In this document: piece after piece, positions 1-64,000 of the stretch
Layout of the letters: each line of letters starts with the position of its first letter
How positions within the stretch are numbered: the stretch's first letter is position 1
Assembly (NCBI GenBank): GCA_021613535.1
Contig: CP075495.1
Location: forward strand, 7,626,001 to 7,690,000
Source of the DNA: Adineta vaga
Taxonomy: Eukaryota > Animalia > Rotifera
Direction: 5' to 3'
Length of the DNA: 64,000 nt
Position numbers and translations under genes: made by a program
Notes under the pieces: model-generated
Database searches by the model: none
What the model was told of the DNA's origin: nothing
The model's input: only the letters and a program-made list of their open reading frames with translations

Positions 1-3000
1 TATGAATATTTTAGATTGCAAATATAAAATATTTCACCTATTATAATTGAATTACTATTATTAATATGAGTGTATTCGTTTTTAATCAGAAAACATACGG
101 AAACATGATTTTCGATTGCTTATTGTTGAATCACTATGTTTAATATCTCGAATAAGCAACTCGTTCTCCAAATTGAATCTGTACAAGGTAAAAACAAAAG
201 TATTGATTTTAGAAAACTAATTTTCCATTAATAAGAACCGTAATATAGAAATAAGAAATACTGCCAGAATATCATCTGTTAATCCTTTATTTTGTTGATC
301 AAGGGTTCGATCGTTTGAATTTACCATCAAATACATTTTTTGAATGAAGTTTGTTAACCATTCAGCAATGACAGAAGAAATCTATAGAGACAGGAGAATA
401 TTCTTTTTTCTAACTATCACGTCTTATTACACAAGGTTTGATATTCTTTTCGATTAGATGAGTGATAGTTTCAATTGAATCTTCATTTTTTGCGACTTGT
501 TTATCACCTGGTGGAAGACAAATCAGTGCATGGAACTTTTGACGACACATAGGACATCTGAATTCAACATCTGGATCGATTTCTGCATTGGGTTTTTTCT
601 ATGCAATGAATGTATGAGACACACTCATTGAATATAAAAGCCTTACATTATGAGATTTTAAATATTGACGATAGCATGCTAGATGCATCGAATGATTACA
701 AGAATCAATAATCACTCCAGTTCGCCAGCTGATTGTCATAAATTTTGATACACTATCCTAAATGAAATATTCTCAACCATAACAATATCAAATTTGTGGT
801 TTACTTCGGTGAAAAGTTTCAACATAATAAGTATTTTTTCTTCATAGAATCGAGCACATGTCAAATTATATTTATTTTCATCTTTCGTATATGTAGTTTG
901 AGTAGGTTCTTTCACTTGATTCTCTGAAACGAATTTTCCCGTATCATTTGATTTTGTAGGATGACAACAGAATAATGAATCTTGAATTAACGATTGTTTA
1001 TTATCAAAACTATCAGTTGTTACTGGTAAATAATTGTTCGAAATGAAAGTAACTTCTCGAACACCGAGTACTATTCAATCAGATAATAAATATCATGTTT
1101 CTTCTTGAAAAAGGAAAATATTTTACCTCCACTGTTACTTAATCTAACGGTGATACCAAGCATATCTTGATCATCCGTGTTTTGACAAATACAACATTCA
1201 AGATTGTTGTTCTTAGCATGAATGAGAGAAGAAACTACAAACATTCATGGAAAAACAATAAAGTATACGTAAAAAACTGTTCAAAAATCATATGAACACC
1301 CTCTGCCTGTTCGTCTTTTGATATTGACAAAAGTTTCTGTTGTTTCTTTGCTATTTGTTCAAACATTTTTCGTTGCATTTCTTTCACTTTATTCTTCCTA
1401 CAGAGCAGAAAAGGTATTTAATTAAAAAAAATCGCCTTTCCTAAACTTTTGTACTTATCAATATTATCTGCATGATTTTTTAATTGTTTATCATCCAGTT
1501 GATTAATAATATCATTGATCTGAACTTTGCATTTATCCGATAAGTTCTCTAATTTAATCAACAAACGAGTAATATAAAAGCTACCATCACCAATTTGTCC
1601 TTTTCCTTGTTTCAAACGAGCATTTGCAAGTAATTCATTCAATGACGTTTTTTCATTGTTCGTATCGTTGTTAGTCAAGAGTATTTTAGCAAGAAGATGG
1701 ACAAATATTTGTACTAGAGACATATTAATCATTTGTGTTTCATTCAATCGTTTTGAATTTGTTTGAATCAACATTGTATGTAGATTTCTCAATGGTTGTT
1801 CAACTAAAAGATATATATATATATTAAAGAAATTGCTTTGTTCTATCGGTTTACGTTGACTAGAAGTACAATTATTCTCTTCAATATTTTGTTCACTATT
1901 ATCTAAATATAGTTATTCTAAATCATTATAACTATTCTTTTTTTATGAATGCATCTTACCCTTTTCTTCATCGAGAACGACACGTTGAAAAGATATTTTT
2001 TCGATGATAGTATGCGCATTTATGATCAAGTCATCTTGTTTATAGAATGTTTCATATTTCCCATCAATAATCTCTTCCATCTTCTAGAAATACTTATCAT
2101 TTTAAAAACCATATTAATTTCGATATTCATACTTCGGCTGCTTCAATTGACGGTACAATGCTCTCGTGTTCTTCAGTATTATGATTACTTTTGCTCCCAT
2201 GTGGTGTCACAGAATCTGATTTTATCTATAAATAACGTGAGATAATTTATAATTACAATGTGTGCAAATATACAGCAGAGTGATTTTCTAGATCATAAAA
2301 TGGGATTGATTGAACTCTAAAATTGAAATATTGATATCATTCTATAAGAAAGATCGATTATAAACTTGCATTTGATCTCGCATAGAAGATCCTTTTGTCT
2401 CTACAAGTTTGTTCCATTCTTTTTGTACTTGTTGCTCATATTCCGAAAGTTGATCGAATTTGATTGCCTTGATATATGTGTGAGTTAGAAAGTAGAAGTA
2501 TTACAATTAAAACATAATATTCAACTTACACGAGATCCATAACATTGTTCAAGTTCACTTAAACGTTCTAGTAGATCATTTGCTGCAGCAGAATGTATAT
2601 TTAAGCTCCTTTGTGGTATAGATGCCACAGTTGATGCTGTATCATCTTCTAGAGATGTCAATGTTTCTAATGAGATTGAATTCTTCAATGTAAGATTCGT
2701 TTGACATTGAGATGGTTCTGTTGCTGATGAAGCATAACCATTTAGAAATTCGCCATATTTGTGACGTCGAATTTTCTAATTATTGTATTAGAATTAATAA
2801 TAAACCACAAAAAGTTTATCTATTTATTACTCACATCATCAATAGCTAATTCACATAGATATACAACTAATGAAAGAATATCTTCATGAATGGATTTTTC
2901 ATTCATAATCTATGAATAATTGAATGTTTCGATGAGATCGACAAAATTCATAGATGATTACCCAATAAGAAATAGAAAAGAGTACTCCATGTAAATATCG

Positions 3001-6000
3001 ACTCTGCAGCAGACATCGTAGATTTGTTTGAAATTGATCTTTCGGTCTATGTAAACGATAGGGTGGCCACAAATTCATCTCAAATGAAAATTTATTCATT
3101 GACTTTGCCCTTCAAAAATAACAGTAAGTTTTTCGAAATCTATTCGTTTTCTTCTAATTACCATTTCACATATCTTTGCATCGTAGTTTCAAATATATCT
3201 TTTCGACTAATTCGATTCAAGACAAACAATGGATCAAATTCATCTTCCCATAAAAAATCTAAAGATTTCCATTCGTAATCATTTCTTTTCATCAAATATT
3301 GTTCACCTTTCAATCTATATTGTCCTTGTTTTGGTCCATTACTCATGTCGATTATCGGTGAAATATATTCTGCTATCTACTAACTCAATTGCATACAAAC
3401 AGAAAGAGTAATCAATATGTTATTCTGCATACATCGTCAAGTATTGACTGGATATCATGTTTACGAATTCCAAGACCTTTGGATTCAGCAATATGTTCAT
3501 CTAAATATGAATAAACACAATCTTGTACTGCTAATCTATGAATTAATTCTGCTCGACGACGTTCAAAATCATCCAATGCTAAAACAATCGGTGGAATATG
3601 TAGAATACAAAATAAACTATATGATCGTTATTACCAATATGTGGTGTAAATGCTACAATCGAAGCTAAAACTATCAGACTGCCTTGCAATAAAGTAACAT
3701 AAGTTGATTTTTCAAAAGGTAGATTTGTATTTGGTTTTTGAATCAACCATTCCGGAATACAGAAACTATTCAAAAACGAAAAAATTTTCACCAAATAAAA
3801 ACATGCGTAGAACTTTTTAAAAAGCATTTCATTGAATGTATTAATATTCACTAATGTAACAATGATCTTGAAGAGAAAATATAGATTGAATTCAACTGTA
3901 ATATTAATACTTGTAAGAGATATAGATCTGCATCATTCATATATGAACATAAATTTTCACGAACAGTTGAATACATATTTGATTGACTTTGCATCTCATA
4001 ACCAGAATAAGACCAAATTGTATTTGTCATTATTTCATATTTTACAACTTGAATTCTCAATGGAAATATTGCTAGATGAAGTAGAAATGTTTCATTTTCA
4101 CGAGCGAATATATCTTTTAATTGATTGTTTTGATAATTCAATGAAATATAAGTTAAAATCGATAGATAACGATGTAATGGTAAATGATATGTAATTTCAT
4201 CAGTTCTAATCTAAATTCAAACGAAATAATGATATAAAACTACTTATATCAAATTTGATTTACATCGGTATATCGTTTCAATCCAATTGCAGACAACCAT
4301 TCTTTTATTACTATTAATAAATGATGAATTGCAATGGAAGTAGTTTCCAGATAATCCTTGAATGTGAATTTCTCTTTACTAAATAAAAGTCAAAGACTTC
4401 GATCTTTGCAACTTACTGGTGTCATTATATGAGCAATGATTGTCCATAAAGCTGAAGCACAATAACTTGTTTCAATTGTAAATGCGAAAAGATAATTCGT
4501 AGTCGTTTGATGATTTACATTCATACCTAAATATAATTCATTTGCAAGAAATATCAAATATGATTAATATTACCTTGGAACCAACTGATTGTCTGAATCC
4601 AAGTTATGAAGAATCTCTTGTTTGTTAGTAATGTTCTACTAACATATTCATATGATAAAATATTGATAAAATCAGTAATAATTGGCCAATAATACATGTT
4701 ATCTGAAAAGTCATCTTCTGATATAACTAAATGAGAATTTTTCTTAGGATATTGTAATTGACACTTTGTTTTAATATTGTCAAATATTGCATAAAGAGAT
4801 GAAAGCATAATTTCCATCAGATGATATTCGTTCACTGCTTGGATAGTTACATCCTTATTTGAAAATAATTGAGTATTGATATGTACAAGTCGAGAAATAT
4901 TCATTTTTTCACGAGCATTTCGAGCTTTTGTTAATTGACTTATTGCTATTCCATAAACATTTAAAAAAGATTGAATAAATACATATTTAAACTTCATATC
5001 AGTTAATAGGAAAAGAAAAACTTTTAATAACCGTTCAGGAATTTGATATTTTATAAACCAGAAAAGTATTTCATCTAAAAGACATGTCGCTTGTTTAATT
5101 GCGAAAGAAATGGATAAGTCAGTTGTTTGCAATGATAATGGTAGAGATAAACTAGATGTTGCTTTTAATTGTTGTAAATAAACATGGTGAGTAATAGTTT
5201 GAAGATCATCCGATAATAATTGGATGTTAAACTGTTTGTACAAATCAGTATCAAGTAGACAATTTATAAAAATCAAACGAATTGATGAACCAGTATTACA
5301 TAGATCATCAATAAGATCAAAGAACGATGTTAAAGAAGTAAATTCTTCAATTGTTACATAGGAATCAGATTCTGAAGGATTTGATTTATTCTTTCTTGGT
5401 ACATGCATTTGTTTATAACTTACTTATAAATGTGGCATGACTACGTAAATATTGAACAAATCGAAAGATTAATCGTGGTAAAACAATTTGTGTACTTTGG
5501 ATATATTTCAATGGTATTTGATTATTTGAAACTCGATTTGGGCCATGATGTTTACAAAAACCATCTACTTTCATGACAGTCACATCACCACAATCACATA
5601 CGCCACCACCAGCACTTCGAAACATATTTGCATCATGTTCTTGATGATTTCCCGCATGAAAACAATCCGTACATAGACTAAGTATATATTCTTTGTTAAA
5701 AACATCTCATTCACTTTACATTATACCTCATAGATGGACTAATTGCACATGTTCGACAACGATAACTAATCGTTGGATGAATCCAAACGAAACCACATAG
5801 TACGCTATTATTATATTTTCGTACTTAAATAATCAATCAATGATATCTTCTACTAAATCTGTTTAATTCGAAATTTACCTTCATTACAAAAATCTTCAAA
5901 CGTTTGCGAACCACTAATATATGATTTTAGTATTGATGAATATTTCTGAATTGTTTCCGCAAATGATTGAACTGGATCGAGTATTCTATCAATAATTTTA

Positions 6001-6074
6001 TGTGCTCGAGATGGATTATACAAGCAATAATCTTGAAAGAAAATGCTGGATGGTAGAGATATTTGTTTGTCCAT
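1..6074 (-). CDS. UBR3: UBR3-like E3 ubiquitin ligase (UBR box plus RING-H2), multi-exon, 3' end outside the window
   Basis: Spliced UBR box reads VRKYNNSVLCGFVWIHPTISYRCRTCAISPSM..LCTDCFHAGNHQEHDANMFRSAGGGVCDCGDVTVMKVDGFCKHH, the UBR3-type pattern. A KVKEMQRKMFEQIAKKQQKLL segment (~1330-1395) precedes a split RING: ECCICQ (~1185-1200), SCNHSMHLACY (~670-705) and FRCPMCRQ (~540-563). Many short GT-AG introns; ATG at 6074. Confidence 0.9.
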
Positions 6075-6500
6075 AATGATCTCTTTCTCTGTAAAGTAGT
6101 AACGAATACAAGAACAATTTATTTATGGAAAAAATTTAATGAGTACAGAGAATCATGAGAAGATAATATTTAAATCAATGATGGACAAATAGAAACGCGC
6201 CTATTTGTTTCCTTTAATAATGATGAAATTTGAATATTTCTGTATGTATAATTCCTATATGAAATAGCGACAATATCCATTGATAAATCATTTGTTTCTA
6301 TATTTTCAGACATGTTGATATCTAATATATATTTTGTTTATGTTTAAAATTTCAAACAAATCTACATGACGTCAGAAGAATTTCATATATATTGTTTTTC
6401 TTTTATTTGAAAACAAATAACGTCATAGATATACGAACACCTGTTATCATTCTTTTAAGAGAAGATAATATATCATTTCTATTCTCCAAAATACAAAAAT
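6075..6500. promoter_or_regulatory. Compact bidirectional promoter region between UBR3 and HPS1, containing a palindromic CRE (TGACGTCA, 6367-6374)
   Basis: The divergent start codons are only ~430 bp apart. A perfect TGACGTCA lies at 6367-6374 and a half site (CGTCA) at 6421-6425. Confidence 0.5.
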
Positions 6501-9500
6501 ATGACTACACGTTGTTTATTTGGACTATTTGTTTTTGGATCAAATTCATCTGTAATTTATCGATTTTTAACTGATGATTTATATACACATTTGACTGACT
6601 GCTTCAAAAAACGAGGTTATAAACTTTCTCTTGATGGAAATGATTCTACTCAAGTATGAATATTCTGCTTTATTTTCTTCTCTCGATATTACTGATCATT
6701 GTATTCTTTTGTTTGAAATGTTTATTATAGGCTGTTGATGATAATGACGAACAACCATTATCAGTAGATGATGCTTTATCTGTACATTTATCTGTATTGG
6801 TTCGAGCTCATGAACAAACAGCATCACGTCAAGATCCTCTTCGACGAATAACACTCGATTCGGGTATACAAGTATTTTTCGATCAGGTATGATATCTAGA
6901 GAATTAGTTTTCTTTACTTTTCTTTTATCATCTAATGAAAATAGATCGTAGAAAATAGTTTAATTTGTATGGCTGATAAATCATTTGAAACAATAATTGT
7001 ATTGAAAACTATCAATCTGTTGAAAGCATTGATCAAGTTTCATATTGGTGCTCTACCATTCATGTAAATCTTTTCTACTGATATAACAAATTAGAAAAAT
7101 TGTTTTATTTTCTATTATAGACATTATAATGCTGCAGATCAATTAATCAATCGTATTTCTGCTTCCATACAATATTATCTCAATAATGTCACAACGAATC
7201 AAGCTCTACTTTTCGAAGTATAATTCTGAATTTTCAAATTAAACCTTTTTTTTCCCATTTTCTCTCTATGAAATAGAGTTGTGAATATCTTCATTTAAAT
7301 TCATTTATTCGAGATCAATGTCATGATGTATGTACAATTATCAGTAATGACGTACAAAATTCACTGAAAGTTCCAAGAAAAATTATACTTATCACATGTA
7401 ATGATAAGATTGTGCATATGTATCATAGGTATATTGAACATGTTCAACAATCAGTTATTCTTATGTATCTCATTCGATATTTCTTCTTTGTTTAGTCCTG
7501 ATCAAACTCGTCCAAATAATGCTGATCTTTTTCTACTTGTATTAAACAATCTTAGTCGATCATCACGTAAAGATTTCGACGAAATCAATCTATCTAACGT
7601 TATGGCACATACATTTCAAAAGAACGCTAGAGATTCTAGTCAGAGTGTTATAGATACACGAAGAACTAGTACAGATAGTTTATCCTATCCATCACCAGAA
7701 CGAGTAAATGAATATCTATTAAAAAAAAATATTCAATTAAATTTTGGTATTATTTTCAATAGACAATTTCCTCTCCGAATGCTTCCTTCTCATCATCGAC
7801 TGAATCAAATGATAGATATGAAATGAATCATCGAAGTGAAGTAGTATTCTTAAGAACATCAAACAAAGTTATTGCACCATTTACATTGTTTACAATACGA
7901 TTGACCGACAATATTTCAGTACTTATACTTGTCGAAGTAAGTCATTACTTTTCAAATGGAATAAGATCCATAATTTCTATACATATGTCTAATACGATAG
8001 TTTTTTTTTAAAACAAATGAATAAAACTTATTGTCTTATTCTAGTGGGAAAATAGTGCAGTTTGTTCAAGTTTATATGAACTTATTCGACATCTTGATTC
8101 GTATACTACACATGCTCTATTTCCATACGATAAACTAAGCCCACAAGTTAAATCTGTTGAAAGTAGTGCTGCTGTTCGACGATATGTAAGAGATTTATCG
8201 ATTTAAGAGACAGAAAAAAAAGAACTATAGATCTTTTATTTCAGTTTGAAAGTATTAATCATCCTTCAAATATTCTCTCAGATACATTAAATAAAGCTCA
8301 TGCATTACATAAATCATCATCGAAAACAAATGGTAATATCAATGAAAGACATCGAAAGTAATTGTTTATATTCTTCATTTTATATTTCTCTGATAAATTT
8401 ACTTTCTAGTGGTCTTCGTATTCTTCGGTATCTAACGGATATGAGTCTTTTATCAACAGATGTATTTCGTCATTTATTTTTTGATTCGGATGAATATGCT
8501 CGTCGATGCAGTATCGATATTGATCACGATCAAGAAACAGATGTTCAAATGGATGGTATTGAGCCCGTAGATATAAGACATCGTCGAAATGAATATGATA
8601 CTTCACGAATGACAAAAATGCTTCGAAAAAAGATTATTCTGCGATTAGAAGATTGGTTTTCATTTATAGAAGTTAAATCTCAACGAAATATTACCATGAA
8701 TTTGTTCGTAAAATCATAATCAGTTTATTTTCCATTGTATTTTAACGCATTGATTTTAGTTGTGATGGTCAATTTCCTGGTCTTGTTCATTTTGTTTTTG
8801 TTGATCGACATCGAGGATTAATATGTACACCAACAGTTCTTACCAATGATCATCAATTTCACGCCTTTACAAATACCGATACAGATGAATCCGAATTTTC
8901 TCTCGAAAGAAAAGTTTGTAGGACGAAAGTCACTACAAGCATTTCATTTTGTTTTCTTTAGATATTAGCATTTGAATTAGAATGCTTAACGGCACTTCAA
9001 AATGGCTTTACATCGTATACAATGTCAGATGAACATTTCACTTACAATTATATATTACGTTTACAAGAAAATAATGTACGTATCATGTTCTGTAAATTAT
9101 ATTAATTTAACCGAATCTCCTCTACTGTGATTTGACTAATCGTAAATTCATATATATATATATTGATCAATCATTTGTGTTCGTAGGATGACATGTGTTT
9201 TATTTTTTATTTTTAAAAGGGTGCTTCTGTAAGACTTTATAAATCGTTTGTTCAATTTCAACCACCTGGTGTCTTACATTTTGATTTTTACAAGTAAAAA
9301 ATACATGATTTTTCTTGAAAACAAAATTCTATGTTTGTGCTTGTATTCATAGAGCATTAACCGAAGAATTCTATCGATGGATTCCGTATCAATCAGTCTC
9401 ATGTTTTGAATTGATTGCTGTTCATTTATCTGTTGTACCACCATATATTATACGGAAACAATGTGATGATCTTTGGATTAAACTAATAGAATTTGACGAA

Positions 9501-9503
9501 TAG
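6501..9503 (+). CDS. HPS1: Hermansky-Pudlak syndrome 1 protein homologue (BLOC-3 subunit, Rab32/38 GEF, tri-longin), multi-exon
   Basis: Exon 1 (6501-6653) MTTRCLFGLFVFGSNSSVIYRFLTDDL is longin-like. Internal PNNADLFLLVL and FPGLVHFVFVDRHRGLICTP and terminal SCFELIAVHLSVVPPYIIRKQCDDLW match recalled HPS1 motifs (RPADLLALILL, FPGLVHFIYVDR, CYELLALHLSVIP). Stop at 9501-9503. Confidence 0.88.
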
Positions 9504-9862
9504 ATTTCAATATTTATAAAAGAATTACAAACGAATGTTTTATCGGTTTTTTTCTACAATATAACTATGATTTATCATCTATAAAGGCTGTCAACGGGAA
9601 AAGGCTTCATAATAGAGTGTTGTGTTACTCAGATGTTTATTTATCACAATTTACAAAATTAGAATATAAATCTCGTTCATAATAAGATATCAATAACATC
9701 GTATATATCAAATATAGATTCAAAACTGATTCATTTCTTTAATAAGAATAGTTTTTCACTATAGCCATGGTAAAATTAATTCTTTTTACATCAAATTTCG
9801 ATATTTTACTGATGGTTTCTATACACAACGTCAGACATTATTTCAATATAAAAAAGAAAATA

Positions 9863-10370
9863 TTAATAAATTTGTTTGAAAATATTGTAAATAATAAATA
9901 CAAAAACAAATAAACGTGTCATCATCGGAATTTTAATCATTGAACCTGTATTACAATAATCTTTTGCGCAACAAGTCGTTTGGACAGTTCCACCACCAAA
10001 TGTTTGATATGTTTCCAGACAGGCAGGAACACATCGACGAACAACATACGTATAAGGTGCATAAGCAACCGAAACTGCTAATTTCTAAAAAGAAATAATT
10101 AGATTTTAATTTTTCTTGATAGCTAATAATCTTACATAACATGAATAACATGATGATTTGGTACCAACTCCAGATGATGAAAATGGATCGGTACAATTCG
10201 TACATTCATAACAGCTGATACTAACGAATTGAGCTGATGATTTATCTAAAACAAAATAGAGCTATCGATTAGTTTAACTATTAGTTAGAATTTCTTCACA
10301 GACCAGTATAAAATACGATGAGCAATAGGACAATAATTCCAAAATACCAATGTAAACTTAATTTAACCAT
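9863..10370 (-). CDS. Ly6/uPAR (three-finger) family protein, signal peptide plus probable GPI anchor, 132 aa
   Basis: Exons 10370-10304, 10245-10136 and 10084-9863 splice in frame to MVKLSLHWYFGIIVLLLIVFYTDKSSAQFVSISCYECTNCTDPFSSSGVGTKSSCYSCYKLAVSVAYAPYTYVVRRCVPACLETYQTFGGGTVQTTCCAKDYCNTGSMIKIPMMTRLFVFVFIIYNIFKQIY*. Ten Cys, N-terminal CYEC, C-terminal CCxxDxCN and a hydrophobic tail. Confidence 0.85.
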
Positions 10371-11131
10371 CTCTCGTTTTCTTTCTTCTTTTCAAATTAT
10401 GATGAAAGCAAGTGATGTGGACGAAAACGTTTTGTGTTTATGTTTGTATTTATACAAGTGATTGAATGTCAATAGTGCAAATATTTTATTCTTTAGAAAC
10501 TAAGCGAGAAAAAAAATTTAAAAGTTGTTCTGCTATTTCAATCAAAACAGTAATGTACAGAAGAATTTTTTACGACACCCACGTATAAAACTATAAGATG
10601 ATTGTTTTTTTTTCAATTCTTCAAAAGAAAAACAAGAAACATTTTGACGAAAATGTTCTGATGGAAATGAGATGTTTTCACGCCCATATCTTGTAAAAAA
10701 AAAGTATTCCTGACTTTTTTGTCTATCAATTCTCTTCATGTATTCTTTATAGACTAATTTCATAACTAGGCGTTTCGCAAGATGATAGATCTTAACATTA
10801 TATGTATATTTTATTGATATTGTTTGTTATCTATTAGAAGGAGTAGACTAGTATAAAATCAAACAGCGATATTGTTGTTTCCTCTTATTTTCATATTTCT
10901 TATACATCAAAAGGAAACAAATATCTAAAATATGATATCTTGATTTTCTTACAGATTAAGATTATTTATTTTTCACATACATTCAAAAAAAAACGGTTTT
11001 TTTTCCTGAGATTGAGACATTGTACATCTTTCTATATAAAAAAATGAGAGAGAAAGAGAGAGAAACGGACAAATACATACACAAAGACAAATATTCAATG
11101 ACTAAATTTCCAAAAACAAAACAAAAGAGTC

Positions 11132-14100
11132 TTAAATTATATTAATACTATCCAATCGTTTGTTAAAAAAGTTAAAGATCTCATTAAATGTTGGTCTTTC
11201 ACCATATGGACGCCAACATTCAAGCATTAAATCCACAAGTTCCTTACTTAAACATTCTGGTTTGGATAATTGTAAACTACCTGATGATTGCATCATATTT
11301 GTACCCATTAATTTCAATCGTTGATAGACTTGTTCATCATTTAATAATGCATACGGAAGTGTTGAACAGTTTGTCATGATTTCCCAGAGTGTTATACCAA
11401 ATGCCCAGATATCTGATTGAGAAGTGAACTCATTCTAAAAAACAATAAGAAAGATAAATAAATGATCTGAAAAATGTATGTCAACTTGTTTTTACATTGA
11501 AAATTGATTCAGGTGGCATCCATCGTAATGGTAAACGTTGATGATTAACTACATAATAATGAGATTGAAATTGTAATGAAGCAATCGCACTATTTGTTAA
11601 TTTGATTTCATAATTTGGATAAACTAAACAATTTCTTGCTGAAATATCTCGATGAATAAGATTTTCTAATTCAAGATAACGAAGTGCATTAGATAATTGT
11701 GTAATAATAAAAAGATGAACATTTATTCTAATGAAAAAGAATAAAATGTATGTTCAGTTCAGTTTTGTTTTCTTGAAACTTACGAGAGAGAGATTTGATC
11801 TTCTTGAACACATCGTGTTGTCGATAGAAATGTATATAGATCACCTAAATCACTATGTTCAACTAGAGCATAGCCTTGTTTAAGAGTATAACCAAAAAAT
11901 TGAACTAAATTTGGATGACTTAAACGAGCCATTATATCATGTTCTTTATCAAATAATTCTCTGAAAGAAAACAAATAAATATTGTTTGAAATCGTTTTTA
12001 TATTATGAAATAGATGTTGTATACTTCTGAATTGGATCAGTAGTCGTTAATGCTTTAATTAGAATAGGTTTTAATACATCATATGGATGACGAAGATAAA
12101 TATAACCACGTACGATCTAATTGATTTTGAAGAAATAAAGAAAGGAAAGTTAGTTTTTTTTTAGAAATTACACACCCATCTTATTTTATGCTTACTGTTC
12201 CGAAACAACCATTTATTGTTGAATAACGTTCTTCAACAATCAATTGTTCATCATTGATTCGTGGAATTAATGGTGTACTATCATAAATATCTGATGGAGA
12301 TAATGATTGATATGTACAATTACCACATGGACCTTGGAAATTTGTTCTAAGATTTTCTATATTAATCGTTTTATCAGAGATTATTGGATAAGCATACATA
12401 TCAATGGAAGCATATGGATTCGATGTCTATAATAAATATAGTAATAGTTACATCTAGGAGAGTCTTTAAATTTAAAAAGAATTTAGTTTTAAGAATATTG
12501 TCAGATTTCATTTGTGACTTAACACTTTCAAAGAACTATACTTTCGTATTTTCCTATCTAACTGTCATGTATCCGATAAATAAGAGATGCCAGTCAATCG
12601 AATAAAATCTACAACTGATAACTAACCACATTAGGTATATCATTTTTTACAGCAGCTAAATAAGGATTAACAACTGATTGATAAACAGTTGACATTGTTG
12701 CTGGACTTGCTGTACTAATAGTACCAAAATCTGATCCGCTTGTAGCTCTTCCAGCACTTGGTGATGTTGTCGTTGATATAATCAAATGACGACGTATATC
12801 ATTGTGTGAAGTCGAACATGTTGAATTACCATCCGCTTCAATTGAATCGAAATTGAATAAAGAAATAAGAATATTTCAAACAACAAGAACACTATACTTA
12901 CAACAAACTGTGCTATCACATGCAGGAGCATAACAACAAGTCATACCAACTCGAGTTGGAAATTGAATGGATATTGGTTGATAATTGGTATCGAATTTTA
13001 AATGATTTGACATTCTATTTAGTTAAAAGAGGAAGATTCGATGGAAAAAAGAAAATATGATATTGAATTACTTGTGAAGTTTTCGACGTTGTCGAAAAGT
13101 TTGAATCCATTGATAATAAACAAAAATCGATAGAATAATCAATAAAGTAAAAAGACTTGATATAAGTAATAACCATTGCCAATAATGAATCACTGTTATT
13201 CCATAATCTGAATGAACAATATTGTCGAAAATGAAAATCTACTAACAAAAAATAAAAAAAATAAATTACCAATGAATGGTGGCGATTGATTATTATCTGT
13301 AATAGTTGCTGGAGTTATTGATGACGATGTATGATTAATTGCTGTTATAGTATTAAATACAACTTCACTGATTAATATCCATTTACTGCGATTATTAAAT
13401 GTTAATGTTAATCTTATACATTTGGTTATAAATCCTGAACCAGAAGCTAATGATATATTAATAAATCTCGCATGAGTATTTACATAATCATCAGGAATAA
13501 GAAAAAATGTTTTAGTATTCATTTTCTCATCGCAATCGGCAATGATTATAGAATTAAATATGTATATGTCTCGTGTGAATAAATTCGATGTATGTAAACG
13601 AATAGAAGTTATGTTTCGAATAGTATTGAAATAGAAAAGCAAATTTACATTTGACATTGTAAATGATTTACGTTTCCATCCAATCCAATCATAACCAATT
13701 TGGCCAATACCTTGAACATTATCTGTTAAACGATAATCATCACCTGCTATAATTCCATCAGTTAGTTGCCCAAGACCATCTAAATATTAGAATACATTAA
13801 GTTTATTAGAAATGTTTTCTCTAAGCAGGTAGAGACTTTAAGATTTCCTACTAAGATTCTACAAAGAAGGATAAGACATCTTGGAAAATTGAAAATTTAC
13901 TATACCTTTTAATGTGCCATTTTCATTATGACCGTCGTACGTTTCATCAAGAAATTGAACATCATAACCGCGTCTATCGCCTTGTGGAATTGAATATGAT
14001 ATGGGACCATCTAAAAACGAGAAAAACAAATGTATCTCTCCAAGAAATTCTTTATCTCCTTTCGTTACCTTCGTATGAACATCCATAGAGTTCTAATCGC

Positions 14101-15006
14101 ATACAAATATGTTTTGGTTTTATTCCAGGAACAACTGGTATGATTCGAATTTGTTTGGCTACTAATAATGGTAAAATATCGCGTATGGTTGGTATATAAC
14201 TATTTGTATTTCCACTTAAAATCTATGATTAATTGAAATAGAAAACAAAACAAATTAGTCATCTGTTTCGATTGTATAAACATCTTCTCATCTGGAAAAT
14301 CTATTAAGTCTTATACTTTTGTTCTTCATCAATCAAGGTTAACAAACGTAAATTAGCTCGAACGACAAGAACAGAAAAATCATCTCCATTTCCTTCACAT
14401 TGATATATACTTACATATTGTCCAGCAAAATCTTTATATTTAATCCATTTTTGATTTAATTCACGTCGATATTCAACACGAAATGCATCGGCATAATGTT
14501 CATTCTATCGAAAGAGAAAGAAAACAAAACTAATATATAACATATTTTTAGTTTCCTGTACCGGATGTTGACTATATTTGCCTTGTAATTCAATTAATGA
14601 AATAACAGTTAAATTAACTAGATCAATTTGTATATATTCGTATGAAGTTGTTGATATTTTATTGAGTGGACACCATCCATAATTTTCACTTCGTATTCTA
14701 TTTGAATAAATAAATATAGATTTATAGAGAAAAGAAACCTCTTAACCAAACCTTGCTTTCGATGCTGTTGAATTACTGCCAGCATGACTGCTTGATGAAA
14801 AAGCTAAGTCCGGAATCTTTCCTATTTCGATTCCTAATGGAGATCGACATGTTTCTATTAGAAAACAAAAACAAATCATAAATTATATCAGTTATCTTCT
14901 CATTACATTTCGTTTTTATTTTATTACCTAGATTAAATTGTTTAGTACTTGAAAAGATAAGTACTAATATGAATAAACAAATAATGTTTCTCGTCGCCAT
15001 TGTCAT
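11132..15006 (-). CDS. DDR: Discoidin domain receptor (DDR) tyrosine kinase-like protein, probably a pseudokinase
   Basis: Signal peptide; discoidin domain (TCRSPLGIEIGKIPDLAFSSSS, GWCP, ELYGC); DS-like domain (SYSIPQG, DETYDG, GLGQLTDG, YDWIGW, WILISEVVF); TM WLLLISSLLLLLIILSIFVYY (~13120-13185); kinase with HRDISARNCLV, LPLRWMPPES, SDIWAFGITLWEI and ECWRPYGERPTF. DFG is replaced by NSA. Confidence 0.9.
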
Positions 15007-18000
15007 CTAATCCTGTCCATTACCTGAAACACACGAATAATATAAGGATTAAAACGAAGAAGAAGAGGGAAATGCGACACTGATAGATTGGAAAAAAAGG
15101 CGACTGCTGTTGTAATTAAAGATTGTATGTACATGATTAAATAGAAAGAACAATGTTTTTCTTTGCTGTCATCCGTTCAATGTGTATGTATATTGACGAC
15201 CTTGCTTTCTTTTTGATATCGGTTGATCGCGCGCAAATAGATTGAAAATCAGCATGATGCTTTTTTTTCTTCTTTCTCTTTTCATTCGTTTGTTGGTTCG
15301 TATAATCTCTTTTTCTTCTGTTAACTTATATCAAACTAACCGACAGACCTGTTCATCAACTTAATTGGATTGTGTTCGAAAAAAACAAGAAAGAGTAATA
15401 ATGCCTACGGATAGACATGAGAAACAAATGGAACGACTTATGAGAGTGTCAGTCATCGAAAACAACTGTTGTCGTCTGAGTGAAGACTAAAATGTGTAAC
15501 TATACTTTCTTTTTTCGTTCGATGAGATAATGACTTGTTCTTTCGAAGAGAAAGATCGACAAAGGTCATCGGTAATACCTTTGATGATCAGAAATACATA
15601 TAATGTTCGAACGAAAAAGTAAAAAAAAAGGAAAAGGAACGAATACGTTTTGATTTTCTTTCATCATTTTGATCGATTGATATTGAATAATGCACACGCA
15701 AGGAAATTTTGTACATCATATTTGTACTCGTTGTAGAGATGAAAAGATACTTGCTCACTGTTTCGCATGATTAAACCATCCTATCAGTGATATAAATGTT
15801 CGAATTCGTATAGATACAAAGTTTTTTTAATTGAATTAACGATTATCAAACATGACGCACGTGTTGTGTCATTTCACTCATCTTTCTTTTTACATCAGAT
15901 GAGGTCAGTCTATGAAGAGGACACACCGCCTGTCGACACTGTATTTAATGTATGACAGCAGGAATGCCAACTTCGAGATAGATCACACAACTTTTGTACA
16001 TGTACTATAATTGACGACGATAGAGATGATTATCAAATGAACATGAAAAAAAGATACATGATGATGATGTTCAACGACTGATCAAATGAAATCAAAAAGT
16101 GAACATATTACTATCAGAGATAGATCAACGTTTTCATTCTCCTCTTTTTCTCTCAAATGAAACACTGAAATCAAACATGCGATCGACAGTTATCGTCAAG
16201 CTATATAATTTGAAGATAATTATTTTTTTCTATTTCGTCAAAAAAAAAAGTCAAACGTCTATGAAGAGATATACATAGAGATCGAAAGAGATAATACATA
16301 CGGTAGCAATTTTCAGTAGAAGAAACAATGACAAAAGAAAAGGTTGATGCTAACATACTGCGAGTAACGGACAGAAATGAACCTAATTTGGAGCTGATGT
16401 CCCGTTTTGAGACTAAGCATTCTTTTATGTTCATTTCTCGAGTGTTTTTCTAACATTTTTACTCCAGATAGTTAACATTCATTTGTTCGATATCTATCTC
16501 TATGTATGTGTATGATAACTTCTATTTTTCTTTTAATGCAAAACAGTAACTATATAAATCTTCCTGTTATTATTAAGTGTTTGTATATATCTGTATATAT
16601 ATATATATGTCAAGTCAATAGTTAACGGTACTTCAGGTATACATCTCGTAATCATTCTATAAACTATGTCATTTTTGATTGACATCTATTTTTCGCCACA
16701 GGTGCTTCTAATTCATTTCAGTTGAATGACCTACTGTTCAATAATCGAAAGATATTACCACACCTTACTCTTGAGATACTTTCGAAAATGAATGAATGAA
16801 GAAACGATTGGACTACAGTCAAAATACATATGCATACATGAAACTATGCCATCTGCTGATGTGTATGCGTGCTAGTAAAGTTTGTACAAATAACAATTTC
16901 TAATCTCTTTCGATGGGAGCCATTTTGACGATTACAAAAAAGAAGAAGAAGAAGGAAGACGAGAATGAATGAGAAGAAATAAGGCGACTGTTCAGGTCCA
17001 ATTTCAATTTAACACGCAATCATATTCATTTACTCTCCAAAGAGAAAGTAACCGACCAATGGTCAATAGAAAGACTGACACCGGAAATCCAGTTCATTAA
17101 ATCTCGTTTTTTTCTTATTAACTGAGCAATGATCATATTCATCAACAACGATAAATGTCAGACAGTTGTTTCCTTTGATTTAAAAATAAAACGAAACCAA
17201 TGAAATTTTGTCGTCGTTCTTTTTTGAACTTACTCGTTTGACTACCTGTCAAACACTTACTTACTTGATCCTTTCAAACCGATGTCGTTAGTGAACATAG
17301 AGCTTATGAAAGAGATTTAAGAAGAGAGAAAAAAAAGATACGACAAGCATGTTCTTCCAAGCGCATAATGATGAAACCGACAGAGAGATGACAGGAAAGA
17401 GAGGGGAGAGAGAGAGAGAACAAAAAAGAAAAGAGCGTAGCTACACTTTTCCTTTTCCTTCTCTCTTTCTCCTCTCTCATCAGAACAGTGCGTACAAACA
17501 TCGACATGCTTATGTACGAGATATAATTAGAGACGCGAAATCTCAGTATAATGAAATGAAATAAGCGGAAGAAAAGATCAGATATGCGGAAACATTGAGG
17601 TGCAGATGATTAGTTCATCTCCTCCTTCCTAACTAATATTCAACTAACAAGAATGTAGACACCTCTAATAATTATCAAACATATTCATATTACATGTTTA
17701 TGATTAACAGAAAAGAAAGAAAAATGACAAGAATAAAATATCTGAAGCAATTAATAATTCTTTTTCTTTTTTATTAAAACCAAAGTACTGTTGAAGACAC
17801 ATACATTTACTATTTCCAGCTCAGTTATCTTATAGAAACAATATCAGTATACGATCACCTTGAACAGTCTACTTCATTCCATCTATTTATTAAAATAGCA
17901 AGAAAAAGAGAGAGAGAAGAAAGAAAAGTTCTCTTATTTGTTGGTATGTTAAGATTCACTCATTATTTTTATTAAACCAGCCGTATTACCTTGAACTTCA

Positions 18001-19383
18001 CTTAGTAAAAAAACGAAGCACATATATACACAATTGAAATCGAGTGCTACTTAAAATGACTCGCAGTCGGTAGGAAAAAAAGAAACTAAAAGATCATCAT
18101 TATCGTCATCATCATCATTATGTATATATATATATATACACATGTATGTTGGTTTAGATCACTTGTCCTTGATGGACTATACAAAGTACAATATGGACAC
18201 GCACTTGTGATTTGAGCACAAGCAATGATTTTGTTTGAGCACAAACGATCGAGGCTGTTACACTCGAGCTCAATGTCAAATGAAGAAGAAGAAGAAAAAA
18301 TTGACGTAGACAACATTTCTTTTCTCAAAATTTAATCTTAATTTTTTTGTAAAAATTATTAAATCATTTTCTTTTCTTTGTTACTATGACAGTTTCGTTT
18401 CTTGATAATGTATTCAAATCCAAATAATTCTATTACTTGTTAATCATGCGACAAGAATCTTTTGTAATCAAACAAATTGTCTTTAAACAACGAAAGATTT
18501 CATTTCAAGAGTTAAATCTAACATTCTCCGATGACAACTCGTACATAGTTTAGTCTTTAGTGTAAGAAGAATATAGCCGATGGACAAGATGACATTATCA
18601 AATGATGTAATCGGTATTCAATTTTGAAATTGAAGAATTCTTTCTTTCAGAAGAAACTTCTTCGTTATATTTCAATTAATTGAAATTGTATCTTATGTTC
18701 ATTGACATATTGAAGGAGAAACGTATGTTTTCATACAAGAAACAAATTACATCATCATCATCAGTTTTCTTATTGATTTTCATCCAGTACTGTTATATTA
18801 ACAAAAAAAAAAGAAGAAAGACAAGAACGTAATTAAAACGATTCATTGATATTCTCAAAAGAGAAGATTCTCCAGTCTATTTTGTCTCGAAAGTTCAATT
18901 ACCTTCCTGACAAGGAAATACTTGTATCATCAATATTTAGATCGTCTGATTAAAGGAAAATAATTAGCTATAATGCAGAAAGAAATACTAGACCAACAAA
19001 ACCTTGCTAATGACACAGATATTCGATACATCTTTCATTATTATCGAAGGTTAAACTAAGATTGTTGATCCCATAGAACAACTCAAAATTTGATATAGAA
19101 TTCTAGTCAATTTTCTTCTTGATTATTCCAACAATTGATCTATACGAATCTCTTCATTCATACTTTTTAAAAGAGAAAAAAAAACAGAAGGCTTTTAGTC
19201 AAGCACAAAAAATTTGCACATGAAATGGTCATTATCTCTGAGAATGAATAATAACCACTATTCATATATATATGTATATAAATATAGCACCGATAATCAA
19301 TAATCACGAGAAAATGAAAAATAGAAAACTAATTTGATGATTTTCCCATACGAAAAGAACATTATCCAAATGTGTTTATTTTA

Positions 19384-22300
19384 TCAACCAAGACAAAGAT
19401 CACATTTTGCTTTTAAATCTTCCATTGTTTGTAAAACTCCGATGGTACGTTTTTCTTCTTCACTGATTGTCATCGTTGATGTTGGAGTCATCTGATCAAG
19501 TAATAGTTGAGCTTCAAGTATTGTTCGACGTGCATCATCAAATTTTCGACAATTAAATAATGTTTGTGCATATTTACGAAGAACATCAACAAGAAGTATT
19601 GTTGTCGATGAACATGATGTTGATAAATTCATTTTTAATATCGATATACATTTATTTAAATACATACATGTGTATTCAAATTGATGACGATCATTATACA
19701 TTGAAGCAACTAGAAGAAAGAGAATTTCAATAGCTAATTTTTATGTATTTGTGTTGTTTTTTTTGGGGATATTTACCATATTCATAAAGATTTACAGTAT
19801 CTAGATTAATTTCACGTAATAATTGTTCATAAAGTCGAATAGAATCATTTAGTACTTTGAAACTTGTATCCCAGGATGTATGATTTTGATTATGTAATGA
19901 AAGACCTTGAGAAAAGAGACGTTTTGCTTCAAGTAATTTATCAGATGTTATTTGATAGAAACGTGTAAGATCATTATTTTGTTGACTATCATGAACTATT
20001 AATGCTTGAGATGATAATTGATCATTATTTAGAACAGTTTTTGGATTATGTATTCGACGAGTCGTAGATGTTTTCGTTTTGCGACATGAAAACAAAAAGA
20101 AAAATAGACAACAATAAATATGAATGATTATAAATCAAATTTAGTATTCATATATTTTAATAACCGATAAGATCTATCTTTTAAATCTCAACGAATATTA
20201 AACTTGTGTCAAGATTAATCGTTAGAGAAAGAAATTTCGTTTACCTTCCTGTAATTACAATGTTAGTTTACTATTTATTAGAAAATAAATATCTATTTTT
20301 TATTAACGAGACAAAATTCTTATGATAGCTTTACTATAGAATTCGGAGATAGTATATCATGAAAGATTACTTGAGGATAATATCGTAATACTTCTAATCT
20401 ATAAAAAGAAGATTCTCAGATAACATACATATCGATTGACATCTTTAAAATAGAATCTAGATCATTTCTCGATCGTTTTATTATAAGCTCAGATTCTTTT
20501 ACATTAAAATTAATTCTCACCATTCGCTATTTTTTCTACTACTGGTTTACTCATTTCAACACATCCTTCACATTGACATTTAAACTGAAATTAAAAGAAA
20601 AAAAACACAAGAATATTTTCGATTGGTTAATATACATTAGTTTTCAACTTACAAAATACTGTTCGAAAAGAACATTTTGTCTTTGTTCCGTCGATGGCAT
20701 CAAGGATTTTTGTGGTCCATAACAATTGAAAATTTCTTCACCTTGTCGAATAGATCTTGCTGTGTATACACGTAGATAACCTTGATCAAATACACAACGA
20801 ATATTTGGTACACATGAATGATTCATCAATGCACATGTTGGAAATATAGCTGAAGCAAAACGTTTAGTTAATTCATCTTGATCATCATCATGATCGAAAA
20901 TCATTTCATTCATTTGATTCGTTTTCGTAATTGATATTGTTTGAGCATTACAAATCATCTGTTGAATATGTTTAAGTAATACCGATGCAAGTAATATCTG
21001 TTCTGTATCACGTTTTTTTAATTGATTACATTGAAGAAAATTCGTTGATTTGATAATTTCCGAAAGAAGATAAGCTGTTAAAGAATAATGAAATAGATCA
21101 TCAACAGACATCTGTTCTGTATGAGTTATTAATTTTTGAATTGATAAATAATCCGATTTATGTGAATTTGTTTGCGTTTCATTTTCAATTGGAAGTGTCG
21201 TTTGTGTTATTGTTGTCCATAATGTTTCATGATCAGTAGTTGTCAATGTTCGATACGCTGAAAAGAAATCGATTACAATCAATAAAATATTTCTTTCAAG
21301 AATTTACCAAGAAAAGCAATTCCTAATGTTTTCAATACATGTATATGTTTACATTCGTATTGATGATAACTAGCAAGTGCACGCTGTTGACAATTTTCAC
21401 TACAGAAGAGAACATGAGAACATTGAGAACATACATATGGTATGACAATAGAAGTTAAACTAAAAAAAGAAAATAGATGAATGATTTTTATCAAAACTGT
21501 AAGTGTACAAATGAGTAGAATAGTTACCAATAATCACAGTAAGTATAAGCGAATTTTGGTAATAATAGGCAAGCATAGGGACGTTCGTTTAGTATCAATG
21601 CATCTGCTGGTATATCTTGTTTCGAAATAATATGTCGACCTTTTTCTTTTGAATAAACGACATTTAAAGTTGAACTAGCACAAGGTACTTGTTCATTGGG
21701 TCCATTTAGTAAAAGTTTACAATCATCGATAAGAAAAACACTTCGTGGTGGTGATGGAGGTGATGGTGGACAAAATTCAGTATCAATTTTCGCTTTTTCA
21801 TTTGCTTTTGTCAGACAAGTAGCTAACGTTTCTGTTGGAGTTTGTGAATGTTGAATAAGATCATCTAAATCTTTGTATGATGTCGTCGTCTTTTCTTCGT
21901 TTTCTTCTTCTTCTTTTCGTTGATTTAACAATGCTATCTGTTGACTTAATTGATCCATTTCTTTACAAAATGAGTCGATTTTCTTTCGATCAAGACCAGC
22001 TGTTTTCTTTATCAAATCACGACATATTTTAAGTTCATATGCACTACGTTCCGAATCATTTAGTTTATGATAGCAAGCAGCTCGACGAAAGACTAATCTA
22101 CGAAAGAAAAAACAAATCGGACCCATTAAATGAATTCAATAAAATGAAATCAAGTTTTGAATTTACTTGAATTTTAATTCATTTGGATAGAAATCATTTG
22201 CTAATTGAATAGCTCGTATAGATTCATGATAATGATTTAGTTCGAAAAGAACAGCTGATAAGTTACCATATGAAAGTGCCATATCTGAACTATTCGCTGT

Positions 22301-22609
22301 TGATAATGCAATACTTGCTCGATAACACCAGGCTGCACGTGAAAGATTTTTATTCACAAAATAATCGTTTCCTTTTTTACGAAAACTAATTGCTGTTGTA
22401 GCATTTTTCGTTGGAAACGATGATGTTGATGATAAATATCGTTCGAATGTATTCGATAGAAGAATAGTACGATGATTATGAATAAAACGAATACGATCAA
22501 GATCAGATTTTAAATGACTAAAATCTGTATAAAGACCTTTTTGTATTGCAAGATCAAGAGTATGCGAAGCTGTATCAAGCCAATCCATATCAGAAAATGG
22601 AGATTCCAT
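19384..22609 (-). CDS. SMYD4: SET and MYND domain protein lysine methyltransferase, SMYD4-like
   Basis: N-terminal TPRs (FRKKGNDYF, ALSYGNLSAVLFEL), SET start KGRHII, MYND (CDY..CSQC..FCSENCQ..YHQYEC), AIFPTCALMNHSCVPN, EEIFNCYGP, post-SET FKCQCEGC and a helical C-terminus. Confidence 0.88.
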
Positions 22610-23262
22610 TTAAATTCAATCAAAATAAATATCTACAATAAGAAAGATTCCCAGTTGGAAACTATATGCAATTATCCTTTTTCATTTCAAACACGAAAAG
22701 ATTACAAATTACACTTTCAAAAAACATTCGTTCATCTTGTACTATAAACTGAACAAATCATTTTTTGATTTGTTTAATCTATAAAAACGCATCGAATTCA
22801 TCGTCAATTCTTTTCCAGATCTAAATAAACTATTTATCATTAGTTTATACGCCAATATTATCGAAGCATTTTAAGATTGTATATACACTGAAAAGCAAAA
22901 ATCTCGAATAGAAATCAAAACATCTAAAATATCATTTTCTATTTCTTTTCAAACCATGATAAAACGTATATATATTTTTTTTCAATTAAAGAACAAAGCA
23001 AAAGATGATACAAATATAAAGGTTGACTTAGACACGCTGAAAAGAAAAACAAAAGAAAAATTCTCCACAAAAAAAAGAAAACAACACAACGCAATGATCA
23101 GTGATTAGTCAAATTTTTCTTTTTTTGTATATTTGACTATCACTACCCTGAGAATAGAATTAAAACTAAATAAACACACGCACACACACTGTTTGATTGC
23201 ATTGCACACAAACATTGAAAACGAAAAAGAAATAAGACAAAAATCCATTGAGATTTTTATCA

Positions 23263-26200
23263 TTAAGTGGCAATTGTAGTATTTAGTGGGTGATAATAAG
23301 ATGTTGAACCATTTGGTTGAGGTTCAGTTATAGCAGATACAAGATCACCAACAGCACGATTGATATCATCAGCCATATGAAAGAGATTATCAATAGTAAT
23401 TAAATCTATTCATAGAAAAGAAATTGATAGATTTTTAGTAAAATTTTTCTTTTATTTGAAAAAACTTACTTGGTTGTCGTTCAAGATTTCTATCTATGGA
23501 GCCGTAAACCTGTTGATGAACTATGTAATGGACTTGGTGCAGTGGTAGTTCGATAATCAGTTATACTGGTACTACTTGTATGATGATGTAAAGAAGGAGA
23601 CTAAATAATTCAATAGAGAAGAAGATGAAAAGGACAAAAAAAAATGCTTTGTTTACTTCTCGTGATAGTAATTGTTTAGATTTTCTTAATTGTTTTTCTA
23701 ATTGTTTATTATGATCTTCAAGAATTTTCATTCGTTGTTCTAATTTCGTTTTATGATGACGTAATTGTTTCGCTTCACGTAACATTTCTCGATCACTTGA
23801 ATTATATTCATTTAAATATGATAATGAACCTAACTGACTATCACTTTGATAGAATTGTTGTTGTTGTTGATCATTGATTATTAAAGATTTTTCCATATGT
23901 TGTTGACATAAACGTTCATATTCATTTTGTAATAATTGATTTTCATCTTCAAGATCATGAATAATTGCTTCTAATTCATTTCGTTGATCAGCATCCAATG
24001 AACGTGAACGAGTTAATATATCATGTGCAGCAACACGAGGCTAAAACAGAGATATTAATAAAACTGATTCTTTATCTATAGGTTTTCTTACCGATGAATG
24101 TACAAAATTATTTAAATTTCGACAATGTTGTGCAATGATACCATGTTCGTCGGTTCTAAACATTGAACAAATAAACTTCACATTAAAAATGAAATCTTTT
24201 CTTCTCTTACGATTCCATTGGAGCAGAGATAGATTGTACAGAATTCATTTCCGATCTAAAGAGAAATTATTACAAACGATTTATTTCAAAGCGCATCTTC
24301 TTTTTACTTAAATGGTGTTGTTAGAACTGGAAGTAATGTAGGTGAAGGAGATGTTTGTTGAGAAGTAGATGGAATATTATTATCAAAAACATGTGGTAAT
24401 GGTAAATAACCAAGTTTCGGATGTTTTCGATGTTTACTCCATAATTTATTTTTAAATATACGAAAGAAATCTCGAATATCTTCTGATGATGTTGTCTAGA
24501 AATGATAAAAACGAAGAAAATTAGAGGAAAATTTCTTTTTTTCGTTGAAAATGATCGTACTTCAGTATAATATTCTTGTAATGGATCATCCATTTTGAAA
24601 AATTTCGTTTGTTTACCAGAAAAGAAACAATTTTGACAAATGTCACAATTGAAATATTTGAGTGAACGATAACGAAAACCAAGTATGGGATAAATTTTAC
24701 ATATATTACAACGAGCTTCATGTTTCGCTGCTTCACTTGCTGCTAAACGATGCATAACAGGTAACCAAACGAGTGATTGTGGTTCTAATTTCACCCATTC
24801 AAGAAAATCATTAGCAGTTATCACATCGGGATTATGTGCCTGAATAATACGTACAAAATAGTATGAATTGAAACTTCTCGATATAAATATCACTTACATA
24901 ATCAAAGCAACTTTTCACACTTGGTTCAACACTTGATCCGCCAAAAGCAGCAACTTCACCAAGTTGTTTTGGAATCTATACAAAGAAAATGATTTTCTCT
25001 TATTTTATCATTGAATAAATTTGATCGAGCTGAAAGTGATGTATACATATTACTCTGCCATATTGTTTTTCGTTGAAACCAAAAATAGAACAATTATGTT
25101 TATGAGCGAAACAATAAGGTACTCAATTGTTACTAGGTAACCAATGTTACAAAATTTGCTGAACATTAACTGGTGTTTATATTCATACTTTACAACGAAA
25201 AAGCTTTTTAAGTGTACACATTAAATGAAATGTTAAGTACGCAAGGCGTCAAAGTAATTCATATCAGTACTACAACCATTCAAATGTTGTTTTGTTAGAG
25301 TAAATCTATGTTTCTATGGTATTCATAGTGATGAAAAAGTAAAAAAAGAGGAGTTAAAAAATTGATGAGATATTCATTTCATTGGATACTACAATTGTGT
25401 AGATGACTTTTCAAGGCTGTATTTTAAAGACATTTTGTATTCAAATCATAGTCAATAAGCATTCTTTCAGTGTTATTAAGTATTTGACCTCACTTATATA
25501 TATCCTCTATCTTTATTTGTTTTCTCTGAAAATGAAAAGATCGCTCGTTCCTATCGATAATTTTGTTACGACTTGAAAAACTAAATTGAATAAAACCAAA
25601 TACATACAACTATTGCTTGTTGAAATAAAACTGATAGACGTTGTCGATCGACTACATCTCTCAAATCATTATCGGTTGATCGATAAGCCACTAATGAAAA
25701 TATATCTAGGAAGAAAATGCAAAATAAACAATCTCTGTCTGGGGACTTTATTCATCACATACATCGATATTTTTCTTCGATATTTCCGCGACATAATAAA
25801 GCTAATGCCATTTTCATTGCTAATAAACGAATTGAACCCGTTCGATTTCTAAATAAGAGAAATTTTCTTTCCATAGAATTAATTCATTTATATCCTTACG
25901 TATCATATATATTTAATAACCAATTAAGTGTTAAATCTACTGTTAAAATAACATTTATCAATTGTGGATATTCATTTGCTGTTTTTTCAAAAATCGATTG
26001 AAGATAATAGAGAATTTCTGTGACATCGATATATTTATCAATGTTTTTATTTGGTGAATCAATTGTTTGATGTTCTTCAAAAACACTTATAATATCACTC
26101 AAGGACGTTAAATCAACTAAAGAAACAAAAAAACTAAAAGAAAATTTCAAAAGAAAATAAACATACGACAAAGACGCTTTTGTAATGTTCGAAGTTTCAT

Positions 26201-29200
26201 TGCTGTGCGATAAGCAGAAAAACGAATATCGTTTAAATTTGAAAATGATCTCATCAATTCCAACCTAAATGTAAAACAAAATTCTATCTAATGAAAATTT
26301 TTTCATCGAATTACATTTTTGGATGATCCCAAGATGTACATTGATCGGAATGACTAAATTTTGAAATCAAAAGAATGTCTCTATTAAGATATTCTAAATA
26401 AATATGAATTACTTAATAAAATAAGGAACTTTATTAAAAGCTACTGATCGTTGCCATGGATATTCGACTGATGTAGAATAGATATCATTTTCCGTATTTT
26501 TAACTGTATCTTGCAATGTTTGTACACGTTGTGATGTTGATTGAAGTAAATTTTCCCATCTACAGGAATAAAACGTATTTTATTTCATAGAGAATTTTCT
26601 GTATTATCATACCTTCGATTGAGTTCTTGTCCTTGATTAATTGCCTGAATATCATATTCACCTTCGATTGTATGTGCTAGTTGTTGAACATCATCGACCG
26701 ATGTTTTACATGACATGAGAGTTGATAGGAGACGCTAGAAAGAAAACAACGGAAAACGTTTCTTAGATGTACTGATCACAAGATTGTTTTTATGTTAGTG
26801 ATCATTGTATAGCCTTTCATTCTTATGGATAGCTAACGATACGTATCTAATGAAATCTCCACATCTGGCCTATATAATGGATAAACTATGTCGTCTTTTA
26901 TTTCTGTTTATACGTAATGTTAATAGTAATTATCAGAGATCTTCTGTTTCATTAATATTTGTTTTTCTAACGATACAAAGTTCGAATAATACTGTTCTGT
27001 CATGCAGATTAATGAATATTAACAACTGTTGCATCTTAACAGGCATATCTTAAAGCGCACATGTACACTCTCACACGTATTCGTACTCAAAAGGAGAAAG
27101 AAAGAAAGAAAAGAAATGTTTGATCGATGAATCGGAATAAAATCAGAATAGTTTTGAATAAAATCATCTGATATGTTCAAAAGAAAAAAAAGAAATGTAT
27201 GTGTCGTCAGTCAGTTGAAGTATGTAGACAAATAAAAATCATAGACATGGAAGTTTGTCTTTCGTCAATCGTTCTTAATAATTACGAACTATATTATAAG
27301 TAAATCGTCACGGAAGAATTATTCAAGGTTGTCTGTCATTGATCATCAAAATAAGAATGAAAGAATGAATACTACGATTAGATGTAAAATTTCGAAGAAA
27401 ATAGAAAAACGTAGGTTAGAAATGTCCATCTTCTTTTTGAAAACTATCGATATACCTGTACGTATCTATTGCGTAGAGCTGAATATGGCATTACAATGGA
27501 TTTATCAAAGGAATAATATGATAGAAAAAAGACGATCCCCAAAAATGATAACTACTACTCTGCTATTCATTTTCAAAATATAGAACGAACGAAAAATTGT
27601 CGAACACTTATATTATTTGTACATTTTTATATGGATGATTAGAGTGAATATTTCAATTACTTTTGCTTGTTCGATTTCACCTGGAACGTGATCAACGTTT
27701 ATAGCTCGTATATGTGGTTGATGAGCATGAGCAAGTTCAATTTCAAGTAAATGTGCATGTAATTGATCACACTTGTGACGTAATTCGTCTACTGCCTAGA
27801 TAATTGAAAAAAATCGAAGAAAAAAAGAACATGTACATATATATATATATATTTTTTTTCTTTCGTTTGCTTTAGTAAAATGATAAAAGTGAATAATAAT
27901 TACCGTTTGAGCACGTTGTAAAATTTTTAAACGATGTCGAACATTCGTATTCGCACTTTTCCAACGTTGACTTAATTGAAGAACATGCCGACGAACTTTA
28001 CGTAATGTTAAATCAGAATATTTTTTTAATGGTGGTGAAGGTGATGATGATGAGCCAATAATTCCTCCACTTTCGTCTATGAAATGAAAAGATATATCGA
28101 AAGTTAGTTATGAATACGAGAACAAAAAAGGTCAGGGTTAGACAGACAGATAGATATAGATCAGGAAAAAAAAAGAAGAGAAGTACTTTCTTTTTGACTG
28201 GTCGATTGTCATAACAAATCATATCGAACGAATAAAACAATCAAAAGCAAAGAAACGAACGACCTCTCTTTTACGCTTTTACTTACCAGCACTTTCAACA
28301 CCACTACTATCTTTGCTACTATCTGTCGTATATAAACGTTTGCCAGTTGAGATGACTTGTTCAACATATGGACGAAGATTTTGTTCAAGTTCCGTAACAA
28401 TATGCTAGAGAAAGAGAAAGAGAGAGAGAAAAGGGTCATTTATGCATATAAATAACAAAGAAAATAAAGACTACGGTTATTTCCTCTATTTGCATCAAGT
28501 ATCATTGAGTGTCACTTGATTATAAATGAATGGTGAACATCATAGATGGTTAAATTTCTTTTGTCATGTAAAGAGTGAGTTTTCTTTATGAATATTTAAC
28601 AAAAAGAAAATCAAAGGTTACTATAAACAATCTGTCAAAGACAATTAATCAAAAGGTTAAAAGATTTACATCTTCTTTTATTTGGATATCCCATCAAAAA
28701 TGATTAAATCAATAGATTTATTCTTTCGACTGGTCTCTATACCAATTTTTTTAATATAATTTCCGCTTATCTGATGTAATCAACTAAATACGAGCTTTTC
28801 TTTTCTCGTCTAAGTGTATTCTTATTCATTTAATACTTATATTTGAATAGACAACTTCAAAGATCGTCTTAGTAATTGTACCTGACAATCAGGAATAAGT
28901 CTTTCATAATCATTGATCGGTTGAATTGAATTCGTTCGGATTTGTTCTTCGATATCTCGTATATGTTTTAGTAAGAGATCAACATTATCAATAATTTGAT
29001 CCGTATTTGTTGATGATAAAATTTTCTTTCGATTATCTTCGAAATATCTTTGAGCCTGACGAAATCGTTGACGAAGATTTTCTACACGTTGTCGATTATC
29101 ATGAGTTAAATTAATTCGTCCTTCAATTTGTTGAAGACTTAACTAGAAAAAATATATAAAATCGAATGAATTTTTTTTCGTTGAAGAAAAAACAACCTTG

Positions 29201-32200
29201 AGGTTCGTTTCATTATTTTCATTTTGTTCGTATGAATTAAGATTCTCTTCAATTTCTTTAATATATTCATCAAAATCATCGATACTTTTCGATGTGTCAA
29301 CTGTTGCTAGTGGTGCTGTAAGACGATTTTTTTCTTGATCTATTAACCATTGACGTATTTGAGTTGTCATTACTTTTGGATAGTTATTGATTAGATTTGA
29401 TAATTCATTATTGTCTGTTCGAATATCATTTTCTGTATTAAAATGTGAAACAAAATTGACACGTAGTTGATCAATATGTTCCGTATCGATTAACATTTGT
29501 TTTAGTATCGATTGTCGAGTGATCAGTTCATCATGTACTATTAAAAAAAAAGAAGAAGAAAATAAACACGTAGACAAAGAAATATAAAACAGATATTATT
29601 ACATTGCTCCGGTAGATAAAATTTCACATTAGATTTTGTTTGATGTTGTTCATTAGAAGTATGTTGATCAATATTTGTTAAGAAAGTCTATTCAAAAGGA
29701 AGAACCATTAACTTTCTTTTTCTCTGATGTAGTTTTACTTTAATCTGATTTTGAAGTCGTTCGATTTCCTGACGATTGCCTAATTGGACCACAATGTTTA
29801 ATAATATTTTTGCTTCGTCAATTAATTTTTGTTGAGACTGTTGTTCCGATGATGTTGATGCTGTTTCGACAGCTGGAGAATCAGTGACTAAGAAGAAAAG
29901 TGACAATGTACAGCTACTCGATAATTATGCTGTAAGGATATAAAAACGGTGAACTATGGCTCTCTACTAAGGAGAAATATATAAGAGAAGAGAGAAGAAA
30001 GGTGCAGAAAGAAGAAAAAAAAGAGAGAATGAATGAATGAACAGTGAAGAACTTGAAATCATGTGCTCACTCAAGAGACATACAAAAAGAGAGAAAAAGC
30101 AAGATGATGATGATCATCATCATCATCATCAACTCACTTCAGGCGGTATATGTCTGTACTTCACAACGGTAACGAAGAACAAGAGACTACAAATTGCGTC
30201 AGGCGACGCGTCAATGAAGATGTTGTGCACGATATATATGAATATGTATATCTATAGTCATGTTTATTATTATGTGAGTTGTAACTAATTAGAATGAACT
30301 TAGTGAAAAAAAATGAATTCTCATTATCAATCTTGTCCGTATAATCACGTATCAGATTTTATGATGTAATTAACAATATTTCTATTGATTTCAATCTTTT
30401 CGTTTTTGCATTTAAACAAGCATGTACGGATGTGTTTATCTATGAGATCGTTTTAATAGTGATGATTCAGTCATAGACACGAACATCTATCTGATGAGAC
30501 AAATAATAGAAGAAAAAAAAAGATAACTTAGCGTTCGATTTCTTCTATTAAACAACGAAACATCGGATACGAAAAGAAATACTAAAGACAAGATGCGAGA
30601 GAAATTTAATTATATCTTTGTCTCGATTTTTCTCATGTGTCATGTCTAGGCTTTATCTATCTATCTCTCTCTCTCTCTATATATATATATGTGTTATTCA
30701 TAAATTTCTTTTAGTGATTATTATTAGTACTTCTTGTCGAGATGAGAAATAGAATGAATTAAGTTAACATGCAATCGATAGAGAAATAACTGTTAGTTCT
30801 AATGATAATATACATGGAAATGTTCTTCGTTGTTATAGTTATTTAGATAAAGAACATTAAAAAAAGGAGAAGAAATTTACTTTGCGATGTTAATTGATTC
30901 CACATTTGAATTAAATTTTCAATTTTATCTTTAACACCATGATCATTTAATTGACTGCATTTAATTAACTCATCAAAATGTTGTTTTCGTTCGTTTAAAG
31001 CTAATTGTATTGACTTTAAAAAAAACGAAAGAGATATATTTCAATGAATTTCATAGAATGAAATTTTACTTGACTGTCAATAGTTTTCGAATCATTAATA
31101 AATTTTGTTAACCAATTAATCAATGAATCTAACTCGACAAGAAATCCACGTTGTTGTTCAATACGATTTTCTAACTGAATACGTGCTGTTGTGACGCACT
31201 TTGCAATCTACGAATAAGTGATAAAAATAAGAATAGTAATAAGAAAAAAAGACAAAGTATCACGTACTTCTGTCAATTCATCAGCTAACGAACGAGTTAC
31301 TTCGCTTGTTATCATCTGATCATTTTGTTTTAATCGACAGTTTTCATCGAGTAAACTTTTTAATCGATTGATTTCATGCTCACAGTCCTTGAATGAATCG
31401 AAAAAGAGAAAAGAAAAGATAGATTCATTCTGTTTTTTCTTCTTTCGTGTAAGTTTTATCAAACAAACTTTGAGTTGACAGAGAAGATTATGATTGGTCA
31501 GATCATTATCGGATGTATTAAATGATCCGTGAAGACTTTTTTCACCATCAATCATATTCTGACTGTCTATCATCAAATGTTCTTGTTGATGGATTAATTC
31601 TTTAGCTAATGTAAGCCAACTTTCGATATAGTGAACGAGATTTTCATTCTGTTGTGATAAACGATCTTCATCTTTAGTTCGTTCAGGTGATGCAAAACGG
31701 GATGCATGCCTAAAGGTAAAACATACAAAACCATTTGGAATACATTTTGTCATTATATAAATATATTAGCTTCAGGGATAAACAGATAGAAATGAGTATT
31801 TAGAAATGAGAAAAGAGATAAAGAAGATAAAATCACCTTTCTTTGAGTGTATTTAATCCTTCAATAAGAATTGCCCATTGTTCCTTAACATCAGTTATTT
31901 CACTTGCCATTTTGGCTGCATGTTCATCAGGTAAATCAGCAACCATCGTTCGATTTAAGACAGTTGCACGTTCTAATAATGTTTTATATTTGCTTAACTC
32001 ATCGAGATTCTAATCGAATAGAAATAAAAACAAAAGTGAGTATTTTTAATGCGACAAAGATAATTATAGGTCATTATGTTATAATTCAATTGTGATGATC
32101 GATTAAATTTCTACTAACATCGATTTCAAGTGAAAAGTTTAAATTCACTTTTCTTCATAAAATAAACATTATAACATACTTTGATGATCAATGATGCTCG

Positions 32201-35200
32201 TTGTTTATTAACTGATTGTAACACTTCATGGATATTAGCATTTGTCGTTGACAACCATAGAGACAGACGTTCAATATATTGTTTATATTCAACGAATGGA
32301 CGTGTATCAGCCATGGTAAGACTATAATGTTTTTTATAATCGTCACATAAACGTGAATATTCGTTTGATAAACGTTCGACAAGTGATGAGGTCGAACCAA
32401 GTTGTTTGGCGGTGTGAACGGCTGGGGCAAGGCTATTAATAGCGTCTTTGATAGCCTAGAAAATATTGATTGAATACATATATCAATTTGATTGACAAGC
32501 TTGTTGTTTTATGACAATTCTACTAGTGTTGAAGGTTTTTCTGTTACTTTATTCATTACTCACTCTATTAGATGAACGATTTTTCTTGTTCTTATTATAG
32601 AACTTTTCCTGTCTCTATTATCCTAAGGGTTGTCAAGAAAGAAGAAAAGAAGAAGAAGAAAAAGAAAATGAGTTATGAAAAGCTCTTCTTCTCGTCTTCT
32701 TTGACTAGAACACACAATGGCTACTGTTTTTACTTTCTATATATATATATATATACATTATATAGATGTGTATATGTTTGATGAGTAATCAAGTGTAGGA
32801 AAAAGAGAAAGTTCCGAGCTATTACGGAACATACAAAGATGACTAAATAGTTCTAATAGTTGCAATATATGAATGTTAGATTCATTAGAGGTGAAAAAGA
32901 ATACAAAAAAAGTTTTCCGTTTTTTTATCCTGTTCTCTCCGTTTAATTAGACGTATACATATTCATATGAAGTATAAGTCAATGATGAAATTGTTTCTTT
33001 AAAAAGAAAATCTTTCTTTCTTTGTTCTATTCAATTAGAATTTCTATTCATTTAGAGTTATTCAGAAGTAAAACTTGTACAATAAAATGTAGATAATGAT
33101 GTATTAAATTAGAATGTAAACATTTGCTTTATAAAAGAAAATATCGAATACATGAAGGCAACAATTTCAATTAACATTTTCCTTATGTAATATCGAAGAT
33201 ATAGTCTATAGAAGAAGCGATTGTAATCTGAGTATAGCACGATTTGATTTTGTCAAGGTTTGAAGGTGAATGAAGAATCTGATCAAAGTGAATATATGTA
33301 TATCTTACTTGAAGTTTAGTTGTTAAATCATTATTTTCATCGGTTAATTCTTTCTGATTTGTTAAAATGGATAGGTGTTTACTTAATGTTGATATGGATG
33401 ATAATAATTTCTGGACACAATGAGTGAAATCAGCAGGTATTTTCTCGTCTTGCTCTGTAGGCGATGACATTGAGAAGAAGTTTTAGTATCGAGGAAAAGT
33501 CTGAGGACAGACAATGTGATGATGAATTTGTATGTTAGCTTGATGAGAACAATACAAGACAGCGATAACAAGAAAAAGATATGAGATAGAAAAGAGACGA
33601 AAGAAAGGCAAATCTAGTAACGTCTAATTGTCGCCTATGTCAATAGTGTATGAAGGATGACTGCGAAATAAACAGACGAGCTAAATCAGATACTCGATCG
33701 AAATCATCAGGGTCGTTATTCGCATGTGTATGAGAAGGAAAGAACGTGTAAAGAAATAGTTAATTGTTTTGATGGTAATAGCAATGGCTGTGTATATGTT
33801 GATTTGATCAGTTTTTCCCTTTACTCTTATTCTCTATGTCTCTGTGTCTCTCTCTCTCTCTCGATATATATGTATATGTCTCTATCTGTCTTAGTCGGTC
33901 GGAGGTAACGATGATAGGGGGGAAAAAAAGCAAGGACGGCATTGCATATCGTTGATGCTTCTTCGCATTCCTTCTCTATTTCTTTTCTTCCGTTTTTTTA
34001 TCTTTCTTCTATGCAGATGTATAAAAGACCAAATTTATGTACAATCGATCTGTTCGTATTCCCATTGCCATCACTGACAGAGAGAAATGACTATTTTTCT
34101 ATAATAAACAAAACGACATATGCATCGCAGTCGGCGTCGCCATCATTGCTGATGTTGTTGTCTATATCTTCTAGCGATGAAATACTAATTCATATTAATA
34201 TGAGATATATACTGATAACCTCAATTTATATCCATAAAGTTTTCTTATAGCAAATACTTATATATTTATTAAAAGAAAAAAAAAGAAAGAGATGAGAAAA
34301 GATTTTGAAAAAGAAAACGACACAAATTGTACTAGGAAAATGTGCGAACGAGAGACATGATTTTGAAATAGAAAAGAAATAAAGACAGATGCAAAAAAAG
34401 TATATATTTCTTTCGTTAAAACACTGCGCATTGGTACCGACATTGAAAAGAAATCAATCGGAAGAAAAAAACAAAAGATGAAGAAAAAGAAAAAGAGAAA
34501 AGCGCACGTATACACACAGCAAACAATGTTTCATTTTTCTACTAATAGAATATAGGTAGGATTAACTCTCTTTTTTGCTATATATATATATATCAACATG
34601 GGAGTTTTGTTTGCATCTTAATTGGCGATACGTGTTGGATGTCGGCCAACATTTTGTGGTGAATAAGTTTGTGGTTCAAAGCATTGTTGACGATATGTGC
34701 CACCACCAGCAGCAGCAGCACTACTACTTCCTTGTTGTTCACTATGAAAATAAGATGGATTTTCTTCTTGATTACTAATATTCATTTGTCGAAAACTATT
34801 CGATGAAGCAAGTGTAGCATTTGTATTCGAATTTTCATATCGAACAGGTATCGATCGATTTAATGTTTGAGTTTGACCACTAGCACTTGCTGAACGTACT
34901 TGTTGTTGTTGTGTTTGACCACTAGATTCTTGATGTTGTTGTCTATGAGATTCACCACGTGATGTACTTCGTTCAGCAACATGTTTGTCAATAATACGTT
35001 CACGATAAGTCATCGGTTGTTGTGGATAAAAATTGGGTGGTGGAGGTGGCTGTGGTAATAGATTTTGTTGTAATGGAAAACCACCATTTGGCATACTAGC
35101 TGATTTTGATATTGAATTTTGATAGTTATCTTGATAGCCTTGTTGATTCGATGATTGTTTTGTATATTGAACATTGGAACGTTCATATGAACGATAACGT

Positions 35201-38200
35201 GGTTGTAAAATAGGTGATGATGGTGCGCTTAATGTACGATGATCAATAGCTTTCAAACTACGTACACGTAATAATGGTTGTAATTGATATTCTTCATGAG
35301 ATGGAATATAACGTGTATTATCATCCATTTTATAACGTTCAAGTGAATGTACTGTTTTACGATATTTAGCATTATGATGCGGTGCTGGTTCACTTATAAC
35401 TGAACGTGCATCATCAATATCAAAAATAAAATCGGAATCGAATTCCTAGAATAGAAAAACAAATAAGAAAATTTGTTGCTAGGTTTTTTTTTCTTCATCT
35501 GATAAGAATTTTCTCAAGAGACTCATAAATCTATAAGCACTGACAATGATAACTGATTTGATAATCGACGGTCTCAGTTAATACAATTTTGAATAATGAT
35601 GATAATACCACCATGGTTATTATAAATGAAATTATCCATTAACTAGCGTACTAAACGCTATGTACAAGAAGAACGAAGTCTCAAGAAATACACATATCCG
35701 AAAACAAATTCCAGGATATATGTTCACAAAGCAAAAAAATCGTTTTTGTATTTCGAACTAATTCGCTCACAAAGAACGATTTAATTGATTAAAAATACCA
35801 GAGAATTATAACTTTAAAAGATCAACTCCAAATTTAATTTCCATAAGCATTCAACATTAAATAATTAACCAAATAAAATATAATGAAATAATTATCTATC
35901 ATCATTGACCGATCGATTTCTTTTTTTCTTCCTCATCATCAAATTAAGAATTTTCTATTACTTATGATAGTTACATACCCGTTCGTTTGGTACTGTTCTC
36001 TCTGCTGTACGAATATGTTGTTCATATCGTTCATTATATCGAAAAACTTCATCACCATTTTGATGATATTCTGAACGAGTTTTGAGACTTTCCAAACAAT
36101 CCTATTTAATTATCGAAAGAAAAGAATCAATTTATTTTTCTATTTTCTTTTCAATTAAATGATTTTACTCGAAGTCGATTGATTTTTTCTCGTATTCGAC
36201 GTGCTTGTTCAACATCAGTTTTTTCAATAATATAAGCTCGTTCTTCTGTTTCACGTATGATTTTTTCAATTTCTTCATATTCTGGCCGATCACGAACCGT
36301 TCGATCCTAAAATCAGAAATATTATACATATAGTTGTATGCGATAAAGCAACTATCCAAAACGATTCGAGCAAAAAATATTCGTGCGCAGAGCAATCCAC
36401 ATGCGACGAAGCAAAGAATGAATAAGTTAAGAAAGAAAAGAAAAAGAAATATGAAGTCATACTCGTCTAGATAATCTCCGATGTTTCATATCAGAATCTT
36501 CATCACTATCTTCTTGATTTTCATATAAACGTTCGATTAATTTCATATAAGCCAAACAACGTAAATATTTTTTCTTAAAATCCTCATCAATAACGCCATT
36601 TGTTGTACTTATATCTGATGATTCCGATGGTGAACGATGATGTGTTTTACGTTCTGTACGATTGTATCGTTTTTCTGAATAAAATTCTCGGCGAACACCA
36701 TCAGATTGATCATCTGGAATATTATTAGCAGTTGATGTTGTTGTTGTTGTCGATGTTTGCTGTTGTTGTTGCTGCTGATGATGTTGTTGTTGTTCTTGAG
36801 TACGTTTCTCCTGTGTTTCCTGCAAGAATTATGTTGCGTGGTGGATACGGGGGAAACAATGCGAAATATCTATCTAACTAAATTTTCTATTCTACTAAAC
36901 TAGTTATCATTAAAACCAATAACCATACTACTACCGAGCAATAACAAAAAAAGAACCCGTTTATCTACAGAACAAAAACCAACCTGAATAATCTGAATAC
37001 GACGTTGTAATTCTTCAAATTTTCGTGTAATCGTTTCAATATCAGGACCAACAAGTCGACTGTATTTTTCACTTTTTGATACAAGATCTTGACCAAGATT
37101 GAGAATTTCATCAAGTTGTATTCTGACACTACGTAATTCTTCTTGAACTTGCTAAAAATATAAAGAAATTGTAGGTCGCTTTATTGATGATTTTCTTTTT
37201 GCTACGAACCGATATTCTTGTTAGATCAAGAACACGTTCGGCATCTAATAGAAGTGATTCAAGTTTATCCAAACGTATCAAGATGTTTTGATATATATGA
37301 GTAAATCGTTGATAATCATCTTCAAGCCTTCGTACTTGATCCTGGAAATAGAAAGGTAAAAGATTTTATTTCGTTATTATTATTATTATTATTATCATTA
37401 TTAGTTTAGATTTCTTTCAAGAAAATTATTTATAGAATATCGATGATAACTACCTTGCGTAAACCGATCGGATAGATAATATATTCAATAGGAGAAAGAG
37501 TTGTTGATGACGATGCTGAAATACCTGATGATGAATCATATCCCGATTCAAATGGAATATAAAGTAAATTATGATAACGACGTGATGGTTCAGAAAGTGA
37601 TGACGTCGAACGTTTGACGCCAGTCCTCATTCTGTCCTCGTCGTTTCGATATTCTGAAGACGACAATAGATATAATAACGATATCAATTATAAATAGGAC
37701 GAGAAAAGGGTAGAAGCGAAGACAAAAAAGATCCTGATGGGAATATATACAAAAAGGAAAATAGTGTATAATAGATGATTTGGCTTAGTAACACCTATTT
37801 ATCAATTGTCCTCATCTTTCTTCATTGTCGTTAGGTGATGATAGCTAGAGAGAAATAGAGAAAGAAAAAGATTTAGCCAACCGATCACAAGGAGAAAAGA
37901 TAGTTACAGTATGCGTTCACATATAAAGTCAAGAGAGACAGGGGGTGATTGATGATGATCAAGCAAACAAGTTCGACCATTCTGTATAAACATTGGATAA
38001 AGAACGTTACTGTTGTTACTAGCATTTTTTGCTTTTTCTTCATTCAACTAGTCTTCCTATTAAATCAATGTTCGCTTGTTGACATGCACAGTATGTGAGT
38101 AGGAGTTTGGGAAATATCAGATGTAATTAGCAGAAAGGAGCCAAGGTTGAATCACTATTTATCGTTGTACGAAAGAGAAGAAAAGAAGACGGGAAAGAGA

Positions 38201-41200
38201 GAGAGAGAAAAATGCAAGTCTCTATCGATTTTTTTCTTTCATGATAATATGTTAGAGAATGTATCGATGATATATACGAAGAAGATGTGTATAGCAATGT
38301 CAGTCACGAAACAAGACAGTAATATTTTTGGCAAGTAGGAAAAGGAGTCGATGTGTTTTTTTTGTTGTTTTCTATGTTGGCACTAATGGATATGAGTCGA
38401 GGAGAAACAGGGAGAAAAAAGTCTAATCAATGGAAGGAAAAAAGGAATCATAGCAAAATGAGTATACGGTAAAGAAGAAGAAGAAGAAGTAGCAGCAGCA
38501 CATCGATGGCGTAGAATTGGTACAAAGAAAATGCGATGACTCCTTTTAGATAACACAACGAATCGTCTGCTCTAGTTATGCTCTTCGTTCGTCAATGAGT
38601 GACGTACATATGTAAAGAAACAAGACGAGTCTCTCTATATTTTGTTCTATGTTTGATTATATCAAAAGCATTGATCTCTGTCGATAGACAAGCGAATGTT
38701 AGCAGTACATCTCTCGGTTTGCCACTTTCATCAATAGATTATTCAATATATATATATCCTATTGATCAGATACTTTATATTTCTGATAGAAAATGTTCTT
38801 GATCATAAATATCAATTGATAAAGAAAAAAAAACAATGCCATTATCGGCCATTCATATCATTTTGTCTAATGAGGAGTTTATATAGTTTCTGTGATTCGG
38901 TCAACTGAATAATGACGATGTCATCAAAAAAACAAAATCTATTTATATAGAAAACACATGGCTCGCACTTGTTCATATTACATCAATATGTGCTATCTAA
39001 ATTGCTGACAACGGGTAGGTTATATCATCGATATGCAATTATTTTACCGAAGGTTAAATATTAAACTATCAAATATCAAATGAAGACAATTTACTCATGA
39101 TTTCTCTCTCTCCCTTTCTTACCTCGACAATGCCTGATCGATCTCGAAGTCGTCGATCTAATTGATCCACTTGTCGTCGCAATTCAGAGATTTTCTCTTG
39201 GAGATTAGGTAGATGTCTTTCAGTTTCTTTTTGAATTGAACGTTCTAGATTTCTTAAACTTTCAAACGGTGCTTCTAATTTTTTAATCATATTTCTTGTT
39301 GTCTATATTAACAAACAAAAAAGAATACTAATTTTCCAAAATTATTCATCATAAATAACTTACTCGAATCCAATCAACTTCTTCTTTATTATTTTTTGAT
39401 ACTTCTTTATTTTCAATTTTACGAATTTCATGATCTGCTTTAATATACCATTCTTGAATATTAGTATATTCTTTACGAAATTTTCGTAGTTGACGTTCAA
39501 CACTATCCAATTGACTTTTCGAAGTTGAGATCTAAAAATAATAATATATATTTGTCAATAGCAAAAATCTTTGAACATATATTATTTTTAATCATACTTT
39601 AACTCCAAGATTATTATATGTCGTTTTCAATTGATCAATTTGTCGTGTCAATTCATGTGATTCATCAGTTTGTCCTTTTTCAACAATGCCACGTCCAATA
39701 CGAATGACATATTCCACTTCAGATTTAATATCAGATAGAATTTTATAGAATTTCTATATGAAGAAAATATATGATGGGTTTGAATAAAGATTTTATCTAA
39801 CAATTTAGAAACTCACCAAGCAATGTTCTAATTGATTATGAACAACATCAGCATCATCGGAACGTATTTCAAGTGTATGAAGATTTTGCTCAACGTCATG
39901 TAAAACTTGTCGTACTCGTGTATATTTTGGTTCGAAATCAGATGGTTTTTGAAATTGTCGAAATTTATTTTGTAATTGCGTAAATTGAGTCTAAAAATCA
40001 AACAAACATCAAATATAGTCTATGATAGACAGCATCTTCGAGAATATATTCGGAGAAAATTCCTAATATCGTTTTCATAGATTCTATTCACCATTCATCA
40101 TCGAGACTAATGTTTGAAATCTATTGTACAATCAAATAAATCGAGAAAAAAGTCATTTTCAACAAAAATGTGTTTAGTTAAATCATTAATCAGTGATTCT
40201 ATTGATATTTCAAACAACATAACTATATATTTTTATTGAAAACTTCCGTCTGTTTTTTTTTCTTCTTCGTTTGATGAGAGAATGCTGCTAACATCAACAA
40301 AAAATGTTAAATGTCACATACATATATTTCTCAATTGATTATCTGTCTATATGTATGTACGTAGAAATAGCAAATATTCTTTGATGTATCTTATTTCGTT
40401 TAGAAGAGAAAAAGAAAAGGTAAATGAAACTGTAGAAATGCATTAGAAAAAGAATCTATAAAAATTTCAATATTTACTTTTAATGTATGAAATTGTTGTT
40501 CAAGTCTTCGTGCAGCTTCAGTTTTTCCAACACTACGTAATGTATGAATTTTATCTTCAATCGTACGTAAAAATGCTTCATATTGATTGAATTCACTAAT
40601 CAATTTCTATTGAATAAAACAATTGTATAAGAAACATGATGTATATCGTTCAACTTACTTCTGCTTCACCTGGTACATCATCGGCATATACATCTTCTCT
40701 CAGTCGAGTATTAAGTATATGATCAGTATGTCTAATCCATTCGAACATAGCAGAAATTTGATGACCTAATTGTTGATGATCAGATACTTGAGAATTTAAT
40801 GAATGAATTCGTTTGATTGCCTAGAAGAAGAAGAAAAATAGTTGAAGATGTTTATTTATTTTTCGTGAGAAAACTTTTTACATCTTCATGTAATTGTTCC
40901 CAACGAATATGAAATTGATTTATTTGACTATTAATCGATGGTAAAGATATTTTCATTAATTGTAAACGATCAGATATTTCAATGATTTTTTCATAATTCA
41001 TTTTTGAATGAGATTTAACAAAACGTTCAAGATTCTAAAAATAATTGAAAAAGAAAGAATAGTTTGACTTTTGAAAATGAAATGATTAGTTACATCAAGT
41101 TCTTCAGATGTTTCTTCAGCATCAGTACTTGTATTAGATGTTGAATAGATTCGATTTTGTAATGAATCAAGCCATATATTTTCTCGAGTAAGTAAATCTA

Positions 41201-44200
41201 GAAAGAGATTTCAAATCAGAAATACATTCTTCTTCTTCTTCTTCTTTCTTAAATACCTTTCAATTCTTCATGTAATTTATAAGCATCCGAATAGAATGTT
41301 ACTTTTGTATCGACTTTCTTTTGTAAAGTTGACCAATTTGAAATTAGTGTATCCAATTGTTGAGCTAATTCAGGTGATGACGATTGATTTAAATCTTGTC
41401 GAGTTTGATCTACTAGTGTTCGAACGGTATATTCTTTAAGATTCAATTCCGTTTGAAGTCTCTATCAATGAAATAATGAATAGAAATACATTTTGTCTAG
41501 AGGGGAAATTTTACTTGATATTGTTCTAATCTTTCCCGAAGTTGATCTTGATGAAATATTAAACCATCATCGATGAAAGATGCACGTTCACGATCAAGAA
41601 TCCAATCATCTAATTCACGAACTTCTTCTTGCAAAACTTTATTACGTTTTAAAGTATCCTAAAAAGTAAAATTGATCTATTCGTTTATTGTCATTCTTTT
41701 ATGAAAGATAATCAATCAGAAAATGTAGATATATTTTCGAAAAATAGATCTTCTTTCAATCAAATAGATGAAATTACATTCGATTCAATAGCCTTCATTG
41801 TAATGTAATCCAAGAGTTTATATTTAGATCTTTATTTTGATTACACAAACCTGAATATTTTGTGAATAAACTTTTGTTGAACTAACAATATGACTCCAAC
41901 TTTCATTTAAATGATTCATTTCATCTCGTAAACGTCGTGCTAAATTTTCATCAGCATCTTGAGTTAAATCGATAACATCTTTATTTAAACGATTAATGAT
42001 AACTTGCATTTCACGTATTTCATGTTGAAGAACCTAAAATCAATCAAAAGTATTTTTTTCATGTCGTTCTATTGAACGAAAAATTGATATTTACTTGATT
42101 TCGACCTAATTGATTTTCTAATCCACGTGAACTTGTATCACTTGATGCTAAACGTGGTTGAGCATTACGTATCCAAAGTTTAACTTCTTCGATTCCACTC
42201 TAACAAATAGTTAAATCATATTCGTTTTATTCTAAATTCGTGTTTTTCAACTATCTTACTTCAAAATCACTTAATGTTTTATCTAATCTATTATATTTAG
42301 CTAAACGTTCACTGAGAAACATTTTAATATCATATAAACGTTCCTGATAATTAGTTAATTCTCCTTGTAAACGTCGACTAACATCAAGAGTTAATTTGGA
42401 ATAATATTCACGTGCAGTTTCATTTAAGATTTCTAAATTATGTTCTTGTTCAAATGTTTGATCGAGTAAATCTTTGTAAACTTTCTTTTTAGCATTTGTT
42501 GCGTGAATATCAAGAATACGAACTTTATCATTTAATAATGATTGTTCAACATGTTCAAGCCAGAGACGTAATTTCGTTTGAATATCAATAAATGTTGATG
42601 GTAATGATGATAAATTGCCCGTACCTGATGATGTTATTTGTTCTAGAGAAGAAGAAAAGCAAATGTTGTCAATTTGCTATTTTCTGAAGGAATTGTATGC
42701 GTTAATCGTATTTAGATAAAGAACAATAACATCAATATGGAAAACAAGCCTCCTTAGAGAAATTGACGAATGTCAAATAAATAAATCATTAACTCAAAAA
42801 ACATTGTACAGGTTAACAATGAATGTCCTCAAAAGAAGAAAAAAAAGACTAATGATAATTGTTAGCTTACCATGAACATATTTCGAAGATGATGATGATG
42901 ATGGACCTGTTGTTTCATAATGATTTGGGTAATTTCCATTTTGATCATATTCATATGTATCCGTAGCACTTGTACGTATTTTTCGTGTGTACGATTTTGT
43001 TTGTGTTTCACGATAATGTCTTTGATATTCAGTATCTTGTTCAGATGATGGTTGATTAAATACTTCTACAAATGATTTGACACGATATTTATCATCAGAT
43101 AGACCATGAGTAGAATTCGCATCACTACCACCAAATGTGTAAATATTTGTTAAAGTAAAAACACTACCATTTTCACCAATAGATGGACCTAAATTAGTTG
43201 TACCTGCTGTCGTTGTTGATGATATTGAATGTTCATTCATTTCAGCACGATTAGGACTTGCTGGAACAGATGATGATGATGATGATACACCCGTTTGACG
43301 AAACGATGTTACATTAGAAGTCGTAGTTCCAGATGATTGTTGTTGCATATGTTCAATAGGAATGCTTCGTTCTCCTATAATCAGATAAACATAGATCGAT
43401 GAAGATAAAAAACAAGTCAAGGGTAAAGATAATACTTGATAGCTAGAACTGACTATTCTATAACACGTACTCGAATAATTAGCAAAAGAAAATATATTAT
43501 AGAGATGTATCTATGCATCAAGGCATATAAAAAAAAGAAATAACAAGTCGAGTCTAGTAGAAGAAGAAAACAGCTAGGGAGTAAAAGTATACGATCCAAT
43601 ATGGAACTGCCATGAAGTATTATCCTAGAGTTGTTTCATAAATAAAACAAAGAATTGCTCGTTCTTTAGACCACCTCCAATTCCGCCTGCGACTTTTTCT
43701 CTTAAGTCAACCTAGTGACGCAGCTGCACGCCGTCGTCATCAAGACAACACATAGGAGAGTATGTATATACGTTCGTATTGAAGAGTGACACATCGTGCA
43801 ACAGATGAGATGAAGACCGAGCGAAAGAAAGCTCTTTCTCTCCTTCTCGCTTTTTTCTTTCTTTCTTCTACTTGTTCGCTTGCTAGGACAGGGTAAAATT
43901 CGAGTAGCATCGTTCGCACATAAAGACATATTACACATGTAGACAGTGCGACAACAAACCTAAATTTACTAACGACAATCCCACTCGCCTGTTCGCTTGT
44001 CTTATTATATTTGTTCTTTTTTTTCCTACATCGTTGTCGCACTACCCGCTATACAAGCCTGTACAATGGCGATAATTCCGACCATGACATTGACGATATA
44101 TACATATATGAATCGTATACGATTCATATCTTTTGATCAGTTTCATACGTTCAATATCGAACAATATCATTAATATCAGTTCTTTTATCCAATCACGACT

Positions 44201-47200
44201 AAGAAAGAAAGAAAGCTGTCGAAAGTCTATGTAGTCATTTTTGAACGATAGATCACTGGTCAGTAGAGATAACCTCATTGTCCCTTTCACTTTCTTTTTT
44301 GTTTCGGTCAGATGCGTAGATGACGGTGACCTGTATAGTGGCTCACACATGTACACTTGTAATGCCGCCTCTTAATCAACGAAAGATTTGTGGTCAAAGT
44401 ATAACCTGAATAAAAGCTTGGTGATGAAGAGGTCGATAGGGAATAGTGATGAAATCATATTCGGTACACTTGAAAAAAAAAGAACAAAAAAGCAATGCAA
44501 TCATCATGCTACTTACGTAGTCGTGAATGTGTCTCGTCCCATGAGCGTAAGAACTCATCTGTACGTTGAATACTATTTCCATCAAAATGATCGGCCATAC
44601 GTTTTAAATTTGTTAAACGTTCGTTATATGCTTGAAAACCTGTTAATTTGACCTATTAGAAAGAAAAAAGAAAAGAAAAGAAAAAACAAATCAATCGATA
44701 GTTGTTTTTTTCGTTTTATTTCACTCAAATGACAACATAAAAAAAGACAATTTCTCATTCTCAATTTCTTCGCACTGCTGTGAATCAAATACCAAAACAA
44801 TATGACACATAGAAATAAACTTGAGATGAATATAATCAAGGTTTCTTACAAGCTTTATTAGTCAGGTATACATATACATATATATATATATATGCATAAA
44901 TCGAGCTGAATAGAAATGCAAATAACTAGTTATAATCAACGCTTGTACTCATGTGCATGTCCCATGAAAAGCGAAGAAAAATGTTCGATTAGAGCGATGA
45001 GTAGAAAAAAACGTTTTGTGGTAGTGGTTGGCTGACTGACTGAATGAAACGAAGAAAAAGTAAATGACAGGAAAGAGAAAAGAAAAGAATATAAAAATAC
45101 ACACCGGACAAGAAAAAAAACCACAATGACGTTACTTAAGACTTTCCAGCTGATGCCTATTCGGTCATTTTTTTGTAATCAAGTATAATAACAATGATTG
45201 AACAAATGGATGAATAAAGAAGAAAAAAAAAGAAGAGAAGAAAGAAAATTGAACGATGGAATTAGTCATTCTTTCTTTTTTCTTGTTCGATTTGGCAGAT
45301 TAAGCGATATTTTATGCGGTCTTTTTTCGTCTTATCTGTTTGCCTTGTATTTATACGATATCAATGAATATATATATATATAATATATATACATATATTC
45401 GTGCTCTCGCTCAATTATACTTTGTATTTATAGCAATCGGTGTTTATAAATATGTATATGTATATTTCATACGGTCTACCTCGTTCAAAAAATAATCATT
45501 AAAAAGACTGTATTCACAGCATCAAATGTATACCTAGAGTGAAAGAGGACAAAAAAAGGGCAACACCTGCCAATTATCGAATAATTTATTAGTATCTTAT
45601 CTGTTTACATACACTTGATCTATCTACATATATATGTGAATGGATGAATGATGTAACAACAAGTATTTTCTAATCTAATAATATTTCCTTTAGTTAATTA
45701 TACCTGAAGTTCATCATTTGATGATGTTGAATCAATCCATATTTGATATTCATTACGTGCTTTCGTTAATGCTTCTAATTCTTCATTAAATTTCAATAAT
45801 TCGACATCTTTCTCATAATTAATAATTAATTGATTTAATTCTTGCCATCGATTTTCTAATGTTCGTACAGCTATTTCATGTTCATTAGAATCTTCATTTG
45901 CTGAAATAGATTCAAATTGAAAAACAAAATAAGAAAGAAACGATGATTTCTCATATTTACCATCTTTGAGTTCTTTCGTTATCGCAATTCCTGTTTGAAT
46001 AAGACTTTTAAATTGATCATCATATGATACATATTTCGTTTTCACTTCCTTGAGAGAGAAAAACAAAAGAATAAATAAGAAAACGAACAAGATCTATAGA
46101 ATTTACTTGAATAATATTTTGTTGTTCAGCTGAATTCGATACTTTTTCACTTAATATTCTTTCAATACTATCAATCCAATCAATATATTTTCTTGCTGAA
46201 ACATCAAATTCTAATTTTGCAATATTTTCATTATCAGTTTTTTGTTTTTGAGCTTCGGAATCATCTGGATTATCATACGATGTCGTCGTTGTTGTCGTTT
46301 CTTCAACAGTTGTTGTGATTTTATTTTGTATCAGATCACTATCAGATTTCGAATTTGTTGATTTTAACTAAAGAAAAACCACGAAAGAAAAAGATTTTAA
46401 AATTATTTCAAACAATTCTCTATTTACTAATGTTGAACATAGTTCGAGATTATCAATTAATTTTGTCCAACGTTCTTCAAATGTATTGATTTGTTCACTT
46501 AAATTTTTATATTCATTTGCTGTTGAACTATCATAATGTTGACTAAGAACTTGTAAACTACTATTTAATAAAAGAATTGATTGACGAATATCAGCCATTT
46601 CAGATTCCGTTTGCTAAAAAGAAAAGCAAACAATAATTTACAATTGTTCCGTCACAAGAGAATTTATTTGAACTTTGACTTTGTTTCTCCTCAATGGAAT
46701 AAATGTCATGTTAGGTAAAAAAATTAATGAAGAGATAGAATCAAATAACAATAACTAAAATACATTCTTTTCTTAGATTATATAATCTCTTTGTTCATTA
46801 TATAAACTTCGAAAGGTCAAATGAGACAATATAGATTGATTGGAAATGATATATGTCAAAGGAAAAACATCAGATTTGATTAGAAGAAATTCATTTTTCT
46901 CTACCTGAAGTAAATTAACTTGTTGCATAAGTGAATCTTGATTAGAAAGATCAGTTTCCGATTGAATTTTATTGATTTCATCTTCTTTCTTTGTTAACCA
47001 TTTTTCAACTTTATCTAAATTTGTTTGTATTTGTTCGAATTCAATTTTAACTTCTTGTAATTGTATCCAACGTGTTTGTACAAAATTGCATATTTGTGCC
47101 CAACGTTCACTTAAATTTAATAATTTACGTTCAATTTCTGTGGAAGAATATTTCGAAGCTGGATCAAGATTTTCTGATAGAGAATCATCGATAACAATAA

Positions 47201-50200
47201 TCATATTTTGTAAGGATTCAGTTATTTGTTGTTGAGAAACAAGTTCATCTTGTAATTCAGCTAATTGTTGATATTGACGAGTAATTCCAGAAAGATTTTG
47301 TTCGACAATATTTAAATCTTTTGATATACTTTCTTCAGTTTTAGTTAACCAGCCATCAAACGATTCGATTTGTTCAATTTGAAGTTTCATTAATGCTTTG
47401 TGAAGACTATATAAACATAGAAATGATCACAACTGAATTGGTATGTATAAAGAAAGTTGCCTATTCTCCAGGAAATCTCTCTACTAAATGTTTTCTCGAC
47501 GTACGGATCAATTCTCGGCAAGTAGAAGTCTTCTTTAGTTCGATTCTATTCTATCGTTTGTAATCTTTTTTTTTTCAAAAAAGAAAATCAGTTGTATTGT
47601 CGATAACTACAATAACGAACAAATAGATAGAATAAGTTTGAGATTAAGGAACTACAAATATCTTTTACAAGACACTAGTTTCTACATAAAATTTGACAGC
47701 TATTTCGTGTCTTATCGGAACATATGTCAATCATTTCGAGTAATAAATCAAAAAGAGAAATAGATTGGATATTTGTGGTTCTTTACGAAAAACAAATACT
47801 CTTCGTCATTCTTCAAACTGAAGTAGTTCATATTCAATTAGAAAGATTTGATTAAAGGACATCATTCAGTACAAATAATGTTCAAAAATTTCGAAAGAAT
47901 TGAACTTACATTGCTTGTCTTTCAAGTGATTTGGAACGTAACGCTTCCCAATGATCATTGAGAACTTTCATTTGTTCTTTGATTTCACTTATTTCTTCTG
48001 ATTGTAAATGAATTTTTGCTGAAGTTAATAGTTGATTTCCATCGAGAAGTATTTCACCAATTTGATTTTGATCTTGTGTCAAACTAACCATAAATTCCTA
48101 GAAGAAATAGTCAAATGCTAATAAAGTAGAAGCAAAATCTAACTATTATTACTTCATGATTTTGAAATTGTTCTTTAATCATTTTTAAATCATCTGATAT
48201 CGTTCGATCTAGTTTATCAAGTTCACCTTCTAATTTTAAAACCCATTCAAGAATTTTTGTCATATTTGTTTGAAAGATTTTCAATCGAGCAGAATCATCA
48301 TCAGATCTTAAAGTCGCATCATCCACATCTTCTGGAGACTAGAAATTTTAAAAAGAAAAACAATCGTTGACCAACAACAAAAACTCGACCTTTTGACAAT
48401 TTATTTCAAACCTTTGTCTCCGTTGGAGTATTATCATCTGTTATAGTCGTCGTCGATGTTTCAGTTTTCTCTTTATCTTCAATAATCATATTACTTGACG
48501 GTAATTGTTGAAAAAGACACATGACATACATTAAAATTGATTTCTTATCTGGATAATCCGAAGTAATATCTAGAATAGAATTTATTCTATAAAATAAAAG
48601 TCATTTTCTCATAATAAAACAAACCTTCAACATCAAGATATCGATCGATTTTGAAGACATTTTTAGCAACACTAAACGCATGGTCAAGATTTCGAGCAGA
48701 AGCATTTTGTAAAATATCATCGTAGTCGAATAAATCAGGACGGAATCTATGTATTAATGCATTAAAAGCAAGACCATCTTGCCAACTACGTGTAAAATCA
48801 TTGACTTGTACTCCTTTATATCTAAAACAAAAAAAAAGTAAAATATTAAAATACTAGATTTGCAATTATCTTATATCAAACCCTTTAGTTTGTTCTTGAC
48901 ACCAAGCGAGAAGAAATTTTTCAATATTAGTTTGTTCTGCATCTGTTTCAGCTGATTTCATTACGTCTTTGCCTTGCCAATATTGAATGATTGACCATAT
49001 TAATGCTAATGTTAATTTCGGATTACCATCGACAATATCATTAGATGATATACTAAGAAGTTTAATCTAGAATTTTCATTTCGAAAATATTTTGTTCAAA
49101 TTCTTTATCCATACTTACTCCATGTTCATTAAGAATAGCAATTACTTTATTAACATTTTCAATATGATGTACACGCATCTTACCATTTTCTCTTTTCTAA
49201 AAGATATTTATCGATTATTCCTAATGGATGCTTTCATTTCTCATTAACATACACATTCATTTCCAGTAAGTACTTCCAATAATTGTAGTAGAATAACACC
49301 ATCACGTAAATCTTGAAATAGATCTGTTACAGGTGGCGTAGAACTTTTCTTTAAAACATAAACATAACTTTGATTAATATTTCGCACAGAAACAAATCAT
49401 TTACCTCTGCTAGTCGATTATTGATCCATTTGGTGAATGCTTTCTTTTGAATATCTTCACGTTCGTCTACAAAATAATGACGTAGAGTGACCATTAGTTT
49501 AAAAAAAAGAGAGAAATTACTATATACAAACGAAATTTAAACACTTATGTTATTACGTTTGAAAAGATTCAAAATAGTACAAAGTAAAAAAGAAACATCG
49601 CTGTCTCGTTTGTTAAGTATAATTTGACACAGTTGAACACCTACTTCATTTGAGTATAGGAGAGAAAGAAAAAGAAGCGAATACGACCATGATTTAACCT
49701 GTGCATATAATAATTCAAATGAACGACGTTTTCTTTTTACGTAAAGGGTGTCTATATACAAATGTATGAATGACTGAGCACATCATTCGACAACACATCA
49801 AGATTGTTTATGTATATCCACTGATTGATCAATGATAATGACAAAAAAAATGTGCAATACATCTATCAAATTGTAAAAGAAGATAAAGCATTTTTTTTTC
49901 AAAAAATCTTTTGTTATGTCGCATCTTTAACATAGATATCGATCATTCGATTGAAAATGTTATCCTTCCTCCTTTTTCTTGTCCTGTCATATTCGATCTT
50001 AAGTGGTACATAACCTTAATGTTTATATGCAAATCGATCAATCGTATAGTTGACGGTATGCAAAAGTATGTGGATACTAATTTCGTTTTGAAATAGTATC
50101 TAGTAAAAAAAGACAGCTAATTGGGAAGTTATTTGCTTGCTTGTCTATTATTTTCTGTCCTCCAATATTGATAACAACAAAGAAAAAGAAGAAGAAAAAT

Positions 50201-51625
50201 ATCGTATTCAAATCAATACATTCATCAGTGAATATGCACGAGATTTCTTTTTATGATGATCATACATTTGTTGATTTGGTCACATATACTTCTCTTAAGT
50301 AGACGCTATATAATTATTAACTCTGCCCATCGGCAAAGTCATATATAAACATACATATGCGCATACACACATGTTTTTTTCGACTTAACAAGAACAGTCT
50401 ATTGAACTACTTCATTGATCAGACAGATTCATTGGTCAATAAAGATAAAAGGAATCTTCATTTTTTCTCTTCTTCTTTTGTGTCCATTATTTCTTTGACT
50501 AGGATTTAGTTCTATATACAACAAATGCTTGTTTTGTTTTCTCATCATCATGTTATTCCAGATGATATCTGATTATCAAACATATGGAGATGAACTTACA
50601 TGGAAGATCTTCATCAAGAGAATCTAATGGTTCACCCATGATTGCTGATGACATGTTTTGTTATATAGATTAATATAAAGAGAGAGACAGAGAGAGTTTT
50701 TGGTTTCTGATAAGAAGAATTAATACGAAGGTCAGCTTGTCAATGAGTTTGAATCGATAGGACGTTGACTGTCCGCCTACTCTTCTTCATTCTCGACCAG
50801 AGACATAAGGATCGACGACGACGGATACGATAATAATAATAATAATAATAATAATAGCAGAAATGACGAAGATCGGATGGTGGTATAACTCTCTGGTTGA
50901 CTGTTACTTATCTGTAATACCCGAAACACGATGTTGATTTCTTTTTTTCTTCCTTCCTTCTTTTTTTTCTTCTCGTTCTTTCTTTTTCTTTCTTCGCCTA
51001 TTTTCCTTTCTGTATTTATAATTCTGTATAAGCAGCACTGTAGAAGATCCTACTCGCTTCAATGGAAATTTTCTGCTTCTTTATGTCTCGTCGTCCATTC
51101 CAAGAACATTTATCTCTCTACACTCATCGGTCTATTCTCTCTTTTACGGTCGTCTGAACTACGCATGTATGTTGAAAGAGAACATCTTCTTTTCTCTTAT
51201 TATCAATAAGATGCGGCTAGAACAACATTATTTCGTATAAAAGACTATCAAGAATGAAAGAAAAAACTTAATGATAAGGAAGAAAATACCTTATTGAAAG
51301 TAAATCTGTGAACTAAATGATAACATAACATAACACAACAAAAGAGCTGTCTTTTCTCAAGTCAAGGTCTTTTTTAAAGAATAATTATTACGTCAATCAT
51401 GAAACAATACATAATTATAAATGACAAGACTAGGCTAATGGAATACAAGAAATTGACTGTCTTTTTTAATTGAGATACATAAAAAGTCTAAAGAAAAAAA
51501 GAAAACTTACATCTTCGATCACGAATAATTTGTTGAAATTGTTGAGCATCATCTGTCATTTCATCTCCCATTATAGCGGAAGCCAATTCGGGTGAACTAG
51601 ATCGTTCCGAAGGACTGTTCGACAT
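23263..51625 (-). CDS. DMD: Dystrophin/utrophin orthologue locus (2 CH domains, spectrin repeats, WW, EF-hands, ZZ, coiled coils); possibly expressed as separate N-half and C-half products
   Basis: [16 protein letters not shown] (49466-49405), [59 protein letters not shown], many spectrin repeats, [130 protein letters not shown]. Stop at 23263-23265. Confidence 0.93.
33310..33470 (-). CDS. ATG-initiated dystrophin exon opening the C-terminal half ([26 protein letters not shown]...KLQ)
   Basis: ATG at 33470 with an in-frame TAA shortly upstream. A GTAAGA donor splices phase 0 to the acceptor at ~32457 ([13 protein letters not shown]). The sequence is spectrin-repeat helix A-like. Confidence 0.6.
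34618..35445 (-). CDS. Terminal exon inside the dystrophin locus encoding a 275 aa Q/S/P-rich non-dystrophin tail and a stop
   Basis: Phase 0 acceptor ttctattctag|GAA at 35445, in frame with the upstream donor at 35979. The 828 nt frame stays open to TAA at 34618. Confidence 0.75.
   Translation of the reverse strand, partial: EFDSDFIFDIDDARSVISEPAPHHNAKYRKTVHSLERYKMDDNTRYIPSHEEYQLQPLLRVRSLKAIDHRTLSAPSSPILQPRYRSYERSNVQYTKQSSNQQGYQDNYQNSISKSASMPNGGFPLQQNLLPQPPPPPNFYPQQPMTYRERIIDKHVAERSTSRGESHRQQHQESSGQTQQQQVRSASASGQTQTLNRSIPVRYENSNTNATLASSNSFRQMNISNQEENPSYFHSEQQGSSSAAAAGGGTYRQQCFEPQTYSPQNVGRHPTRIAN
37374..37403. repeat. (TTA)n microsatellite, intronic
   Basis: ttattattattattattattatcattatta. 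Confidence 0.85.
37454..37630 (-). CDS. Probable alternative first coding exon of an internal dystrophin-locus isoform ([18 protein letters not shown]...PIGLRK)
   Basis: 59 codons from ATG to an AAG|GTAGTT phase 0 donor, in frame with the rod exon starting at 37342. It lies within a 1.8 kb intron. Confidence 0.55.
50600..50654 (-). CDS. Dystrophin alternative first exon B ([18 protein letters not shown])
   Basis: ATG plus 18 codons, then a T|GTAAGT donor. A phase 1 join to 49466 gives YEREDIQKK. Confidence 0.7.
50828..50855. repeat. (ATA)n microsatellite upstream of dystrophin first exon B
   Basis: gataataataataataataataataata. Confidence 0.85.
51511..51625 (-). CDS. Dystrophin alternative first coding exon A ([38 protein letters not shown])
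   Basis: ATG plus 38 codons, then a T|GTAAGT donor. A phase 1 join to 49466 gives YEREDIQKK. An upstream acceptor at ~51760 and a donor at ~53428 suggest a non-coding 5' exon. Confidence 0.72.
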
Positions 51626-53890
51626 TGTTAATCGATGAAAAACTGAATTATTTCTTTATTGTATCGAAGGTAGGCAGTTATATAAAGTTAGTTCTTATGA
51701 TGATTCATATGTAAAGAAAAAAGAGAAGAAAATGTTTATTGAGTTTCGTATTTTTACACCTGCAAGAAAAAAAATAATCATATTAGTATTATTCATTATA
51801 GTAAAGAGGCGGTTAAAAGAAATCGAATCATCGATAGTTTAAATACGAAAGAAAGAGAGTGAGAGAAAGATAAAAAGATAAAAATGCTTTATTTAAATTC
51901 AAACGGAACATTTTTCTCATCGATTTTTACTTAAAAAAAATATCCAGATGTTTAACAAGAAAAAGGAATGAAGATTTTGAGATATTGTCTTGAATAGATA
52001 AATAAACACTCGATATCGATACATAGATTTATATTGAAGAAAATATGCAAAGAATTTTCGAGTGGAACTACTCAATAGCAAAATAATAGTAGTCGATGAC
52101 TTTTATTAAATTTATATTTCTAACGTCATCCTTTACAAATGCAAATTATTGTATGATTGATGAAAAAGAAAAAGAAAAGAGAAAAAAAAGAACTTTTTTT
52201 CATTTCGAAAACGTGACAATATAGAAAGTGCAGTGTTAATTTCACAAGTTTACAACAGTTTCATTAATTGAACATTGCGACAACTATACAACAATTATTT
52301 ATTAATATTTGTGTGTGTCAAGGTTCTCGTTCTCTTCTTTCTTGTTTAGAGTTGTTCATGTTTCGCATGCACAATCAATCGTTGTCATCATATATTGACA
52401 CAATTGATATTTGTGATCATGCATTAAGCTTTTCTTTTAAAATATGCACGCGTTTATATGTCGACTCTCAGTTAGCTTTGCGTAATCATTCACTTATCCA
52501 ATCTGATATCTACATTGAAGTTCTTGAAATGCGAATAACAACATAATCGAACTTGTCGATCATAGACGTTAGAAGGCACAACGGAGAATGAAAACGAAGA
52601 AGATCGAAAAGAGTAAAATGATGTAAGAATTCGTAGAAGTGTGAATAACAATATCATAAACTTCCGATAGGAGTTAGACGTGCGTATATATGAGAGTCTT
52701 TTTTTTTCAATATTTTCATTTACTACCTTTAGGCAAGAGGCAAACGATGCGTACGTTGTCTTATGTTATTCAAGAGGTCATCGAACAAGATAGTGCTAAT
52801 AGAAGGCAAACTGCGAATATATCTTGAGTAAAGAGAAAGAGACGGAGAGAAAGAAAACGAAATGTCTTATACACGTCAATGTTACATGAGTGAAATATGA
52901 GAAGACGTGGCGTTGGGTGGAACTGCACACTAAATGAAATATGATCTTTGAAAACGAACGAAAATGGTCAGTCATTGTTCTGTATAATTAAAATTGTTAG
53001 TACTCAGCAATGAAATGATTGAACAAAAAAAATGTAAGAAGAAAAGATTGCCTTGAAAATTGATAGAGTGTATGTCATTGTCATTAGAAAAAAATAAAGG
53101 TTATACACATCTAAGTTTTCGAATTGATGATGAGATGTTGTTGATTTACCTTGAAAATAAAGACCGACGGATATATCGATATATATATATATAGGGTATA
53201 AAATAATCAAACTATACGAAATAATTTTCATTGACGACACCTGCTGCCTTGTTTCTCTTATTTGTTGAGATTTATTTTTCCTCGGGAGAAAAAAAGAAAA
53301 TATACACATATATTTTTTGTTAAAGTTTTCGTCTATTTGAGAAGTATTGTAAAGTAATGGATTGATTTATATCAATGAAGAATAACAAAATAAAAAAGAA
53401 TAATAATAATAAAATTTTTTGGCTTACCTATTCAAATGTATATATACGTCTAGTAAAAATGAATGCAAACAATGACCGGAGCTGACGTTCTTTTTTTCTG
53501 CGTTATTCCGATAGGCAAACACGTGTATTTGCACACCCTGTTTCTCTCTCTCTCTCTCTTTGCGTTTTTTTCTTCTCTAAAGGAAGACAAGAAAAAAATA
53601 TATGGAATGAGAAAGTTATGCTATGACTGTTTCTAATGTTGCCGTCAAACGCGCTTTAGATTGACTAAAAACTTTTTTCCTCTCTTCTTCTTCTTCTTTT
53701 TCTTCTTTGCTCACCCTCTTTGCCGTTTCTTCTTTGTTCGATGTTCTGTTTTTTGGCATTTTCATCTTTTTATTTATTTCTTTTCTTCGTTTCGGTTGCT
53801 CGCGAATGAATGTCTCGGGTATTCTTACTAATGAAAAAGAGGATCAAAGTTTCAGTTGAATGTCTCTTCTTTTTCTTTGTCACTCATTTA

Positions 53891-53952
53891 TTCGTTCATT
53901 CGTTCGTTCGTTCGTTCGTTCGTTCGTTCGTTCGTATGTACGTACGTACGTA
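53891..53952. repeat. Compound (TTCG)n-(TACG)n microsatellite in the dystrophin upstream region
   Basis: About 10 TTCG units followed by tatgtacgtacgtacgta. Confidence 0.9.
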
Positions 53953-55673
53953 TAGAGTAAAGCTTGAACACAACATCAACTGACACAAATCATGGTCGAC
54001 AAACGAAAAGACGATATTCGCTCACACTATTGTATGCATAGGAGATGACAATTAAATAGGGCTCAATCACAATCTGTCTGTCGAATCTTTCTCGTATTAT
54101 TATTATTGTTCAGACAGTCACAATATTTGTGTATAATGATAGATGAAAAGCAACGAAGTTCGACTATGTATCCATAGGCCATATATACTATTAGATATGT
54201 GCGTGCATGTGTCTTTTTACCTGTTAATTGAGGAAGTTTTACTCGAGGGTATGTATTACTTTATTTGTGTTGTACAATTATCAATTGAACATAGAATTAA
54301 AAAAAATGTTATGTAAATTCTTTAGTAGAAATTTATCATTAAGAAAAATATAAAGCTGATCATGTAGGAAGAAATTTCAAGTGATAATTTTCATTTCTTT
54401 TTCGTTCAATATATTATTTAATTCTTCTTCATGAAATTCAAGAGAAAATCATTTGAAAAGATGATTTAATTGAAAATTTAAATAAATAACTGTAACGTTC
54501 TTATTAATTATATGTTGAATAACAATTAAATTTAAGTATCAAGAGAATATTCATAACAGAACGAACTAAATAATTGATTGATCGACAGTGATTTTAAAGT
54601 CAATTTTTTGTTTGAATTTTTTCAAATATTTTCATACTATTTTAACTGACATGTGTATCTGTATGATAAATTGAAAATAAACATCTGATTATTGTATGAA
54701 TAAAACATCGATTGCAATATAATATAAAAATATTTCCAAAAGGAAATAGATAGTAGACAAAATAAGAATGATACTGGTGTCAAGAGGGAATATCTTAGCT
54801 GAATACATTACCGTTCAGACAATTATTTCATTGATTCTTTTGTAATGTTTCATGTATGCTTGAGGTGTACAATTCGAGACATTTTTAATCAAATTCAAAA
54901 ACATGAACGAATATAATAAACATAAATACATACCAGAATGATCAGAATATTATTATCACGACGTATCATTGTTAATAATTCTGCACACGTTTTTATTAGC
55001 TTGCACATACCTTCATTCTAATGAATGTAGTTTATCAACAGATCGTTTGAATCGTATGACTAGAATAAAGAAGACATCATGTTTCAATACTGTTACCATT
55101 CTATATGTATATATACAATATTATTACCGAATCTGAACAAGTTTATTGATATTATCAGGAAGATCCATTAAAGCATACCTTTACAATTTAAATTCGTTTC
55201 ATCCTCAATTTCAAACGATGATCAAGATTATTCTATATTAGTTTTACAATTTATTGCTACTCTTTTCTCTGTCTGGAAAAAGACAAACTCATCACGAATA
55301 TATTTGCCCATGTCTTTAATGAAAATTTATGATAATAAAAGAAAATTGTTAACAAGGACATCATTGATTGTTTTAAGAATAGACATTGTGTATTGTACAT
55401 TTGCCTTGATAATGACCGTGAGTATCAGTACAATGAAAAATAACTTTTCTATTTCGATACTTTCTTTCAGATGTAGACATAATTGATGAAGTTATAGCCA
55501 CTATCAAACAACAGAATTTCAAGGATAACATTGAAAACTAAGGAAAAACAAACAATACATCATTTCGACGTATCGTTGATTTCAGGCAAGCACAAACGAT
55601 AAATTTTTCCAAACGACAGTCGGTTAAAAAGCACTTCAAGAAAACAACAACTTGCACATATTTCTTGTAGTCT

Positions 55674-57056
55674 ATGTGGCGACATAGCTCCTTTCCTAGA
55701 TGGAGGTTTCCTCCACCTTTCCGTTCACGTATGCGTTTAAGTCCGCCTATACGTTTAAGCCCACCAACAATTATCCCTATTCTACCTCCGGATCTGCCAG
55801 CAGTGAATAGAAAACCTCGTTCTGATACAACCAAACTTATTATTATCGTTATTGCAGTTATTATTGTCGCCTTCTTAGTACTTGGTATCATAGGTCTCGG
55901 AGTTGGTCTTGGTTTCAAAAAACCCTCAACACCACCCTTACCATCGGAAACTACTCAAATACCATGCAATGGAACAATGATAGAAAATAGATGTATACCA
56001 TATACCACAAAACCTTCAACGCCTGTCATTGTTCAAGTGATCAATACAACTACTACCGCACTTACCTTGTCTACGACAACAAAATCTTCATCTAGTATTA
56101 CGGAAACTGTTGTCCCACCTATTTCATCTGTTATAAAAGTAATCTCATCTAACGATGCTAGAATTGACACAACTACTCACTTATCCAATCCTACAACAAT
56201 ACCTTCTACTGCACTGCCTACAACTACAACTACTACGACCACAACTACAACCACACCAACAACTACAACTACGACGACCACAACTACAACCACACCAACA
56301 ACTACAACAACTACAACAACTACCACTACAGCAACAACGTCTACTACTACTACGACAACAACAACAACAACAAGTATATCATTAACAACGACGTTCATCA
56401 CAACTACACCCGAATCTAACAATTGGCCATTCATTGTAGCTCTCTACTTGCGCAATCAAAAGATTTGCACTGGCTTTCTTCTTACCAATCGACATGTCAT
56501 CACATCAGCTACTTGTGTCTACAATCTCGATGAAACTGCCATAGCTATCTATTTTGGTACGAACATTCTGTCAAACAAAAACAATCGATTCAAACGTACT
56601 ATTTCGAGTGTTGCGTATCCATCGACATATCGAAAAGGTCGAACAATCGATGATATTGCTGTTCTTACGCTCGCAAGAAATGTGACAATGAGCTCAACAG
56701 TTGGTGTTTGTTCAATTTCGAAAAGTATACTGATTCCACAAGTGGATGATGAAGGTATTGTGGTTGGTTGGAATGAAGCATCATCTTCTGAGAAACTTCA
56801 AGAAGCCGATATTCGAGTTGAAAATCCATCAACATGTGGTTTATCAACATTAATTAGGAGTCGTTTATGTGGTCGTTATATTAGTAACAGTAAATGTATG
56901 GGTGATCGTGGGAGTCCTTTAATAATTAAAACTGACAAGGATGAATGGGTATGTGCTGGTATTGCAATTGGTGATCGATCTCGATGTAGAGCAATTGGAA
57001 TCTATACTCGAATCAGTTATCATAATGAATTCATATTAAGTTCATTAGCAGGATGA
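55674..57056 (+). CDS. Type II membrane, mucin-stalked trypsin-like serine protease homologue, catalytically inactive (SPH1), 460 aa, single coding exon
   Basis: Pro/Arg-rich N-terminus, TM LIIIVIAVIIVAFLVLGIIGLGVGLGF, Thr-rich stalk, and an S1A fold (WPFIVAL, CTGFLL, DDIAVL, VVGW, GIYTRIS). TAAHC is replaced by TSATC and GDSGGP by GDRGSP; there is no R-IVGG activation site. Confidence 0.88.
   Translation: MWRHSSFPRWRFPPPFRSRMRLSPPIRLSPPTIIPILPPDLPAVNRKPRSDTTKLIIIVIAVIIVAFLVLGIIGLGVGLGFKKPSTPPLPSETTQIPCNGTMIENRCIPYTTKPSTPVIVQVINTTTTALTLSTTTKSSSSITETVVPPISSVIKVISSNDARIDTTTHLSNPTTIPSTALPTTTTTTTTTTTTPTTTTTTTTTTTTPTTTTTTTTTTTATTSTTTTTTTTTTSISLTTTFITTTPESNNWPFIVALYLRNQKICTGFLLTNRHVITSATCVYNLDETAIAIYFGTNILSNKNNRFKRTISSVAYPSTYRKGRTIDDIAVLTLARNVTMSSTVGVCSISKSILIPQVDDEGIVVGWNEASSSEKLQEADIRVENPSTCGLSTLIRSRLCGRYISNSKCMGDRGSPLIIKTDKDEWVCAGIAIGDRSRCRAIGIYTRISYHNEFILSSLAG
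56221..56370 (+). repeat. Poly-Thr coding repeat, including two near-identical 39-bp units (56221-56298)
   Basis: caactacaactac(t/g)acgaccacaactacaaccacaccaa twice, followed by ACN codon runs. Confidence 0.85.
56366..56849 (+). repeat. 484-bp direct repeat, copy 1 (copy 2 at 59826-60309)
   Basis: Base-by-base comparison at offset 3460 shows 6 mismatches, all synonymous. Confidence 0.92.
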
Positions 57057-57498
57057 ACAATAAATCAAAAAACATTTTTTTTCTGTTTTATACATAAATA
57101 TTCACTCATCATATGAGTTCTGTGGTGAGAATTTTTTTTGTCTGTTGAACATGTGTAATAATGTTTTTCGTTTTCGTAAAATATATGCATTTGTAATTGT
57201 AGTAGAGGAAACTATCTTTGTTTCACCAAACAGAATAAGAATAAGCAACATTTTTTAGTTGATATCCATATTAATCTGACGAGCAAATGGATTTAGTAAA
57301 AAACAAACTTTAAAGAAAAACAAAAATATCGATCATAAAATATATATGGCTTCATGACAACGTATTACAATCATTTTTTCTCATTTGCATCCATATTTTA
57401 CCTTTGTTTATGAGATTTCATATTTATTCATATATATTCACCTTGACAGTTTACATACTTTAAGATTTACTTTTACATTTCTTTCCTGTTATTGCTCG

Positions 57499-58305
57499 AT
57501 GCATATTATATTTCTCTTTCTCGTTATTGTATCCGCTGTCTCACAATATCAATGTGATATATTATCATGCAGGTTTGTATTATTTGATGTGCTCATTTTT
57601 CTTATCGTCTATCTAAAATCCCATCTCTATTTTTAAGAACCGACTGTTCTACAAATTATCCATGTTGGAAAGAAACTCTTGCTTATCATTCATCAGAAAT
57701 AGTACATCAATTATTTTCATTTGGTAATCTTGCTGTTTATGTCGATAATTTTCAACGCAATCATGAGTCTGAAGTTTGTTACATACATATTATTTGAATT
57801 TTACTTGTTTTAGTACTAAACTATTCGATTAACATTTATGTAGGTAAGCAAGGGCGAAAATGATAGTCACATAGAATTGATTGAAAAAGCTCTTGAAAAT
57901 CATTTGTCGAACGAAGTAAATGCTAGTAATCTACCATTGAGTTTATTCGAAGAAACGAAACTTCTCATTTTCAATTATGTAAGAAGTAAATGATTCAGGT
58001 CATATTGTTTAGATACTTTTGTCTTGTAGTGTACTGATTTAACATTGACAGAAATTGAATCCGTTGAAGACCTTCCACTATTACAATGTTCACAATCGAC
58101 ATGTTCATCGGATACAATGAATCTAATGGTACTTTTCATCATTAGTGTGCTTATTGGTGGATTTGTGGTTATCATGTTTATTGTTGAATCTTGCCAAATT
58201 TTACATCAAAGAAAAATAGCAAAAACGTTTATGGGATCTGCGAGATCACCAGATGTATATAAGATTAATAATCCAATTTTTGACATTCAAACAACTCGAT
58301 TTTAA
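57499..58305 (+). CDS. Uncharacterised small type I membrane protein (X1), 4 exons, 206 aa
   Basis: Exons 57499-57572, 57638-57773, 57844-57978 and 58030-58305 splice in frame via GT-AG introns. Signal peptide, SCRTDCSTNYPCWKET, helical ectodomain, C..CSQSTC, TM, and a tail ending NNPIFDIQTTRF*. Confidence 0.8.
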
Positions 58306-59496
58306 TATAGAATTTTCACGAAGAATGTAGTTTTATTATAACAAAAGATGTACTAATAATGTCTCATAGCAGATTCTTTTAAGTATCTTCGTTGTTTGCT
58401 TGAAACTATATAGCGTTAGCAGATAATATTTGCAATGAACTGATGTATATACATACAATATCAATAATGAGTTAATTTTGAGAAAACAGAGAAATAATTA
58501 TCCTTAAAACACAGTCGTTCTTTATCAAACGATAATTGTATGAATATAATAACATGCTAAGTGCTTCTAATAGTATAGGTTTTACAAAAGTATCATTTTG
58601 AATACATTGCAGATATGAAACTATCAATTAAATGGAACATGTAATGACATGTCTGATGGATCAAATTCATAGACAAATGGTTGGATGTCAATTTTTCAAA
58701 TATAATTCACAAAATGTTCACAAAAAATATCTCTCGAACCTAAGAAGATAATACTTTTCATTTCTCTACTCCTATGATAACATCTCATAATACTATGAAA
58801 AAATTCTTACCACTGAATATCGCACCATTCTGGGATCTATTGACCTGAAAAGAATTACTAACATAAATTTGCAATTGATAATTCTTTGGACTTCTTGTAT
58901 ATTCTATTAATTTCTATTCTTATAAACATATTGATGGCTACCTGTTGTTTTTTTTCAATTATCCAATGAATATTTTCGATTAACATCTATTTTTCATTGT
59001 CTAATTATCATTGACATTGTTTTATTATTTTTTTGAAGAGACTTCTCAACAATATTCTCAATGTCTTCACTAAACTGAAGGATATTAACAAAAAAAATAT
59101 CCATAAGGTCACCACTGTCTACTTTCCTTGTTTCTTCGTTTCGGTTTCTTTTACCAGACACTTTATTTATTCGAAATATTTTCTTTTATGAATATACATT
59201 ATCTGTTCTCAGTATACTTCAATGATGCCCATGAATATATACATATGATGAAGAGTAATTTCCTTCAGATGTAGATAGAACAAATGATAATGTTTCCTGC
59301 AGTCACAGTTCGTTTTCGATGTTATGAATAGGGAGAAATACTGTAAAAAAATCAAGGATGACAATGAGAATTGAGAGAAAACACCCAAATACAACATGAG
59401 AAATTGACATTGATCACAAGAGACTAATTTTCCACAGAAGAATTCTATATAACGCAGTGTAAAACGTTCTCCACTTCGTTATTAATTTTTCTCAAC

Positions 59497-60513
59497 ATGA
59501 AGCCTCATGTAAACGTATCAAGGATCAGATATCCTCAGCCACCGATTTTTCCGACAGCGGTTCCAGAAATGAACGAACAAAGTTCATCCAAGATGATTGT
59601 TATCATTGTTGTTGTAGTTGTTGGATCATTTCTATTTCTTGGTACACTTGCTATTGCACTCGGTCTTGGACTCGGCTTTGGTCTCAAAGAACCATCGAAT
59701 CCAGTTTCCCCAAAACTTCTTCCAACTACTCCAGCATGCAAACTATTGTTAGGTAAACAAGGTTGTGCACCAACTATCCCAACAACTTTATCCTCTACTA
59801 CTGCAGCTAAAACTACAACAACAATAACAACAAGTATATCATTAACAACGACGTTCATCACAACTACACCCGAATCTAACAATTGGCCATTCATTGTAGC
59901 TCTCTACTTGCGCAATCAAAAGATTTGCACCGGTTTTCTTCTTACCAATCGACATGTCATCACATCAGCTACTTGTGTCTACAATCTCGATGAAACTGCA
60001 ATAGCTATCTATTTTGGTACCAACATTCTGTCAAACAAAAACAATCGATTTAAACGTACTATTTCAAGTGTTGCGTATCCATCGACATATCGAAAAGGTC
60101 GAACAATCGATGATATTGCTGTTCTTACGCTCGCAAGAAATGTGACAATGAGCTCAACAGTTGGTGTTTGTTCAATTTCGAAAAGTATACTGATTCCACA
60201 AGTGGATGATGAAGGTATTGTGGTTGGTTGGAATGAAGCATCATCTTCTGAGAAACTTCAAGAAGCCGATATTCGAGTTGAAAATCCATCAACATGTGGT
60301 TTATCAACAGAAACCGAAAGTCAGTTTTGTAGTAGTTATAGAGATAACGATAAATGTATCGATGACCAAGGACGTGCATTATTGATTCGTAGAAATAATC
60401 AATGGGTATGTGCTGGAATTGCAATTGATGATACATTCAGATGCAGATCAATTGGAATCTATACTCGAATCGGATATTACTATGAATTTATCATGAATTC
60501 AATAAAACGATGA
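59497..60513 (+). CDS. Type II membrane trypsin-like serine protease homologue, catalytically inactive (SPH2), 338 aa, single coding exon; paralogue of 55674-57056
   Basis: Same architecture as SPH1 with a shorter stalk. TSATC lacks the His and CIDDQGRAL lacks the Ser. Confidence 0.88.
   Translation: MKPHVNVSRIRYPQPPIFPTAVPEMNEQSSSKMIVIIVVVVVGSFLFLGTLAIALGLGLGFGLKEPSNPVSPKLLPTTPACKLLLGKQGCAPTIPTTLSSTTAAKTTTTITTSISLTTTFITTTPESNNWPFIVALYLRNQKICTGFLLTNRHVITSATCVYNLDETAIAIYFGTNILSNKNNRFKRTISSVAYPSTYRKGRTIDDIAVLTLARNVTMSSTVGVCSISKSILIPQVDDEGIVVGWNEASSSEKLQEADIRVENPSTCGLSTETESQFCSSYRDNDKCIDDQGRALLIRRNNQWVCAGIAIDDTFRCRSIGIYTRIGYYYEFIMNSIKR
59826..60309 (+). repeat. 484-bp direct repeat, copy 2 (copy 1 at 56366-56849)
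   Basis: Near-identical to 56366-56849. Confidence 0.92.
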
Positions 60514-62195
60514 AGATAGACGAAACTATACCGTGTGTTTTATAATGTTACTATTTGCTATTTGAGTGTTGTGATGAGAATATTTTTCTTTTATGGAAAA
60601 GATTAGGTGATGGGTTTTTGTTTTTATGAAATATATTTAATTGGATTAGAAAGATATTGTTTTCACCATGATAAATACGAGAAGAACGATGTAGAAAATT
60701 GTCTAATTCATAGAAAATGATGCATATCAGCGATGAAGAAAAAAAATATGTGTTTCAAAGAATCGTTTCACGTCTGTCTAAACGAGAATAAAAAAAGAAT
60801 GTCTTCTTTTTGAAAAAAAATATTTTAGCATATAGAAATAGAAGAAACATATATTGATAATATATATTCTTTGCTTGTTGTCCGTCATGCTATGCTTCAC
60901 CTAAGATTTTTCATATTTCCGTTAATAAGAGAAATGTTCTGTAATGGGAACTACATTAAGTGTTTGCTGAATATTTCCCATCGGGTAGAAGAGAAAATCA
61001 ACAGATAGTGTTTAGGTTTTTTTTACTTTCCACTCGTGAATGTTAAAGGAGAAAAAAAATTTCTTTCGAAGGAGTGTTCTATTTCTTTTTCTAAACATTA
61101 TTTTAAAAAAATGCTTCTATATATGTGAAGAATGTAAAATGTATTCATTGAAAATGGTGAATTCGTAATATGTTTCAAGGCCAGGTATAAAAACTGCATT
61201 TAATAAATGATGTAGTACTATGAATTCCCTCAGTTATCAATATATTCATGAATTACAGTTCGATTATATTCAATTGTTGAGATTACCCTTGGATAAAAAC
61301 GAAAAGTTGGACTCGATAAAAGTACTCTTACGTTAGCAAAGATGTTCTTTCTTTCGGCTTGGCAAAACGAAATGAAAAGGTATGTCGATTCTTTCTTTTA
61401 TGAAGAAAAGTGAAGTAATAACGATATCAGTTATGAGATATCTACAGTATCATGATATCATCTTTCAGGATTTCTCTCTTATTTACTTCCATATTTTACC
61501 GTTGCGTCAAATACCATTTATACATATACACACACCTTTATGATCTATATACCTTGACATTTATCTTGAGATATCGATGCAAATTTGTTTTTCTTTTCAT
61601 GAAGATTTCATTTCGTTTTTTTTCTGTTTCTTATTATGTCTCGTTTCAAAATATCAATCTAAATCAGTACTATACAGGTTTGTAATATACCCTTTCGTTC
61701 ATAAAAACACGTCTTTTTTTTTGTAATAACTGTTTAAATTGTTAGTTCTCAGCGGATTTATAATATCGAAGTTTGTCGCACATTTTTTTGCCTGTCTTTT
61801 TTTCTTGTTTTCGTCTGTGATTATTCATATAGGTAAACAATAACAGTAGTAGCGACAGTATATTATTGATGGATAAAGCCCTAGAAAAATTATTCATCGA
61901 ACGAAATGTTCGTTAGTAACCTAACATTGAATTTTATCGAAGAGAAAGAGAATCTTACTTTTTCTTGTTGTAACTAAAATATGTATGCGAAATTCATATT
62001 ATACGAAGTTTTCTACTACATACATATCAGATTGTCGAATAGAACAAATATCATTGTAATATTATTTAATGATACTAATTAAAATATCGAAGTAACTATA
62101 TTTGTTCGATCTGATTTCTTTCATTCCTTTTAGGAAGATGAGTGAAATAGAAATCAATTTTGTTTCCTTTTTCATATTTACTATAGATTTATAAA

Positions 62196-62904
62196 ATGCA
62201 TTTTCATATTATCGTATGTTGGACATTTCTTTGTATATTACTACCGGTTTCAGGTCGTCGAGACTTGTTTGATACAAAATGCACGTAAGATAGTTTGTAA
62301 ATCATTATTAAATTTAATGAAATAACTATCACTAGACGTGAATGTAATACTGTAGAAGGTTCACTTGCTTGTTGGACAGCAACGACAGACGGTTTTGCTT
62401 ATGGTCTATCGACAGCTATGATTGATTTTTGTCAAGTAATACTCAAAGTTCGTGAACTTGCCAATGAAACAGTAAGTTCAATTAAAATCTAGATTTTGCT
62501 TTTTATTTATTTCCCTTCATAAAAAAAACAGGAATCGTGGTATAACATTAGTCGTAATATTCTAATGAAACAAATTGAAAACTATGAACTTGAAGAAGTT
62601 CGACAATTAAAAAAATCAGATATCGAAGCAATTGCCATTTCATTATTAAATAAAGTAAAATTTATTCATTGAATATATATATATATTTTGAAATTCTTCT
62701 ATGTAGTGTTATAACGCTTCATCACTTATCAATTCATTTGAACCACCATGTCCATCATGTACTAATGAACAAAATAAATTAATAAAACAATGGCAAGTTT
62801 CATCGATTGTTATATATTCTATTGGTTTATTTCTTGTTATAATTGTTTTACTTTTATACTTTTTATATACGTATTATGTTCGTCGTTCATATGTAACTAT
62901 TTAA
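62196..62904 (+). CDS. Uncharacterised small type I membrane protein (X2), 4 exons, 181 aa; distant paralogue of 57499-58305
   Basis: Exons 62196-62284, 62336-62471, 62532-62654 and 62707-62904 splice in frame. Signal peptide, KCTRECNTVEGSLACWTAT, helical ectodomain, C..CPSC, TM, and a tail RRSYVTI*. Absent from the ORF track. Confidence 0.8.
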
Positions 62905-63225
62905 AAAGAAGAAACTCATTTCTTTCTTGATTAGTATTGATATTTTTTCTACGGAGAAAAAGAATGAAATCAATGAATAGTAAGCTTTGTTTTTTTCTTT
63001 CTCTTTGGCCAAAAAAAAATAGAGCGCAAGCGAAAAGACATGAAAAAAAAGAACTGAAATCAACAAAACAAAGAAAAAGAAACAGAAACTGAAGAGAATA
63101 AGTGGGAAAGGGTCAGACTGAAAGAGAAAAGAAGAACTTTGTTGAAAATGTAGAAAGAGAAAGAGTTGTAGAAGAAGAAGAAGAAGAAGAAGAATCGTCA
63201 CAGATTTTTTATACATTTCCTTCTG

Positions 63226-64000
63226 CTATTCACATTCAAAATTAGGTACAACAGCATCTTCTTTAGTTGCCATATCATTAGTAGCAGTAGTATTCATACA
63301 ACTAATATTATTATTCGATAAAATTAAATCTTCATTAATAATTGAATTTGATACGGCTGTACTCATTGATAATGTCGATGCACTTCTATCACCACCAAAC
63401 CAAACATGTCCAAGAATATCTTGTGTCAAAAGACGTTCATCCGGTTTAACACGTATTAATGATCGAAGTAATGATCGTGCTTTTAATGAAATTGTTCGAG
63501 GTATATCAGGTCGACAACGACCTATTTTAATAAACAAACCCACTAAAGTTCGATCACAAAATGGATAACGACCAAAAAGCATTGTATATAAAATTATTCC
63601 TAAAAATGAAGTTTAATTCTTCTTCATAAGATATAATTTAAGATAGAAAGTGTACCTAAACTCCATGAATCAGCCATTTTGCCTGAATATGTTTGTCGAT
63701 TAAGAACTATTTCAGGACATGCATAAACCGGACAAGAAAAACGTGATGAAACATGATCATCAGTTGCTGTTGGAGTTGCAAGCATAATTGCTTCATCAAT
63801 TCCCGTTAATAATAAATGTGTATGTGTTTGATCTTGAAAAATAATTTTACGTAATTTTAAATCACGTACAATTAATCCCACACGATGACATATTTGTACG
63901 GCACGAACAATTTGAGAAAATAAATTTCTGGATTCATTTTCATGTAAACGATGTTTCTCTGTTATATATTGATGAAGATTATTCGTATAATTTGGATAAA
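63226..64000 (-). CDS. TRIB: Tribbles-family pseudokinase, 5' end outside the window
   Basis: CHRVGLIVRDLKLRKIIF (Tribbles LRDLKLRKF signature), SCPVYACPEIV, YSGKMADSWSLG, intron 63600-63655, LYTMLFGRYPF, ILGHVWF and C-terminal EDAVVP. Confidence 0.85.

Follow-up and report, generated by a model that had tools for sequence, protein, structure and literature searches.

Within the 64,000-nucleotide window analysed here, chromosome 2 of Adineta vaga carries an alternating series of genes for membrane-anchored trypsin-like proteins (SPH1, SPH2) and small orphan membrane proteins (X1, X2). Read from the sequences, this alternation appears to be historical and not functional, arising from a local duplication in which the second orphan copy has decayed. 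The best explanation, which we regard as probable, combines an ancestral bdelloid gene array, a duplication of the SPH-X1 segment in Adineta, decay of the duplicated X1 (psiX1) and gene conversion between the SPHs; the SPHs would be binding modules and X1-X2 the conserved unit.

Genes, Gene Order and Transcription

All members of the cluster lie on the forward strand. SPH1 (55674-57056) is an intact intronless open reading frame of 460 aa, coding for a type II membrane protein whose dead trypsin-fold domain spans aa 246-454. X1 (57499-58305; exons 57499-57572, 57638-57773, 57844-57978 and 58030-58305) encodes a type I membrane protein of 206 aa. SPH2 (59497-60513), likewise intact and intronless, codes for a type II protein of 338 aa; its stalk is shorter, and its dead trypsin-fold domain occupies aa 125-332. 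X2 (62196-62904; exons 62196-62284, 62336-62471, 62532-62654 and 62707-62904) encodes a type I membrane protein of 181 aa. On the reverse strand a protein-kinase gene (63226-64000) flanks the cluster and continues beyond the window end; it is the conserved right-hand neighbour of X2 at all loci examined. An earlier note on this DNA had placed four co-oriented genes at these positions. This holds: the SPH reading frames are intact and the X introns are supported by RNA. The note had further described an A-B-A'-B' alternation. The genes do alternate, but a fifth element was missed. A decayed second copy of X1, psiX1 (approximately 61450-61965, forward strand), sits between SPH2 and X2. Thus, the true order is SPH1-X1-SPH2-psiX1-X2.

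RNA contigs were mapped to the window from position 57000 onward. X1, SPH2 and X2 are transcribed. All six introns of X1 and X2 are seen as joints in RNA contigs from two studies, none in a DNA run. SPH2 contigs span its unique N- and C-terminal parts and extend to about 60595. X1 has a poly(A) tail at about 58371. The X2 mRNA starts at about 62185, some 10 nt upstream of the ATG, and bears a spliced-leader tail; a genome-wide count of the extended leader pattern gives 53 occurrences versus 2 for a control. Three RNA libraries each contain contigs of all three genes, which denotes presence only, as contigs cannot rank expression. The psiX1 region has no RNA contig in three RNA runs; both flanking genes are covered.

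SPH1 and SPH2 Are Membrane-Anchored, Inactive Proteases

The proposed paralogy of SPH1 and SPH2 is confirmed by 85% identity across the trypsin domain and by matches of both proteins to Pfam Trypsin (PF00089; SPH1 1.8e-28, 100.3 bits; SPH2 2.2e-25, 90.2 bits; cut-off 20.6). The best solved-structure match of the SPH domain is the enteropeptidase light chain (2.6e-17). The catalytic triad is broken: His57 is replaced by Thr in both proteins, Ser195 by Arg in SPH1 and by Gln in SPH2, and Asp102 is retained. The zymogen activation site (R/K followed by I-x-x-G) is absent from SPH1 and SPH2; the aligned segment reads T-T-P-E-S-N-N ahead of W-P-F. The paralogues C5a, C1_6011 and C2_1006 carry an activation site with R followed by I-[IV]-N-G, and the active paralogues of the A. 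vaga genome (100.8 Mb in 6 pieces) retain this site together with the catalytic triad and a Cys-rich pro-segment. Judged by these residues, SPH1 and SPH2 must be regarded as catalytically dead, and their designation as dead protease homologues was correct, His57, Ser195 and the activation site all being lost.

Hydropathy indicates a single signal-anchor helix in each SPH in type II orientation, at aa 49-83 in SPH1 (helix approximately 55-81) and 28-63 in SPH2; no signal peptide was evident by hydropathy, and basic residues precede the hydrophobic segment. SPH1 consists of a Pro/Arg-rich cytoplasmic tail, the signal-anchor helix, a C-x8-C loop, a 163-aa stalk and the trypsin-fold domain. The stalk is Thr-rich, with S/T/P accounting for 66% in SPH1 and 52-66% across both proteins. 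Neither protein has a second Pfam domain, i.e., no SEA, LDLa, SRCR, CUB, MAM, frizzled or clip module.

X1 and X2 Form an Orphan Family

X1 and X2 each have four exons separated by GT-AG introns of 51-70 bp in phases 2, 0 and 0. The X1 model is identical to the NCBI hypothetical protein I4U23_008135 of Adineta vaga. That X1 and X2 are paralogues, as had been surmised, is borne out by the common four-exon layout and phases, a second exon of 45 aa, the Cys framework and a profile-profile comparison (probability 88%, E 2.9e-6, 148 columns). According to hydropathy each has a signal peptide and one C-terminal helix, i.e., a type I topology; with the SPHs, all four proteins are thus single-pass membrane proteins with extracytoplasmic domains, as originally described. 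Both window genes and their orthologues share the signal peptide, the Cys motifs, a helical middle, the transmembrane helix and four exons. The Cys motifs are C-x4-C-x3-C-x5-8-C-W in X1 and C-x3-C-x8-C-W in X2, followed by C-x-N-x-[ST] and C-x2-4-C. The ectodomains of X1 and X2 contain seven Cys each, as do those of most members of both types; X1' from chromosome 5 has lost two and retains five.

For the X family, neither Pfam nor PDB nor Atlas yields a relative, and all homologues found are bdelloid or environmental sequences. The ectodomain is small (about 110 aa), predicted to be helical and stapled by Cys. The term helical bundle is tentative, given the low confidence of the structure models (pLDDT 60 and 69). 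The X2 tail is very short (about 8-10 residues) and ends in R-S-Y-x-S-[IVLM], a motif kept in all X2-type sequences of Adineta and Rotaria. X1-type tails are longer and lack a Y-x-x-hydrophobic motif. In X2 this motif, only a few residues away from the membrane, predicts adaptor-mediated endocytic or lysosomal sorting.

A Decayed X1 Copy and Gene Conversion

psiX1 comprises an upstream region and an exon-1 relic in which both Cys are gone; exon 2 is deleted, the exon-3 relic has a frameshift and stops, and exon 4 is unrecognisable. Relics occupy the same position in A. ricciae and A. steineri. Because psiX1 lies downstream of SPH2 and the 3' flanks are alignable, one can conclude that the SPH-X1 segment was duplicated. 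To this extent the suggested duplication of a two-gene module stands; X2, in contrast, is no product of it.

SPH1 and SPH2 share a tract of 495 bp (56355-56849 in SPH1, 59815-60309 in SPH2, both forward strand) with about 98.6% identity, i.e., 7 mismatches, the final 243 bp being identical. Outside the tract they are far more diverged, their C-terminal parts being about 52% identical at the protein level. Six differences fall within 158 compared codons and all six are synonymous. The caveat that SPH similarity may be maintained by conversion was therefore justified. Compared with the A. ricciae genes, the tract shows 71% identity to SPH1 and 65% to SPH2, which makes SPH1 the likelier donor. 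In the unconverted C-terminus SPH1 groups with A. ricciae SPH1 (75% identity; SPH2 52%). A second caveat, that X1 and X2 are far more diverged than the SPHs, also proved right, the X1/X2 split being much older than that of SPH1/SPH2. Gene-conversion signatures have been reported for A. vaga (PMC8494291).

Related Loci and the Question of Matched Pairs

Chromosomes 2 and 5 of A. vaga are homoeologous (PMC8494291). The part of the window from 44 to 70 kb aligns collinearly with C5:10.677-10.702 Mb, where the order is active protease, dead SPH, X1', X2', kinase. A. ricciae has SPH1, X1, SPH2, relic, X2, kinase; A. steineri has SPH, relic, X2, kinase and no intact X1; a metagenomic bdelloid contig has dead SPH, X1, X2, kinase. 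Three Rotaria species have X1, X2 and kinase, with an X1-X2 gap of only 95-125 bp; X1-X2 is intact, and of the protease these loci show a relic full of stops, a faint trace or nothing detectable. X1-type and X2-type genes are thus already adjacent on chromosome 5, in Rotaria and on the metagenomic contig, therefore X2 is not the B' of the duplication. X2 as the partner copy of SPH2 is rejected: X2-type genes predate both the duplication and the homoeologue split. In the SPH tree the single A. steineri SPH falls outside the SPH1+SPH2 clade with 99% support. The order of events in this species is ambiguous, the tree fitting either no duplication or concerted evolution.

On the earlier note's reading, an X gene should follow an SPH gene wherever the families occur. 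This is true at five Adineta-type loci and fails in three Rotaria species and at four paralogue loci: at the four other A. vaga loci examined, that of SPH3 included, no X gene is near the protease paralogue. The proposal behind it, i.e., that an SPH and X module was duplicated and co-diverged into the cognate pairs SPH1-X1 and SPH2-X2, draws on the dead SPH directly upstream of X1 on A. vaga chromosomes 2 and 5, in A. ricciae and on the metagenomic contig, on extracytoplasmic domains in every protein, on the joint presence of X1, SPH2 and X2 RNA in three libraries and on purifying selection on all four genes. Yet the X copy born with SPH2 is a pseudogene, hence there are no two matched cognate pairs. 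Further, X2-type genes are older than the duplication, the X1-X2 pair of Rotaria has no intact protease beside it, the A. steineri locus has SPH and X2 but no intact X1, and the adjacency lies within a generally syntenic block which extends from dystrophin to eRF1. We consider cognate pairs improbable, and a matched receptor and co-receptor, or ligand and receptor, is largely unsupported. A functional tie between SPH and X is possible since adjacency holds at the five Adineta-type loci; it is compatible with the data and not required by them.

The conserved unit is the X1-X2 pair, intact in two bdelloid families. This invites the idea that X1 and X2 partner each other instead of the SPHs, as heteromeric, possibly disulfide-linked glycoproteins from an operon-like unit resolved by spliced-leader trans-splicing. 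They are adjacent and co-oriented in 8 of 8 loci, 95-150 bp apart where SPH2 does not intervene, the leader tail of X2 just ahead of its ATG would fit, and both types have an odd number of ectodomain Cys, which is weak evidence. On the other side, RNA contigs include no dicistronic RNA, X1 and X2 are separated by 3.9 kb on chromosome 2, X1 is polyadenylated at a site of its own, and bdelloid operons were not found to be established in the literature consulted. On balance such a partnership is rather unlikely. Quite improbable is its extension, in which X1 and X2 would be chains of a bdelloid-specific disulfide-linked heterodimeric receptor from this operon-like unit, with the neighbouring mucin-stalked dead protease of Adineta as ligand-presenting or regulatory partner. 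If true, bdelloids would possess a recognition system of the cell surface or endosome that is restricted to their lineage and without counterpart in other animals.

Could the cluster be evolutionary debris, i.e., redundant duplicates drifting to loss with no maintained function? The decay of psiX1, the protease relic of Rotaria and a divergence much faster than that of neighbours (homoeologue identity 30-49% for cluster genes versus 80-85% for the kinase) would agree with it. Compared with A. ricciae orthologues, however, all four genes are under purifying selection, with dN/dS of 0.22 (SPH1 trypsin domain), 0.27 (SPH2), 0.31 (X1) and 0.23 (X2) at dS of about 0.9. Every Cys is kept between A. 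vaga and A. ricciae, the compared conversion-tract differences are all synonymous, transcripts are spliced in two studies, and X1 and X2 persist across two families. Debris is largely refuted and hardly credible.

Proposed History and Significance

In the history which we favour, a bdelloid ancestor would have possessed an array of a membrane-anchored trypsin-like gene, X1, X2 and the kinase, X1 and X2 already being close tandem paralogues. In an Adineta ancestor the SPH-X1 segment of the chromosome-2-type locus would have been tandemly duplicated, so that a further copy each of SPH and X1 came to lie between X1 and X2. This additional X1 would then have decayed to psiX1, and SPH1 and SPH2 later swapped sequence through gene conversion. 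On this account the A-B-A'-B' appearance would be an accident of history, produced by tandem duplication and subsequent decay. SPH1 and SPH2 would go back to a family of type II membrane proteases that are small and active; His57, Ser195 and the site of zymogen cleavage would have been lost and a mucin-like stalk gained. Most likely the two SPHs are non-catalytic binding modules held off the membrane. X1 and X2 would be small type I glycoproteins restricted to bdelloids, mostly helical and stapled by disulfides.

No current view is overturned. Gene order by itself can suggest a functional module that does not exist; here, the apparent pairing vanishes once the decayed X1 copy, the homoeologue and related genera are taken into account. 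Of interest are a mucin-stalked membrane pseudoprotease lineage under selection, derived from active type II proteases, and an orphan X1/X2 glycoprotein pair, conserved in two bdelloid families and equipped with a likely sorting signal, whose members are candidate players in cell biology specific to bdelloids. The locus also provides a clear case of interlocus gene conversion in an asexual animal, where conversion is thought to be important. Annotators gain names and exact models for "hypothetical" genes, the A. ricciae counterparts of which have been uncalled so far.

Comparison With Known Systems

As a case of tandem segmental duplication with pseudogenisation and interlocus conversion, the locus has duplicated flanks, a decayed copy and a sharp-edged near-identical tract, and shows nothing unusual against known examples. 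Tyrosine-based Y-x-x-hydrophobic C-terminal signals are typical of lysosomal and endocytic type I membrane proteins with LAMP-1-type tails. X2-type proteins share the short C-terminal tail with this motif; the X ectodomain, unlike the tail, has no sequence or fold similarity to LAMPs.

With type II transmembrane serine proteases (TTSPs; enteropeptidase, hepsin, TMPRSS11D/13) SPH1 and SPH2 have in common a cytoplasmic N-tail, one signal-anchor helix, a stem and a C-terminal extracellular S1A domain. They differ in lacking His57, Ser195 and the activation cleavage site, and in a stem which is an unstructured S/T/P mucin-like stalk without SEA, LDLa, SRCR or CUB module. Non-catalytic serine protease homologues are exemplified by arthropod clip-domain SPHs (masquerade) and by vertebrate haptoglobin, HGF/MSP and azurocidin, in which the trypsin fold remains under selection after loss of catalytic residues and serves as a binding or cofactor module. 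These are secreted and possess clip, kringle or CCP domains; in many of these proteins the activation site is still cut. SPH1 and SPH2 resemble them in a trypsin fold that is under selection after the catalytic residues were lost. Unlike them, they have neither clip, kringle or CCP domains nor a cleavage site, and are anchored to the membrane by an N-terminal helix.

Gene order and gene models

The alternation of dead proteases and X genes on A. vaga chromosome 2 is a by-product of tandem duplication, pseudogenisation and gene conversion, and the conserved unit is X1-X2 rather than SPH-X. SPH1 and SPH2 are membrane-anchored trypsin-fold proteins judged inactive; X1 and X2 are small orphan genes for type I membrane proteins. 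The earlier note had described four genes, two SPH paralogues and two X paralogues, all coding for single-pass membrane proteins. This is correct as stated, according to the open reading frames, Pfam, RNA splice joints and a profile match. The proposed matched-pair recognition system is unsupported: the X gene of the duplicate is dead (psiX1), the X1 and X2 types predate the split of Adineta and Rotaria, and Rotaria has no intact protease next to them.

The window corresponds to G000:C2:7626001-7690000 of the A. vaga assembly, which comprises 100.8 Mb in six pieces with about 30% G+C. AV20 consists of six chromosomes, pairs 1, 2 and 3 being homoeologous to pairs 4, 5 and 6, respectively (PMC8494291). 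From 44 kb on the window is collinear, in inverted orientation, with C5:10.677-10.702 Mb. Contigs from RNA and DNA runs were compared over 57000-62950 (5951 bases), with SPH1 outside that stretch. A 2013 DNA run differs there at many single positions, by a 21-bp deletion at 60649 and by small indels in the X2 introns, which fits the second haplotype or strain drift.

X1 and X2 possess four exons each, with GT-AG introns of 51-70 bp. All six splice joints match the models exactly in RNA contigs from two studies, and none is found in the DNA run. The X1 transcript is polyadenylated near 58371, and its protein is NCBI 'hypothetical protein I4U23_008135 [Adineta vaga]'. X1, X2 and SPH2 are transcribed, as judged from RNA contigs in the compared stretch. 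Both X proteins have a signal peptide, an ectodomain of about 110-125 aa that contains seven Cys, and a single transmembrane helix. Their paralogy is supported by identical exon phases, a second exon of 45 aa in each, the same arrangement of Cys, a C-x-N-x-[ST] sequon that is conserved where exon 4 begins, and a profile-profile match over 148 columns (probability 88%, E 2.9e-6).

The X family

None of the X exons has a Pfam match above noise. Among 1.84 billion representatives a profile search retrieved 14 proteins; the named ones are 'unnamed' or 'hypothetical' proteins of Adineta and Rotaria, and the remainder derive from short unnamed environmental contigs. Full-length X2-type analyses used database proteins from Rotaria and unnamed contigs; A. 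vaga X2 was searched exon by exon. AlphaFold2 models of X1 (pLDDT 60, 10-row alignment) and of a Rotaria X2-type protein (pLDDT 69) are all-helical and of low confidence. Neither Foldseek against the PDB nor a shape search of the ESM Atlas yielded a credible match (E > 2, TM <= 0.41), and X is not assigned to any fold.

In every species X2-type proteins end with R-S-Y-x-S-[IVLM], 8-10 residues past the membrane. Given what is established on tyrosine-based sorting signals, this terminus is predicted to confer adaptor-dependent endocytosis or lysosomal delivery. The number of ectodomain Cys is odd in both X types, and one may speculate about an intermolecular disulfide.

Dead proteases and gene conversion

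SPH1 (55674-57056) and SPH2 (59497-60513) are intact, intronless reading frames with a Pfam Trypsin domain. Residues were read from an alignment with active paralogues and enteropeptidase. His57 is Thr in both, Ser195 is Arg in SPH1 and Gln in SPH2, and Asp102 is kept. The R|I-x-x-G activation site is absent, with stalk-like sequence in its place. Basic residues precede a single N-terminal signal-anchor helix, thus the topology is type II. Past the helix follow a C-x8-C loop and a stalk with 52-66% Ser/Thr/Pro. A literature search on A. vaga pseudoproteases found nothing relevant. A word-based protein search with SPH2 returned seven matches, zero from Rotaria, which the word filter explains and which is no evidence of absence.

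Throughout the membrane-protease family, in active and dead members, the cytoplasmic tail has a basic [YF]-P motif close to its N-terminus (55674-55760 in SPH1, 59497-59560 in SPH2, and paralogues in extracted loci L033 on chromosome 5, L037 and L039). Variants are R-W-R-F-P, R-I-R-Y-P, F-R-Y-P and M-N-Y-P, and in many cases Pro-rich sequence comes next. The motif may be conserved for docking or sorting.

The caveat in the earlier note that conversion keeps SPH1 and SPH2 alike is borne out by a 495-bp tract of near-identity (56355-56849 in SPH1, 59815-60309 in SPH2) within otherwise diverged paralogues. Only 7 of 495 positions mismatch and the final 243 bp are without difference; in 158 compared codons all six differences are synonymous. 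Outside it, identity falls to 52% over the C-terminal 67 codons, with a dS of 0.63. The tract is slightly nearer to A. ricciae SPH1 (71% identity) than to A. ricciae SPH2 (65%), which makes SPH1 the more probable donor. In the 2013 DNA run the word depth is about 2x across 59786-60382, as a collapsed conversion tract would be expected to give. The DNA run also has an apparent joint from 60432 to 57000. A rearrangement was considered and rejected: an SPH1 contig was partly placed on its paralogue SPH2, because the compared stretch began at 57000.

The decayed X1 copy and related loci

Between SPH2 and X2 lies psiX1 (about 61450-61965), a decayed X1 copy overlooked in the earlier note. Its upstream region and exon 1 share about 63% identity with X1, both Cys being lost. 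Exon 2 has been lost, what is left of exon 3 is frameshifted and contains stop codons, and exon 4 is unrecognisable. No RNA contig covers psiX1, with flanking X1 and X2 covered; this is weak evidence of silence because RNA contigs indicate presence only. A short live gene was considered and rejected, given the missing exon 2, the broken frame, and the lack of a transmembrane exon and of an RNA contig. The sequence 3' of SPH1 can be aligned with that 3' of SPH2. Together with the position of psiX1 past SPH2 this identifies the duplicated unit as SPH plus X1. Thus a two-gene module was indeed duplicated, but the X copy of the duplicate is dead.

The order SPH1, X1, SPH2, psiX1, X2 and kinase (a protein-kinase gene adjoining X2) in A. 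vaga recurs in A. ricciae as SPH1, X1, SPH2, a short X1 relic, X2 and kinase. A. steineri has a single dead SPH, an X1 relic, X2 and kinase; a metagenomic bdelloid contig has a single dead SPH (Ser195 to Arg), X1, X2 and kinase. The homoeologous locus on chromosome 5 comprises the active protease C5a, which retains the whole catalytic triad and the activation site, the dead C5b (His57 to Ser, Ser195 to Ala), X1', X2' and kinase. A looser functional tie between a dead protease and the X pair is possible in Adineta. In three Rotaria species dystrophin is followed, with no intact protease, by X1, X2 and kinase, and the X1-X2 gap is just 95-125 bp. Rotaria sp. Silwood2 has a stop-filled protease relic about 3.3 kb upstream of X1 (L052:5396-5788), Rotaria sp. 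Silwood1 only a faint trace upstream of X1-X2 (L048:6404-6499), and at the R. magnacalcarata X1-X2 locus no protease trace was detected. Both relics, 3-4 kb upstream of intact X1-X2, contain several in-frame stops and a still visible activation-site region.

Four further A. vaga protease-family loci encode, to judge from their residues, active enzymes: three with intact residues plus SPH3. No X-like exons were found near these four, and a genome-wide search in A. vaga detected X exons on chromosomes 2 and 5 only. SPH3 (326 aa; G000:C2:7699346-7700311, L003:1501-2478) retains the catalytic triad together with a K|I-Y-Q-G site. Of the copies it is the closest to C5a (47-57%), yet it is located about 9.3 kb past the window end, on the far side of the genes for the kinase, eRF1 and BAF and out of collinear order, which suggests a local rearrangement of chromosome 2.

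For A. ricciae SPH1 (L041:5662-8139) and X1 (L041:8560-9357; four exons, all intact) no gene is called in the public record (GCA_905250025.1). This SPH1 is an 826-aa reading frame with a long stalk in which short Asn/Gly/Ser/Pro-rich repeats take up about 500 aa; with 460 aa in A. vaga, stalk length differs almost two-fold between the orthologues. The R. magnacalcarata X2 orthologue (L050:10001-13199) spans 3.2 kb compared with about 0.7 kb; about 1 kb or more lies between exons 1 and 2 and again between exons 2 and 3, hence these introns are expanded or bear insertions.

Order of events and selection

X1-type and X2-type genes are both present in Rotaria, therefore the two types predate the Adineta-Rotaria split; X1' and X2' on chromosome 5 place them before homoeologue divergence as well. 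In the unconverted C-terminus SPH1 groups with A. ricciae SPH1 (75% identity, 88% support), so the SPH1/SPH2 split is older than the speciation of A. vaga and A. ricciae. The lone SPH of A. steineri falls outside the SPH1+SPH2 clade (99% support). The X1 relic, however, sits at the same place in A. vaga, A. ricciae and A. steineri. We favour an SPH-X1 duplication before the split of the three Adineta species, after which SPH1-X1 would have been lost in A. steineri, and SPH1 and SPH2 would have evolved in concert. A less favoured alternative is that X1 decayed independently in A. steineri. In the SPH tree the group of C5b and the metagenomic SPH is not joined with support to the chromosome-2-type dead clade; activity was lost once or twice.

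Compared with A. ricciae, at a dS of about 0.9, dN/dS is 0.31 for X1, 0.23 for X2, 0.22 for the SPH1 domain and 0.27 for the SPH2 domain, and all Cys positions are conserved. The SPH and X genes evolve fast: identity between homoeologues is 49% for X1 and X2 and 30-37% for SPH, compared with 80-85% for the kinase next door.

Probable trans-splicing and gene spacing

The X2 RNA contig begins at 62185, 11 nt ahead of the ATG and behind an AG (62175-62198), and carries ten additional 5' letters (ACTTACCAAG) which the genomic sequence at this point does not match. Genome-wide there are 53 occurrences of the extended leader pattern ACTTACCAAGAGGT, compared with 2 of its reversed control. Most of the 53 form divergent pairs with a spacing of about 167 bp and look like spliced-leader RNA genes. 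X2 thus appears to be trans-spliced. A 23-nt bdelloid leader is present on more than half of transcripts, as cited in PMC1925144. Wherever no SPH2 is inserted between them, 95-150 bp separate the X1 stop from the X2 start (L033:2527-2672 on chromosome 5, L044:12168-12320 in the metagenomic contig, L048:10733-10828 in Rotaria), a spacing reminiscent of operons which are resolved by trans-splicing.
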